A stretch of 64,000 nt of DNA from Candidatus Oxydemutator sp. (GTDB lineage Bacteria; Pseudomonadota; Gammaproteobacteria; Poriferisulfidales; Oxydemutatoraceae), in NCBI GenBank assembly GCA_965203445.1, contig OZ241883.1:1888001-1952000 (forward strand). The letters are read 5' to 3'. The translations under genes were made by a program, and so were the position numbers. This document shows, piece after piece, positions 1 through 64,000 of this stretch. The notes beneath the pieces were generated by a model. It was not told the DNA's origin. It did not search any database and saw only the letters and a list, made by a program, of their open reading frames with translations. Numbering within the stretch: position 1 is the first letter of the stretch; every line of letters begins with the position of its first letter.

Positions 1-3325
<3,325 letters not shown>

Positions 3326-3399
3326 CTGAGTAGGCGCCGGATTTTGCGCTGCCCGGATCGGGGTACGGTGTTCCAATGCGCCTGGGACGCGCATGTCCT

Positions 3400-3428
3400 T
3401 TTACTTCTGGTTGACTTCCAGTTATAAT
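3400..3428 (+). promoter_or_regulatory. Putative sigma70 promoter of the str operon
   Basis: TTTACT (3400-3405), 17-nt spacer, TATAAT (3423-3428) in an AT-rich gap upstream of rpsL. Confidence 0.6.
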
Positions 3429-3493
3429 AACTGGCTACTTTGTCCTTTCCCGCCGAGGCGCGGGAGAGGCCGTATTTGTCAACGTTCAAGGAC

Positions 3494-3868
3494 ATGGCGA
3501 CTATCAACCAGCTGGTGCGCAAGCCCAGAAAGCGCAAGATGGAAAAGAGCGGCGTGACCGCGCTCGAGAGCTGCCCGCAAAAGCGCGGTGTCTGCGTCCG
3601 CGTCTATACGACGACGCCGAAGAAACCGAACTCGGCGTTGCGCAAGGTCGCGCGCGTGCGCCTGACGAACGGCTATGAGGTCACCACCTATATCGGCGGC
3701 GAGGGGCACAACCTGCAGGAGCACTCGGTCGTGTTGATTCGCGGCGGGCGCGTCAAGGATCTGCCCGGAGTGCGTTATCACACCGTGCGCGGCAGCCTCG
3801 ATACGCAAGGCGTCGAAGGCCGCAGGCAGGGACGCTCCAAATACGGCGCCAAGCGCCCCAACGCATAA
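3494..3868 (+). CDS. rpsL: 30S ribosomal protein S12
   Basis: [10 protein letters not shown] start, [20 protein letters not shown]; AAGGA RBS before ATG 3494. Confidence 0.99.
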
Positions 3869-3880
3869 AGAGGCCGCCCG

Positions 3881-4408
3881 ATGTCGCGCCGCAAAGAAGT
3901 TCCGAGAAGGCAGATCACGCTCGATCCGAAATACCAGGATGAGACGGTCGCCAAGTTCATCAACCTGGTGATGCGCGCCGGCAAAAAGTCGGGTGCCGAG
4001 AAGATAGTGTATCGCGCCCTGAACAAAGCATCCGACAAGGCGTCCGAGGCCTTGCCCGAGGCGGCGTCCAAAGAGGTTCCCGCGGGCGCCGCCGGCGGCG
4101 TCGCCGAGGAACTGGAGATTTTCAAGACCGCGCTGCAAAACGTGAAGCCGCGCGTCGAGGTCAAGTCGCGGCGCGTCGGCGGCGCCACCTACCAGGTGCC
4201 GGTCGAGGTGCGTCCGGTGCGCCAGTTGACGCTGGCGATGCGCTGGGTCATCGAAGCCGCGCGCAAGCGCGGTTCGCAATCCATGATCGAGAAGCTGGCG
4301 GCGGAGTTGGCCGACGCCTACGCCAACAAAGGCGCCGCGGTCAAGCGGCGCGAGGACACGCTGAAAATGGCCGAGGCCAACAAGGCCTTTTCCCACTACC
4401 GGTGGTGA
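3881..4408 (+). CDS. rpsG: 30S ribosomal protein S7 with an internal Ala/Glu-rich insertion
   Basis: [29 protein letters not shown]; str operon position. Confidence 0.99.
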
Positions 4409-4409
4409 C

Positions 4410-6509
<2,100 letters not shown>

Positions 6510-6521
6510 CCAGGAGCGACC

Positions 6522-7712
6522 ATGTCGAAAGAGAAATTTGAGAGGACGAAGCCGCACGTAAACGTAGGCACGATAGGCCACGTGGATCACGGCAAGACGA
6601 CGCTGACGGCGGCGCTGACGAAGGTGTTGTCGGAGAGTCAGGGCGGGGAGTATCGTTCGTATGATCAGATAGACAACGCGCCGGAGGAGCGCGAGCGAGG
6701 GATCACGATAGCGACGGCGCACGTGGAGTATGAGTCTGCGGGTCGTCATTACGCGCACGTGGACTGTCCGGGGCACGCGGACTACATCAAGAACATGATA
6801 ACGGGCGCGGCGCAGATGGACGGGGCGATATTGGTGGTGAGCGCGTCGGACGGACCGATGCCGCAGACGCGGGAGCACATATTGCTGGCGCGTCAGGTGG
6901 GGGTGCCGCACGTGGTGGTGTATTTGAACAAGGCGGACATGGTGGACGACAAGGAGTTGATGGAGTTGGTGGAGATGGAGGTGCGGGAGTTGCTGACGAG
7001 TTACGAGTTTCCGGGGGAGGAGGTACCGATAGTGTCGGGTTCGGCGCTGAAGGCGTTGGAGGGAGACGAGGGTGAGCACGGATCGGGTTCGATCATGAAG
7101 TTGGTGGGGGCGATGGATGAGTATATTCCGGAGCCGGAGCGGGCGGTGGACGGTGATTTTCTGATGCCGGTGGAGGACGTATTTTCGATTTCGGGCCGGG
7201 GCACGGTGGTGACGGGTCGTATAGAGCGTGGAGTGGTGAAGGTGGGAGACGAGGTGGGTATAGTGGGCGTGCGCGAGACGACGTCGACGACGTGCACGGG
7301 AGTGGAGATGTTCAGGAAGTTGTTGGACGAGGGACGCGCGGGGGACAACGTGGGGGTGTTGCTGCGCGGGACGAAGCGCGAGGAGGTGGAGCGGGGTCAG
7401 GTATTGTGCAAGCCGGGGTCGATCACGCCGCACGTGGAGTTTGAGTCGGAGGTGTACGTGTTGTCGAAGGAGGAGGGTGGTCGTCACACGCCGTTTTTCA
7501 AGGGTTATCGTCCGCAGTTTTATTTTCGGACGACGGACGTGACGGGCGAGGTGGAGTTGGAGTCGGGAGTGGAGATGGTGATGCCGGGGGACAACGTGAA
7601 GTTCAAGGTGAGGTTGATAGCGCCGATAGCGATGGACGAGGGACTGCGATTTGCGATCCGCGAGGGCGGGCGCACGGTCGGCGCCGGCGTCGTCACCAAG
7701 GTTATCCAATAG
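6522..7712 (+). CDS. tuf: Elongation factor Tu
   Basis: [26 protein letters not shown]; 396 aa. Confidence 0.99.
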
Positions 7713-7736
7713 GCGCACCGCGACGGGTATAGACGC

Positions 7737-8063
7737 ATGGCGCAGACCGACCAGACCAGCCAGAGTATCCGTATCCGCCTGAAGGCGTTCGACTATCGCC
7801 TGCTCGACAAGTCGGTGCGCGAGATTATCGAGACGGTCAAGCGCACCGGCGCCCGCATCAAGGGGCCGATTCCGCTACCGACGCGCATCGAGCGCTTTAC
7901 CGTGCTGATTTCTCCGCACGTGGACAAGGACGCGCGCGATCAGTACGAAATCCGCACCCACAAACGCATCATTGATATTCTCGACCCGACCGAAAAGACC
8001 GTGGACGCGCTGATGAAGCTCGATCTCGCGGCCGGCGTCAACGTGCAGATCAAACTGAGCTGA
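7737..8063 (+). CDS. rpsJ: 30S ribosomal protein S10
   Basis: [25 protein letters not shown]. Confidence 0.99.
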
Positions 8064-8069
8064 GGGGGG

Positions 8070-8705
8070 ATGATGGCGCTCGGATTGATAGGCGAGAAGA
8101 TCGGGATGACGCGCGTATTTTCGGAGGATGGGCGCTCGCTGGCGGTCACCGTCGTGCACGCGCCGGTCAACCGCGTAGCGCAGGTCAAGACCGCCGCCAA
8201 AGACGGTTATCCGGCGATGCAACTGGTCGCCGGCGGGCGCAAGCCGTCGCGGGTATCGAAACCGCTGGCCGGCCATTTCAAGAAGGCCGGCGTCGAGGCC
8301 GGCGGCGTGATCCGCGAGTTTCGCGTCGGCGAGGACGAATTGAGGCAGGTCGGCGAGACCGTCGGCGTCGACATATTCGAGCCGGGGAGCATGGTCGAAG
8401 TGACCGGCACCAGTCGCGGCAAGGGGTTCGCCGGCGCCATCAAACGCCACCATTTCCGCAGTCAGGACGCGAGCCACGGCAACTCGCTGTCGCATCGTGC
8501 GCTGGGTTCGGTCGGCCAGTGTCAACTGCCGGGGCGCGTGTTCAAGGGCAAGAAAATGCCTGGACGCATGGGCGGCGTGCGCGTTACCACGCGCAACCTC
8601 GAGGTCGTGCGCGTGGACCTGGAGAGAAATCTGCTGCTGATCAAAGGCGCGATTGCCGGCAGCCGCGGCGGCACCGTCATCGTGAGGCGACGGCATGGAA
8701 CTTGA
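8070..8705 (+). CDS. rplC: 50S ribosomal protein L3
   Basis: [28 protein letters not shown]. Confidence 0.99.
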
Positions 8706-9297
8706 ACTGGAGGGCGGAGGCACGATGCCGATATCCGAAGGCGTGTTCGACCGCCACTACAACGAGAGTCTTGTGCATCAGGCGCTGGTCGCGTTTCTCG
8801 CGGGCGCGCGCCGTGGCAGCAAGGCGCAGAAGAGCCGCGCCGACGCCGCCGGCGGCGGGCGCAAACCATGGCGCCAGAAAGGCACCGGCCACGCGCGCGT
8901 CGGCACCAACCGCAGCCCGCTGTGGCGTGGCGGCGGGCGCACCTTCGCGGCGCGTCCGCGCGACTTCGGCAGGAAGATCAACCGCAAGATGTACCGCGGC
9001 GCGCTGCGCTCGCTGCTGTCCGAGCTGTACCGGCGCGGCCATCTGCACGTGGTCGAGGAATGGAGCATTCCCGAACCCAGGACCAAACTGCTGGCGGCGA
9101 AGCTCAGGGCCTACGACTGGGATTCGGTGCTGATTGTGACCGCCGAATACGACGACAAGCTCATGCTCGCGGCCAACAACCTGCCGTACGTCGGCGTGTT
9201 GCCGGCGACGCGCCTCGATCCGGCCAACCTGCTGCGCTTCGGACACGTGCTGGTCACGCGCGCCGCGGTCCTCAAGATACAGGAGTGGCTCGCGTGA
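8695..9297 (+). CDS. rplD: 50S ribosomal protein L4
   Basis: [24 protein letters not shown]. Confidence 0.98.
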
Positions 9298-9599
9298 AAG
9301 TAACCTTGCCCGACGAGAGGCTGCACAAGGCGATCATCGCGCCGCACGTCTCCGAGAAAGCCACCAACGTCATGCGCGACAACCAGCACGTGTTCCGCGT
9401 GCTGCCCGACGCGACGCGCGCGCAAGTGCGCGCCGCGATCGAGAACGCCTTCGACGTCAAGGTCACAAAGGTCAACCTGGTGCGCGTCAGGGGCAAGCGC
9501 AAGGGTAGCGGGCGCAGCAGGGGGCGACGCGTGGACTGGAAGAAGGCCTACGTCACGCTGGCAGCCGGCAACAGCATCAACCTGACCGCGTCGGAATAA
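9294..9599 (+). CDS. rplW: 50S ribosomal protein L23
   Basis: [17 protein letters not shown]; GTG start overlaps rplD stop. Confidence 0.97.
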
Positions 9600-9601
9600 C
9601 G

Positions 9602-10426
<825 letters not shown>

Positions 10427-10427
10427 C

Positions 10428-10709
10428 GTGGCCCGTTCATTGCGCAAAGGCCCGTTCGTGGACGACCACCTGATGAAAAAGGTGCAGACGGCGCTCGACT
10501 CGAACGACAAGAAACCGATAAAGACCTGGTCGCGGCGTTCGATGGTCGTGCCCGAGATGATCGGGCTTACCATCGCGGTACACAACGGGCGCGTCCACGT
10601 GCCGATCCACGTCAACGAGCAGATGGTCGGCCACAAGTTGGGCGAGTTCGCGCCGACGCGCACCTTCAAGCAACATTCCGGCGACCGCAAGGTCAAAGGC
10701 GTCAAGTGA
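10428..10709 (+). CDS. rpsS: 30S ribosomal protein S19
   Basis: [21 protein letters not shown]. Confidence 0.99.
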
Positions 10710-11053
10710 GCCGGACGACGATGGAAGTTACCGCCAAATTGAGGGCCTGCCGGGTATCGGCGCGCAAATGCCGCCTGGTTGTAAATCGCGTGCGCGGACT
10801 TGCGGTCGGCGACGCGCTCGAACTGTTGCGCTTCGGGCGCACGCGCCCGGCGTTTTACGTGATGAAGGTTCTCAAATCCGCGATCGCGAACGCCGAGAAC
10901 AACGAGGGCGCCGACATAGACGAGCTGAGGATCAAAAGCATCACGGTGGACCAGGGGCCGACGATGAAGCGCTTTCGCGCGAGGGCCAAAGGGCGCGCGG
11001 CGAGCATCGCCAAGCGCACCAGCCACATCGCCCTGGTGCTGGGAGACGGCTGA
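10706..11053 (+). CDS. rplV: 50S ribosomal protein L22 (alternative start 10721)
   Basis: [26 protein letters not shown]. Confidence 0.98.
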
Positions 11054-11060
11054 GGACGCG

Positions 11061-11735
11061 ATGGGACAGAAAGTGCATCCGACGGGTTTCCGGCTGGGGA
11101 TTGCGACCGAATGGTCGTCGAAGTGGCTCGCCGAGCGCGGCGAATACACGCGCATATTGCACAGCGACCTTGAAATCCGCGCGTTTCTGCGACGCAAGCT
11201 CGCGCATGCGTCGGTCAGCCACGTCCAGATCGAGCGGCCGACGGACGCCGCGCGCATCGTCATACACACCGCGCGCCCGGGCATCGTCATCGGCAAGAGG
11301 GGCGCCGACATTGACGATCTGCGCCGCGAACTGGCGCGCTTGATGGGGCTGAATCTGGCGAACGTGCGCCTGAACATCGAGGAGGTGCGCAAACCGGAAA
11401 TGGACGCGACCCTGGTCGCCGAGAGCGTCGCCAAGCAGCTGGAAAGACGCATCATGTTCCGTCGCGCGATGAAACGCGCGGTGCAGAACGCGATGCGCTT
11501 AGGGGCCCTGGGTATCAAGATCGCGATCTCCGGACGCCTGAACGGCGCTGAGATCGCGCGTTCGGAATGGTACCACGAAGGGCGCGTGCCGTTGCATACG
11601 CTCAATGCGTTTATCGATTACGGTCTGGCCGAAGCCAAGACGACGTACGGCGTCATCGGTGTCAAGGTTTGGATCTACGAGGGCGACGTCGCCGGCGGAG
11701 CGGGGCGTTCCAGCGACAAGCGCGGTTTGATCTAG
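11061..11735 (+). CDS. rpsC: 30S ribosomal protein S3
   Basis: [33 protein letters not shown]. Confidence 0.99.
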
Positions 11736-11748
11736 GAGCGGTACGGTC

Positions 11749-12162
11749 ATGTTGCAACCCAAGAAAACCCGCTACAGGAAGCAGCACAAGGGCCGCAACC
11801 GCGGCCTGGCGCTGAACGGCAACAAGGTCAGCTTCGGCGAGTACGGCATGAAAGCGACCACGCGCGGGCGCGTCACCGCCCGCCAGATCGAGGCGGCGCG
11901 GCGCGCAATGACGCGCTACGTCAAGCGCGGCGGCAAGATATGGATACGCATTTTCCCGGACAAGCCGATCACGAAAAAGCCGCTCGAGGTCAGACAGGGG
12001 AAAGGCAAGGGCAACGTCGAGTACTGGGTCGCGCAGGTGCAGCCCGGCAGGATGCTCTATGAAATCGAGGGCGTCAGCGAGGACGTAGCGCGCGCCGCGT
12101 TCCGCCTGGCCGGCGCCAAGCTGGCGGTGCAGACGAGTTTCGTCGCCCGGGGCATCCTCTGA
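11749..12162 (+). CDS. rplP: 50S ribosomal protein L16
   Basis: [30 protein letters not shown]. Confidence 0.99.
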
Positions 12163-12368
12163 TGAAGGCCGGGGAACTGAGACAAAAGGACGACGACGCG
12201 CTGCGGCGCGAACTGCTGGAGTTGTCCGAGGCGCGCTTCAAGCTCGGCTTGCAGGGACGCAGCCAGCAGACCAAGCATCCGCACCGCTTCCGCCGGATTC
12301 GCCGCGACCTCGCCAGGGTCAGGACGGTGCTGCGCGAGCGCCTGGGCGCGGCCGGGGAGACGAAGTGA
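12162..12368 (+). CDS. rpmC: 50S ribosomal protein L29
   Basis: MKAGELR...RRDLARVRT; position between rplP and rpsQ. Confidence 0.95.
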
Positions 12369-12682
12369 ACGAGACGGTGAAGCCGGCGGAGTCGGGCGGA
12401 AACGACGCCGGTGCCGCCGCAAGGCGGCGCACGCTGACCGGCACGGTCGTAAGCGATCGCATGGACAAGACCGTCACGGTGCTGGTGCGGCGTCGTTTCC
12501 GGCATCCGATGTACGGCAAGTACGTGACGCGCACGACCAGGCTCAAGGCGCACGACGCGAGCAACGAATGTCGCGTCGGCGACGTGGTCGCGATCACGTC
12601 GTGTCGGCGCTTGGCGAAGTCCAAGTCGTGGCGTCTGTCGGAGATCGTCGAGCGGGCGCAGGATCGAGGGGGCGCGACGTGA
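12365..12682 (+). CDS. rpsQ: 30S ribosomal protein S17 with N-terminal extension
   Basis: [25 protein letters not shown]. Confidence 0.97.
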
Positions 12683-13047
12683 TACAGATGCAGACGCTGC
12701 TGGCCGTCGCCGACAACAGCGGCGCGCGCAAGGTGCAGTGCATCAAGGTGCTGGGCGGCTCGCGCCGGCGCTACGCCAATATCGGCGACGTCATCAAGGT
12801 CAGCGTCAAGGACGCGATCCCGCGCGGCCAGGTCAAGAAGGGCGAGGTGTACAACGCCGTGGTCGTGCGCACGCGCAAGGGCGTGCGCCGCGGCGACGGT
12901 TCGCTGATCCGCTTCGACGGCAACGCCGCGGTGCTGCTCAACAACCAGCTCCAGGCCGTCGGCACCCGTATCTTCGGTCCGGTGACGCGCGAGCTGCGCA
13001 CCGAGCGTTTCATGAAGATCATCTCGCTGGCGCCGGAGGTGTTGTAG
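12679..13047 (+). CDS. rplN: 50S ribosomal protein L14
   Basis: [26 protein letters not shown]; 122 aa from GTG 12679. Confidence 0.99.
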
Positions 13048-13365
13048 GTGAACAAGATACGCAAGGGCGACGAGGTCGTCGTCATCAGCGGGCGCGACAA
13101 GGGGCGCCGCGGGCGCGTGCTGCGCGTGTCCACTACCGACGGCAAGGTGCTCGTCGAGAACGTCAACGTGGTCAAGAAAACCATGCGCCCGAATCCGAAC
13201 ACCGGCGAGGCCGGCGGCATCGTCGAGCAGGAGCGCATGCTGGACGTCTCGAACGTGCTGTTGTTCAATTCCGAAACGGGCAAGGGCGACCGCGTGGGTT
13301 TCAAAATCGGCGAGGACGGGCGCAAGGTGCGCTACTTCAAGTCCGACGGCAGGGAGGCGTCGTAA
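13048..13365 (+). CDS. rplX: 50S ribosomal protein L24
   Basis: KOW motif [25 protein letters not shown]. Confidence 0.98.
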
Positions 13366-13904
13366 TGGCGCAACTGGAACAAACGTACCGGCGCGAAATC
13401 GTGCCCCAGCTGATGCGCGAACTGGGACACAAGAACCCGATGCAGACGCCGCGCCTGGTCAAGATCACCCTGAACATGGGGCTGGGGGCCGCGGCCCGCG
13501 ACCGCAACGCGATGGCGGCCGCGATGGACGATCTGGCGCTGATCGCCGGCCAGCGGCCGTCGGTGACGCGCGCGCGCAAATCCATCGCTGGTTTCGGCAT
13601 ACGCGGCGGTTGGCCGGTCGGCTGCCGGGTGACGCTGCGCCGCGCCAGGATGTACGGTTTCTTCGAGCGCCTCGTGAACGTCGCGATACCCAGGATCAGG
13701 GATTTTCGCGGCTTGAGCCGCAAGTCGTTTGATGGACGCGGCAACTTCAGCCTCGGCATCGCCGAGCACATCGTATTCCCCGAAATCGACTACGACAAGA
13801 TCGAGCAGTTGCGCGGGCTGGACGTCGCGATCACGACCAGCACCGCGTCCGACGAGGAAGCGCGCCGTCTGTTGGCGGCCTTGCGCTTTCCCTTCAAGGA
13901 TTGA
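13365..13904 (+). CDS. rplE: 50S ribosomal protein L5
   Basis: [28 protein letters not shown]; 179 aa from ATG 13365. Confidence 0.99.
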
Positions 13905-13923
13905 ACCAGCGGAGACTTACGGC

Positions 13924-14229
13924 ATGGCCAAGACGTGCATGATAGAGAGAGAAAAGAAGCGGCGCCAGACCGTCGCCAAGCTCGGCAAGAAGCGCTTGGC
14001 GTTGAAGGCCGCGCTGAAGAACCCCGCGGCCAGCCGCGAGGAGCGGATGGGAGTCATCGCGCGCCTGCAGAAGTTGCCGCGCAACGCGAGCCCGTGCCGT
14101 TTGCGCAACCGTTGTCGGATCACCGGCAGGGCCAAGGGTTATTACCGCAAGTTCGGCCTGGGCCGCAACAAGCTGCGCGAATACGCGATGCTCGGCTACA
14201 TTCCCGGGCTCGTCAAATCGAGTTGGTGA
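13924..14229 (+). CDS. rpsN: 30S ribosomal protein S14 (long, non-zinc form)
   Basis: [23 protein letters not shown]; 101 aa. Confidence 0.98.
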
Positions 14230-14239
14230 GGGGCGCGCG

Positions 14240-14638
14240 ATGAGCATGAGCGATCCGGTGGCGGACATGCTGACGCGCATACGCAACGCGCAGCGGGCGC
14301 ACCTGCCCGAGGTGGCGATGCCGGCCTCGAAGATGAAGGCGGCGATCGCAAAGACGTTGCAGCGGGAGGGTTACATCGCCGGCCACCGCGAGCACGCCGA
14401 CGACGCCGGGCGCAAGCTGCTTACGATCACGCTGCGCTACTATGAAGGCAAACCGGTGATTTCGGCGATTCGGCGCGTCAGCACGCCCGGGCTGCGCGTC
14501 TATCGCAAGGGGGATCAACTGCCCGTGGTGCTCGGCGGCATGGGCACGGTGGTCGTGTCGACGTCGAAAGGCGTGATGAGCGGGCGCGAGGCCCAGGCCA
14601 CGGGACACGGCGGCGAGATCGTCTGTGAGGTCGAGTAG
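14240..14638 (+). CDS. rpsH: 30S ribosomal protein S8
   Basis: DPVADMLTRIRN, STPGLRVY, STSKGVM, GGE. Confidence 0.99.
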   Translation: MSMSDPVADMLTRIRNAQRAHLPEVAMPASKMKAAIAKTLQREGYIAGHREHADDAGRKLLTITLRYYEGKPVISAIRRVSTPGLRVYRKGDQLPVVLGGMGTVVVSTSKGVMSGREAQATGHGGEIVCEVE

Positions 14639-14642
14639 CGGC

Positions 14643-15161
14643 ATGTCGAGAATCGCAAAAAAACCGGTTGCGATTCCGCGGGGCGTCGAGGTGCGCGTGG
14701 AGGAACGCGAGGTTCACGCGCAAGGCCCGCGCGGCGCGGGCAGCGTCTCGGTGCACCAAAGCGTCGGCTTCGAACGGCACGACGACCGTATCGAATTTAC
14801 CGCCGCCGACGCGGCCATGGGCGGCACGATGCGCGCGCTCGTGGCCAACCTGATGACCGGCGTAAGCCGCGGCTTCGAACGCAGGCTCGAGCTGGCCGGC
14901 GTCGGCTTTCGCGCGCAGGTCAAGGGCGACGTGCTGAACCTGCAAATCGGTTATTCGCACCCGGTCGACTACAGGATAGACGAGGCCGTCGTCGTAGAGA
15001 CGCCGAGCGCGACCGAGATCGTCGTCACAGGCGTGGACAAGCAGAAGGTCGGCCAAGTGGCCGCCGAGATCCGCGGTTTGCGCCCGCCCGAACCCTACAA
15101 GGGCAAAGGCGTGTGCTACAGCGGAGAGCGCATCCGCCGCAAGGACGCGAAGAAGAAATAA
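14643..15161 (+). CDS. rplF: 50S ribosomal protein L6
   Basis: [23 protein letters not shown]. Confidence 0.98.
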
Positions 15162-15187
15162 CGTGAACCGAAGAAATAACGTGAACC
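15152..15187. repeat. Perfect 18-bp tandem duplication spanning rplF stop and rplR start
   Basis: GAAGAAATAACGTGAACC at 15152-15169 and 15170-15187. Confidence 0.95.
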
Positions 15188-15525
15188 GCAAGACCGCCAG
15201 ATTGAGACGCGCGCGCAAGACCAGAAGCCGCGCGCGGCGTCGCGCCGTGCACCGCCTGTGCGTGCACCGCACGCCGCGTCACATCTACGCCCAGATCATC
15301 GCGCCGGACGGCGCCGGCACGCTGGCTTCGGCCTCGACGCTGGAGAAAAACATGGTCGCGCCCGGAGGCCGCAAGCAAGCGGCGAGCCGCGTCGGCGCCG
15401 CGATCGCCGAGCGCGCCCTGGCGAAGGGCGTCACCAAGGTGGCTTTTGATCGCTCGGGCTTTCGGTATCATGGGCGCATCAAGGCCCTGGCCGAAGCCGC
15501 GCGCGGCGGCGGCCTCGCCTTATAA
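15163..15525 (+). CDS. rplR: 50S ribosomal protein L18 (alternative start 15181)
   Basis: [25 protein letters not shown]. Confidence 0.98.
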
Positions 15526-15539
15526 ATCTGGAGCAGACG

Positions 15540-16046
15540 ATGTCAAACGTCGAAAAAGCGGAATTGACCGACGGCCTGCTTGAGAAGCTGGTCACCATCA
15601 ATCGCGTCGCGAAGGTCGTCAAGGGCGGGCGCCAATTCGGCTTTACCGCGTTGACCGTCGTCGGCGACGGCAACGGCAAAGCCGGCATCGGCTACGGCAA
15701 GGCGCGCGAGGTGCCCGTCGCGATACAAAAGGCGATGGAGATCGCGCGCAAGCAGATGGTCGAAATATCGCTTGACAACGGCACGCTCTACTACCCGTTG
15801 ATCGGCAGGCACGGCGCTTCCAGGGTCTATATGTCGCCGGCTTCCGAGGGCACCGGTATTATCGCCGGCGGCCCGATGCGCGCCGTGTTCGAGGTGCTGG
15901 GCGTGCACAACGTGCTTGCCAAGTGCCTGGGGTCGAGGAATCCGATCAACGTGGTCAACGCGACTTTCGAGGGATTGCAGAGCATGCAGTCGCCGCACCG
16001 GATCGCCGCCAAGCGCGGCAAGAACGTCGAGGAGCTGAGGCAATGA
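15540..16046 (+). CDS. rpsE: 30S ribosomal protein S5
   Basis: [26 protein letters not shown]. Confidence 0.99.
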
Positions 16047-16231
16047 GCGCAAAACGCCTCAGGGTGACGCTGGTCAGAAGCGCGGCCGGGCGCCTGCGCG
16101 CGCACAAGGCGTGCGCCGCGGGGCTAGGCCTGCGGCGCACCGGCAGCAGCGCGCTCGTCGCCGACACTCCCGAGAACCGCGGCATGATCGCCAAAATATC
16201 GTATCTGCTGGAGGTCGAGGAGCATGCGTGA
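16043..16231 (+). CDS. rpmD: 50S ribosomal protein L30
   Basis: [22 protein letters not shown]; ATGA overlap with rpsE. Confidence 0.96.
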
Positions 16232-16688
16232 GCGGCTGCCCGAAGGTCTGCGTCGCGGCCTCGACTTGAACGAGGTAGAGCGCGGCTATTGGCGCGCCTC
16301 GCGCAAGCGCGTCGGGCGCGGCAACGGTTCCGGGCGCGGCACCACGTGCGGGCGCGGCAGCAAGGGCCAGAAGTCCCGTTCCGGCGGCTACCACAAAGTT
16401 GGCTTCGAGGGCGGCCAGATGCCGTTGCAGCGGCGCCTGCCGAAAATCGGTTTTCGTTCGAGGAACAAGGACGACGGCGGCGAAGTGCGCCTCGACCGCC
16501 TGGAGGCCGCCGCCGGCGACCTCTTCGACCTCCAGACGTTGATCGACAAGAAGCTCGCGCCGCGTCGCGCCAAGCGCGTCAAGATCATCGCCTCGGGCCA
16601 GATCAAGCGCGCCGTTACCGTGCGCGGCGTCGCCGTGAGCGCGGGCGCGCGCAAGGCGATAGAGGCCGTCGGCGGCAAGGTCGAGTAG
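16224..16688 (+). CDS. rplO: 50S ribosomal protein L15
   Basis: [27 protein letters not shown]. Confidence 0.98.
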
Positions 16689-16692
16689 AACG

Positions 16693-18021
16693 ATGGCGGC
16701 TACGGCTTCGAGCATTGCCAGCATGGCGAATACGGGACGCTTCACCGAGCTGCGCAAGCGCATCGGCTTTGTGCTGATGGCGCTGGTGATCTTTCGTCTG
16801 GGTAGCTTTATTCCGGTGCCCGGCGTGGATCCGGTGCAGATGGCGCAGTTCTTCGAGCAGCAGAGCGGCACGATACTGGCGATGTTCAACATGTTCTCCG
16901 GCGGCGCGCTCGAGCGGCTCAGCGTCTTCGCCCTCGGCGTGATGCCGTACATCTCCGCGGCCATCATCATGCAGTTGATGACCGCGATCGTGCCGACGCT
17001 GAAGGAGCTGAAGAAGGAAGGCGAGCAGGGACGCCGCACGATCATGAAATACACCCGCTACGGCACCGTCGCCCTGGCGACGTTCCAGGCCGTCGGCGTG
17101 GCCGTCGCGCTGCAAGGACAGAACGTCGCGTACATCGCGGGCCCGACCTTCATCCTGACCGCGGCCATCTCGCTGGTGACCGGCACGATGTTCCTGATGT
17201 GGCTGGGCGAACAGATCAACGAGCGTGGCATCGGCAACGGCATATCCATCATCATCTTCGCCGGTATCGTCGCCGGCCTGCCGTCGGCGGCCGGCGGTAC
17301 GCTCGAGCTGGCGAACACCGGCGAATTGTCGGCGCCGCTGGTGATGCTGATTTTAGGGCTTGCCGTCGGCGTGACCGCCTTTGTCGTGTTTGTCGAAAAG
17401 GGCCAGCGCCGTCTGATAGTCAACTACGCCAGACGCCAGCAGGGACAGAGAATCTACGCCGCGCCGTCGAGCCACCTGCCGCTGAAGCTGAACATGGCGG
17501 GCGTCATCCCGCCGATCTTCGCGTCGAGCATCATCCTGTTTCCGGCGACGCTGGGACAATGGTTCGGGCGCACCGAGGGCATGGGTTGGCTGGGCCAGAT
17601 TTCCAACACGCTGGCGCCGGGGCAACCGCTGTACATTGCGTTCTACGCGCTGGCCATCGTCTTCTTCTGCTTTTTCTACACCGCCATCGTGTTCGACGCG
17701 CACGACACCGCCGATAACCTGAAGCGCGGCGGTGCCTTCATCCCCGGCATTCGCCCCGGCAACCAGACCGCCTTTTACATCGACCGCGTGCTGAGCCGGC
17801 TGACGGTGATGGGAGCGGTGTACATCACGCTGGTGTGCCTGCTGCCGGAGTTTTTGATACTGTCGTGGAACGTGCCGTTTTATTTCGGCGGCACCTCGCT
17901 GCTGATCATCGTCGTCGTGATCATGGATTTCATGGCGCAGGTGCAGAATCAGCTGTTGTCGCAGCAGTACGAGGGTCTGCTGAAGAAGGCCAACCTGAAG
18001 GGCATGAGACGGCGCCAATAA
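16693..18021 (+). CDS. secY: Preprotein translocase subunit SecY
   Basis: [36 protein letters not shown]. Confidence 0.99.
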
Positions 18022-18038
18022 GTTCGCGGGAGACGATT

Positions 18039-18152
18039 ATGAAAGTCAGAGCCTCGGTCAAGCGCATTTGCCGCAACTGCAAGCTGGTACGGCGCAAGGG
18101 CGTCGTGCGGGTAATCTGCACCGACCCTCGTCACAAACAACGCCAGGGTTGA
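18039..18152 (+). CDS. rpmJ: 50S ribosomal protein L36 (zinc-ribbon form)
   Basis: [14 protein letters not shown]...C...HKQRQG; 37 aa. Confidence 0.98.
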
Positions 18153-18203
18153 TGCGCCTGCGTACTCCCCATCCGAGGTGGCGGCGACGGCCACCGCCCG
18201 ACG

Positions 18204-18212
18204 TGCTACAAT
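18204..18212 (+). promoter_or_regulatory. Extended -10 element, putative alpha-operon promoter
   Basis: TGcTACAAT 21 nt upstream of rpsM ATG. Confidence 0.5.
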
Positions 18213-18233
18213 AACGGGCTTTGAGTTACTTAG

Positions 18234-18590
18234 ATGGCACGTATCGCAGGCATCAACGTTCCCGACCGCAAGCACGCCGAGATTGCCCTCACCGGCATTT
18301 TCGGCATCGGCAGAAATCTTGCCCGTAAGATTTGCGAACAGAGCGGCGTGGACGCCGCTGCGCGCATCAAGGACCTGGCCAACGAGGACCTGGAGAAATT
18401 GCGCGGCGCGGTGGCGCAATACGCGGTCGAGGGCGACCTGCGGCGCGAGATCAACTTGAACGTCAAACGTCTCAAGGATCTTGGCTGTTACCGAGGCATC
18501 CGCCACCGCCAAGGCCTGCCGGTGCACGGACAGAGAACCCGCACCAACGCGCGCTGCCGCAAGGGGCCGCGCCGCCTGATCAAGAAATAA
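18234..18590 (+). CDS. rpsM: 30S ribosomal protein S13
   Basis: [23 protein letters not shown]. Confidence 0.99.
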
Positions 18591-18600
18591 GAGACGAGCC

Positions 18601-18990
18601 ATGGCAAAGACAGCGACGCGTAGCCGCAAGAAAGCGAAGAAAAACGTTCCCGACGGCATCGCCCACATCAGCTCGTCGTTCAACAACACCGTGATTACGA
18701 TCACGGACGCGCAGGGCAACGCCCTGTGCTGGTCGAGCGCGGGCGCCGCCGGCTTTCGGGGGTCTCGCAAAAGCACGCCGTTTGCGGCGCAGGTCGCGGC
18801 CGGCAAGGCCGGACAGGCGGCGTTGGAGCACGGCGTCAAAAACCTCGAGGTCAACGTGCGCGGGCCCGGACCCGGGCGCGAGTCGGCGATTCGCGCGCTG
18901 CACGCCGCCGGCTTCAAAATTACCCGCGTGATGGATACGACGCCGTTGCCGCACAACGGTTGCCGCCCGTCGAAGAAACGCAGGATCTGA
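18601..18990 (+). CDS. rpsK: 30S ribosomal protein S11
   Basis: [27 protein letters not shown]. Confidence 0.99.
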
Positions 18991-18999
18991 GGCGCGACC

Positions 19000-19620
19000 G
19001 TGGCGCGGTATCGCAAGTCCACCTGTAAGTTGAGCCGGCGCGAGGGCACCGACCTGATGTTGAAAGGTCGCGCCCGCTCGCTCGAGGAGAAATGCAACAT
19101 GGCGAAACTGCCGGGGCAGCACGGCGACCGTCGCCCGCGGCTGTCCGACTACGGCCTGCAGTTGCGCGAGAAACAGAAGCTGCGTCGCATGTACGGCGTG
19201 CTCGAACGTCAGTTCCGCAACTACTACCGCAAGGCCGCGGCGCAACGCGGTTCCACCGGCGAGAACTTGCTGCAAATGCTGGAAGGTCGGCTTGACAACG
19301 TCGTCTATCGGATGGGTTTCGGCGTGACCCGCGCCGAATGTCGCCAGTTGATCAGCCACAAGGCGATTGCCGTCAACGACCGCGTCGTCAACGTGCCCTC
19401 GTACCAGGTGCAGCCGTCCGACGTCGTCTCAATCGCGACGCGCGCCAAGCAGCAGCTGCGCGTGCAAGAGGCGCTGCACGTCGCCGAGCAGATCGGTTTT
19501 GCCGATTGGGTCGAAGTGGACGTGAAGAATATGACCGGAACGTTCAAGAGCCGTCCGGAGCGCTCCGAACTGCCTCCGGAAATCAACGAATCCCTTGTCG
19601 TTGAGCTGTATTCCAAATAA
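19000..19620 (+). CDS. rpsD: 30S ribosomal protein S4
   Basis: [27 protein letters not shown]. Confidence 0.99.
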
Positions 19621-19644
19621 GCCGGGCAATTCGGGAGAGGGGTT

Positions 19645-20649
19645 TTGAGCAATTACGTGAACAACTTGCTGAAGCCGCGCATGGCGGACGTGCAGAATAT
19701 ATCCGACACGCAGATGCGCGTTGTATTGGAACCGCTGGAGCGCGGCTTCGGTTATACCCTGGGCAACGCGCTGCGCCGCGTTCTGCTGTCCTCGATTCAG
19801 GGCGCGGCCGTGGTCGAGGCGAGGATAGACGGCGTGTTGCACGAGTATTCGACGATCCCGTCGGTGCAGGAGGACGTCGTTGACATCCTGCTGAATCTAA
19901 AGGGCCTGAACCTCAGGCTGCACGACAAGGACGAGGCCAAGGCCAGCCTGCACAAGGTCGGCAAGGGCGTCGTCACCGCCGCCGATATCGTGACCGACGG
20001 CAGCGTCGAAATCGCGAACGAGGATCACGTCATCGCCCACGTCATGGACAAGGGCGAGCTCAACGTGATGCTGACGATAGAACGCGGCTGCGGCTATCGT
20101 CCGGCCTCGGCGCACGGCTCGGCCGAAGAGGGCGACGCCGTTGGCACCCTGCTGCTGGACGCGAATTTCAGCCCGGTCAAGCGCGTCACCTACAGCGTCG
20201 AGAGCGCGCGCAAGGGCGGGCGCACCAACCTCGACAAGCTGATCGTGGAACTGGAGGCCGACGGCACGATAGGCGCTGAGGAATTGATTCGCCAGGCGGC
20301 CACTATCCTTTACTCGCAGCTCGAGGCATTCGTTGACCTGGAGCAGATCCGCATGGCCGAGGAAAAACACGAGAAAGGCGATCTCGACGACATTTTCATG
20401 CAGCCGGTGAACTATCTGCAATTGACGGTGCGCTCGGAGAACTGCCTGAAGGCGGAGCGCGTCTATTACATCGGTGATCTTGTGCAGCATACCGAGATGG
20501 AACTGCTGAAGACGCCCAACCTCGGCAAGAAATCCCTGGACGAGATCAAAAACGTGCTGGCGGAGCACAAGCTGAGCCTCGGCATGCAGGTCGAGGGCTG
20601 GCCGCCGGCGAATCTGCCGCCGCTGCCGGTACCGCCGCTCAGGAGCTGA
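19645..20649 (+). CDS. rpoA: RNA polymerase alpha subunit
   Basis: [33 protein letters not shown]; TTG start. Confidence 0.99.
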
Positions 20650-20665
20650 TTCGGGAGCCGCGGCC

Positions 20666-21064
20666 ATGAGGCACCGCAAAGCCGGCAGAAAGCTGAACCG
20701 CAGCGCCAGCCATCGCAAGCGCATGTTCGCCAACATGGCGGTCTCGCTGATCAAGCACGAGACGATACGTACGACGTTGGCCAAGGCGAAGGAACTGAGG
20801 CGCACGCTGGAACCGTTGATCACGCTGGCCGGCAGCGACGGCGTCGCCGCGCGTCGCCGCGCTTTTGCCCGCTTGCGCGACAAGGAAGCGGTCGGCAAGT
20901 TGTTCGACGATTTGGGGCCGCACTACCGCGACCGTCCAGGCGGCTATCTGCGCGTACTGAAGCACGGCTTTCGCAAGGGTGATAATGCCCCGATGGGCCA
21001 CGTCAGCCTCGTCGGTCGCAGCCCTGCAAACGAAGCCGAAGAGCCGGAAAAGGCCTCCAGCTGA
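20666..21064 (+). CDS. rplQ: 50S ribosomal protein L17
   Basis: [27 protein letters not shown]. Confidence 0.99.
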
Positions 21065-21454
21065 CCCGCCGCGCGACACCGCTCATCCGCCCCGCTGTTT
21101 TCTCCTTTGTCCCCGACTCTCCGCCACGGGGAGAATAGGGTATGAGGGCGATTTCTCTCAAGTAACCCCGTATGCGTGGCGCAAGCGCCGCTGCGAAAAC
21201 AGGCTTAGTGCCTTGCCCGATCTGACTAGCCGCGACGCTTGGTAGATGGCGGCCGCCGAGTCGCTCGGTCGCCCGCTGGCGGCACTCGACAAAAATCAAC
21301 CATGTCGCCGGCGTCAAATGCAAGGTTATCGCGCCGCTCTGAGGCGGCAGATGAGAGGGGGTTTGCGGAGTTGGTCGGGGCGCGCCCGTCGTAATCGGAC
21401 GCGAAACGCCGCCTGCCCGCGGCACCACCAAGTTATCGGAAGGCGGGTCTGCCT

Positions 21455-21829
21455 TCACCTCGCCCTTTTCGGGCAAACTTGATCGTAGCTCAACGGTTCA
21501 AGCCCATATATATCTCTGAATTTATTGATATTCTTTTCCGTCTCTGAACACTCCACCAAGCGCAGTCTTTCTCTTTTTTCGTGCGAAGAGATTCCCGTGC
21601 CCATTCCCACCCAAAGGAAGACGACAAACACAATCATGAACAAGCACGTAGATACAACGCTGATTTCTTCTTTCCCAAATGCGCGATACAGTGCTATCCC
21701 CGCACCAGTCAAAACTACCGGAAGCACTGCTGCCAAAGCTTCGCCACTGTCAGCCGCAAAGAAGCCAACGGCATAACCGACAAGTGCGGTAGTTATGAAA
21801 ACAAGTGTGATAGTTCTGAAAACCATCAC
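21455..21829 (-). CDS. Hypothetical membrane protein (about 3 TM segments, C-terminal Cys pair)
   Basis: 124-aa ORF with three hydrophobic stretches, low GC, start overlaps upstream ORF stop. Confidence 0.65.
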   Translation of the reverse strand: MMVFRTITLVFITTALVGYAVGFFAADSGEALAAVLPVVLTGAGIALYRAFGKEEISVVSTCLFMIVFVVFLWVGMGTGISSHEKRERLRLVECSETEKNINKFRDIYGLEPLSYDQVCPKRAR

Positions 21830-22113
21830 CTGCTTGTTTCTATGATAAGTGCATCCATATAGAGGAACCCTCGCTCTGTGAGAAACTTCAGAGAAGTCAA
21901 TAAATCTTCATCTTCGGCAGTTTTCGCTTTTTTGTAACATTCCTCTTCCCACTCACCGTGCCCCTTACTCTTTATGCAATCTACGAAGCTCTCTGCTGGT
22001 GGGGTGGCGGACTGGTCGAGGTATTTTTCCGGCGAGATGGCCGATTCAGCACCCGCCATACCGCTGAACGCGACGGCAAGCACAAAGCAGAAGGTCTGCA
22101 ACGTCTTTTTCAT
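21826..22113 (-). CDS. Hypothetical secreted protein
   Basis: GGGAGGA RBS before ATG 22113; signal peptide MKKTLQTFCFVLAVAFSGMAGA; TGcTACAAT upstream at 22167-22175. Confidence 0.7.
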   Translation of the reverse strand: MKKTLQTFCFVLAVAFSGMAGAESAISPEKYLDQSATPPAESFVDCIKSKGHGEWEEECYKKAKTAEDEDLLTSLKFLTERGFLYMDALIIETSR

Positions 22114-22310
22114 GGCACTGTCCTCCCTTTCCGACAATCAAGGAAAGCCATTGTGGCTGTGGCGCGATTGTAGCACGCGCCGGCCATCCATCCGCCACGC
22201 CGCGGCCGGGTAATTCCCCCTGCCTGGCGGCCCTCCGCCGGACATCTGGTCTATACAGCGGTGCGGTTGTTTTGTCCGGCAGGCCAGGACTTTCTTAAGC
22301 GATTTTATTT

Positions 22311-23144
22311 GAACCTATCTCAAAATCGAATATCTGCTGATTATCGTGTATGATCTATTGCATGGTACGATTGAGCGACGAGCAATGGGAACGCATACGC
22401 AAGCACTTCCCAGAAGAAAACATCCCGCCGGGTCGGGCCGGTCGCAAACCGGTGCCGACAAGAAAAGTTCTCGAAGGCGTCCTGTGGATCCTCAACACGG
22501 GTGCACAATGGAAGATGCTGCCGCAATGTTATCCGAATTACAAAACAGTTCATCGTCGTTTTCAACGATGGTGTATGAACAACACCTTGCGCGATCTGCT
22601 GGTGGACTTGGCTAACGATTTACGCAAGGAAGGGATCGTGGACGAGAGGGAGTGTTATATAGATGGGATGTTTGCCGCGGCCAAAGGGGGTGGCGCCGAG
22701 GTGGGTAGGACGAAGCGCGGAAAAGGCGTCAGAATCATGGCCATAGTGGATAAGCATGGTCTGCCGTTGTCGGTCAGTACGCACGCGGCGAACCATCACG
22801 AAGTGACCTTGGTGCAGTTGAGTTTTGACTTTTACATGATAGAGGCGAAGCCGAAGAACCTGATAGGGGATCGCGCCTATGATAGCGATGGTTTGGATGA
22901 GGAATTGCGCGCTTCGGGGATAGAGATGATAGCCCCGCACAAACGCAATCGTAAGAAACGCAAGACCCAGGATGGTCGCAGACTGCGCCGCTATGAAAGG
23001 CGCTGGATAGTGGAGAGATCTTTTGCATGGCTACAATGGCAACGACGAGTGTTAACACGGTGGGAGTATTACGCGCATAACTTTTTTGGTTTTGTGCAGC
23101 TGGCCGCCATGATGATATTGATTAGGCAATTTTGAGATAGGTTC
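22311..23144 (+). mobile_element. IS5-family insertion sequence, 834 bp, apparently intact
   Basis: Perfect 16-bp terminal inverted repeats GAACCTATCTCAAAAT (22311-22326) and ATTTTGAGATAGGTTC (23129-23144); TTATTT on both flanks; one transposase ORF. Confidence 0.93.
22362..23135 (+). CDS. IS5-family DDE transposase
   Basis: LSDEQW, WILNTGAQW, IDG, GDRAYD, RRWIVERSFAW. Confidence 0.95.
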   Translation: MVRLSDEQWERIRKHFPEENIPPGRAGRKPVPTRKVLEGVLWILNTGAQWKMLPQCYPNYKTVHRRFQRWCMNNTLRDLLVDLANDLRKEGIVDERECYIDGMFAAAKGGGAEVGRTKRGKGVRIMAIVDKHGLPLSVSTHAANHHEVTLVQLSFDFYMIEAKPKNLIGDRAYDSDGLDEELRASGIEMIAPHKRNRKKRKTQDGRRLRRYERRWIVERSFAWLQWQRRVLTRWEYYAHNFFGFVQLAAMMILIRQF

Positions 23145-23154
23145 TTATTTTTTC

Positions 23155-24000
23155 TTACACTCCCGCTGCTTTCAGGGTGTTTTCTATCAGGCAGGCTACG
23201 GTCATCGGGCCGGTGCCGCCGGGCATCGGGGTGATGGCGCCGGCCACCGTGCGCGCTTCGTCGAAGGCCACGTCGCCGACGATCTTGCCGTCTTTTTCGT
23301 TGACGCCTACGTCCACGACCGTGGCCCCCGGTTTGACGAAGCTTTTTTTGACCAGCTCGGGCATGCCGGCGGCGGCGACCAGGACGTCGGCATCGCGGCA
23401 CACCGCCTCGAGGTCCTGCGTCCTCGAATGGCATACGGTTACGGTCGCATCCACGCCGCGCAGCGCCAGCAGCAAGGCCTGCGGCAGGCCGACCAGGTGC
23501 GAGCGGCCGATGACGACCGCCTTTCGACCTTGCGTCGGGATCTCGTATTCTTCGATCAGGCGCATCACGCCAAGCGGCGTGCACGGCACCAGGTTCGGTT
23601 TGCCGCGCACCAGACGGCCGAGATTTTCGGCGGTCAGGCCGTCCACGTCTTTGGCCGCGGGGATCAGATCTATCACCGCGTCGGTGTCCACGTGGCCGGG
23701 CAGCGGCAGTTGCACGAGGATGCCGTGCACCGAATCATCCGCCCCCAGCTCGCGCACCGCCGCCTCAAGCCGCGCTTGTGCGACTTCTTCCGGCAACTCG
23801 ACCATGTGCGTCTTGAGGCCGCCGCGCGCAGCCATTTTCTGCTTGAGGTTGACGTAGTAGCGGCTGGGTGCGTGGCTGCCTACGAGCACCGTCGCCAGCG
23901 TGACTTCCGGGTTCCCGGCCGCCGCCAGTTTCTCGGCGACGCCTGCGACGATACGCTCGGCGGTGCGTTTGCCGTCGAGCAGCAAGGCTTGCTGCGGCAT
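23155..24000 (-). CDS. folD: Methylene-THF dehydrogenase / methenyl-THF cyclohydrolase
   Basis: LLDGK, GILVQLPLP, KDVDG, PCTP, TPMPGGTGPMT; ATG at 24000. Confidence 0.97.
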   Translation of the reverse strand: MPQQALLLDGKRTAERIVAGVAEKLAAAGNPEVTLATVLVGSHAPSRYYVNLKQKMAARGGLKTHMVELPEEVAQARLEAAVRELGADDSVHGILVQLPLPGHVDTDAVIDLIPAAKDVDGLTAENLGRLVRGKPNLVPCTPLGVMRLIEEYEIPTQGRKAVVIGRSHLVGLPQALLLALRGVDATVTVCHSRTQDLEAVCRDADVLVAAAGMPELVKKSFVKPGATVVDVGVNEKDGKIVGDVAFDEARTVAGAITPMPGGTGPMTVACLIENTLKAAGV

Positions 24001-24002
24001 CG

Positions 24003-24926
24003 TCAGGCGCGCGGCTGCCTGTCGGGGTGCAGGTAGATCAGGCTTTTGCCGAGGCGCCCGCCGTAATTGCCGGCGGAGATCATCAGCAATCCGTCGGTAT
24101 CCCTGGAGGCGGCGATCGCGGCCTGGGTCGCCTCGATGATGCAGTCCACGTCGCGCCCGTTCATGATGATTTCCATGACCGAGTGAACGCCTTCGGGCAG
24201 TCCGCATTCGACGCCCGGCTCGTCGCGCAGCAGCGGGCAGAATTTTTCGTAGGTGCTGGCGACGGTGAAGTCGTATTTGCTGCCGGCTTTCGAGCCGCTG
24301 CCGGCGACGCCGCCGGGGAAGGTCGAGATTACGCCGGGCACCGGCAGGATCGCCGCGACGCCTTTTTCCGCAGCCGCAAGCGCCGCGTCGACGTCGCGCC
24401 CGAAGAACCACAGGTTGCCGCCCATCAGGCCGTCGCGGTAGCCGAGCCTGCGGTCGAGTACGAATTCGCCGCCCAATATAGGGATCCACCACATTTTGCG
24501 GCCGTGGCGTTCGATGCGCTTCTGGTAGCCGTTGCCGAAGTAGGCGACCTTGCGTCCCATCTGGAAGTAGTCGTCGCCCTCGATCAGGTTGAAGCACGAG
24601 GCGGTCGGGCAAGTGAGCACGTTCTGGCTGATGCGCACGAGCGCCGCGCGTTCGAGTCTGTCGACGCGGTCTTTCCAGAACTTCGGCGCGTGCAGCTGGA
24701 CGACGGCGCCGGGGCGCCCGTCGGGCGTTTGAAAACTCTCGTCGCCGCCGCGTCCCACGTAGCGGTCCATGCCGGCCTCGCAGTCGCACAGGATCGAACT
24801 CGAGGCGTTGCCGGTGCAGGCTTCGACCGCGTAGTCGAGCCATTTCCGGTCGCGCGCGGTGATCAGGAACTCGACGTGGATGCTCTTGAACGCCTCGGCG
24901 TAGGTGTCGTCTATGATCGCGCCCAT
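24003..24926 (-). CDS. fhcD: Formylmethanofuran-tetrahydromethanopterin formyltransferase-like protein (Ftr/FhcD family)
   Basis: IDDTYAEAF, CDCEAG, TPDGRPG, VLTCPT, GGNL, FPGGVAGSGSK, ISAGNYGGRLG; 307 aa from ATG 24926. Confidence 0.9.
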   Translation of the reverse strand: MGAIIDDTYAEAFKSIHVEFLITARDRKWLDYAVEACTGNASSSILCDCEAGMDRYVGRGGDESFQTPDGRPGAVVQLHAPKFWKDRVDRLERAALVRISQNVLTCPTASCFNLIEGDDYFQMGRKVAYFGNGYQKRIERHGRKMWWIPILGGEFVLDRRLGYRDGLMGGNLWFFGRDVDAALAAAEKGVAAILPVPGVISTFPGGVAGSGSKAGSKYDFTVASTYEKFCPLLRDEPGVECGLPEGVHSVMEIIMNGRDVDCIIEATQAAIAASRDTDGLLMISAGNYGGRLGKSLIYLHPDRQPRA

Positions 24927-24928
24927 GG

Positions 24929-25567
24929 TCAGCCTCGGCCGCGGCCTTCGTACACGGCCTTCTCGGTGATGACTTTGTCCATGTAGACGTCGTGCGGCGC
25001 GACCAGCACTTGGTCGAACATCTGCGACTCGTAGGCGAGCGCGATCAGCGGGCAGTCGCGGCGGACTTTCTCGAGCAGGCGGTCGTAATACCCTTGGCCG
25101 TTGCCCATGCGCCCGCCGCCTCGGTCGAAGCCGACGCCCGGCACCATCACGACGTCGAGCGTCTGTGGCTCGATCTCCTTGGCCGGGTCGCCCCACATCT
25201 CGCGCGGCGGTTCGAGGATTTTCCATTTGCCGACCACCAGTTCATCGAAGCTCTCCAGGTGAAACAGGCCGAGTTTGTTTTCGCCTTTCTCGTCCACCGT
25301 GCAGTAGGGTACGACGATTTTCTTGCCGCCTTTCTCGATTTCCTTTTTCAGGTGCGGTTTGGTGCGGGTTTCGGAGCGGCAGTCTATATACCACATCGCG
25401 CTCCTGGCGCTCCGGTATTCGGGCAGCGCGATGAATCGTTCGCAGATCGTGGCGCTCACCTCGTCTTTGTCCTCCTGCGCCGCGCGCGCGTCGTAGGCTT
25501 GGCGGCGCATCTTGTTCTTGCGCTCCATGATTTGTTCGAGTTCCTGCGGGGTCGGCGTCATAAGCAT
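24929..25567 (-). CDS. 5-formyltetrahydrofolate cyclo-ligase
   Basis: ILEP, VPGVGFD, RMGNGQGYYDR, HDVYMD; AAGGAG RBS. Confidence 0.93.
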   Translation of the reverse strand: MLMTPTPQELEQIMERKNKMRRQAYDARAAQEDKDEVSATICERFIALPEYRSARSAMWYIDCRSETRTKPHLKKEIEKGGKKIVVPYCTVDEKGENKLGLFHLESFDELVVGKWKILEPPREMWGDPAKEIEPQTLDVVMVPGVGFDRGGGRMGNGQGYYDRLLEKVRRDCPLIALAYESQMFDQVLVAPHDVYMDKVITEKAVYEGRGRG

Positions 25568-25593
25568 GCTCCTTGTGTCGTTAGTTGCGCAAC

Positions 25594-25601
25594 ATTATAA
25601 T
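25594..25601. promoter_or_regulatory. Bidirectional -10 element
   Basis: Palindromic ATTATAAT gives TATAAT on both strands in the 41-nt gap between divergent genes. Confidence 0.45.
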
Positions 25602-25608
25602 CAATTTT

Positions 25609-26514
25609 ATGCCCGGTGCGCGTTTCATCACGTTCGGCGGCGGCAGAAGGTGGCATCGCGCCGCCGACAGGATCGCGCGACAAGCCGAGGCGTTTGATTT
25701 GTTCGATGAGGTGGCTGCCTACACCGCGCGAGACCTGAGACGTTTCACCGATTTCTGGAAACAACACGGCGCGTTCATCCGCGCCAACCGCCGAGGTTAC
25801 GGCTACTGGCTGTGGAAACCCTTTCTGATCCTCGAGAGTCTTAAGCGTATGGAGACCGGGGACATATTGTTCTACGCCGATGCCGGCTGTGAACTCAACG
25901 TGTACGGTCTGGAGAGGATGAAGGATTATCTCAGCTTGTGCTCGGAGGGGAGGATCTTGAATTTTGAACTGAGGAGTAGTATCTCAACGTGGACCAAAAT
26001 GGATACTATCGTGCGCGTTGATCCGCGGTGCCGTCACGCGCAAAAATCGCCGTACGCGGCCACCCTGTTATTCTTTGCAAAGACAAACGCCACTATGGAG
26101 TTGGTCGAGCAGTGGTACGGTTTGTGCACGGAGGACGATTATCGTTACCTGGATGATTCGTCTTCCCACCGGCCCAACCATCGCGACTTTCGCGAACATA
26201 GGCATGATCAGGCGATTTTGTCCCTGCTTGTGCGAAAGCACGGGTTTGGTTCCGCTGTGAGTGTGGCTGAGTGCTGGTTCGGGCCGTGCTCCGTCAGAGC
26301 GCCCCGAGAGGGAAGCCTGTACCCCGTGTGGTTCAGCAAGAACGCAAGCGGCGTCCCCTCTCTCGCATGTTTGACCTTGCACCGTGAGCGGAATCCGAAA
26401 AAGTTTCCATTGCCCGTTTGGGCCTGGTTGCGTTGCAGGCGGCGTTTTGTTGGTGTCAAGGACGCGATGCGCAGCGCCGTCGGAAGGATATTACGAAGGG
26501 TGAGGAGAGGATGA
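25609..26514 (+). CDS. Putative GT-A-like glycosyltransferase / hypothetical protein
   Basis: RGYGYWLWKP, YADAG, HRHDQAILS motifs; lower GC than core genes. Confidence 0.6.
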   Translation: MPGARFITFGGGRRWHRAADRIARQAEAFDLFDEVAAYTARDLRRFTDFWKQHGAFIRANRRGYGYWLWKPFLILESLKRMETGDILFYADAGCELNVYGLERMKDYLSLCSEGRILNFELRSSISTWTKMDTIVRVDPRCRHAQKSPYAATLLFFAKTNATMELVEQWYGLCTEDDYRYLDDSSSHRPNHRDFREHRHDQAILSLLVRKHGFGSAVSVAECWFGPCSVRAPREGSLYPVWFSKNASGVPSLACLTLHRERNPKKFPLPVWAWLRCRRRFVGVKDAMRSAVGRILRRVRRG

Positions 26515-26571
26515 AAAAGCGCGATGCCGTTCTAGTATTCAGTATGCGCGTTTCCGCCGTTTTGTCGCCGT

Positions 26572-27024
26572 TCAGTGGCACGCCTTGCCGTATTTCTTAA
26601 GCCGCCAGTAGTTGTAGGGCCACGGGGTCACAAAACCCGCGGCCAGCGCCGGTACGACCGCGGCCGGCGTCAGTCTGGCGCCCCCGGCGATCAGCCAGTC
26701 GGTCGCGTTCATCGCCGTCTCCATCGCCAGCATCGAAAGGAAGCTCATGCCGAGCGCGGTTTTCAACGCCGCGCGCGGCGCCAAGTGGCGGCGTATCAGG
26801 ATCGCGGTCTCAAGCAGCACGCTGGTGGCAAGGCCGTTGATCATCGCCAGCCCCATGATCGCCAGCCCCGGCCACGCGATCTCGTTCAACTGAAAGAACA
26901 GGATCGTGCCGAAGTCGCCGATGGTGCAGCCGATCAGGCACCACATCGTGTTGTAGGCGCTCGCGCCCCACGTGTGGCGACACGTCCAGAACGGGCTTGC
27001 GAACGAGTTTGCGGATGTCGCCAT
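26572..27024 (-). CDS. DUF4396-like membrane protein
   Basis: NTMWCLIGCTIGD, GMSFLSMLAME, GFVTPWPYNYWRL. Confidence 0.8.
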   Translation of the reverse strand: MATSANSFASPFWTCRHTWGASAYNTMWCLIGCTIGDFGTILFFQLNEIAWPGLAIMGLAMINGLATSVLLETAILIRRHLAPRAALKTALGMSFLSMLAMETAMNATDWLIAGGARLTPAAVVPALAAGFVTPWPYNYWRLKKYGKACH

Positions 27025-28697
27025 CAGTCGGTAACGGCGCCTTCGGAGGCCGGGCGGACGAGCCTTGCGTACTTGGCGAGCGCGCCGCGGGCGTAGCGCG
27101 GCTTCGGCGGTTTCCAGCGCGCCAGACGCCGCCGGATTTCCGCCGCCGGCAGTTTCAGGTCGAGCTCGCGCTTGACCGCGTCTATCGTGATCGGGTCGTC
27201 GTCGCGCACGATTGCGAGCGGGCCGCCGGTCGCCGCCTCCGGCGTGACGTGCCCGACGACGAAGCCGTGGCTGCCGCCGGAAAAGCGCCCGTCGGTGATC
27301 AGCGCGACGTCGCGCCCCAGGCCCTTGCCCATGATGGCCGAGGTCGGCGCCAGCATCTCGCGCATACCGGGGCCGCCCACCGGGCCTTCACAGCGGATTA
27401 CGACGACGTGGCCTTTTTTGATCGCGCCTTTGAGGATGCTTTTCATCGCCGCCTCCTCGGACGCGAAGACGCGCGCCTTGCCGGTAAAACGCAGTCCCTC
27501 CTTGCCGGTAATTTTGGCGACCGCCCCCTGCGGCGCCAGATTGCCGCGCAATATCACGAGATGGCCATCGGCCTTGATCGGGTCGTCAAACGACCGGATG
27601 ATGCGCTGCCTGGCGGGGTAGGGCGGCGTTTTCGCAAGGTCGCGCGCGAGCGTTTTGCCGGTCACGGTGAGGCAGTCGCCGTGCAGCAGCCCGCGGTCCA
27701 GCAACTGCTTCATCAGCGGGCGGATGCCGCCGATGCGCACCAGCTCGGACATCCAGTAGCGCCCGCTCGGGCGCAGATCGGCCAGCACCGGCACGCGCGC
27801 GCCGATGCGCGCAAAGTCGTCCAACGACAGCGCCACGCCGCATGCGTGCGCCATCGCCAGCAGGTGCAGCACCGCGTTGGTCGAGCCGCCGAGCGCGGTT
27901 ACGACCGTGATCGCGTTCTCAAACGCCTGCGCGGTCATGACGTCGCGTGGCAGTATCTGTTTCCTGACCAGGTTCACGACCATGCGTCCGGCCTCGGCGC
28001 AGTCGCGCGCCTTGTTGCGCGACACTGCGTTTTGGGCCGAACTGCCGGGCGCGCTCATGCCCATGGCCTCGATGGCCGACGCCATCGTGTTGGCGGTGTA
28101 CATGCCGCCGCACGAACCGGGCCCCGGAATCGCGCCGGCCTCGATGTCGTTCAATTCGCGCGCGCTGATCAGGCCTTTGCTGCGCGCGCCGACGGCCTCG
28201 AACACCGTGACCACGTCGGCTTTTTTGCCGGCGGCGCGTCCCGGCAGTATGGTGCCGCCGTAAATGAACACGCCCGGGCGATTCAGGCGCGCCAACGCGA
28301 TCATGCAGCCCGGCATGTTCTTGTCGCAGCCGCCGATCGCGACGACGCCGTCGAAGCCCTCGCAGGCGACGACCGCCTCTATCGAGTCGGCGATGATCTC
28401 GCGCGATACCAGCGAGTATTTCATGCCCTCGGTGCCCATCGAGATGCCGTCGGAGACGGTGATCGTATTGAACACGACGGCCTTGCCGCCGGCGCGGTCT
28501 ATCGCGCGCGCGCTCTTGTCGGCCAGGCCGTCTATGTGCACGTTGCACGGCGTGACCTCGCTCCAGGTCGAGGCGACGCCGATTTGCGGCTTCTTGAAGT
28601 CGGCGCCGGTGAAGCCGACGGCGCGCAGCATCGCGCGACTCGGCGCGCGCTCGAGGCCGTCGACCACGGCGGCGGAATATTTGCGGGCTTTGTTCAT
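27024..28697 (-). CDS. ilvD: Dihydroxy-acid dehydratase
   Basis: [31 protein letters not shown]. Confidence 0.97.
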
Positions 28698-28924
28698 CGG
28701 TCGCTTGCGGGAGGCGATTATAACCGCAACGCCCGTGGGCGACCTTTCCTCTGAATCAGGGCCGCGGTCATTGAGAGAGACTCCATTGTATCAGGCCGCT
28801 TTCTCCGGCAAATACGGCCGCCGCAACACGGCCCGACGAACTATGCGGCCTGAGGTGATGGCAGGGATGACGCCGCAATGATGGGAAATCTCACGTGGCG
28901 TGGTCCTGAATTATGGGGCATAGG

Positions 28925-30100
<1,176 letters not shown>

Positions 30101-30163
30101 CGGGATTCGGATCGGATGGGCATCTTGGATGTTCGGGCATGGTGGCTTTTGCGCGCGATCTTA

Positions 30164-30193
30164 TCAATCAAAGGCGAGTCAATCAAAGGCGAG
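30164..30193. repeat. Perfect 15-bp tandem duplication of the egtB 3' end
   Basis: TCAATCAAAGGCGAG at 30164-30178 and 30179-30193. Confidence 0.92.
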
Positions 30194-31318
30194 GCGTAGC
30201 CCGGAGAAGATGTGGCGCTTTTCGGGCGTGTGGAAGTTTCTGAAGCTCAGGCGCGTGCAGTCGCCCTCGCTGAAGGCGCTGGCGCCGCGCAGCACGTAGT
30301 GCGCGCCGTCGAACCACGGCGTCGAGTATTCGTCGTACGGAAAGGCGCGAAAGCCTTCGTAGGGGTGAAAGGCGTTCGCGCACCATTCCCAGGCTTGCGT
30401 GTTCTTATCGAGCAGTCCCTGCGCACCCGCGGTCTCCCATTCATATTCGCACGGCAGCCGCGCGCCCGCGTAGCGGCTGAAGGCGCGCGCCTCGAAATGG
30501 CTGAGGCCGCGCACTGGAGCCTCGGGGTCGAGCGCGCGCGCACCAAAGCAGGTAATCTCGAACCAGCCGCCGTCGCGCGCGCGCCGCCAACCGTCGGGCG
30601 CGCGGCATCCGAGCGCGCGCCGCCAGCGCAGTCCCGCGGCGTCCCAGTGCCGGTCCCGCCGGTAGCCGCCGTCTTCGATAAAGCCCAGATACTCGGCGTT
30701 GGCGACGGCGTCGCGCGCAATCGCAAAAGACTTCATCCTTTTCCCGTGGCGCGGCAGTTCGTTGTCGAACGACCAGTCGTCAACACCGCCGATTTCGTAT
30801 TCGCCCGCGGCCACGTGCACGGCTTCGCGCCGCACCGGAGCGGCCTGCGTGAGTCCGCGCGCGTGGTCGCGCTGCCTGCACAGCCTGAGTTGGCGCTGCG
30901 TCAGCACCATGCGCATCGTCTCGACGTGCTGGGCGTGGTGCTGCACCAGAAATTTCAGCAGGTAGTCGTCGGTGCCCGCCGGTTGCTTGTGCGGCGTTTG
31001 CAACAGGCGGACGTTGGCGCGCTGGCGCCGTCGCGCGTCGTCCACGAGTGCTATCTTTTCCGGCAGCCGCGCACCGCGCTCGGCCTTGATACTGTTTTCC
31101 GGGACGTAGAGCGCGTGCTCCCCGTCGCGCAACGTTTCCTTGTGCAGCCAGAAATCCTCGACAAAAATCGTATGGCCGACGTGCCAGCCGATGGGGCTTA
31201 AGTCCACGTGGTACTGCTCGCGGCATTCGGCGTCGCCGAGCGGTGCGATCAGCGCGAGGATGGTTTCCTGTAGTCGCCGCAGGCGGCGCACCAGGCGCAC
31301 TGAGGCCGGATCGTTCAT
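30179..31318 (-). CDS. egtB: Ergothioneine sulfoxide synthase (DinB + FGE-sulfatase domains)
   Basis: SPIGWHVGH, iron-binding QHHAQHVE, FDNELPRH, RLPCEYEWE, WEWC; next to egtC and egtD. Confidence 0.85.
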   Translation of the reverse strand: MNDPASVRLVRRLRRLQETILALIAPLGDAECREQYHVDLSPIGWHVGHTIFVEDFWLHKETLRDGEHALYVPENSIKAERGARLPEKIALVDDARRRQRANVRLLQTPHKQPAGTDDYLLKFLVQHHAQHVETMRMVLTQRQLRLCRQRDHARGLTQAAPVRREAVHVAAGEYEIGGVDDWSFDNELPRHGKRMKSFAIARDAVANAEYLGFIEDGGYRRDRHWDAAGLRWRRALGCRAPDGWRRARDGGWFEITCFGARALDPEAPVRGLSHFEARAFSRYAGARLPCEYEWETAGAQGLLDKNTQAWEWCANAFHPYEGFRAFPYDEYSTPWFDGAHYVLRGASAFSEGDCTRLSFRNFHTPEKRHIFSGLRLAFD

Positions 31319-31333
31319 AAGGCGTTCATAAGG
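31312..31333. repeat. Perfect 11-bp tandem duplication at the egtC stop / egtB start
   Basis: CGTTCATAAGG at 31312-31322 and 31323-31333. Confidence 0.9.
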
Positions 31334-32093
31334 GCGTCACTACGGGATCGGAGTCGCGCGTTACGACCAGCACCGACGCGGCGGGCACGGCGCGCCAGTC
31401 TTCCGCCGACGTCAGAGGTTCCGATGCGACCAGCGCGCGCCGGCCGTCGTACAGATGGTAGAGCGACGGGGCGTCATCGTGTAACGCGCAGCGCACGCAG
31501 TACAGCGCGGTGCCGTCGCTTATGATGAAGTTCAGCAGCGCGCGGTCGCCGCCGGCGTGCCGCTCGATCCAGGCGACGGTGCGTCGCAGAGAGTCGGCGA
31601 CGCCGTCGCCGGGGTGGTCGCGGCGCATCTGGCGCAACAGTGCGAACAGGTATTCCGAATCGGTCAGGCCGCGCACCGCCGCCTCCACGTCGGCGTCGAG
31701 CTTCCCGAGCAGCGACGCGCGCAAGCCGCGCTGGAAGTTTTCGACGAAGCCGTTGTGCAGAAACAGCAGCGACTCGTCGTGGAACGGTTGCGTGTTGTGC
31801 CGGTCGTTGGCGTAGCCCGGGGTCGCGCTGCGTACCATCGCAAGCCAGAGGTCGCGGCGCAACGTGCGCGCGAGGCTTTCGAGATTGGCGTCGGCCCAGA
31901 TCGGCGCCGGGCTGCGGTACGCGGCGGGACGGCCGTTCTCCAGATACCAGCCGAAACCGAAGCCGTCGGCGTTCAGTTTCGCGTAGGCAAGCTCGCGCGG
32001 TTGCCACGACTGGATGTAAAGGCTATGCTCAGGTTCGAGCAATAACTCCTTGAGTAAAAGAGGTTTTCCGAGGTAGGCAGCGAGGCGGCACAT
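31326..32093 (-). CDS. egtC: EgtC-like class II glutamine amidotransferase (Ntn hydrolase)
   Basis: N-terminal MCRLAAYLG, HSLYIQS, NADGFGFGWY, VRSAT, HNG, TDSE, ASEPL. Confidence 0.9.
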   Translation of the reverse strand: MCRLAAYLGKPLLLKELLLEPEHSLYIQSWQPRELAYAKLNADGFGFGWYLENGRPAAYRSPAPIWADANLESLARTLRRDLWLAMVRSATPGYANDRHNTQPFHDESLLFLHNGFVENFQRGLRASLLGKLDADVEAAVRGLTDSEYLFALLRQMRRDHPGDGVADSLRRTVAWIERHAGGDRALLNFIISDGTALYCVRCALHDDAPSLYHLYDGRRALVASEPLTSAEDWRAVPAASVLVVTRDSDPVVTPL

Positions 32094-32180
32094 GCAACCA
32101 TTATATAGCGGCCGCAAAACGACGTCGCCTGATGCGTGTTATCATAGCTTCGTCGAAGTGCCCGTCAGCGCTCCAAAAAG

Positions 32181-33185
32181 ATGAAGCAGCCAGCCGCCGA
32201 GAAGGAACGGCCTTTTTCGTGTACCGACGTCGAGCCGCGTCTTGCGGTGCGCACGCTGGCGGAAGACGTCCTGGAAGGGCTGTTCAGCACGCCGCGCACG
32301 CTGCCCCCGAAGTACTTCTATGACACCGAGGGTTCGCGCCTTTTCGACCGCATCTGCGACACCGAGGAATACTATCTGACGCGCACCGAGAGCGCCCTGC
32401 TGCGGCAGTGCGCCGACGAGATCGTGCGCCGCGTCCGCCCCGACCACATTATCGAGTTCGGCAGCGGCCTGTCGCGCAAAAGCCGCTTTCTGCTGGACGC
32501 CTGCGCGCGCCAGGGCCTGCGTTGCACCTACTGGCCGATGGACATCTGCCGCGACGTGGTCGAGGAGGCGGGGCGACGGCTGATGGACGAGTATCCGTGG
32601 CTGCGCGTGCGCGCCCTGATCGGGGACTACGGCGCCGGTCTCGGCAACGTCGCTCTGGCCGGCGGCAGACGCCTGGGCGTGTTTCTGGGCAGCACGATAG
32701 GCAATTTCGACGCCGCCGAGGCGGTTCGGTTCTTGACCGACGTGCGCTCGCTGCTGGGCGCCGGCGGCATGCTGCTGTTGGGCGCCGACCGCGTCAAGCG
32801 CACGGCCGTGCTGAACGCGGCCTACGACGACGCCGCCGGCCTGACCGCGCGCTTCAACCGCAACGTGCTGAACGTGTTGAACGGGGAGCTGGGCGCCGAT
32901 TTCGTGTCGGACAATTTCGAGCATCGCGCATTCTTCGACGAGCACCAGAGGCACGTCGAAATGCATCTGGTGGCGGGCACCTCCCAGCGGGTATATTTTG
33001 GATGCCTTGCGCGCTATCTTGAAATGGATGCCGGCGACTCGATCCGCACCGAGACCAGCCGCAAGTTCACCGACGACTGCCTGTCCACGCTGTTCCGGCA
33101 GAGCGGCTTTATCGTCGACAAGCACTACGTGTCGGACGACGATTACTTCTCGGTCGTGCTGGGGTGCGTCGGCGATGTTTCGTGA
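32181..33185 (+). CDS. egtD: L-histidine N-alpha-trimethyltransferase
   Basis: LPPKYFYD, EYYLTRTE, EFGSG, FLGSTIGNF, AYDD, EMHL, IRTETSRKF. Confidence 0.93.
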   Translation: MKQPAAEKERPFSCTDVEPRLAVRTLAEDVLEGLFSTPRTLPPKYFYDTEGSRLFDRICDTEEYYLTRTESALLRQCADEIVRRVRPDHIIEFGSGLSRKSRFLLDACARQGLRCTYWPMDICRDVVEEAGRRLMDEYPWLRVRALIGDYGAGLGNVALAGGRRLGVFLGSTIGNFDAAEAVRFLTDVRSLLGAGGMLLLGADRVKRTAVLNAAYDDAAGLTARFNRNVLNVLNGELGADFVSDNFEHRAFFDEHQRHVEMHLVAGTSQRVYFGCLARYLEMDAGDSIRTETSRKFTDDCLSTLFRQSGFIVDKHYVSDDDYFSVVLGCVGDVS

Positions 33186-33206
33186 CGGAATCCGCAAGGC
33201 GTCCAC

Positions 33207-33905
33207 GTGAGCGCCGCCGAGATCCTGGTGGTGGACGATGAACCGGCGGTCTGCGAAATGCTTTATTTCGCGCTCGGCGGCGAAGGCTATCGCGTAAGCC
33301 GGGCGTTCGACGCCGGCCAGGCGCTCGACAAGATACGCCGCCACGTGCCGGACCTCGTGTTGATAGACTGGATGATGCCCGGCATGAGCGGCGTCGGTCT
33401 GGTGCGCAGCATCCGCGCCAATCCCGCGACGCGCGATCTGCCGATCATCATGGTGACCGCGAAAACCGACGAGGATCATAGAATCGCCGGCCTGTCCGCG
33501 GGTGCCGACGATTACGTGACAAAACCGTTCTTCAAGCGCGAGCTGAGCGCGCGCATCAAGGCCCTGCTGCGGCGCACGAAGCCCCACAAGGGCTTGGAAA
33601 AAGTTGAAAGCGGCGCGCTCTCGCTCGACCCAATCCAGCGTCGCCTGGAGATCGCCGGGCGGCCGGTCGCAATCGGCCCGACCGAGTTCGACCTGTTGCA
33701 TTTTCTGGTGCTCCAGCCGAAACGCGTGTTCACGCGCCGGCGCATACTCGACGCCGTCTGGGGCATAGACAAGTTCGTCGAGGAGCGCACCGTGGACGTC
33801 TCGATCGGCAGGCTGCGCAAGGCGCTGACCGCTTGCGGCTACGCCGGCGCCGTCGTCACCGTGCGCGGCGTCGGCTATTGTTTCCAGCCGCCGACGGCGC
33901 GGTGA
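33207..33905 (+). CDS. phoB: Phosphate regulon response regulator
   Basis: ILVVDDE, LIDWMMPG, GADDYVTKPF, IGPTEF, VEERTVDV; adjacent to phoR and pst genes. Confidence 0.9.
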   Translation: MSAAEILVVDDEPAVCEMLYFALGGEGYRVSRAFDAGQALDKIRRHVPDLVLIDWMMPGMSGVGLVRSIRANPATRDLPIIMVTAKTDEDHRIAGLSAGADDYVTKPFFKRELSARIKALLRRTKPHKGLEKVESGALSLDPIQRRLEIAGRPVAIGPTEFDLLHFLVLQPKRVFTRRRILDAVWGIDKFVEERTVDVSIGRLRKALTACGYAGAVVTVRGVGYCFQPPTAR

Positions 33906-35224
33906 TGCGGGAATTACTGCGCCACGGTCTGCTTCCGCTATCGCTTTTTGTCGCCGCCGGACTGTCGCTCGGCGCGGTTTTCGGCCACGTCGCGGCGTTC
34001 GGATTTCTGGCGCTGCTGCTGTTTTCGCTGCTCCAGCTGCGCCAGCTGTACCGCCTGCGCCAGTGGCTCGCAAAGCGCGCTCCAGTGGCGCCTAGCGGCG
34101 TCGGCGGGCTGTGGTCGAGCGTCTATGCGGCTATCGCCGAATGGCTGCACGAGGGCGGCGGCGAGGAGCAGGGCGCGGTGCGCGACTTGGCGCTCCTCGA
34201 AGAGACGGGGGGCGGGCGCGGCTTGGTGTTGACGCGCGAGGACGGGGACATCGTCTGGTTCAATCGCGCGGCCGCGGCGCTGCTCGGCCTGAAGTCCGAT
34301 CAGGATCGCGGCGCCAACGTTTTCCATCTGATACGCAATCCCGATTTTTTGCGATGCTACTCCGAGGATCGTTTCGGGCACACCGTCGAGATGACGACGT
34401 CGGCGTCGTCTTTTTCCGGCGTTTGCGTGCTGCCGTACGCCCGCCGCCACCGGCTGATTTTGGTGGACGACCTGTCGCGCTTGCAGAAGCTCGAGACGAT
34501 GAACCGCGACTTGATAGCGAACGTCTCGCACGAATTGCGCTCGCCGCTTACGGTCGTGCTGGGTTATCTCGACGTGCTCGACGAGGCCTGCGAGCGCGGC
34601 GTGGACCGGCGCCTCGACGCGGCGCTGGTCAACATGCGCGGGCAGGGCGTGCGCATGCAGCGCATCGTAAGCGATCTGCTCGAACTGAGCGAACTCGACG
34701 TGATGGCGCGCGAACAAGGGGACGCCGACGTCGTCGACATAGGCGGTCTGGCGACGACGCTTGCGCGCGACGTCCGCGAACTCGATCCCGACGGGCACTG
34801 CCGCGTCGTTACGCGCGTCGCCCGTGGTTTCGGCGTTCGCGGCGACCGCGCCAGGCTGCACAGCGCGTTCTCGAACCTGGTCGGCAACGCCGTGCGCTAT
34901 TCCCCGGGCGGCGGCGCGATCACGTTGTCGTGGGAGCGCGACGCCGAAGGCGGCGCCCGTTTTTGCGTCGCCGACGAAGGCGTCGGCATCGAGGCCCACC
35001 ACCTGCCGCGCCTGACCGAGCGCTTCTACCGGGCCGACAAGGATCGTTCGCGCACGACCGGCGGCACCGGTCTCGGCCTGGCCATCGTCAAGCACGTGCT
35101 GAACCGCCACGACGCGAAGTTGGAGATCGCAAGCGCGCCCGGCAAAGGCAGCACGTTCTGCTGTCGTTTCCCGGCGGCGCGCGTGGCCGAGATCGGGGAC
35201 GCCGTCAGCCGAAACGCCCGGTGA
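33905..35224 (+). CDS. phoR: Phosphate regulon sensor kinase
   Basis: N-terminal TM, PAS-like region, [33 protein letters not shown]. Confidence 0.92.
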
Positions 35225-36008
35225 TGTACTGCTCGGTCAGCACGTGGCGCGGGTCGGTAAAGATGGTCTCGGTCTTCTCGACCTCGACGAGGTTGCCCAG
35301 GTGGAAGTAGGCGGTGCGCTGCGACACGCGCGACGCCTGTTGCAGCGAATGGGTGACGATAAGAATCGCGTAGTTTTGCCGTAGTTCGTCTATCAATTCC
35401 TCGATCTTGGCGGTGGCTATCGGATCGAGCGACGAGCACGGTTCGTCCATCAGGATGACTTCCGGGTTGACCGCGATCGCGCGTGCGATGCACAGCCGCT
35501 GTTGCTGACCGCCCGACAGGCCGGTACCCGGCTGGTTCAGGCGTTCTGCGACCTCGTGCAGCAAACCGGCCTTTTCGAGGCTGGTGTGGACGATTTCGTC
35601 GAGTTCGTAGCGGTCCCTGGCGAGGCCGTGGATGCGCGGCCCGTAGGCGACGTTGTCGTAGATGGACTTCGGGAACGGGTTGGGCTTCTGAAACACCATG
35701 CCGACGCGCGCGCGCAACTCTACGGTGTCCATCCTGCGGTCGTAGATGTTCTTGCCGTCGAGGGTCACGGTGCCGCTGACGCGACAGTCCTCTATCGTGT
35801 CGTTCATGCGGTTCAAGCAGCGCAGGAAGGTGGATTTGCCGCAGCCCGACGGCCCGATCATCGCGATGACCTCGTTGTTGGCGATGTCGAGGCTGACGTT
35901 CTTGATCGCATGCTTGTCGCCGTAGTAGACGTTCATGTCGCGCACCTGCATGTATGGATTGGCGACGGCGATGGTGCCGACGGTCTCGATTTTTTCCTGG
36001 CTGTCCAT
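35205..36008 (-). CDS. pstB: Phosphate ABC transporter ATPase
   Basis: [35 protein letters not shown]. Confidence 0.98.
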
Positions 36009-36041
36009 TCGTTTGTCCGTCCGGTTGCGTTTGGCGCCGGC

Positions 36042-37352
36042 CTACCAGCGGTTCTCGAACGTCTTTCTGAGTATCACCGCGCTCAGGTTCATGACGATCA
36101 AAAACGCCAGCAACACCAGCGTGGCGGCGGCCGCGAGTTCGGTAAAGGAACGTTCGGCCTGGTTCGCCCACAGGTAGATTTGCACCGGCAGGGCGGTCGC
36201 CGGATCGGTGAAATTGCCGGGCACGTCGACGATAAACGCGACCATGCCGATCATCAGCAGCGGTGCACTTTCGCCGAGCGCCTGGGCCATGCCGATGACG
36301 GCGCCGGTCAGGATGCCCGGCATCGCCAGCGGCAGCACGTGGTGGAGTATCGTCTGCGTCGGCGACGCGCCGACGGCCAGCGCGGCCTGGCGTATGGACG
36401 ACGGCACCGCCTTCAGCGCGGCGCGCGCGGCGATGATAATCGTGGGCAGGGTCATCAGCGCGAGCACGATGCCGCCGACCAGCGAGGCCGAGCGCGGCAG
36501 TCCGAAAAAGTTCAGGAACACCGCGAGTCCGAGCAGCCCAAAGATGATCGAGGGCACCGCCGCCAGGTTGTTGATGTTGACCTCGATGAGATCGGTCAGG
36601 CGGTTTTTCGGCGCGAACTCCTCGAGGTAGACGGCGGTCGCGATGCCGATGGGGAAGGACAGCAAAAACGCGACCAACAGCGCGAAGAACGAACCGGTCA
36701 ACGCGCCCAATATGCCCGCCTGCTCGGGTTCCCTGGAATCGCCGCGCGTGAAGAAATTGCGGTTGAGGCGCCGCTCGATCCTGCCGGCGGCCGCCAGTTC
36801 GTCGAGCCACGCGATCTGCTCGTCGGTGACGCGGCGGCTGTCCTGCGCGAGCGCGCGGTCTATCCTGCCTTTGGCGAACAGGTCGGCCTCGTCGTCGGCC
36901 AGCGCGTAGAACGTCACCGCGCCGCGCCCGATCAGCGACGGGTCGGCGGCGATTTGCGCGCGCAGATCGTAGGCGGCGCCGGAACTGACGAGTTTGCGCA
37001 GGGCCTTGCGCTCGCGCCGCGAGCGCGCCTCGGGAAACAGCGCCAGCAGCGAACGGTTGACGAGGGCGCGGTAGTCGGCGCGCTCGAGCGCCTCTTGCGA
37101 GGGCTGCCGCGAGGCGTCGTATCCGGGGAAGTCCTCCGCCGCAAGGACGACGTCGAGACGGAAGAACGTCTGCGAGAAGGCGCCGTGGCCGGCCATGATG
37201 AGCGACGAGAACAGCAACACCACGAACGACAGACCGAGCACGACCGCCGCCAGCCCCACCCTCCGAAAGCGTCTTTCCGCGCGGTAGCGGTGCGCCAGGC
37301 TGGCGCGCACCTTGGTCAAGGTCGGCGTCGCGGCCTTATTCGTATTGTTCAC
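36042..37352 (-). CDS. pstA: Phosphate ABC transporter permease
   Basis: YLEEFAP, NLAAVPSIIFG, AQALGESAPL. Confidence 0.95.
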   Translation of the reverse strand: MNNTNKAATPTLTKVRASLAHRYRAERRFRRVGLAAVVLGLSFVVLLFSSLIMAGHGAFSQTFFRLDVVLAAEDFPGYDASRQPSQEALERADYRALVNRSLLALFPEARSRRERKALRKLVSSGAAYDLRAQIAADPSLIGRGAVTFYALADDEADLFAKGRIDRALAQDSRRVTDEQIAWLDELAAAGRIERRLNRNFFTRGDSREPEQAGILGALTGSFFALLVAFLLSFPIGIATAVYLEEFAPKNRLTDLIEVNINNLAAVPSIIFGLLGLAVFLNFFGLPRSASLVGGIVLALMTLPTIIIAARAALKAVPSSIRQAALAVGASPTQTILHHVLPLAMPGILTGAVIGMAQALGESAPLLMIGMVAFIVDVPGNFTDPATALPVQIYLWANQAERSFTELAAAATLVLLAFLIVMNLSAVILRKTFENRW

Positions 37353-38574
37353 GGTAACGGCGCACGATCTGTAGCGCGATGACGTTCAAGAGCAGGGTGA
37401 TGGCGAACAGCGTCAGGCCCAAGGCGAAGGCGGCCAGGGTCTTGGGGCTGTCGAATTCCTGGTCGCCGGTCAACAGCGAGACGATTTGCACGGTGACGGT
37501 GGTGACCGATTCGAGCGGGTTGGCGGTCAGGCGCGCCGACAGGCCGGCGGCCATGACGACGATCATGGTTTCGCCGATGGCGCGCGAGACCGCGAGCAGC
37601 AGCCCGCCGATGATGCCGGGCAGCGCCGCCGGCAACACCACCTTGCGCACCGTCTCCGAACGCGTCGCGCCGAGCGCGCGGGAACCGTCGCGCAGGCTCT
37701 TGGGGACCGCGACGATGACGTCGTCGGACAGCGAGCAGATGAATGGAATCAGCATGACGCCCATGACCGTGCCCGCGGCCAGCGCGCTTTCGGAGGAACC
37801 GGCGAGGCCGAACGACGTCGCCGCGTCGCGGATCGTCGGCGCCACCCACAACACCGCGAAGAATCCATAGACCACGGTCGGTATGCCGGCCAGAATCTCG
37901 AGCGTCGGCTTGGCGTAAGAGCGGATGCGTTCGTTGGCGTATTCGCCGAGGTAGATCGCGGACATCAGGCCGAGCGGCGCCGCCAGCAGCATCGCGACGA
38001 GCGAGATCAGCAGCGTGCCGGCGAGCAGCGGCACCGCGCCGAAGGCACCGGAGGAACCGACCTGATCCTCGCGGATGGCCATTTGCGGACTCCACTCGAG
38101 ACCGAACAGAAACTCGACGATGGGCACCAAGCCGAAGAACTGCATCGCCTCGAACAGCACCGACAGCACAATGCCTATGGTCGTGAACACCGCGATGGTC
38201 GAGCACGTCAGCAGGCCGTTTTTGATTAGGCGCTCGATGCTCCTGCGCGAGTTGTAGGTCGGGCGCAGGCGGCGCTGGCTGAAGGTGAGCGCAGCGCCCA
38301 GCGTCAACGCGAGCAGCGTGACCAGTCCCAGGTGGCCGCCCGTCTGAAAAGGATTGCGCACGGCGTCGGGCAGGCGCGGCTCGATAATCAGATACAGCAC
38401 CACCACCGACAACGCCGGAAGCGCGCACCACAAAGCCGCGTACCAGCCGTAATAGACCGGGCGCGATTTGCACGCGCCGTGCCCGGATGCAAAGCGGGTC
38501 GCGCGCCAGGACGCAATAGCATAGGCCGCGCCGCTGATTGCGAGGGTGGCGAGTGTGATCTGGGTAAGGTTCAT
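37336..38574 (-). CDS. pstC: Phosphate ABC transporter permease
   Basis: LEILAGIPTVVYG, SRAIGETMIV, GDQEFDS. Confidence 0.95.
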   Translation of the reverse strand: MNLTQITLATLAISGAAYAIASWRATRFASGHGACKSRPVYYGWYAALWCALPALSVVVLYLIIEPRLPDAVRNPFQTGGHLGLVTLLALTLGAALTFSQRRLRPTYNSRRSIERLIKNGLLTCSTIAVFTTIGIVLSVLFEAMQFFGLVPIVEFLFGLEWSPQMAIREDQVGSSGAFGAVPLLAGTLLISLVAMLLAAPLGLMSAIYLGEYANERIRSYAKPTLEILAGIPTVVYGFFAVLWVAPTIRDAATSFGLAGSSESALAAGTVMGVMLIPFICSLSDDVIVAVPKSLRDGSRALGATRSETVRKVVLPAALPGIIGGLLLAVSRAIGETMIVVMAAGLSARLTANPLESVTTVTVQIVSLLTGDQEFDSPKTLAAFALGLTLFAITLLLNVIALQIVRRYREQYE

Positions 38575-38613
38575 CGGGTGAAAAGCCTTATCAGATAAGG
38601 ATAAATAGCAAAT

Positions 38614-38631
38614 ATGTCTTATTTATGACAA
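38614..38631 (-). promoter_or_regulatory. Possible Pho box upstream of pstC
   Basis: TTGTCAT-AAAT-AAGACAT on the minus strand; 11-bp repeat spacing but degenerate second half. Confidence 0.4.
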
Positions 38632-38638
38632 CAGCAAT

Positions 38639-38683
38639 TTGACACCTCATCCAAAACAGTTTAGACTGGTCGCCGACCAATCT
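38639..38683 (+). promoter_or_regulatory. sigma70 promoter and operator of the toxin-antitoxin pair
   Basis: TTGACA (38639-38644), 17 nt, TAGACT (38662-38667); inverted repeat AGACTGGTC-gcc-GACCAATCT overlapping the -10. Confidence 0.7.
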
Positions 38684-38698
38684 GAATGGAGGCAAAAA

Positions 38699-38971
38699 AT
38701 GTCTGAGATCGGTGCTTACGAGGCAAAGACCAATCTTTCACGATTGCTGGACAAGGTGCGCGACGGCGAACAGTTTGTCATTACCCGCCACGGCCAGCCC
38801 GTGGCCGAACTGATTCCCTTCTCGCGCATCGGCGCGGACGCGATGCGCCGCGTCGTTTCCGAGCTGCGCGAGACGCGCTCGGCATTGGCGGATTCCGGCC
38901 TGCGGCTTGGGCAGTTGTTGGGCGAGGGCGAGAGCCTGCGCGACTTGACCCGTCGCGGGCAGCGTTTTTGA
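38699..38971 (+). CDS. Phd/YefM-family antitoxin
   Basis: IGAYEAKTNLSRLL, ITRHGQPVAEL; GGAGG RBS. Confidence 0.9.
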   Translation: MSEIGAYEAKTNLSRLLDKVRDGEQFVITRHGQPVAELIPFSRIGADAMRRVVSELRETRSALADSGLRLGQLLGEGESLRDLTRRGQRF

Positions 38972-39399
38972 ACTACCCGTTCGTGCTTGATGCTTCGGTG
39001 GCGTTGTCGTGGCTGCTGCCGGACGAAAGTAACGCGGCCGCGGACTCGCTGCTTGATGAAGTCATCCTGCAACCGGCCTTGGCCCCGGCGCTGTGGTCGT
39101 TCGAGATGAACAACGCGGTGCTCGCGGCGCGTCGCGCCGGGCGCATTGACGAGACCATGCACGAACGGCTGCGTGGCCACGTGGCCGTCCTGCCGGTCGA
39201 GTTCGACGCGATTTTTTCGCACGCGACGATGGAAAAGGCCGCGTCTCTTGCGATGCGCCACGACTTGAGCGTGTACGACGCCGTTTATCTGGAACTGGCG
39301 GCGCGCCGCTCGCTGCCGCTGGCCACGCTGGATCGCGCCTTGGCGAACGCCGCGCGCGCCGAGCGGATCGCCGTGTTGCCCGCGGCCGTCCCTCGATAG
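38968..39399 (+). CDS. vapC: VapC / PIN-domain toxin
   Basis: VLDASV, E..N, LSVYDAVYLELA, LATLD; overlaps antitoxin stop. Confidence 0.9.
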   Translation: MNYPFVLDASVALSWLLPDESNAAADSLLDEVILQPALAPALWSFEMNNAVLAARRAGRIDETMHERLRGHVAVLPVEFDAIFSHATMEKAASLAMRHDLSVYDAVYLELAARRSLPLATLDRALANAARAERIAVLPAAVPR

Positions 39400-39402
39400 C
39401 GT

Positions 39403-40446
39403 TCAAACGAGCAACTTCCACGACAGCGGGGTTCCGCGCGCGACGTCGCAGGCGACGCTCCTGCCCAACACTTCGTCCAGGTGTTTCGGCGCCAAGCCGC
39501 GCCCGGGGCGGATGCTGCGCACGTTGTCCGCCGTAAGCGTCTCGCTGGCGCGCACGTCCTTAACCACATAGAGCGAACGGCGGAATTGCAGCGCGTCGCG
39601 CTCGCCGGTTTTCACCCCGTAGGCGACCTTGCCGGCGCACTCCCACGCGGTTTTTACGCCGCGGCACAGTTTTTTCAGGGCCGCCGGCTCCAACGAGAAA
39701 CTGTCGTCCGGGCCGCCGTCGTCGCGGCTCAGCGTGAAGTGTTTCTCGATGATATTGGCGCCGAGGGCGGCCGCGGCGATTGCGGTGGCGTCGTCCGTAG
39801 TGTGGTCGGACAGGCCGACGGGAACGTCGAAGCGCCGCGCCATGTCGGCGATGACGCCGAGGCTGTAGTCGCCGGGAGCCGCGGGGTAGGCGCTTACGCA
39901 GTGCAGCAGCGCGAGTTCGCGGCACCCGGCGGCGCGCGCGGCGGCCACCGCCTCCTCGATCTCGCCGAGATCGGAGGCGCCGGTCGACAGGATCAGCGGC
40001 TTGCCGGTGGCCGCGGCGCGACCGATCAGCGCCACGTCGCCCAGCTCGAACGACGCGATCTTGTAGGCCGGAACCGCAAGCCGCTCCAGATACTCCACGG
40101 CGCTTGCGTCGAACGGCGAACTGAACGCGGTCAGCCCCAGTTCGCGCGCGCGCGCAAACAGCGGTTCGTGCCATTCCCACGGCATCTGCGCCCACGTGTA
40201 TAGTTCGTAGAGCGATTTGCCGCTCCACAATCCGCCGGCCTGAAACTCCGGCGCGTCGCAATCTATGGTCATCGTGTCGGCGCGGTAGGTCTGCAACTTG
40301 ACCGCCTCGGCCCCGGCCTCGGCGGCCACCTCGACCAGCCGCAACGCCCGCTCAAGGCTGCCGTTGTGGTTCGCCGACAACTCGGCGACGACGTACGGAG
40401 GATACCCGCGGCCAAGCCGACGCTGATTGATGGCGATGGAATGCAC
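39403..40446 (-). CDS. pseI: Pseudaminic acid synthase (NeuB family)
   Basis: AELSANHNG, KLQTY, PWEWH, YKIASFE, GLSDHT, IEKHF, GPDDSFSLEP, C-terminal SAF domain. Confidence 0.88.
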   Translation of the reverse strand: MHSIAINQRRLGRGYPPYVVAELSANHNGSLERALRLVEVAAEAGAEAVKLQTYRADTMTIDCDAPEFQAGGLWSGKSLYELYTWAQMPWEWHEPLFARARELGLTAFSSPFDASAVEYLERLAVPAYKIASFELGDVALIGRAAATGKPLILSTGASDLGEIEEAVAAARAAGCRELALLHCVSAYPAAPGDYSLGVIADMARRFDVPVGLSDHTTDDATAIAAAALGANIIEKHFTLSRDDGGPDDSFSLEPAALKKLCRGVKTAWECAGKVAYGVKTGERDALQFRRSLYVVKDVRASETLTADNVRSIRPGRGLAPKHLDEVLGRSVACDVARGTPLSWKLLV

Positions 40447-40636
40447 GTTGCTCTCGGGGCGGCCTTAAAAGCGGCTTGGGGCGCCCGGGGCGGCCTGAGT
40501 CGGCCTGCCTCGGGGCAGCCTCAAAGAATTATACTCCGGCCCATCAACATGGCACCAGAAAGGACTCGCCACCGCCGGCCCGTTGCTGATGGAAGGCAAG
40601 GGTGCGCGTTTGTCCAGAATGTTTCTGGCCCTATAC

Positions 40637-41000
40637 ACGCTGTTTTCAACGGTGGTGCACGGACAACACTTTGCGCGATCTGTTGGTGGACCTGGCCAAC
40701 GACTTGCGCAAGGAAGGGGCCGTGGACGAGAGTGAGTGTTTTATTGACGGGATGTTCCCCCCGGCCAAAGGGGTCGGCGCGGAGATAGACGGGACCGAGC
40801 GCGGGAAAGGCGTCAGAATCATGGCCATAGTGGATCGGCATGGTCTGCCGTTGTCGGTCAGTACGCACGCGGCGAACCACCACGAAGTGACCTTGGTGCG
40901 GTTGAGTTTTGACTTTTACATGATAGAAGCGAAGCCGAAGAACCTGATAGGGGATTGCGCTTATGATGGCGACGGCTTGGATGAAGATCTGCGCGCTTGA
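40637..41000 (+). pseudogene. Truncated, diverged copy of the IS5 transposase
   Basis: Collinear with about 22554-22914 (NTLRDLLVDLANDLRKEG...MIEAKPKNLIGD); both ends and inverted repeats absent. Confidence 0.9.
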
Positions 41001-41001
41001 A

Positions 41002-41044
41002 ACCCTTCCCTCTGGGAGAGGGTGGCCGCAGGCCGGGTGATGGG
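41002..41044. repeat. REP-like palindrome of the CCCTCTCCC...GGGAGAGGG type
   Basis: cccttccc-tct-gggagaggg followed by tggccgcaggccgggtgatggg. Confidence 0.55.
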
Positions 41045-41160
41045 CTGCATTTCGCTTTTCGGGGTTTGCCTTCGCTCCAGCGCGGTTCAACGCCGGATGA
41101 CGTGTACGATGGGATTATCCCACGAATGACGGCACGGGACGGCGGTTGCCGTCTTTGTAG

Positions 41161-44100
41161 CTAATAATCGCACAGCCGTCCGTCCACCGTCATCAACAGC
41201 GACACCCGCAGCTTGCGCCCGGGGTACAGCTTGGCCACACCGTCCCGGTAGCACAGCATCTGCTCGCGACAGTCTTCGAGCAGTTTTTGCGGGTCGTAGC
41301 GGCGGTGGGTTTTGTAGTCCACGAGCCAGGCCGCGTCGGCGCTGACGCACAAGCGGTCAAGCGTGCCGAAGACTTGTTCGTCGTCGCGCTGGTAGAGCAG
41401 CGGCATCTCGTTGAACACGCGCTGATACAGCCCGTCCGTGAACAGCTCGGACAATCGCGGTTCGCGCACCAGCTCCCACGCCTCGCGCACCCAGGCGTCA
41501 AGCTGGTCATGCGGTTCGTGTCGTTCGTCGGCGAGGCGCCGCCGCAGCGCGTCGGGATCGCCGCAGGCGCACGTGTTCAAGAGTTCCAGAGCGCGGTGGA
41601 TGAGTGCGCCGCGCGCCGCGCCGTCTTCGTGTTCCGAACCATGGGCGTGGCCGGGGGCGCCGTCGCCGCGCCGCTCGATTCGGCTCGGGTTGCGCTCGAC
41701 CGCGATCCGAGGTGCCGCGACCTCCGTCGTCGGCGCCGTCGTCTCTTGCTCCGCGTGCCGCTCCTGAGTGGGCGCTTGGCGCGAGTGCGCGCCGATGCGC
41801 GCAAGCGCGTCGTCGCCGAGCAGGCCGTCGTCGCCGGCCGCGTCGCGCAGCCGTTGATACCAGTTCGCCTCGCTTGCCTTGCCGTTCGCGGACACGAACA
41901 GATACTGCTTCGCGCGCGTCAACCCTACGTAGAGCAGGTTGACGTCTTCGCGTTCCTCGTTCCGTTTGCGTTTTTCCACCAGTTCGCGCAACGCGCCGCC
42001 GCGCTCGCTGGCAACGGGCAGCAACGCCAAATCGCGCGGCCTCTCCTCGGCGGACGGCCAGTCCACCAGCGCCCCGTAGGTTTCCTTGCGCGATCTGCGA
42101 AAGGCGCAATCCACCAGGAACACGATCGGTGCCTCCAATCCCTTGGCGCCGTGTATGGACAACAGTCGCACGCAGTCGCCGTCGTCCGCCGCCGGCGCGT
42201 CGGCGCGCGCACCGGCGAGGCGTCTCGCGTTTTTCAGATGCGTGAGCAGGCGCGCGCAGTCGGGGTAGCGGCCGCTGTGCAGGTCGAGCGCGTATTCGAG
42301 GAACGAGTCGAGATTGCGGCGCACGCGCTCGCGTTCCTGCTCCGGCACCGACGCGCGGTAGCGGCGCACCAGGTCGGCCTCGTTATAAATCCGATCCAGC
42401 AGGTCGTGCGGCGGCAGCCGATCATACAGTCGTTCCCACTCTTCCAGCTGCTCGGCGATGGCATGCCACGGCGCGCCGCCGCCGTTCCCGCCGAGGCGCG
42501 CGAGCTTGTCACGCCAGCAATCGCCCGGCGCGCGAGCGATGGCAAGCAATTGTTCGTCGCCCAGCGAGTAAATCGGCGAGCGCAGCACCTGGGCGAGGGC
42601 GTCGTCGCGGTATGGGTTTCGCAGAAATTCCAGCAGTGCGATCAGGTCCGACGCCTCCAGGCTGGTCACAAAGTTTTGCTCGCGCGCGCTGACCGAGGGA
42701 ACGCCGGCGGTGCGCAACGCCTGCAAGAACACCGGATAATGCGTCGTCTGTCGCGCGAGTATCATCGCGTCGCGCCACTGAAACTCGCGCACTTGTTCGT
42801 GTTCTCTGATGGGAAGTCGGTTTTCCCTGAGTTGGACGATGGTGCGCGCGATTTCTTTCGCCTCGCGCCGCGCCGCGAACTGCGATTCCGCGAGCGGCTC
42901 CCGCAACGGGTTGCGCCATTCCTGCTGCGGCGCCTTTTCCGCCTGGTGCAACTCGAACACGCGCACGCCGCCGTCGGTGTCGCAAAACGTGTCGTGCGTC
43001 GCAAAACCGGCGGGCGCCGTCGGGCCTTCTTTTCCGGCGGCCCCGCCGAAAACGCGGTTGACGAACTCGATCACGGCGCGCGCCGAGCGGCGCGACTTGT
43101 CCATTGTCGGGTGCAGGCTGTCCGGACGTCTTTGCCGCAGCCAATCGTCGGCTTCGTGCTGCAATTCCGGGTCGGCTCGGCGGAAACCGTAGATGGACTG
43201 CTTGACGTCGCCGACGATGAACAGGCTGCCGCCCTCGCGCGACACGATCTCGCAGAGCAAGGGTTCCAGCAGGCGCCATTGGGTCGGATTGGTGTCCTGG
43301 AATTCGTCAATCAACACGTGCTCGATGCGGTTGGCCAGGCGTTCCTGCGGGTCGTGCCCATCGCGCAGCAGCCGTTCGCCCATGAACTCGAGGTCGTCGA
43401 AATCGAGCAGGCCGTTGTCGCGCTTCAGATCGGCGTATATGTCGCAAAGGCGCCTGCCGGCGCGCCACCACGCGGCGTTCAGCCGCTCGTTGTCGCGTCG
43501 CAGCAGGCGTTCGTGTACATTGCCGAGGTCCTCGACGAGCGCGCGATGTTCCAGGCTCAGCCGTGCCGCGTTTTCCTCGCCGAGCGCTTTGACCAGCGGT
43601 TTGCCGCCGGGTTCGCGGCGCGGTTTGCCGCCGGCTTGATAAAAGCATGCCCGCAATTCCACGAAGGCTGCGCGGTCTAGCGTCTCGCGCACCGCCAGCG
43701 CATGCAGCCGTTCGGCCCGTCGAAGATTGGTCTCCGTCTTGTGTCTTGCAATCAATTCGGCGTAGCCCGCGACGCGCGCGCGCGCCTGCTCGCTCCAGAA
43801 TCCCCCCAGCACTTCGGCGCAGCCGCCGCCATCCGCCGATTTCGGCCGCTCGCCGCCGCCTTGCACGTAAGCCTGCCAATCGTTTCGGTGCCGCAGAAAC
43901 TCCTCGAGCGCGCCGCGTGCGTTGTCTACCCCGTTGCACAGATCGAACAGCGTGTCGAGCGCGCGCGCGCATTCGTCGTCCCCGTGCGTGACTTCGGCGA
44001 ACAGCTGTTCCACCGCCTGCACGCGCAACAAGCCTTCGAGCGCCTCGGCCAGCTGAAAGTTCAGCGGCGCCTCGGTCTGCATCGGAAACAATCGCAGTAT

Positions 44101-44484
44101 CTGCTGACAGAAGGCGTGGAAAGTCGTGATCTGCACCGGTTCCGGCGCACGCAGCAGTTCCTCGTACAGGTTCATCGCGCGCGCGCGAACCGGCCCCGTA
44201 TCACGCGCGCCGATCTCGCGCAGCGACTTGCGCAGATCTTCGGCGTTCATCGCACTCCACTCCAGCAGCCGCGCCATCAAGCGCTCGCGCATCTCGTCGG
44301 CGGCCTTGTTCGTGAACGTTATCGCGAGAATCGAGGCCGGCACGCGCCGCTCCAACAGCAGGCGCAACAGGCGCGACACCAGCAGCCAGGTTTTGCCGGT
44401 GCCCGCCGACGCCGACACGACGCCGCTGGCTTCGGGCGCCAGGATCGCAAGGGCGTCGGTCGCGGTGTCTTTCGAGGTTTTCAT
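41161..44484 (-). CDS. addA: AddA/RecB-like UvrD helicase-nuclease
   Basis: ASAGTGKT, ITFTNKAA, DEFQDT, VGDVKQSIYGFR, HGAKGLE, YVGLTRA, C-terminal DRL..DYKT nuclease. Confidence 0.9.
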   Translation of the reverse strand: MKTSKDTATDALAILAPEASGVVSASAGTGKTWLLVSRLLRLLLERRVPASILAITFTNKAADEMRERLMARLLEWSAMNAEDLRKSLREIGARDTGPVRARAMNLYEELLRAPEPVQITTFHAFCQQILRLFPMQTEAPLNFQLAEALEGLLRVQAVEQLFAEVTHGDDECARALDTLFDLCNGVDNARGALEEFLRHRNDWQAYVQGGGERPKSADGGGCAEVLGGFWSEQARARVAGYAELIARHKTETNLRRAERLHALAVRETLDRAAFVELRACFYQAGGKPRREPGGKPLVKALGEENAARLSLEHRALVEDLGNVHERLLRRDNERLNAAWWRAGRRLCDIYADLKRDNGLLDFDDLEFMGERLLRDGHDPQERLANRIEHVLIDEFQDTNPTQWRLLEPLLCEIVSREGGSLFIVGDVKQSIYGFRRADPELQHEADDWLRQRRPDSLHPTMDKSRRSARAVIEFVNRVFGGAAGKEGPTAPAGFATHDTFCDTDGGVRVFELHQAEKAPQQEWRNPLREPLAESQFAARREAKEIARTIVQLRENRLPIREHEQVREFQWRDAMILARQTTHYPVFLQALRTAGVPSVSAREQNFVTSLEASDLIALLEFLRNPYRDDALAQVLRSPIYSLGDEQLLAIARAPGDCWRDKLARLGGNGGGAPWHAIAEQLEEWERLYDRLPPHDLLDRIYNEADLVRRYRASVPEQERERVRRNLDSFLEYALDLHSGRYPDCARLLTHLKNARRLAGARADAPAADDGDCVRLLSIHGAKGLEAPIVFLVDCAFRRSRKETYGALVDWPSAEERPRDLALLPVASERGGALRELVEKRKRNEEREDVNLLYVGLTRAKQYLFVSANGKASEANWYQRLRDAAGDDGLLGDDALARIGAHSRQAPTQERHAEQETTAPTTEVAAPRIAVERNPSRIERRGDGAPGHAHGSEHEDGAARGALIHRALELLNTCACGDPDALRRRLADERHEPHDQLDAWVREAWELVREPRLSELFTDGLYQRVFNEMPLLYQRDDEQVFGTLDRLCVSADAAWLVDYKTHRRYDPQKLLEDCREQMLCYRDGVAKLYPGRKLRVSLLMTVDGRLCDY

Positions 44485-44528
44485 ACGGCGGCAATGCGGG
44501 GATAATAGCAGGCCGCCCGCGAACGCCG

Positions 44529-46406
44529 ATGCCTAGCCGACCTCGAAAACAGCGGTACGACGCCGCCGACATAGAAATCCTGAGTGGCCTCGAACCGGTG
44601 CGCAAGCGCCCGGAGATGTTCACCGACACGTCCGACCCGACGCATCTCGTGCAGGAGGCGGTGGACAACGGCGTGGACGAGGCGCTGGCCGGGTACGCGA
44701 CGCGGGTCGAGGTGACGTTGCACGACGACGGTTCGGTCACGGTCGCCGATGACGGGCGTGGTATGCCGGTGGACCCGCACCCGTCGCGCAAACGGCCCGG
44801 TGTCGAGGTCATCCTGACGACGCTGCACGCCGGCAGCAAGTTCTCGGGGCGCCACTACCATTTCGCCGGCGGCCTGCACGGCGTCGGTATCTCGATAGTC
44901 AACGCGCTGTCGTCGCGCCTTGAGGTGCGCGTTAAGCGCGGCGGCAAGGAATACGGCATGGCTTTTGAGAGCGGGCGCCGGACCTCGGAGTTGAAGGTCC
45001 TGCGCGGCCTGAAAAAGCGCGACACCGGCACCGAGATCCGCTTTTGGCCCGACCCGGAATTTTTCGACGGGTCCGAGTTCCAGACCGACAAGCTGAAGAA
45101 CCTGCTGAAAGCCAAGGCCGTGCTATGCGCCGGCCTGACGACCCGTCTTTGCTCGGAGGACGCGGGCGAGCTGCAACGCTGCCGCTACGAGGACGGCCTG
45201 CGGCAGTATTTCACCGAGCGTTGCGGCGACGCCGCGGCGTTGCTGGAGCAGGATTTCTGCGGGCGCCACGAGTCCCAGGCGCAGGAGTTGCATTGGTGCC
45301 TGAACTGGTTCGACGCCGACGCTGGCGCGCCCGCCGAGAGCTTCGTCAATCTCGTGCCGACGCCGCAGGGCGGCAGTCACGTGTCGGGGCTGCGCACCGG
45401 GCTGACCGAGGCGCTACGCGAGTTCGCCGAGCTGCACAACCTGCTGCCGCGCGGCGCTTCTTTCGCGCCCGACGACGTCTGGCGGCGCATCGGCTTCGTG
45501 CTGTCGCTGAAGCTCGAGCAGCCGCGTTTCGCCGGCCAGACCAAGGAGCGTCTGGCGTCGAGAGAGGGCGGCGCGTTGACGCAAAAGCTGGTGCGCGACG
45601 CTTTCAGCCTGTGGCTCAGCGCGCAGCCGGCGACCGGCGGGGCGCTGGTCGAGCTGGTGCTGGAGGACGCGCAGGCGCGCAAACGCAGGAAGACGACGAA
45701 GCGCGCGCGCGTTTCCGGCCCGCGCCTGCCCGGCAAATTGGCCGACTGCCTTGCCGGCGACGTCGAGGAGTCCGAGCTGTTTTTGGTCGAGGGTGATTCC
45801 GCCGGCGGCTCGGCGAAGCAGGCGCGCGACAAGGCGTTTCAGGCGGTGCTGCCGCTGCGCGGCAAGATCCTGAACACCTGGGAGAGCGACACCGGCGAGA
45901 TCCTCGACTCGAAGGAGATCAACGACATTGCGACCGCGATAAACGTCGCGCCGGGCGGCGCCGACCTGAGCCGCCTGCGCTACGGCAAAATCTGCGTCCT
46001 CGCCGACGCCGACTCCGACGGCCTGCATATCTCGACGCTGCTGATCGCGCTGTTCCTGAAACATTTCCGCCCGCTGGTCGAGGCGCGCAGAATCTTCGTC
46101 GCGATGCCGCCGTTGTTTCGGATAGACGCCGGCAAAGACGTGTACTACGCACAGGATGAAAAAGACCGCGACGCGTTGCTGGCGAAGATAACCGGCGGAG
46201 CGCGGGTAATTCGCTTCAAAGGGTTGGGTGAGATGAACCCCGCGCAACTGCGTGAATCCACTATGGCGCCGGCGAGCCGTCGCCTGATGCAACTGACCTG
46301 CGACGACGATCCGCTGCCGTTGATGAACATGTTGCTCGAAAAGAAACGCTCGCCGGAGAGAAAGCGCTGGCTCGAGGCGGAAGGCGCACGCGCCGATCTT
46401 GTCTGA
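44529..46406 (+). CDS. parE: DNA topoisomerase IV subunit B
   Basis: GLEPVRKRP, LHAGSKF, GQTKERL, VEGDSAGGSAK, ILNTWE, DADSDG; 625 aa. Confidence 0.96.
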   Translation: MPSRPRKQRYDAADIEILSGLEPVRKRPEMFTDTSDPTHLVQEAVDNGVDEALAGYATRVEVTLHDDGSVTVADDGRGMPVDPHPSRKRPGVEVILTTLHAGSKFSGRHYHFAGGLHGVGISIVNALSSRLEVRVKRGGKEYGMAFESGRRTSELKVLRGLKKRDTGTEIRFWPDPEFFDGSEFQTDKLKNLLKAKAVLCAGLTTRLCSEDAGELQRCRYEDGLRQYFTERCGDAAALLEQDFCGRHESQAQELHWCLNWFDADAGAPAESFVNLVPTPQGGSHVSGLRTGLTEALREFAELHNLLPRGASFAPDDVWRRIGFVLSLKLEQPRFAGQTKERLASREGGALTQKLVRDAFSLWLSAQPATGGALVELVLEDAQARKRRKTTKRARVSGPRLPGKLADCLAGDVEESELFLVEGDSAGGSAKQARDKAFQAVLPLRGKILNTWESDTGEILDSKEINDIATAINVAPGGADLSRLRYGKICVLADADSDGLHISTLLIALFLKHFRPLVEARRIFVAMPPLFRIDAGKDVYYAQDEKDRDALLAKITGGARVIRFKGLGEMNPAQLRESTMAPASRRLMQLTCDDDPLPLMNMLLEKKRSPERKRWLEAEGARADLV

Positions 46407-46424
46407 TGTCCGCGCCGCCGCATT
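46381..46424 (+). repeat. Left copy of 44-bp direct repeat (parE 3' end)
   Basis: 41/44 identical to 49732-49775. Confidence 0.93.
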
Positions 46425-46518
46425 TGCGGTTTTGGGGGTCGGTGCAGCGCCGCTGCATTGAGTGTCTTGCGTTATCATAGTGTGTGGCGATGCTTATCGA
46501 ATGCCCGCCGCGCGAACC

Positions 46519-47637
46519 ATGCCGGAAGAGAATCCACATATGACTGCCGCGTCGGACGCTGAGCAAACCGAGCAGGTTGAAGGTCTGGGGGGAGATCAGC
46601 TTGGTTTATTGGGTGGCTACCCGATAGACGCCTTGATGATCCGCACCGAGGCTCGTACGGTACATGACGTATTGCGCCGAATAGAAAAGGGCATGTTCGT
46701 CATGGACCCCGATTTTCAGCGTGACTTTATCTGGAACAAAGACAAGCAGAGCAAGCTGATCGAGTCGGTCATGATGAGAATCCCTCTGCCGGTGTTCTAT
46801 CTGGCCGAAGACGACAATGGACGTATGGTGGTGGTGGATGGTCTACAAAGGCTTTCGACTTTTCAGCGTTTTGTGAACAATGATCTTCGTCTCAAGCTTC
46901 CAGAGCATTCAGAATTGGACAAACAACACTTCCGGGATTTGCATCCCAAGCTCCAGAATCGCGTCGAGGATTGCAACCTGATCCTCTATGTCATTGATGC
47001 CAAAGTTCCCGAGCAAACCCGCCTGGACATCTTTGAGCGCGTCAACAGCGGCGTGCCTCTGACTCGGCAGCAGATGCGCAACTCCTTGTACATGGGGGAG
47101 GCGACGCGATTTCTGAAGAAGCAATCCCAAGAGGAAATCTTTGTCAAGGCAACCGGAAGCAGCCTGAAGTCCTCGACGATGAGAGATCGTGAATTTGTCA
47201 ACCGGTTCTGCTCGTTTCAGATCCTGGGGCTTGAGGATTACAAAGACATGGATCAGTTTTTGGCGGCCGGCCTTAAGAAAATGAATGATCAGCAGGCTTC
47301 TTTGCCGGCGTTGTCCTTGCAGCTCAAGACCACGCTCGAAAACAATTACCGCCTGTTTGGTAGGCATGCTTTCAGGAGACATCGTCGAGACCAGGAGAGA
47401 CGCAGCGTGATCAATGCCTCTCTTTGGGACGTAATGTCAACGGGTCTTTCCCGCTACCCGCAGGGACTGGTGTTGAGCAAGGCCGATGAGATGAGGAGCG
47501 CGTTTTACCGACTCATAGAGAATGAGGAATTTGTGCCCGCGATCATGCACAGTACCAGCAATATCAAGCGGATAAAATGCCGTTTCTCGATGGCCGACGC
47601 GATGTTCAAAGAGGTGTTCGGTGCTGACACGGCTTGA
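46519..47637 (+). CDS. DUF262 (ParB/GmrS-like) protein, Menshen NsnA-like; alternative start 46540
   Basis: PDFQRDFIW, SKLIES, PLPVFY, VDGLQRL, IFERVNSG. Confidence 0.85.
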   Translation: MPEENPHMTAASDAEQTEQVEGLGGDQLGLLGGYPIDALMIRTEARTVHDVLRRIEKGMFVMDPDFQRDFIWNKDKQSKLIESVMMRIPLPVFYLAEDDNGRMVVVDGLQRLSTFQRFVNNDLRLKLPEHSELDKQHFRDLHPKLQNRVEDCNLILYVIDAKVPEQTRLDIFERVNSGVPLTRQQMRNSLYMGEATRFLKKQSQEEIFVKATGSSLKSSTMRDREFVNRFCSFQILGLEDYKDMDQFLAAGLKKMNDQQASLPALSLQLKTTLENNYRLFGRHAFRRHRRDQERRSVINASLWDVMSTGLSRYPQGLVLSKADEMRSAFYRLIENEEFVPAIMHSTSNIKRIKCRFSMADAMFKEVFGADTA

Positions 47638-48775
47638 GCTGAGCCTCTTCAAATGTTTTAAGCGACTGCGGCTGCCCTTGGCGCCGCTGACCCTTCTGAC
47701 CGGGGCGAACGCCTCCGGCAAGTCGTCCGTCTTGCAGGCCCTGGTGCTGCTGCACCAGACTATGCGCGAACACGAATGGGCGACGCGGCTTGCGCTCAAT
47801 GGAACCGTAGTCCGGTTGGGCGCCACGCCGGACGTCGTCAACGAGGTGTTCGGGCGGGGCGGCTTCGAGATCATGTTGACGGATGACGAGAATGACTACG
47901 GCTGGACGTTCGAGGGAGACAGGCGCGACATGTCTCTGGCGGTTCGGCGCGTCGTTGTCAATGAGCAGGCGCTCGAGACGCCACGTGAGTTGCGCTACTT
48001 GTTGCCCCTCGACAAAAAATTGGAAGAGGCGGTCGCATCGCTGGTCGGGCGCTTACACGGCTTGACTTATATCACTGCCGAACGGGTGGCACCTCAGGAG
48101 GCGTACGCCCTCGAGGATCCGCTGGTCGTGAACGTCGTGGGGCCTAAGGGGGAGCACGCGGTGAGCGTGTTGCATTGGGGGCGCGATGCAGACGTGCCGG
48201 ACGCTCTTGCTTTGCCGGAAATTCCCCCCAGACGATTTCACCAGATCGAGGCGCGCATGCGAACTTTCTTTCCGGGCTGCTCCTTGGACGTACAACGGGC
48301 GCCGCGCACAGGCGCCGTGACTTTGGGTTTGCGCACGTCGGATGACACGGAATTCCACCGCCCGGTTCACACCGGATTTGGCCTTACGCAGTGCCTGCCC
48401 ATCGTGGTGGCCGCCCTGTCCGCGTCCAAAGGCGATATTATTTTGATAGAAAACCCGGAAGTGCATCTCCATCCCGCTGGCCAAGCGCTGATGGGGGAGT
48501 TCATGGCCGAGGTCGCGAGTGCCGGAATGCAGATATTCGTCGAGACGCACAGCGATCACGTGCTGAACGGCGTTCGGCGTGCGGTTAAACAAGGTCTGCT
48601 GGCTCCGGATCAAGTGGCGACTCATTTTTTCCGCCCGCGTTCCGCCGGCGACCCCCAGGTAATCAGCCCCGCAATGGACGCTTTCGGCAACCTCGACTCC
48701 TGGCCGCAAGGGTTTTTCGACCAATTCGACAAGGATGCAAACTATTTCGCGGGCTGGGGGGAAGAAGGAAACTGA
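47621..48775 (+). CDS. ABC/AAA ATPase with DUF3696-like C-terminus, Menshen NsnB-like
   Basis: FKCF, Walker A GANASGKS, GFGLTQ, IENPEVHLHP, ETHSDH, WPQGFFDQ. Confidence 0.85.
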   Translation: MLTRLELSLFKCFKRLRLPLAPLTLLTGANASGKSSVLQALVLLHQTMREHEWATRLALNGTVVRLGATPDVVNEVFGRGGFEIMLTDDENDYGWTFEGDRRDMSLAVRRVVVNEQALETPRELRYLLPLDKKLEEAVASLVGRLHGLTYITAERVAPQEAYALEDPLVVNVVGPKGEHAVSVLHWGRDADVPDALALPEIPPRRFHQIEARMRTFFPGCSLDVQRAPRTGAVTLGLRTSDDTEFHRPVHTGFGLTQCLPIVVAALSASKGDIILIENPEVHLHPAGQALMGEFMAEVASAGMQIFVETHSDHVLNGVRRAVKQGLLAPDQVATHFFRPRSAGDPQVISPAMDAFGNLDSWPQGFFDQFDKDANYFAGWGEEGN

Positions 48776-48776
48776 C

Positions 48777-49730
48777 GTGGAGCTTCTCTTCAACGACCTC
48801 TCGATCCATGGACAGTTTCACGACCTTGCGACCTTCGAGCAGGCGATTGGGCGCGTGATGTCCATTCGGGAACTGGCGCGTCGCTATGGACGGGAATTGC
48901 AGTGCCACCGCAACGTTGCTTCTGCATCCGTGATGAGTGATATGCCGATGCAGAAGGCGGTTCAGCGCCTGAGCAGGGACAAGTGTACTGCGCTGATGCT
49001 CTGGCTGACGCGCCACGGGCCTTTCTGGGAGGACGTTCGGCGACATGGTGGCGACGATTTGCTGGAATGCAATGGTGGCGTTGTCACGAACCACGCGCTC
49101 GGGGAGGCGGCTTATTGCCTTCTGCACGGCATTGACTGCCACGTCGTGAGTATGGAGCCGTCCGCGTGGCTGTCCTCGCCCCTGGAGGTGGATTGGCACG
49201 AGAATGAATCGGTGAAGAGCGTCGGTGTTCCCAACTATTGGAAAGTGAACAAGGTGCAGGCCACCCTCGACGAGGCTTCCGTGCCGCCTTCCACGTGGGA
49301 CGACGTGCAGCGGGAGGCAAAGCAGAAATACTTCAACCTGACGTTTCTGCCGGACAGTTTTGCGCCGTTGCAAGGACACCCCTTCGGCAAAAGCGCGGCC
49401 AGGAATTTGTTGCTGCGTCTGGCCGTTCTGCACGAGCTCAAAAATTGTTCTGACGAGCACGGCAATCGCACCGCCAAGGGGCACGAGTTATACCGGAAAC
49501 ATTTTACCGGTGACAACGCTTGGTTTTCCGACTCCTCGGACACCGAGAAGGCCACTTTCAGGAAGGAACTCACGTTTCCGCATCCGGAGATTGCCGGGGC
49601 TGCTTTGTTCTGCACGTGGCACGGCAAGGTACGGGCGCCTCAACTGCCGTTGCGCGTCCACTTCTCGACGCCAGGTGCCGACAAGCCGCTCTACGTGGCG
49701 TACGTCGGACCTAAGATCACCAAGAAGTAG
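48777..49730 (+). CDS. Putative effector, Menshen NsnC-like; possible RelE-like C-terminal domain
   Basis: 317-aa ORF coupled to the ATPase; C-terminal SDS, WHGK, RVHF, YVAYVG pattern. Confidence 0.6.
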   Translation: MELLFNDLSIHGQFHDLATFEQAIGRVMSIRELARRYGRELQCHRNVASASVMSDMPMQKAVQRLSRDKCTALMLWLTRHGPFWEDVRRHGGDDLLECNGGVVTNHALGEAAYCLLHGIDCHVVSMEPSAWLSSPLEVDWHENESVKSVGVPNYWKVNKVQATLDEASVPPSTWDDVQREAKQKYFNLTFLPDSFAPLQGHPFGKSAARNLLLRLAVLHELKNCSDEHGNRTAKGHELYRKHFTGDNAWFSDSSDTEKATFRKELTFPHPEIAGAALFCTWHGKVRAPQLPLRVHFSTPGADKPLYVAYVGPKITKK

Positions 49731-49731
49731 A

Positions 49732-49775
49732 AAGACGCACGCGCCGATCTTGTGTGATGTCCGCGCCGCCACATT
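49732..49775 (+). repeat. Right copy of 44-bp direct repeat; supplies the HAD start codon
   Basis: 41/44 identical to 46381-46424. Confidence 0.93.
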
Positions 49776-50686
49776 CGATGACGCCGCCGTTTTCGCAGAA
49801 CGTGATCGCGATGATCTGGGATTTCGACAAGACTTTGATTCCCGGAGACATGCAGCGCGTGTTGTTCGACGCCTACGGCGTGGACGAGGACGAGTTCTGG
49901 CGCGACGTCAACGCGCTGCCCGAACGCTATCGCGAGCGCGGTTGCGGGCAGGTGACGGTGGAGTTGTTGTATTTGAATCGGATACTCGACTACGTCGCCG
50001 CCGGCAGGTTTCCCGATTTATCGAACGAGCGGCTGGTGGAACTCGGACGCGGTATCGCGTTTTATCCCGGCTTGCCCGACTTTTTTGAGCGCGTCAAGAC
50101 GCTGCTCGAGGCCGAAAAATACCGGCGCCATGAATTGAAGATCGAACACTACGTCGTCAGCACCGGGCTCAAAAAACTGATCGAGGGCAGCGCGCTCGCC
50201 GCGCATCTCGACGGCATCTGGGGCTGCGAGTTTCTCGAGAGCGACGACGAGCCGCGCCGCATTGCGCGCATCGGCTACGTGCTAGACGATACCACCAAGA
50301 CGCGCGCGGTGTTCGAGATCAACAAGGGCGTCAACAAAAACGCGCGCATCAGCGTCAACGACTCGATAGGGCACGACAAGCGCCGCGTGCCGATTGCGCA
50401 GATGATCTATATCGCCGACGGTCCCAGCGACGTGCCGGTGTTCTCGGTCGTCAAGCGCGAAGGCGGCAAGACGTTCGGCGTGTTCAGCCCCGAGCGCCAC
50501 GACGTCGCGTGCCGCCTGTTGGAGCAGGAGCGCGTGCACGCGATCGCGCGCGCCGACTACCGGGCGGGCACCGACGCCTCGATGTGGCTCGAGCGCGCGC
50601 TCGCCCAGATCGCCGACCGCGTCATAGAGCGGCGCACCCGGTTGTTGGAGACCAGCGTCGGCCGAGCGCCGACCCACGCCGGCTGA
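49757..50686 (+). CDS. HAD-superfamily hydrolase
   Basis: Motif I WDFDKTL, motif II VSTG, KTR, motif IV ADGPSD. Confidence 0.88.
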   Translation: MSAPPHSMTPPFSQNVIAMIWDFDKTLIPGDMQRVLFDAYGVDEDEFWRDVNALPERYRERGCGQVTVELLYLNRILDYVAAGRFPDLSNERLVELGRGIAFYPGLPDFFERVKTLLEAEKYRRHELKIEHYVVSTGLKKLIEGSALAAHLDGIWGCEFLESDDEPRRIARIGYVLDDTTKTRAVFEINKGVNKNARISVNDSIGHDKRRVPIAQMIYIADGPSDVPVFSVVKREGGKTFGVFSPERHDVACRLLEQERVHAIARADYRAGTDASMWLERALAQIADRVIERRTRLLETSVGRAPTHAG

Positions 50687-50689
50687 GCC

Positions 50690-52963
50690 TTGGCGCGCCG
50701 CGTGAAAAAGAGCGCGCCGGAGACGGTGCGCCGGCGCGTCGAGCAGACTTCGATAGAGCGCTTCGCCGAGCGCGCCTACCTGAACTATTCGATGTACGTG
50801 ATCCTCGATCGCGCGCTGCCGTACCTGGGCGACGGCCTGAAGCCGGTACAGCGGCGCATCGTGTACGCGATGTCGGAACTCGGCCTGAATGCCGGCACCA
50901 AGCCGAAGAAATCGGCGCGCACGATAGGTGACGTCATCGGCAAATACCATCCGCACGGCGACGGTGCGAGTTACGAGGCAATGGTGCTGATGGCGCAGCC
51001 GTTCGCGTTTCGTTATCCGCTGGTCGAGGGGCAGGGCAACTGGGGATCGGCCGACGACCCGAAGTCGTTCGCCGCGATGCGCTACACCGAGTCGCGCCTG
51101 ACGCCGTATTGCGGCGCGTTGCTCGACGAACTCGACCAGGGCACCGTCGCCTGGCGCCCGAACTTCGACGGCACGTTGCAGGAACCGGAAATCCTGCCGG
51201 CGAAACTGCCGAACGTGCTGCTCAACGGCGCCTCCGGCATCGCCGTCGGCATGGCCACCGACGTCCCGCCGCACAACGCGCGCGAGGTCGTGGCCGCCTG
51301 CGTCAGGCTGTTGCAGAACTCGCGCACCGGCACCGACGAGCTGCTCGCGTGCGTGCGCGGGCCGGATTACCCGAGCGGCGGCGAGATCATCAACGCGCGC
51401 GATGAGATCCGCCGCATCTACGAGACCGGCGCCGGCATGATACGAGTGCGCGCGACCTACGAGATCGAGGGGCGCAACGTCGTCGTCACGTCGCTGCCGT
51501 TCCAGGTCGCGGGCGGGCGCGTCATGGCGCAGCTGTTCGCGCAAATGCAGGGCGACATGCGCGGCCTGATCAAGGACCTGCGCGACGAGTCCGACGAATC
51601 TCATCCGGTGCGCATCGTCATCGCGCCGCGCGCCCGCGACGTGCCGGCGCACGATCTGATGTCGTTTCTGTTCGCCGCCACCGACCTCGAGCGCGGTTAC
51701 CGCGTGAACCTGAACGTCATTGACGTGGACGGCAAGCCGCGCGTGATGAACCTGAAGGAGATGCTGCGGGCGTGGCTTGAGTTCAGGATGGAGACGGTGC
51801 GCCGCCGCCTGCAATGGCGGCTTGCGAAAGTCGAGGAGCGTCTCGAGATCCTGCGCGGGCTGCTGACGGTGCATTTGAACGCGGATGAGGTCGTGCGCAT
51901 CGTGCGCCGCGAGGAGCGCCCGGAAGAAGTCCTGAAGAGGCGTTTCGACCTGAGCGACAACCAGGCGCGCGCGATTTTGGACATGCGCCTGAGGCGGCTG
52001 AACCGGATAGAAAAGATCGAAATCGAGCGCGAACTCGGCGAACTCGACGCCGAGCGCGGCCAGCTCCGGGTGCGCCTGTCGTCGCCGCGCCGCCTGAAGA
52101 CGCTGGTCAAAAAGGAGTTGCAGCGCGCCGCCGAAATCTGGGGTGACGAGCGCCGCACGCGGCTGGTCGAACGCACCGGGGCCAGGGCCTACAAGCCGCG
52201 CGTGGCCGCCGCCTCCGAGCCGCGGACCGTGGTGCTGTCGCGGCAGGGCTGGGTGCGCGCGCTCGGTGGCCGCGACGTTGATCCGCGCGAGTTGGAATAC
52301 CGCGCCGGCGACGGCTTTCTCGACTGTGCCGAAGGCGAGTCCGGCGACACCGCGCTGTTCCTCGATTCCGCCGGGCGTTGCTACAGCCTGCCGGCGCATA
52401 CGTTGCCGTCGCGCGGGCGCAGCGAACCGTTGAGCAGTCGTTTCCGCGTCGCCGACGCCGCCGATTTTGTATGCGTGTTGAGCGGCGACGGCGGCGAACG
52501 CTGCCTCGTCGCAAGCAGTTTCGGTTACGGATTTGTGACGACGCTCGAGCAACTGTCGGCGCGCAGCCGCTCAGGCAAGCAGGTCATGAGCCTGCCCGCC
52601 GGCGCCGTCGCGCTCGGCGCGTTCAAGATGGCCGATCCGTCATCGTCGTACGTCCTGGTGCTCACGTCGGAGGGGTATCTGTTAGTGGTCGCAGCAGTCG
52701 AGATACCGGAACTTGCGAAAGGCAAGGGCAACAAGATCATCCAGATACCGCGCGAGCGCCTGCGCGAGCGGCGCGAGCACTTGGCGCACGCCGCCTGCAT
52801 GGGCGAGGGCGCCGTCGCCGAGTTGCACGCGGGCCGGCGCGTCAAGCGGTTCGGCTTCGATGAATTGCAGTATTATATCGGCGCCCGCGGTCGGCGCGGG
52901 CGCATGCTGCCGCGGCCGTGGCGCCGCCCCGACCGCGTTCGCATCATCGAGGAGAACCAATGA
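50690..52963 (+). CDS. parC: DNA topoisomerase IV subunit A
   Basis: [45 protein letters not shown]. Confidence 0.96.
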
Positions 52964-53844
52964 GAATAGCCCTGTTTCTGGCGACCAACCTGGCGATAGT
53001 CTTCGTCCTCAACCTCACCCTGAGCGTGCTCGGCGTCGAGCATTGGCTGACGCAGACCGAGGCCGGCATCAACGTGACCGGCCTGCTGATCATCTCGGCG
53101 GCGTTCGGCATGATCGGTTCGCTGGTGTCGCTGGCGCTGTCGAAGTCCATGGCCAAGCGCTCGATGGGGGTGCGCGTGCTCACGCCAAAACGGGCGAATC
53201 CGACCGAGCACTGGCTGCTCGAGACCGTCGCGCGGCAGGCGCAACGGGCCGGCGTCGCGACGCCCGAGGTCGGCGTTTTTTCATCGCCGCAGCCAAACGC
53301 CTTCGCCACCGGCATGTTCCGCGACAAGGCGCTGGTCGCGGTCAGCGAGGGCCTGCTCGCGCAGATGGAGCGCGACGAGGTCGAGGCGGTGCTGGGGCAC
53401 GAGGTCAGCCACGTCGCCAACGGCGACATGGTTACCTTGGCCTTGATCCAGGGCGTCGTCAACACGTTCGTTATTTTCCTGTCGCGCCTGGTCGGACACG
53501 TGGTGGATCGCGCGGTGTTCAAATCGCGCGGCTTCGGCCCCGGCTATTTCGTCACCGTGATCATTACCCAGATAGTGCTGTCCATCTTTGCGACGATGAT
53601 CGTGATGTGGTTTTCGCGTCGCCGCGAGTTTCGCGCCGACTACGGCGGCGCGAAACTCGCCGGACGCGACAACATGATCGCCGCGCTGCGGCGGCTGCAA
53701 CGGGCGCATGCAAGCGAGGATCTGCCGGGCGAGATGGCCGCGTTCGGCATCTCCGGCGCCGTGTCCGGCGGCGTGCGCAGACTGTTGACGAGCCACCCGC
53801 CGCTTGCGCGGCGCATCGCCGCGCTCGAGCGCCTCGAGACCTAG
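52960..53844 (+). CDS. htpX: Zinc metalloprotease HtpX
   Basis: [35 protein letters not shown]. Confidence 0.96.
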
Positions 53845-53860
53845 CCTGCCGCGGAAACAG

Positions 53861-55345
53861 GTGAACGTAAAGCTGACGGCGCTGGTCGCCGGCCCGCTGG
53901 CGGCGGCGTTCGCGTACTGGTGGCTGCCTGACGCCTATACCGACGTCGAGGGCGTGCGGCGGGCGTTTTCGTCGCAAAGCAAGGCCGTGATCGCGGTGCT
54001 GCTGTGGATGGCGATCTGGTGGTTTCTCGAGGCGGTGCACGTCGCGGCCACCGGGCTGCTGCCGCTGGTGTTGTTTCCGTTGTTCTCGATACTCGAGATG
54101 CAGCCGACCGCCAACGCCTATGCGTCGAGCGTGATCTTCCTGCTGCTCGGCGGCTTCATCATCGGCCTCTCGATGCAGCGCTGGGGACTGGACAAGCGCG
54201 TCGCGCTGATGATCCTGGCGCGCGTCGGCGACAGGCCGGGACGCTTGGTGCTGGGTTTCATGCTGATCAGCGGCGTGCTCAGCGCGTTCATCTCGAACAC
54301 CGCGACCACCGCGATGCTGCTGCCGATCGCGATCAACGTCGTCGCTTTGCTCGATCACGAGCACGAGGAGGGCGCCGACACCCGCAAATTCGCGTTGTGT
54401 GTGATGCTCGGCGTCGCCTACGCGGCCAGCCTCGGCGGCATCACGACGATCATCGGCACCGCGCCCAATGCGTTCGCCTCGGCCTTCCTGGACGACACGT
54501 TGGGGCGCGCGATCGGTTTCGCCGACTGGAGCTTCATTGCGTTGCCGGTAACCGTCGTGATGCTGCCGTTGACGTGGTTGCTGTTGACGCGCGTGATCTA
54601 CCGGCTGCCGGCGACGCCGATTGCGCGCAGCCGCGAGATGCTGGAGCAGGAGTTGCGCGAGTTGCCTCGGATCGAGCGCGGCGGCTGGATCACGCTGTCG
54701 GTATTCGCGCTGACGGTGGTGCTGTGGATGACGAGGCCGCTGTTGCAGGACCTCGAGATAACGCTCGCCTCCGGCGCCGTCAGGCCGCTCGCCGGGCTGT
54801 CCGACGCCGGCATCGCGATGCTCGCGGCGGTGCTGCTGTTCGTGCTGCCGGCGGGGCGGCGGCGCATGACGATGGACTGGGAGACCGCCAGGCGCCTGCC
54901 GTGGGAGATCGTGCTGCTGTTCGGTGGCGGCGTCGCGCTCGCGCGCGGTATCAAGGCCAGCGGCGTGGATTCGATTCTCGGCGCGCAAGCCTCGGCGCTC
55001 GCCGGGCTGCCGGAGTTCGTGATCATCGCCTCGGTCGTCGCGCTGGTCGTGTTCCTGACCGAGTTCACGTCGAACACCGCGACGACGACCGCGCTGGTGC
55101 CGATCTTCGCCGCGCTCGCCGCGGCCCTGGGGCTCGATCCGGTTCCGGTTACACTGGCGACCGCGATGGCGGCGAGCTGCGCTTTTATGATGCCGGTGGC
55201 AACGCCGCCGAACGCGATCGTGTTTGGTTCCGGCTACATCCGCATCCACGAGATGATCAGGGCCGGTTTCGCGCTGAATCTCGTGGTCATTCCGATCATT
55301 GCGCTGATCGTGTATTTCTGGATAGGGCGGGTGCTGGGTTCTTAG
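53861..55345 (+). CDS. DASS/SLC13 sodium-coupled anion symporter
   Basis: Two SNT motifs, GTAPN, FMMPVATPPNA; many TM helices. Confidence 0.92.
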   Translation: MNVKLTALVAGPLAAAFAYWWLPDAYTDVEGVRRAFSSQSKAVIAVLLWMAIWWFLEAVHVAATGLLPLVLFPLFSILEMQPTANAYASSVIFLLLGGFIIGLSMQRWGLDKRVALMILARVGDRPGRLVLGFMLISGVLSAFISNTATTAMLLPIAINVVALLDHEHEEGADTRKFALCVMLGVAYAASLGGITTIIGTAPNAFASAFLDDTLGRAIGFADWSFIALPVTVVMLPLTWLLLTRVIYRLPATPIARSREMLEQELRELPRIERGGWITLSVFALTVVLWMTRPLLQDLEITLASGAVRPLAGLSDAGIAMLAAVLLFVLPAGRRRMTMDWETARRLPWEIVLLFGGGVALARGIKASGVDSILGAQASALAGLPEFVIIASVVALVVFLTEFTSNTATTTALVPIFAALAAALGLDPVPVTLATAMAASCAFMMPVATPPNAIVFGSGYIRIHEMIRAGFALNLVVIPIIALIVYFWIGRVLGS

Positions 55346-55355
55346 GGTTGCGCGT

Positions 55356-56330
55356 TCAGGCGAGTACGCTCTTGGCTTGTGCACCGGCCGTCTCGCGAAC
55401 CAATTTCGGCACCAGGTAGCCGGGCAGGCGGGCGCCCAACTCGCGCATCAGCACGCGCGCCGTAGCCTCGGTCACCTCGAAATGGGCGGCGCCGCGCACG
55501 CGGTCCAGCAGGTGCAGATAGTACGGCAATACGCCGGCGTCGAAGCAGCGCAGGCACAGTCGCGCCAGTACTTCGGCGCCGTCGTTGACGCCGCGCAGCA
55601 GCACCGCCTGGTTCAGCAGCGTCCAGTGCCGCATCCGGTGCAGCGCGGAGCGCACCTCGTCGTTGATCTCGTTCGGATGGTTGGCGTGGATCACGAGTAT
55701 GTACGGCTTCGCGCGCCGTCTCGACCAGGCGATCAGCGCGTCGTCGAGGCGCGCCGGTTCCGCCACCGGCAGCCGCGTGTGTATGCGCACGCGCGCGACG
55801 TGGGGCACCGCCTCCAGGCGTTCGCACAGATCGAACAGCTTATGGTTCGCAAGCGTCAGCGGGTCGCCGCCGCTTACGATGACTTCCTCGACGTCCGGAT
55901 GGTTTTCGATGTACGCGACGGCCGCCCGTAAGCGCCTCGCGCCGCCGTGCTCGCGGTACGGAAAATGGCGGCGGAAGCAGTAGCGGCAGTGGATCGCGCA
56001 GGCGCCGGTCGCAATCAGCAGCACGCGGTGGCGGTACTTGCGGAGGATACCGCCGGCGGCGACGGCCTCGGCGTCTCCGGTCGGGTCGTCGCAGAAGCCG
56101 CCGGCTTCGGCGCGCTCGGCCAAAGACGGCAGCACCTGCCGCAGCAGCGGGTCGTCGGCGTCGCCCGGGGCCATCCGGGCGAGCCACGAGCGCGGCACCT
56201 TGAGCGGGAATTCGGGGCAGCTTTCGAGTATCCCGGCGCGCGTCCGGTGCTTCGGGAGACGCAGCGAAGAACACAATTCTTCGGCGTCCGTGACGGCGCC
56301 TCCCGGCTGGGGCAGTCGGCTTGTGTCCAT
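55356..56330 (-). CDS. epmB: EF-P lysine 2,3-aminomutase (radical SAM)
   Basis: DPLLRQVLP, CAIHCRYCFRR, SGGDPL, YYLH, GYLVP; divergent from efp. Confidence 0.95.
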   Translation of the reverse strand: MDTSRLPQPGGAVTDAEELCSSLRLPKHRTRAGILESCPEFPLKVPRSWLARMAPGDADDPLLRQVLPSLAERAEAGGFCDDPTGDAEAVAAGGILRKYRHRVLLIATGACAIHCRYCFRRHFPYREHGGARRLRAAVAYIENHPDVEEVIVSGGDPLTLANHKLFDLCERLEAVPHVARVRIHTRLPVAEPARLDDALIAWSRRRAKPYILVIHANHPNEINDEVRSALHRMRHWTLLNQAVLLRGVNDGAEVLARLCLRCFDAGVLPYYLHLLDRVRGAAHFEVTEATARVLMRELGARLPGYLVPKLVRETAGAQAKSVLA

Positions 56331-56412
56331 CGGCAATGACGTTCGGAATCCGGGCTGATCAAGACCCGCGGCAGGGTGAAAACCGCGTATGCGACCCTAT
56401 AATAGCGGCACC

Positions 56413-56982
56413 GTGGCAAAGTATAGCACCAACGAATTCCGAGGCGGCCTCAAGATCCTGCTCGACGGCGAGCCGTATGCGATCGTCGAAAACGAGTTCG
56501 TGAAGCCGGGCAAAGGGCAGGCGTTCAACCGCGTCAAGCTCAGGAACCTGCTGAATGGCCGCATCACGGACAAGACCTTCAAGTCGGGCGAGACCGTCGA
56601 GGCCGCCGACGTGATGGAGATCGAGCTGGGCTATCTGTATACCGACGGCACGCAGTGGCACTTCATGGACGCCGCCGGCTACGAGCAGTACGCCGCCGAC
56701 GGCCCGGCGATGGCCGAGGCGCGGCAATGGATCCGCGAGCAGGACGTGTGCACGGTGACGCTCTACGACGGGCGCCCGATCATGGTGGCGCCGCCGAACT
56801 TCGTCGAGCTCAAGGTTGTCGACACCGACCCGGGCGTGCGCGGCGACACCGCCAGCGGCGGCGTCAAGCCCGCGAAGCTGGAGACCGGCGCGGTGGTCAA
56901 GGTGCCGTTGTTCGTCGAGCAGGGCGAGGTGCTGAGGATAGACACCCGCAGCGGCGAATACGTCGGCCGGGTAAAGTCATAG
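56413..56982 (+). CDS. efp: Elongation factor P
   Basis: [27 protein letters not shown]; GTG start. Confidence 0.98.
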
Positions 56983-57012
56983 CATGCCCGCGGGCGGTCA
57001 TTCATCGGAGCC

Positions 57013-57936
57013 TTGACCGGAAGCGGCGAGACTACGGCGCGCCTGCGCGCCCGCGCGGCGGCGATGGAGGCGGTGCGTGCTTTTTTTGCCGAGCGCGAGG
57101 TGCTCGAGGTCACGACCCCGTGCGTTATCGGCGCGCCGACGTGCGAGCCGGACGTTGCCGGCGTGCGCTGCGAGGACGGCTGGCTCAGGAGCTCGCCCGA
57201 GTTCGAGATGAAGCGGCTGCTGGCCGCCGGCAGCGGCGACGTGTGGCAGATGGGGCCGGCCTTTCGCGGCGGCGAGCGTGGCGCGCGCCATCGGCCCGAG
57301 TTCACGCTGATCGAGTGGTATCGCGTCGGCTGGGACTACCGGCGGCTGCTGGACGAGACCGCCGAATTGTTGTCGTGCCTGCTGCGTCCGCACGTGGCGC
57401 TCGCCGACTGCGTGCTGCTGCCGTACCGCGACGCCTTCATCGAAAGCTTCGGTGTTGATCCTTTCGGCGACGAGCGCCACGTGTGCACCGCGGCCGCGCG
57501 GCACGGGTGCGAGGGGTGCGACGCCGCCGCCGCGCTGGACTTCCTGCTCACGGTGCTGGCGGCCGAGCACCTTCCGCGCGACCGCCTCGTCGCGCTGCAT
57601 GATTTTCCGCCGCGACGGGCGGCGTATGCGCGCGTTGCGAACGAAGGTCGCGCAACCGCCCATGCACGGCGCTTTGAGATCTTCTACCGCGGCATCGAAC
57701 TGGCCGACGGCGCGCAGGAATGGACCGAGGCCGCCGACTACCGCGCGTGCTTCGCCGCCGACCGCACGCTGCGAGCGCTTCGAGGGATGCCGGTCACCGC
57801 GCCGGATGAGGCTTTCTTGTCCGCGCTCGAGCGGCGCGCCTTGCCGGAATGTGCCGGGGTCGCGGTCGGTTTCGAGCGTCTGCTGATGTGCATGAGCGGC
57901 GCCGAGGACATCGGGGAAGTTCTGGTCCTGCGGTAA
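57013..57936 (+). CDS. epmA: EF-P lysyltransferase (LysRS paralogue)
   Basis: LEVTTP, SPEFEMKRLLAAG, H.PEFT.IEWY, GVAVGFERL; downstream of efp. Confidence 0.9.
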   Translation: MTGSGETTARLRARAAAMEAVRAFFAEREVLEVTTPCVIGAPTCEPDVAGVRCEDGWLRSSPEFEMKRLLAAGSGDVWQMGPAFRGGERGARHRPEFTLIEWYRVGWDYRRLLDETAELLSCLLRPHVALADCVLLPYRDAFIESFGVDPFGDERHVCTAAARHGCEGCDAAAALDFLLTVLAAEHLPRDRLVALHDFPPRRAAYARVANEGRATAHARRFEIFYRGIELADGAQEWTEAADYRACFAADRTLRALRGMPVTAPDEAFLSALERRALPECAGVAVGFERLLMCMSGAEDIGEVLVLR

Positions 57937-58021
57937 CCTGCTGCGCCGCGACGATGGGTGCAGGCGTGCGCGAGGCAGGCAGTGCGCCTCCTGTGGCCCG
58001 CGACTGCCGCCCTCGAGTCGC

Positions 58022-58046
58022 TCATTACCCGCTTTCGCGGGAATGA
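58022..58046. repeat. REP-like palindrome
   Basis: TCATTACCCGCTTTCGCGGGAATGA; 17-bp core recurs at 62577-62593. Confidence 0.65.
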
Positions 58047-58112
58047 AGGACCTGAGGGCGGATTAAAGTATAATCACCCGGTCTGAACCGCTCCTTGTTT
58101 CCCGTTTCTTCG

Positions 58113-59294
58113 ATGACGAAATCCGCGTTTTTGCTGCTGGAAGACGGCACTCTGTTCGAGGGGCGCTCCATCGGCGATTCCGGATGCAGCGTCGGCGAGG
58201 TTGTGTTCAACACCGCGATGACGGGCTACCAGGAGATCCTGAGCGACCCCTCCTATGCACGCCAGATTGTCGCGTTGACCTGTCCGCACGTCGGCAATAC
58301 CGGCGTCAACGACGAGGATCAGGAAGCGGATCCGGTGCACGCCTCGGGCCTGATCGTGCGCGACTTGCCCGCGCGCGCGAGCAACTGGCGCAGCCAGGGC
58401 GAACTCGGGGAGTACCTGCGCCGCCGCGGCGTCGTCGCCGCCTGCGACGTGGATACGAGGCGTCTGACGCGCCACCTGCGGAGTTTCGGCGCCGCCAACG
58501 GCGTATTGTTCGATCAGGACGTGCCGCGCGCCGAGGCCGAGGCGGCGCTCGCCGGTTTCGCCGGCTTGCAAGGCATGGACCTGGCGAGGGTCGTGACCAC
58601 CGCGCGCGCGTACACCTGGGAACGGGGCTCGTGGCACTGGGGCGACGAGACCACCGAGGCCGCCCCTGAGGCGGGCAAGGCGCGCTATTCGGTCGTCGCC
58701 TACGACTTCGGCGTCAAGCGCAACATCCTGCGCATGTTGCGCCGCCAACGCTGCCGCGTCGAAGTCGTGCCGGCGACGACGTCGGCGACCCGGGTGCTCG
58801 CGCGCGCTCCGCACGGCGTGTTTCTGTCGAACGGGCCGGGCGATCCCGGGCCTTGCGACTACGCGATCGAGGCGATCCGCGAATTGCTCGACGCAAACGT
58901 GCCGCTGTTCGGCATCTGCCTCGGCCATCAGTTGCTGGCATTGGCCTGCGGGGCGCGCACCGAGAAGATGAAGTTCGGCCATCACGGGGCCAACCACCCG
59001 GTGCAGGAACTCGCCAGCGGGAAAGTGCTGATAACCAGCCAGAACCACGGTTTCTGCGTCGCCGAGGCGGGGCTGCCCGCGTGTCTGCGGGTGACGCACC
59101 GCTCGCTGTTCGACGGCACGTTGCAAGGGATACGCCACGTCGAGAAACCGGCGTTCGGCTTTCAGGGGCATCCCGAGGCAAGCCCCGGGCCGCACGACGT
59201 CTCCGGCCTGTTCGCGCGCTTTGCCGCGTTGATGGAACGATCCGAGGCGCGCCGCGCCGCCGGACGAGGGTCGGCCGCGCCCGGCGCGGCCTGA
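58113..59294 (+). CDS. carA: Carbamoyl-phosphate synthase small subunit
   Basis: [38 protein letters not shown]. Confidence 0.98.
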
Positions 59295-59297
59295 GCG

Positions 59298-62540
<3,243 letters not shown>

Positions 62541-62576
62541 GTCCGTCGCCGTCAGCGCCCCCCGGGCCGGTGCTTT

Positions 62577-62593
62577 CCGCTTTCGCGGGAATG
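62577..62593. repeat. REP-like palindrome, second copy
   Basis: CCGCTTTCGCGGGAATG identical to 58029-58045. Confidence 0.6.
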
Positions 62594-62725
62594 GCGCACC
62601 GGAAGGGGCGCGGCGCGGCGGGGCAAGATGGGGAGCAGCACCGAGAAATCAGGGCGTGCGAACTGACGCGCTCTCTTTCTTATATAATGAGCGTTCGCGG
62701 CGCGCGCGACGGCGCGCACGTTACG

Positions 62726-63202
62726 ATGCAGAAGCGGACTCCTATCACCAGGCAGGGCGCGGACAAGTTGCGCGCTGAGTTGCAGCGCCTGAAGAACGAC
62801 GAGCGCCCGCGGGTGACCGCGGCCATCGCCGCCGCGCGCGAGCACGGCGATTTGAAGGAGAACGCCGAGTATCACGCCGCACGCGAGCGCCAGAGCCTGA
62901 TCGAGGGCCGTATCAAGGAGGTAGAGGCGTATCTGTCCGACTGCGAGGTGATAGACGTGGCGGCGCTGCGGCCCGACGGACGAATCGTGTTCGGCGCCAC
63001 CGTCGTGCTCTACGACGAGGAGCAGGATGCGCGCCTGACCTGCCGCATCGTCGGCGAACCGGAGGCCGACATCAAGAAGAATCTGGTCTCGGTCACGTCG
63101 CCGATTGCGCGCGCGCTGATCGGCAAGAGCGAGGGCGACGTCGCGGTGGTCAGTGCGCCGGGCGGCGAGAAGGCCTACGAGATAGAAAAGATATCCTATT
63201 GA
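62726..63202 (+). CDS. greA: Transcription elongation factor GreA
   Basis: [26 protein letters not shown]; 158 aa; follows carB. Confidence 0.97.
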
Positions 63203-63212
63203 CGCACCGCCT

Positions 63213-63230
63213 CCCGGGCCGCGGCCCGGG
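63213..63230. terminator. Palindrome between convergent greA and mutS
   Basis: CCCGGGCC-GC-GGCCCGGG; no U-tract, so terminator role uncertain. Confidence 0.4.
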
Positions 63231-63233
63231 CGC

Positions 63234-64000
63234 TCAATCCTTCGGAGTTTCCGCCAGCTCTTTCAGACGGTAGAGCAGCTCCAGCGCCGTGCGCGGGCTT
63301 ACATTGTCGGGATTGGTCTCGCGCAGTTCGTCGCGCAACGCGTCGGCAGCGGCGCCCTCGGCGGCGGCCAGGCCCAGCGGCATTTGATCCGGGGCGCGCG
63401 CGAGCGCCGGGTTGTCGCTTTCCATCTGCGCCAGTTTCTTGCGCGCCGCCTCGATCACGGGCTTCGGGATGCCGGCGAGGCGCGCGACTTGCAGACCGTA
63501 GCTCTTGCTGGCGGCGCCCTCCTTGACCTTGTGCAGGAACACGATGTTCTCCTCGTGCTCGGCCGCGTCTATGTGGACGTTGTGCAGCGCGTCATGGTGC
63601 CCGGCGAGCGCGGTCAGCTCGAAGTAGTGGGTTGCGAACATCGTCAGCGAGCGGTTCACGCCGGCCAGGTGCGAGGCGCAGGCCCAGGCCAGGCTCAGGC
63701 CGTCGAAGGTGCCGGTGCCGCGCCCGATCTCATCCATCAGCACCAGGCTGTTCTCGGTCGCGTTGTTCAGGATGTTCGCGGCCTCGGTCATCTCGACCAT
63801 GAACGTCGAGCGTCCGGAGGCGATGTCGTCGGCGCCGCCGATGCGCGTGAAGATGCGGTCTATCGGCCCGATCTCGGCGTCGTCGGCGGGCACGAAGGCG
63901 CCGACGTGCGCGAGCAGCACGATCAGCGCGGTCTGGCGCATGTAGGTGGATTTGCCGCCCATGTTCGGGCCTGTGACGATCAACATGCGGCGCGTGTCGT
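63234..64000 (-). CDS. mutS: DNA mismatch repair protein MutS (5' truncated by window edge)
   Basis: [40 protein letters not shown]. Confidence 0.98.

Follow-up and report, generated by a model that had tools for sequence, protein, structure and literature searches.

Concerted evolution of the elongation factor Tu genes tufA and tufB by gene conversion was reportedly described by Abdulkarim and Hughes in 1996. GC-biased gene conversion is said to operate in bacteria, reportedly after work by Lassalle et al. in 2015, and the codon bias of highly expressed genes, in which ATA, TTG, AGG and GGG are normally avoided, is attributed to translational selection, as Sharp et al. in 2005 and Brandis and Hughes in 2016 are said to have set out. 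In Thermus thermophilus, G reportedly occupies about 61% of the third bases of tuf (Kushiro et al., 1987, Eur J Biochem) and there are two tuf genes, much as in the bacterium studied here (62%, two genes), but Thermus belongs to a different phylum and the comparison serves as a lead only. In Salmonella and E. coli, tufA and tufB evolve in concert through RecA-dependent gene conversion (Paulsson et al. 2017, PMC5485169). According to the accessible part of that paper, the Salmonella conversion reaches 1e-5 per generation for poorly recognised mispairs, is cut 200- to 1000-fold by mismatch repair, and involves less efficient repair of T/T than of A/A (PMC5485169). The accessible part of a second study describes codon-biased translation through tRNA reprogramming in mycobacteria, involving cmo5U and ACG codons (PMC5114619). 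A literature search covering main texts, mostly from outside the subscription journals, found no account of a tuf-specific G- or purine-ending codon bias.

The locus analysed here, from Candidatus Oxydemutator sp., resembles the tuf pair of Salmonella and E. coli in that two nearly identical copies are present, their identity stops at the edges of the coding region, mismatch repair is available, and transitions abound among the differences still separating the copies. It departs from that system in the extreme preference for purine-ending codons, foreign to the rest of the genome, within the homogenised tract, whereas the accessible part of the earlier paper reports no directional base bias or codon-usage consequence (PMC5485169). 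In the window, by which we mean the whole 64,000-nucleotide stretch of DNA that was analysed, tufA lies on the plus strand at 6522-7712 and encodes 396 amino acids plus a stop codon. The encoded protein is an ordinary EF-Tu, as seen from its translation, from TIGR00485 (743.2 bits for both tuf copies, cut-off 522.4) and from Pfam matches to GTP_EFTU, GTP_EFTU_D2 and GTP_EFTU_D3. Its context, rpsL-rpsG-fusA-tuf-rpsJ, is canonical. The upstream neighbour fusA, for EF-G (4410-6509, plus strand; an ORF with an EF-Tu-like GTPase match), has normal codon usage with a skew of -0.06 (G3 282, C3 318), and so does the downstream neighbour rpsJ (7737-8063, plus strand), with a third-position skew of -0.09. 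An antisense ORF of 527 amino acids runs in register with tuf at 6135-7718, open because TTA, CTA and TCA codons are absent from tuf. Rfam gave no match to a conserved RNA element in 5500-8500 at E up to 1, and the 3' ends of the two tuf genes fold no better than shuffles (z -0.79 and +0.66) and differ in their pairing partners.

Both tuf copies rely almost wholly on G- and A-ending codons that none of the bacterium's other genes favours, and the anomaly is real and extreme. The third bases of tufA are G at 246 codons (62%), C at 74, A at 30 and T at 46, and the third-position skew is +0.54 and +0.55 in the two copies, against a mean of -0.068 (sd 0.121) over 1,460 ORF-genes and a next highest value of 0.36; these genes were called with a home-made ORF picker comparing GC3 with GC2, not taken from a curated annotation. 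GC skew in 300-nt windows rises to +0.506 within tuf, against values between -0.08 and +0.16 across 14 kb of flanking sequence. Scanned in 600-nt windows, the 2.379-Mb genome has a mean of -0.018 (sd 0.108), and its top values, +0.49 and +0.48, fall on the two tuf copies. In a codon log-likelihood for tuf-like usage the two tuf genes score 0.35 per codon, the next best gene 0.07 and the mean gene -0.34. GC3 is 0.81 in tuf and 0.82-0.89 in its neighbours. Base counts over 6530-7655 are 481 G and 204 C, and recounting reproduced the figures with which a sequence-only reading had described an abrupt G-rich, C-poor tract: 30 G and 6 C at 6961-7020 against 18 G and 20 C at 5761-5820 in fusA, ATA at 11 of 19 Ile codons, and a return to C-ending codons at the 3' end.

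A rule describes this usage: a purine stands at the third position wherever a synonymous choice between purine and pyrimidine exists, the last 18 codons being the exception. The body that obeys it comprises codons 2-378 (6525-7655, plus strand; third bases G 241, C 62, A 29, T 45), with shares of 96% for GCG, 96% for ACG, 100% for CCG, 100% for GAG, 81% for GTG, 79% for TCG, 67% for TTG and 58% for ATA. T-ending four-fold codons are hardly used in tuf (GCT 0, ACT 0, CCT 0, GTT 1), ATC is replaced by ATA and not by ATT, and TTG exceeds CTG, TTT exceeds TTC and TAT exceeds TAC. Boxes that offer no synonymous purine keep genome values (GAC 81%, CAC 92%, AAC 100%), and the Gly and Arg boxes are nearly even. 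The simple removal of synonymous C that had been proposed does not describe the relatives of lower GC content, whose tuf genes lose both T and C at third positions while A is unchanged and G doubled: in four-fold boxes with a pyrimidine at position 2, G/C/A/T percentages are 61/12/21/6 in tuf and 32/24/24/20 in the flanks. In these relatives CTY falls to 0, ATA is raised and AGY Ser lies below the flanks, and AGR is not raised over CGR. The lack of any rise in AGR and AGY led us to reject purine loading across every codon position of the RNA. We also rejected the idea that dipyrimidines or YC dinucleotides are shunned as Rho-binding or UV targets, because no such avoidance extends across codon junctions and TCG is preferred to AGY; by hand count, Gly codons end in a pyrimidine in 9 of 16 cases before a pyrimidine and in 14 of 29 before a purine.

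The exceptional tail of 18 codons (7656-7709, plus strand) ends mostly in C, through GGC, CGC, GTC, GCC, ACC and ATC (third bases G 4, C 12, A 1, T 1), and is conserved across the order. Conservation across families holds for this tail and for some GGC or CGC codons of tuf, and the Gly codons kept as GGC point to real selection on tuf synonymous sites. The tail is homogenised as well as the body (12.5 against 9.6-11.8 differences per kb between copies), which weakens a 3'-polar conversion tract as its cause, as copy differences are no denser there.

The bias is restricted to tuf. Ribosomal-protein genes, rpoBC, fusA and secY, together 23 translation-cluster ORFs, have a mean log-likelihood of -0.3485 against -0.3483 for the rest (p = 0.79), and the third-position skew of rplL is +0.06. 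Compared with the genome, the ribosomal-protein genes lean weakly the opposite way (GGC 73 vs 65%, CGC 71 vs 57%, TTC 77 vs 69%, ATC 71 vs 65%); the corresponding values in tuf are 27, 28, 25 and 32%. As under translational selection, tuf is the most codon-biased gene of the genome, but its preferred codons are not enriched in the ribosomal-protein genes, and ordinary translational selection was therefore rejected. The suggestion that a process acts on repeats generally also failed: self-comparison found 419 kb of repeats, made up of giant repetitive genes and IS copies, in which the mean third-position skew of ORFs is +0.04 and several reach -0.17 to -0.28, among them a three-copy element. 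The similar skew noticed in an IS4/5-family transposase ORF (22350-23135, plus strand; Pfam DUF4096 and DDE_Tnp_1; further copies elsewhere in the genome) does rise from +0.09 in the 5' half to +0.35 in the 3' half; over the whole ORF it is a mild +0.215, and it is not part of the tuf phenomenon.

A second tuf had been predicted from the skew of the first, and tufB was found at genome positions 1878428-1879618, 16 kb upstream and outside the window, skewed as tufA is. Its context, tRNA-Tyr/Gly/Thr-tuf-tRNA-Trp-secE-nusG, is also canonical, and the gene begins 28 nt behind tRNA-Thr. Starting 3 nt ahead of the ATG and running to nt 1181, the two copies agree at every position but tuf nt 1137 (6519-7702 on the plus strand of the window, pairing with genome 1878425-1879608 outside it), and their flanks are unrelated. 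The expectation that skew and identity would share their boundaries held at the 5' end, where both begin at the start codon, but not at the 3' end, where skew stops at about nt 1134 and identity at nt 1181. The skew lies only within sequence common to both copies, and a conversion-linked process, as first suggested, is still the leading candidate. Each of the 20 two-copy genomes analysed in the order shows concerted evolution, its pair differing at 0-46 positions. Consistently, the two copies of each genome pair with each other in the EF-Tu tree, and tuf DNA identity is 0.98-0.997 within a genome against 0.89 between congeners. Transitions make up 170 of 225 differences between copies and 420 of 738 between species, and this transition-rich spectrum fits conversion gated by mismatch repair.

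The skew is neither local nor recent, contrary to what the sequence-only reading implied: it is present in 21 of 22 tuf loci of two related families, and the purine excess recurs in other proteobacterial lineages. EF-Tu groups with its own genus and family, and not with the unrelated donor that had been considered. Compared with a congener, the genome studied differs at 32.8% of four-fold sites in tuf and at 30.6% in fusA, a turnover that would have wiped out any foreign relic. Of ten high-skew genomes inspected, six have two full copies, and in four the second copy is missing from the assembly, falling in a scaffold gap or at a contig end; a Nitrosomonas-labelled genome was dropped as a single-copy counterexample because its second copy falls in a scaffold gap. 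No verified single-copy complete genome out of ten reaches a tuf-minus-flank difference of 0.3 (maximum 0.17), compared with 9 of 36 two-copy genomes outside the order, a contrast that is not significant (about 0.09, one-sided, hand calculation) and that draws on a single-copy sample of mostly low-GC small genomes and on related genomes that are not independent. One solid single-copy genome, G013, lies inside the family with a tRNA-linked tuf; among 54 polarised synonymous changes on its branch, 37 go from G to another base and 0 from another base to G. Because about half of the lost G became A, a shift in GC content accounts for part of the decay; the third-position purine share still stands at 0.58. 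The number of copy differences (0-46) bears no relation to skew. Some lineages elsewhere have tuf genes that diverge from their neighbours towards C-ending codons instead (tuf -0.55 vs fusA -0.01; tuf -0.36 vs fusA +0.39), and these equally strong departures indicate that tuf is often far more codon-polarised than its neighbours. A shift in amino-acid composition between high- and low-skew EF-Tu was also noted and is confounded by GC content and relatedness.

The pattern looks like the product of a long-acting force on this duplicated gene alone. Its best reading, which we hold tentatively, is a strand-polar gene-conversion bias between the tuf copies that favours purines. The two genes would evolve in concert by gene conversion biased towards coding-strand purines, with most heteroduplex joining the broken copy's coding strand to the intact copy's template strand. 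A recipient pyrimidine opposite a donor purine allele would then form a pyrimidine-pyrimidine mispair (C-C, T-T) that mismatch repair sees poorly, so that the event is completed and the purine allele spreads; the reverse case would form a purine-purine mispair (G-G, A-A), which would be recognised and the event aborted. Over the long term, third positions able to take a synonymous purine would become G, or A in the relatives of lower GC content, Asp, His and Asn codons would be untouched, and the drive would override the weak opposite translational preference of the ribosomal-protein genes. The GC skew would be a by-product in a genome of 64% GC. Mismatch repair, which the model needs, is available: mutS lies on the minus strand at 63234-64000, cut by the window end (TIGR01070, 1105 bits, genome 1951261-1953783), and mutL is present elsewhere in the genome. 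Two concertedly evolving copies, the purine rule, its restriction to tuf, its long persistence, and MutS and MutL are all observed; the heteroduplex polarity, the direction of the bias and its sufficient strength are what we infer. A non-adaptive drive would look like this, with tuf running against the ribosomal-protein trend. Such a drive resembles GC-biased gene conversion in that both are non-adaptive conversion biases and can look like selection on synonymous sites. The GC-biased form increases G along with C, however, whereas here C is depleted, GC3 is not above that of the neighbours (0.81), and the low-GC relatives keep A and lose C and T, with C below A. The bias is thus one of purine over pyrimidine on one strand, and GC-biased conversion was set aside because G and C are not both raised at tuf silent sites.

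Several observations weigh against this conversion bias. The heteroduplex polarity is assumed. Two copies are not sufficient, as no excess is seen in 27 of the 36 genomes with two copies in the class sample, nor in four alphaproteobacteria that also have two. The tail is equally homogenised and yet oppositely biased, and the count of copy differences is unrelated to skew. The Gly and Arg boxes are nearly even and AGR does not exceed CGR in the relatives, the preference for TTT over TTC, TAT over TAC and TTG over CTG is left unexplained, and the conserved GGC Gly codons reflect selection on tuf synonymous sites.

Such selection is the core of the alternative that survives best, a possible explanation but a rather doubtful one, in which mRNA decoding specific to tuf favours purine-ending codons (read by C34, U34 and lysidine-C34 tRNAs) over the pyrimidine-ending codons read by G34, and gene conversion only keeps the copies alike. 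Possible reasons would be EF-Tu synthesis that stays robust or regulated when heavily used G34 tRNAs are limiting, or extreme ribosome traffic. In favour of this, the rule tracks tRNA classes over 46 to 67% GC, with NNY avoided in four-fold boxes, CTY at 0 and ATY giving way to ATA. Furthermore, the genome studied, with 45 tRNA genes nearly all in single copy, has G34, U34 and C34 tRNAs in every four-fold box but Arg CGN (ACG, CCG). Selection on synonymous sites of tuf is evident from its C-ending tail and from certain GGC or CGC codons, all kept across families, and tuf in other lineages departs as strongly from fusA and rpsJ in the C-ending direction. We found, however, no reason why tuf alone should be affected. 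By our own calculation, the log-odds per box in tuf, about 3, imply a detectable shift even in genes expressed five to ten times less. No shift is seen in the ribosomal-protein genes, rplL, fusA or rpoBC, which tend weakly the opposite way. The lone gene of G013 must supply all EF-Tu, yet loses G3, and the reversed tail has no decoding rationale. The six boxes of tuf with near-total G use correspond to the boxes that cmo5U tRNAs decode in E. coli, but cmoA and cmoB were not found in this 100% complete genome (TIGR00740, no match; TIGR00452, 26 bits, cut-off 275). This leaves a cmo5U-dependent decoding of G-ending codons without support, and it was dropped as an explanation. The mycobacterial cmo5U system, in the accessible part of its description, likewise has transcripts enriched in G-ending four-fold codons (PMC5114619); the present case differs in that neither cmoA nor cmoB was detected, only a single gene family is concerned and there is no known link to stress.

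That selection acts on RNA composition as such seems unlikely. On this reading, a C-poor, purine-rich mRNA would fold weakly and offer few C-rich Rho loading sites, which might matter where tufB follows untranslated tRNA genes, and tufB does lie just behind tRNA-Thr. The C/G ratio and purine share are 0.44 and 62.6% in tuf mRNA and 0.87 and 53.7% in fusA, and windows of 150 nt in tuf have a mean folding energy of -43.9 kcal/mol, compared with -52.3 +/- 2.0 for recodings with genome usage and -56 to -60 for the neighbours. An apparent signal of codon-order selection for weak folding (-43.9 vs -47.0 +/- 0.9) is gone once the tail is excluded, the native codon order then being no less structured than own-codon shuffles in 8 of 8 genomes (z -1.3 to +0.8). 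Seven of the ten single-copy genomes keep a tRNA-linked tuf and none has the excess, and the tRNA-linked gene of G013 is losing G3; protection of the tRNA-tufB operon from Rho is thus not supported. First-position purine loading (AGR, AGY) is absent, and other highly expressed genes show nothing of the kind.

We strongly doubt that transcription-associated mutation alone is responsible, that is, deamination of C and A on the non-template strand of a very heavily transcribed gene, later copied between the paralogues. The coding strand is indeed enriched in G and T (AT skew -0.07 to -0.10 in tuf, +0.05 to +0.3 in the flanks), and TTG over CTG, TTT over TTC and TAT over TAC would agree with it. 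The skew, however, starts a few nt from the ATG despite the co-oriented fusA just upstream and stops 54 nt before the stop codon, T-ending codons are rarer rather than commoner in four-fold boxes, ATA and not ATT takes the place of ATC, and ribosomal-protein genes, rpoBC, fusA and rpsJ are unaffected. A foreign origin of the tuf body or a mis-joined contig is very unlikely and the least probable account of all, for although the remaining 1,458 ORFs all differ from tuf in codon usage, the assembly is a single contig (100% complete, 0.19% contamination), both copies sit in canonical contexts, and the family-wide distribution, the EF-Tu grouping and the normal silent-site turnover given above all speak against it.

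These observations bear on practice, as tuf sits in reference sets for optimal codons, growth-rate prediction and codon adaptation indices, and in these lineages it signals the opposite of the ribosomal-protein genes. Composition-based island finders can mistake such tracts for foreign DNA, and the tracts break short-read assemblies, as seen in four draft genomes. On a more speculative footing, escape of mispairs may have produced a purine drive on the only long-lived, heavily used duplicate, overriding translational selection in the most strongly expressed of bacterial genes and repeated in alpha-, beta- and gammaproteobacteria, so that tuf codon usage would be partly non-adaptive. If the conversion bias is true, bacteria would provide a clear example of an essential gene in which a non-adaptive drive prevails over selection, the bias being one between purines and pyrimidines on a strand and not one towards GC, and testable in the existing Salmonella tuf assay; if selection is the true cause, tuf would be under an undescribed constraint on the decoding or regulation of EF-Tu synthesis.

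The tufA gene (window 6522-7712, + strand) encodes a full EF-Tu (TIGR00485 score of 743 bits, cut-off 522, with three matching Pfam domains) in the usual rpsL-rpsG-fusA-tuf-rpsJ row. The G-rich, C-poor tract described in the sequence-only reading was reproduced, with 30 G and 6 C at window 6961-7020 against 18 G and 20 C at 5761-5820 in fusA, ATA at 11 of the 19 Ile codons, and a switch to C-ending codons over the last 18 codons. Across window 6530-7655, 481 G stand against 204 C, and the GC skew over tufA peaks at +0.506 (300-nt windows). The second tuf copy that had been predicted, tufB, lies 16 kb upstream of tufA, outside the window, preceded by tRNA-Tyr, tRNA-Gly and tRNA-Thr and followed by tRNA-Trp, secE and nusG. 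The two genes are the most skewed 600-nt windows of the whole 2.379-Mb single-contig genome, and their third-position skews (+0.54 and +0.55) exceed the average over 1,460 ORFs by about 5 sd, compared with -0.06 in fusA and -0.09 in rpsJ; genes were called and flanks chosen by heuristic rules. The cumulative GC skew of the genome has its minimum near 0.91 Mb and its maximum near 2.0 Mb, and from this curve, distorted by giant genes at 0.57-0.89 Mb, the r-protein/tuf cluster (1.88-1.91 Mb) would be on the leading strand near the apparent terminus.

The identity of the copies begins 3 nt 5' of the ATG and ends at tuf nt 1181, with a single differing base at nt 1137. The unusual codon usage begins at codon 2 and is last seen at codon 378 (nt 1134), 47 nt short of the end of identity. 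The edges of skew and identity therefore match at the 5' end and differ at the 3' end (nt 1134 vs 1181).

In the source genome, tuf uses GCG (96%), ACG (96%), CCG (100%), GAG (100%), AAG (89%) and CAG (88%), and also GTG (81%), TCG (79%), TTG (67%) and ATA (58%). GAC, CAC and AAC equal or exceed their genome values, TTT and TAT are the favoured choices, and Gly and Arg codons are spread near-evenly. Among relatives with 46-53% GC, the four-fold third positions of tuf are depleted of C and T, with A unchanged and G doubled (G/C/A/T of 61/12/21/6 vs 32/24/24/20 in the flanks); CTY is absent, ATA is up, AGY is down and AGR is not up. The simplest statement of the rule is a third-position purine wherever a synonymous choice between purine and pyrimidine exists, which is equivalent to avoidance of codons read by G34 tRNAs. 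With 64% GC in the genome, the preferred purine is G, and the GC skew of tuf results from this.

The excess, i.e., the third-position skew of tuf minus that of its flanks, was compared with copy number, using genomes that are partly related, hence counts that are not independent. Within the order, 20 two-copy genomes were compared, and in each the pair is separated by just 0-46 nt. Outside the order, six of ten high-excess genomes checked have two full copies, and in the other four the second is lost to a scaffold gap, or to the start of a contig lying just 5' of tRNA-Trp/nusG. Draft assemblies G012, G016, G018, G041, G044, G046 and G048 break or gap exactly at the second copy; tuf copy counts in drafts are thus floors. 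An excess of 0.3 or more is seen in none of ten complete genomes verified as single-copy (maximum 0.17) and in 9 of the 36 genomes with two copies in the class sample, 19 of these 36 having been picked from a similarity-sorted list; the difference does not reach significance, and small, AT-rich genomes predominate in the single-copy set. Clearly, two copies are not sufficient for the excess. G013, the only genome in the family that is solidly single-copy, has 54 polarised silent changes on its branch, 37 from G to another base and 0 to G, half being G-to-A; its third-position purine share is still 0.58. In G095, a single-copy relative in the class whose intact tuf has the highest excess among single-copy genomes (0.17), a decayed second tuf (L182, G095:C1:362575-363306; 61% identity, 8 in-frame stops) lies 16 kb from the intact gene and gives a natural picture of a copy being lost.

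The reading we tentatively favor is a strand-polar bias of conversion between tuf copies, in which pyrimidine-pyrimidine mispairs would escape mismatch repair and purine-purine mispairs would not. Such a bias accounts for the restriction to tuf and the conflict with r-protein codon preference, for the purine rule (also the use of ATA and the lack of change in the Asp, His and Asn boxes), and for the association with two copies. It is supported by the presence of MutS and MutL in the source genome and by properties of tuf conversion measured in Salmonella (PMC5485169); the transition-rich differences between copies are consistent with it. It is weakened by its assumed polarity, by the C-ending tail, by the near-even use of Gly and Arg codons and by two-copy lineages without excess. 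The main rival, tuf-specific selection on decoding, fits the codon pattern equally well and has the conserved exceptions to the purine rule on its side. It offers no rationale for a single gene opposing the trend in the rest of the highly expressed genes, and we consider it somewhat less likely than the conversion bias.

The remaining explanations fared worse. General translational selection was rejected, as 23 translation-cluster ORFs score exactly the genome average for tuf-like codons (P = 0.79); rplL has a third-position skew of +0.06, and r-protein genes have a weak preference for the C-ending codons avoided in tuf. Adaptation of the tRNA-tufB operon is not supported, as 7 of 10 single-copy genomes have the same arrangement without excess, and transcription-linked mutation was rejected because both boundaries are abrupt, T-ending codons are lacking and fusA shows no effect. 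Selection on codon order for weak folding was rejected: the weaker fold is real (-43.9 vs -52.3 kcal/mol per 150 nt) and is a by-product of composition. In one segment of the tuf body (window 7300-7449, +) the fold is weaker than in every one of 200 dinucleotide-preserving shuffles (z +2.41); the effect is absent with codon-preserving shuffles, so it probably stems from the codon periodicity of G and C. No Rfam family matched at the tuf region, and no common 3' structure was found in the two copies. cmo5U-dependent decoding as the cause was also rejected, neither CmoA nor CmoB having been found in the source genome, and the hint of a process acting on repeats generally did not hold for the repeats of the source genome.

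Internal repeats make up 419 kb (17.6%) of the 2.38-Mb genome, mostly in giant open frames that encode 9,000-17,494 aa and are repetitive and adhesin-like, e.g., at genome 838791-891275 (-), 569222-617587 (-), 2333611-2366070 (-) and 1757172-1786646 (+), outside the window; three have third-position skews of +0.22 to +0.28. An IS4/5-family transposase (window 22350-23135, +; DUF4096 and DDE_Tnp_1) occurs at least three times, including at genome 1820236 and 1982801, with third-position skews of +0.20 to +0.23 (3' half +0.35 vs 5' half +0.09), treated here as the element's own composition. A helicase-nuclease of 1,107 aa (window 41161-44484, -) scores 154 bits with the RecB model, below the cut-off of 696, and no full RecB was found in the source genome, so DNA ends in the genus may be processed by a different type of AddA- or RecB-like enzyme.

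The reversed tail is not cleanly explained by any model considered. Summed over all 20 two-copy genomes and counting codons with a purine/pyrimidine choice, purine endings make up 71/285 (25%) in the last 18 codons, compared with 139/225 (62%) at codons -36 to -19, 121/175 (69%) in the first 18 codons and 2971/4257 (70%) in all but the last 18. Identity between copies ends from -15 to +6 nt relative to the stop, and the tail is homogenised equally to the body. Its codons are those preferred in r-protein genes and are kept across families.

Third-position skew is at least +0.29 in 21 of the 22 tuf loci of families f1 and f2 in the order of the source genome (the sole exception is +0.14), with flanks near zero; family f3 (1-Mb genomes, 35% GC) has one tuf with little or no excess. 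Differences at four-fold sites between the source genome and a congener are 32.8% in tuf, similar to fusA (30.6%) and rplC (36%), thus silent sites turn over normally and the bias is nonetheless held, which rules out a relic of transfer. The same excess occurs outside the order in genomes labelled alpha-, beta- and gammaproteobacterial and in several further families, and in other lineages tuf departs equally strongly from fusA and rpsJ in the opposite direction, toward C-ending codons. On an EF-Tu tree of 173 rows, built by a quick method with many forks unresolved, the distribution of the high-excess label requires 10 changes or more, and 3 is the minimum when only well-supported branches count. 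The codon bias of tuf is old, maintained and recurrent.

Follow-up and report, generated by a model that had tools for sequence, protein, structure and literature searches.

Genomic context of an Ftr paralogue suggests that methanol-eating bacteria may bring C1 units into folate independently of the usual formate ligase

On the Methylorubrum literature, serine-cycle methylotrophs are thought to need formate-tetrahydrofolate (THF) ligase (FtfL, or FTHFS) to bring carbon from the tetrahydromethanopterin (H4MPT) pathway into folate. In species such as Methylorubrum extorquens, FtfL converts formate to 10-formyl-THF, which Fch and MtdA then carry on to methylene-THF; the Methylorubrum mtdA and fch genes for this folate interconversion lie inside its serine-cycle cluster. 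The formyltransferase Ftr (FhcD) formylates N5 of its pterin, and N5-formyl-THF is the substrate of 5-formyltetrahydrofolate cyclo-ligase (MTHFS), so the chemistry fits a proposal in which the two enzymes would act in sequence. In the full-text literature that we searched, a body that most subscription journals lie outside, we found neither a description of an Ftr/FhcD paralogue linked to MTHFS nor a report of FtfL-independent formyl transfer to THF.

Here we analyze such a linkage in a 2.38-Mb, single-contig genome (G000). A first-pass annotation of the window (the whole 64-kb stretch analyzed, 1888001-1952000) had read a cyclo-ligase gene, an Ftr-like gene and folD as an operon that might bridge formyl-methanofuran/H4MPT C1 units to folate. 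We use Ftr2 as a working name for the Ftr paralogue in this operon. The relevant features, in window coordinates, are:

25567/25561-24929, minus strand: MTHFS (5-formyltetrahydrofolate cyclo-ligase; PF01812, TIGR02727)
24003..24926, minus strand: Ftr2 (Ftr/FhcD paralogue; PF01913 + PF02741)
23155..24000, minus strand: FolD (bifunctional methylene-THF dehydrogenase / methenyl-THF cyclohydrolase; PF00763 + PF02882)
22350..23135, plus strand: IS4/IS5-family transposase (DUF4096 + DDE_Tnp_1), abutting the folD 3' end
27024..28697, minus strand: ilvD (dihydroxy-acid dehydratase; ILVD_EDD_N + ILV_EDD_C)

The operon layout stands as first described, with three co-oriented genes and exactly 2 nt from each stop codon to the next ATG. 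The open reading frames encode 212 aa (MTHFS), 307 aa (Ftr2) and 281 aa (FolD), although the true MTHFS start is likely the second ATG at 25561, which lies 7 nt after AAGGAG and yields the 210-aa form present in the protein database. A promoter and terminator scan of 22900-26700 returned counts near shuffle expectation. The window contains none of fhcA/B/C, mch, mtd or fae, as had been noted, and all of these lie elsewhere in the genome. Other neighbors in the window are unrelated to the operon (the IS5-type transposase, ilvD and ergothioneine-type genes). The ilvD family is upstream and co-directional at 54 of 80 related loci and is a syntenic neighbor of the module, with no functional part in it. 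The transposase element has eight further copies or fragments in the genome, and the one beside folD likely marks the breakpoint at which the operon lost its link to the serine-cycle genes found downstream of it in relatives. The window also holds the end of a putative ribosomal-protein operon, read from ORF lengths and order, with rpoA the only gene scanned.

Ftr2 has the two-lobe architecture of its family, matching PF01913 (139.5 bits, residues 3-150) and PF02741 (157.3 bits, residues 153-300). It passes the looser subfamily model NF002554 (309.6 bits, cut-off 297) and misses the curated FhcD equivalog TIGR03119 (290.7 bits, cut-off 292.6), on which the genome's own FhcD, 42% identical to Ftr2, scores 407 bits. 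Full-length alignments with solved Ftr/FhcD structures, 1M5H and 1FTR included, gave E-values from 1e-49 to 8e-65, with 222 and 218 bits for archaeal Ftr structures against 169 bits for Methylorubrum FhcD. The Ftr tree suggested in the first-pass annotation places the cyclo-ligase-linked copies in a clade separate from fhcABC-linked FhcD (SH-aLRT 100) on a long stem; Ftr2 sequences share 70-89% identity across their order, whereas no canonical Ftr/FhcD exceeds 44%.

At the residue level, Glu252 of Ftr2 shares an alignment column with Glu245, the catalytic residue of M. kandleri Ftr (1FTR). It is invariant in 35/35 close Ftr2 relatives and belongs to the positions conserved in at least 90% of the 71 Ftr2 rows and at least 75% of the 33 canonical ones. 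PMC6926001 describes this Glu as stabilizing the oxyanion (Glu245 in M. kandleri Ftr, Glu252 in M. extorquens FhcD). In all, 53 positions are common to Ftr2 and canonical Ftr. At position 19, by comparison, 70 of the 71 Ftr2 rows carry Glu, whereas 31 of the 33 canonical ones carry Arg; six additional Arg residues are conserved within the Ftr2 clade, and a 5-residue insert occupies positions 61-65 across the 35 close relatives. A predicted complex of two Ftr2 copies with MTHFS, both alignments being supplied, scored 0.24 against a mark of 0.32. In the folate-entry reading developed below, which we rate as an even chance, Ftr2 would be a neofunctionalized Ftr.

The partner proteins are conventional members of their families. 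MTHFS matches PF01812 (125.5 bits) and TIGR02727 (125.8 bits, cut-off 84.9; profile positions 1-182 of 182), its C-terminal glycine-rich motif aligns with the MTHFS structures 1YDM, 1SOU and 2JCB, and it is the sole PF01812 match in the genome. FolD carries the catalytic domain PF00763 (106.2 bits) and the NAD(P)-binding domain PF02882 (208.3 bits), matches the NCBIfam FolD models over its full length below their strict cut-offs, and is the single match above cut-off in the genome. Because both are sole copies, they must serve housekeeping too, whatever Ftr2 does, so it is their placement beside Ftr2, and not their presence, that carries information. Linked MTHFS proteins are 64-87% identical among Ftr2 carriers of two phyla, and the protein of this operon shares 64-72% identity with those of other carriers; of 40 Ftr2-less genomes with an MTHFS match, 38 show 26-36% identity to it. 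Outside the pair, the nearest MTHFS is that of genome G390, at 55% identity; it adjoins two methylene-H4MPT dehydrogenase-family (Mpt_N) genes and has no Ftr2 beside it, an arrangement that also fits an H4MPT-side role for MTHFS.

We then related the operon to the C1 genes of the rest of the genome. A canonical fhcB-A-D-C cluster, which the annotation had suggested looking for, lies at about 1.157-1.162 Mb, apart from Ftr2 at 1.912 Mb; since this cluster contains an FhcD, Ftr2 is not the genome's only fhcD and is unnecessary for the standard reaction. The other genes sought, mch, an mtdB-like gene and mfnB, were likewise found, plus fae, with an Mpt_N gene, mch and fae at 2.013-2.019 Mb, and a methanol-type PQQ dehydrogenase is encoded as well. 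A genome-wide search for ftfL/FTHFS, also proposed earlier, found none. At 2,210,287-2,215,642, away from the operon, a serine-cycle-type cluster groups genes for malate thiokinase, a malyl-CoA-lyase-like enzyme, a serine/glyoxylate-type aminotransferase and a hydroxypyruvate reductase. Its MtkA scores 635.2 bits on NF010647 (cut-off 604), MtkB matches succinate/malate-CoA ligase alpha models, the lyase is of the HpcH family and falls under specific cut-offs, and the reductase belongs to the glyoxylate/hydroxypyruvate reductase type. For the aminotransferase, BhcA is the nearest match, at 580.7 bits and thus under its cut-off of 650, and we infer the exact substrates of this enzyme and of the lyase from context. 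A beta-hydroxyaspartate cycle, raised by the BhcA match, was rejected because the genes next in line are malate thiokinase and a malyl-CoA-lyase-like gene.

The linkage on which the bridge had been staked proved to be conserved, with MTHFS directly upstream of Ftr2 at 78 of 80 related genome loci (final neighbor counts by tblastn) and the MTHFS stop lying -4 to +8 nt from the Ftr2 start in 64 of 72 pairs. FolD is directly downstream of Ftr2 at 62 of these loci. Within the 5-kb flank that bounds the serine-cycle counts, a glyoxylate aminotransferase follows at 57/80 (at 13 loci after Ftr2 without an intervening FolD), a malyl-CoA-lyase-like gene at 51/80, and malate thiokinase beta and alpha at 46 and 31. 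In most relatives the module heads a serine-cycle-type cluster, a context that the annotation had not foreseen and that is where methylene-THF supply is needed.

Beyond these relatives, MTHFS is directly upstream at 59 of the 80 metagenome loci that carry a more distant Ftr2 (55-75% identical), where other neighbors vary and no FolD or serine-cycle gene occurs within 4 kb; in the subclade around P0121, the adjacent MTHFS is missing in 7 of 10 assessable rows. The pair also occurs in four genomes that their depositors labeled as Planctomycetes. We considered mis-binned gammaproteobacterial DNA as the source of these contigs, but the carriers are probably real, because the genomes measure 5.8-7.4 Mb, one contig reaches 125 kb and the neighbors differ. 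Overall, carriers of the pair were seen among marine and sponge-associated Gammaproteobacteria, the Planctomycete-labeled genomes and many metagenome lineages. Within the order, all 41 good-quality genomes, those of ~1 Mb included, keep both Ftr copies, Mch and MtkA, and a canonical Ftr copy is present in all 60 counted carriers except two ~1-Mb draft genomes (G026, G030).

The genome-wide absence of the ligase extends to relatives, with FTHFS present in 5 of 60 Ftr2 carriers (3/53 genomes of the order, 2/6 carriers outside it and 0/4 Planctomycete-labeled carriers). Among 44 sampled Gammaproteobacteria with canonical Ftr only, 36 have FTHFS and 8 do not. This anticorrelation is phylogenetically clustered, 50 of the 60 carriers coming from one order, and it is not strict, five carriers having both genes. 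Unpublished genomes enter these counts and the MTHFS identity comparison: G346 carries both Ftr2 and FTHFS, and G091, G192 and G358 have FTHFS with Ftr only. Leaving the four out changes the FTHFS counts to 1 of 5 for carriers from outside the order and to 33 of 41 for Ftr-only genomes. All of the genomic checks proposed in the first-pass annotation favor the formyl-methanofuran/H4MPT-to-folate bridge, and the interpretation is partly supported.

Taking these data together, we judge it an evenly balanced proposition that C1 units enter folate through a module of MTHFS, Ftr2 and FolD in a serine-cycle methylotroph without formate-THF ligase. We propose, a little short of even confidence, that MTHFS-Ftr2 is a widespread module constituting a third, undescribed C1 entry into folate, in which a formyl group would pass to N5 of THF and on to methenyl-THF, replacing formate-THF ligase and feeding the serine cycle. 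Methanol would be oxidized to formaldehyde and then to the formyl level through the H4MPT pathway (Fae, MtdB, Mch and FhcBADC), the genes for which are present. Ftr2 would move the formyl group from formyl-methano(methylo)furan to N5 of THF or might, alternatively, draw on 5-formyl-H4MPT through a bound furan cofactor. By the known activities of their families, MTHFS would convert 5-formyl-THF and ATP to 5,10-methenyl-THF, and FolD would reduce methenyl-THF to methylene-THF for serine hydroxymethyltransferase and the serine cycle, while its hydrolysis branch could supply 10-formyl-THF for purines and fMet. Each C1 unit would cost one ATP, as with FtfL, and free formate would be bypassed. As 5-formyl-THF is a dead end unless converted by MTHFS, this scheme would explain the near-constant translational coupling of the two genes. 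Regarding the donor, methylofuran in Methylorubrum is, according to PMC6926001, a prosthetic group attached tightly to Fhc, with 97% of it bound to that complex. A free Ftr2 may therefore miss the formyl-furan pool, and the donor may be Fhc-bound formyl-methylofuran or 5-formyl-H4MPT instead of a free formyl-methanofuran pool.

Several features of the locus could also be read without a transfer to folate. Ftr2 scores above the NF002554 cut-off and less than 2 bits under that of TIGR03119, it has the catalytic Glu and 53 positions in common with canonical Ftr, and MTHFS and FolD are single-copy housekeeping genes. These observations would suit an ordinary formyl-methanofuran:H4MPT formyltransferase working outside Fhc, for instance keeping a soluble furan pool in equilibrium with formyl-H4MPT, in a neighborhood shaped by C1 co-regulation, with MTHFS only repairing 5-formyl-THF as a side product. 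That side product would come from serine hydroxymethyltransferase, in a reaction that matters in a serine-cycle organism. The 55% identical MTHFS in the C1 cluster of G390, without any Ftr2, points the same way, since it shows that MTHFS can join C1 genes by itself. We nevertheless consider this reading unlikely. Co-regulation leaves unexplained why the two genes persist as a pair, stop and start overlapping, in two phyla and amid neighborhoods that are unrelated in other respects; there would be no reason for a second canonical enzyme in ~1-Mb genomes; the long stem would go unaccounted for, as would the change from Arg to Glu and the gained Arg residues; and the serine cycle of FTHFS-less carriers would be left without a known enzymatic source of methylene-THF.

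Two further alternatives assign the pair other substrates or the reverse direction. Kaster et al. 2011 (PMC3087415) describe MTHFS homologues in folate-free methanogens and suggest a role with 5-formyl-H4MPT. It is conceivable, if quite improbable, that the linked MTHFS is likewise a 5-formyl-H4MPT cyclo-ligase, with Ftr2 making 5-formyl-H4MPT from formyl-methanofuran and ATP driving methenyl-H4MPT formation in an irreversible, reductive H4MPT-side branch. Beyond the methanogen homologues, this fits the two Mpt_N-family dehydrogenase genes beside the closest MTHFS outside the pair and the alignment scores of Ftr2, which are higher with the archaeal Ftr structures (222 and 218 bits) than with FhcD of Methylorubrum (169 bits). 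Yet Mch performs this step reversibly without ATP and is present in 41/41 good genomes of the order, so that the cyclo-ligase would be a futile duplicate in the oxidative pathway. In addition, the protein passes the bacterial MTHFS equivalog and is the sole MTHFS of a plainly folate-using genome, FolD, which acts on methenyl-THF, comes next at 62/80 loci, and no known enzyme hands methylene-H4MPT carbon to the serine cycle. Lastly, Ftr2 might run in reverse as an ATP-free disposal of 5-formyl-THF, passing its formyl group to methano(methylo)furan for hydrolysis to formate by FhcA, so that Ftr2 and MTHFS would remove an inhibitor of serine hydroxymethyltransferase in parallel. The linkage evidence is the same as for the folate-entry reading, the Fhc reaction is reversible according to PMC6926001, and flux through serine hydroxymethyltransferase is high in a serine-cycle organism. 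We rate disposal as highly improbable, as translational coupling of two redundant side-product enzymes would hardly be expected to persist in different phyla and in genomes of 1 Mb, and the scarcity of FTHFS in carriers would be left unexplained. Moreover, 5-formyl-THF is the most stable formyl-folate, making transfer away from it the unfavorable direction.

Under the folate-entry reading, a whole order of marine and sponge-associated Gammaproteobacteria, which keeps the H4MPT pathway and serine-cycle genes, almost always misses the ligase and carries the Ftr paralogue-MTHFS operon, would have a gap filled in the metabolic reconstruction of its abundant uncultured methylotrophs. If correct, it would also give MTHFS its first main-pathway (assimilatory) role, rather than repair, provide an example of an Ftr having switched pterin, and offer a formate-independent C1 entry usable for engineering.

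Compared with described FhcD/Ftr proteins (1FTR, 1M5H, 6S6Y chain D), Ftr2 has the same PF01913 + PF02741 architecture and keeps the catalytic Glu, but forms its own long-stemmed clade of at most 44% identity to canonical members, has Glu at position 19 in place of a near-invariant Arg, and has gained six Arg residues. Unlike the FhcD of the Fhc complex, it has no adjoining fhcA/B/C and is coupled to MTHFS. The linked MTHFS is of the same family as the housekeeping enzymes (YgfA/YqgN; 1YDM, 1SOU, 2JCB), passing TIGR02727 and retaining the C-terminal catalytic motif, yet it belongs to a tight subgroup, and its stop overlaps or nearly touches the Ftr2 start. In relatives FolD sits within the serine-cycle cluster, as mtdA and fch do in Methylorubrum. 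A functional counterpart is the FtfL route, whose role the module would share, namely supplying the serine cycle with folate-bound C1 that is drawn from the H4MPT pathway at the formyl level and costs one ATP. The module's enzymes, however, have no homology to FtfL and would bypass free formate. FTHFS is absent in G000 and in 55 of 60 carriers. Because the proposed entry is at N5 and not at N10 as in the FtfL route, a cyclo-ligase would be needed in place of the cyclohydrolase.

The three genes run on the minus strand from 25567 to 23155 of the window, with gaps of exactly 2 nt between MTHFS (5-formyl-THF cyclo-ligase) and Ftr2 (the Ftr/FhcD-family paralogue) and again between Ftr2 and FolD, bearing out the compact, co-oriented operon read from sequence by the first-pass annotation. 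The operon and its surroundings are as follows.

25567..24929, minus strand: MTHFS, passing the bacterial equivalog model TIGR02727 (125.8 bits, cut-off 84.9)
24926..24003, minus strand: Ftr2, with both Ftr domains, passing the subfamily model NF002554 (309.6, cut-off 297)
24000..23155, minus strand: FolD, with both FolD domains matched
22350-23135, plus strand: IS4/IS5-family transposase (DUF4096 and DDE_Tnp_1), abutting the 3' end of folD
window flank, upstream side of MTHFS: a DUF4396 gene and ilvD
window flank: end of a ribosomal-protein operon, read from ORF lengths and order, rpoA alone being scanned

A second MTHFS start codon, the ATG at 25561, lies 7 nt past an AAGGAG motif and gives the 210-aa form found in the protein database. 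On the FhcD equivalog TIGR03119, Ftr2 scored 290.7 bits, slightly below the cut-off of 292.6. The genes flanking the operon are unrelated to it. Between DUF4396/ilvD and the MTHFS start, on the opposite strand, we also observed a 309-aa ORF (25585-26514, plus strand) with no Pfam match and a lower third-position G+C of 0.68; relatives have ilvD and MTHFS side by side in one direction, with no counterpart of this ORF between them. Elsewhere in the window (30179-33185), three genes resemble an ergothioneine biosynthesis set: an EgtB-like gene (FGE-sulfatase and DinB_2), an EgtC-like class-II glutamine amidotransferase and an EgtD-like histidine-specific methyltransferase (Methyltransf_33).

The source genome, G000, is a single contig of 2,378,814 bp (63.6% G+C, rated 100% complete), and the standard H4MPT pathway is complete elsewhere in it. 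The genome search proposed by the first-pass annotation recovered a canonical fhcB-fhcA-fhcD-fhcC cluster at 1.157-1.162 Mb (FhcD, 407 bits on TIGR03119; FhcA, 718 bits on TIGR03121), an mtdB-like Mpt_N gene, mch and fae at 2.013-2.019 Mb, and the furan-forming methanofuran gene mfnB. Ftr2 is therefore not the only fhcD of this genome, and it is 42% identical to the FhcD of the fhcBADC cluster. A whole-genome search for formate-THF ligase (FTHFS/FtfL) found none, and the single MTHFS and single FolD genes are the operon copies. Together with a PQQ methanol/ethanol-family dehydrogenase (771 bits, curated cut-off 480), the gene set describes what would be a methanol oxidizer working through formaldehyde to the formyl level via H4MPT, with serine-type assimilation. 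A second PQQ-dehydrogenase-family gene (1,537,625-1,539,154, minus strand) lies 20 kb from the copy that passes this model and itself falls below the cut-off (456 bits, cut-off 480).

We explored the relationship of Ftr2 to canonical FhcD in trees of 54 and 104 rows, the latter comprising 71 Ftr2-type and 33 canonical rows. In both, a branch with SH-aLRT 100 set all Ftr2-type sequences apart, so the cyclo-ligase-linked copies do form the separate group that had been envisaged; the clean split in the larger tree is partly by construction, since its canonical rows were picked from the smaller one. In a protein library reduced to 50% identity clusters, P0121 (64% identical) is the sole full-length representative that falls with Ftr2, and the next full-length matches are at most 44% identical. 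Ftr2 Glu252 aligns with Glu245 of M. kandleri Ftr, whose catalytic role is described in PMC6926001. Glu occupies position 19 in 70 of 71 Ftr2 rows, where 31 of 33 canonical rows have Arg; Arg at positions 14, 25, 82, 125, 160 and 291 is conserved in the Ftr2 clade only, and a five-residue insert (positions 61-65) is present throughout 35 close relatives.

Our survey took in 400 genomes sampled evenly from the class, the order of G000 in full, and four other genomes. An Ftr-family match was found in 51 of 53 genomes of the order, including all 41 of good quality; almost every one has two copies, one 70-89% and the other about 40% identical to Ftr2, a pattern that extends to genomes of 0.9-1.2 Mb. 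Among the 400 class genomes, Ftr2 at 70% identity or more occurred in ten from six families, each also having a canonical copy, and a further 44 had canonical-type copies alone. Four genomes labeled Planctomycetota/Planctomycetaceae (5.8-7.4 Mb; the taxon labels used for loci are those given by the depositors) contain one Ftr2-type and one canonical copy each. In genomes G019-G036 (0.7-1.2 Mb, families f2 and f3 of the order), Ftr2, canonical FhcD, Mch and malate thiokinase are all kept, often in one contiguous cluster; such organisms resemble streamlined or symbiotic methylotrophs centered on the C1 module.

The linkage of Ftr2 to MTHFS is conserved well beyond the window, removing one ground on which the first-pass annotation would have abandoned its idea. 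Across 80 species-genome loci (Ftr2 74-89% identical, neighbors counted by tblastn), MTHFS is the immediate upstream gene, on the same strand, in 78; one exception is cut at Ftr2, and in the second MTHFS lies 1.2 kb off on the opposite strand. The MTHFS stop falls -4 to +8 nt from the Ftr2 start in 64 of 72 pairs, and FolD follows Ftr2 directly in 62 of the 80 loci. A second set of 80 metagenome loci, retrieved with P0121 (Ftr2 55-75% identical to that of the window), had MTHFS directly upstream in 59 and not in 12, mostly of the P0121 subclade, the upstream sequence being too short in 9; no other conserved neighbor was found in this set. In that subclade (L100-L109 and L127; Ftr2 62-67% identical), we observed no MTHFS within 4 kb upstream. 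Gene pairs that persist amid changing neighbors usually encode proteins handling one metabolite, and the retention of the MTHFS-Ftr2 unit while its surroundings change points the same way. Linked MTHFS proteins of the species loci are 65-87% identical to that of the window and are the sole genomic MTHFS in four of five assessable carriers outside the order; those of Ftr2-less genomes are 26-36% identical in 38 of the 40 with a match, with two exceptions at 55-56%. One 55% match, in the 5-Mb gammaproteobacterial genome G390 (locus L098, G390:C1:2046000-2060000), is arranged as follows.

6605-7204, minus strand: MTHFS
7653-8561, plus strand: Mpt_N-family (MtdA/MtdB-type) dehydrogenase, back to back with MTHFS
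8586-9482, plus strand: second Mpt_N-family dehydrogenase
5451-6608, minus strand: PLP-dependent decarboxylase, following MTHFS

This arrangement suggests that the MTHFS subgroup may be tied to C1 metabolism even where Ftr2 is absent.

Downstream of the module, within the 5-kb flank that limits these counts, the species loci contain co-directional genes for a class-V aminotransferase (57/80; in 13 loci following Ftr2 without an intervening FolD), an HpcH-family lyase (51/80) and the malate/succinate-CoA ligase (beta subunit in 46, alpha in 31), a gene set that is a serine-cycle-type cluster. Every one of the 41 good genomes of the order encodes an MtkA orthologue, and a reading of the coordinates places it no more than 10 kb from Ftr2 in about 28. 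In G000, these four genes and a hydroxypyruvate/glyoxylate reductase lie at 2,210,287-2,215,642, separated from the operon, and the score of the ligase beta subunit clears the cut-off of the malate-CoA ligase equivalog (635 versus 604 bits). The IS element beside folD occupies the position of the serine-cycle genes in relatives and thus probably marks a rearrangement; eight further copies or fragments (85-98% identical) occur in G000, with positions at 1,982,758, 1,820,196, 2,109,074, 1,756,678, 1,928,642, 2,333,095-2,333,540 and 1,440,727. Just upstream of the G000 serine-cycle cluster, 2,205,197-2,210,076 (L097 2198-7077) looks like an inserted island, with foreign-looking genes before the aminotransferase. 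They encode a DNA methylase, an HATPase_c_3 protein and a sigma-70 region 4 domain protein of 546 aa, and third-position G+C is low (0.61-0.64) in the last two.

Formate-THF ligase is scarce among Ftr2 carriers. It scored over the cut-off in 3 of 53 genomes of the order, and was found in two of six carriers outside the order and in none of the four Planctomycete-labeled carriers, compared with 36 of 44 sampled Gammaproteobacteria with canonical Ftr only. The overall contrast (5 of 60 carriers) is large but does not amount to 60 independent observations, as 50 carriers come from one order; six of the eight carrier families of the class have no FTHFS-bearing member. Five carriers have both genes, and eight Ftr-only genomes have neither. 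These counts take in four genomes flagged as unpublished (G346, G091, G192 and G358), and leaving them out gives one of five carriers outside the order and 33 of 41 Ftr-only genomes.

A serine-type cycle requires methylene-THF, to which, to our knowledge, FtfL is the only known enzymatic link from the H4MPT oxidation pathway. Ftr enzymes formylate N5 of their pterin, and we know of no enzyme other than MTHFS that brings 5-formyl-THF back into the active pool, which it does by spending ATP to form methenyl-THF. If Ftr2 used THF as its acceptor, its product would be 5-formyl-THF, which MTHFS would convert with ATP to methenyl-THF and FolD to methylene-THF or 10-formyl-THF. Such an acceptor would explain the obligate MTHFS-Ftr2 coupling and frequent FolD, the module's leading place in the serine-cycle cluster, the rarity of FTHFS among carriers, the second Ftr kept in 1-Mb genomes, and the long stem and high conservation of the clade. 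On this genomic evidence, we judge the chance that MTHFS-Ftr2-FolD forms a formyl bridge from the methanofuran/H4MPT system into folate, with Ftr2 acting on THF, to be about even. The formyl donor is uncertain, since 97% of methylofuran in Methylorubrum is Fhc-bound as a prosthetic group (PMC6926001); Ftr2 may dock on Fhc, have its own furan cofactor or take formyl from 5-formyl-H4MPT. We speculate that the clade-specific arginines could bind the polyglutamate tail of methylofuran or THF.

Ftr2 might instead be an ordinary Ftr, linked to MTHFS through co-regulation, with MTHFS repairing a side product of serine hydroxymethyltransferase. The single-copy status of MTHFS and FolD in G000 and the presence of a related MTHFS in an H4MPT-type cluster of the Ftr2-less G390 fit this reading, yet it leaves the sequence signature of Ftr2 to be explained and sits poorly with a unit that persists in unrelated contexts, and we consider it unlikely. 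That the linked ligase acts on 5-formyl-H4MPT, a role suggested for methanogen MTHFS homologues by Kaster et al. (PMC3087415), seems improbable given that all 41 good genomes of the order have Mch, that the protein passes the bacterial MTHFS equivalog, and that FolD is linked. We see little prospect of a reversed Ftr2 reaction that serves to clear 5-formyl-THF, and the remaining probability goes to explanations we have not thought of.

Full-text searches, whose coverage excludes most subscription journals, found no paper pairing an Ftr/FhcD paralogue with MTHFS and none in which formyl groups pass from the methanofuran/H4MPT system to THF. The protein families are all known; novelty, if the bridge is real, would lie in the acceptor that Ftr2 uses and in the route itself. 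In the serine-cycle cluster of Methylorubrum, the corresponding position is held by the folate-interconversion genes mtdA and fch.
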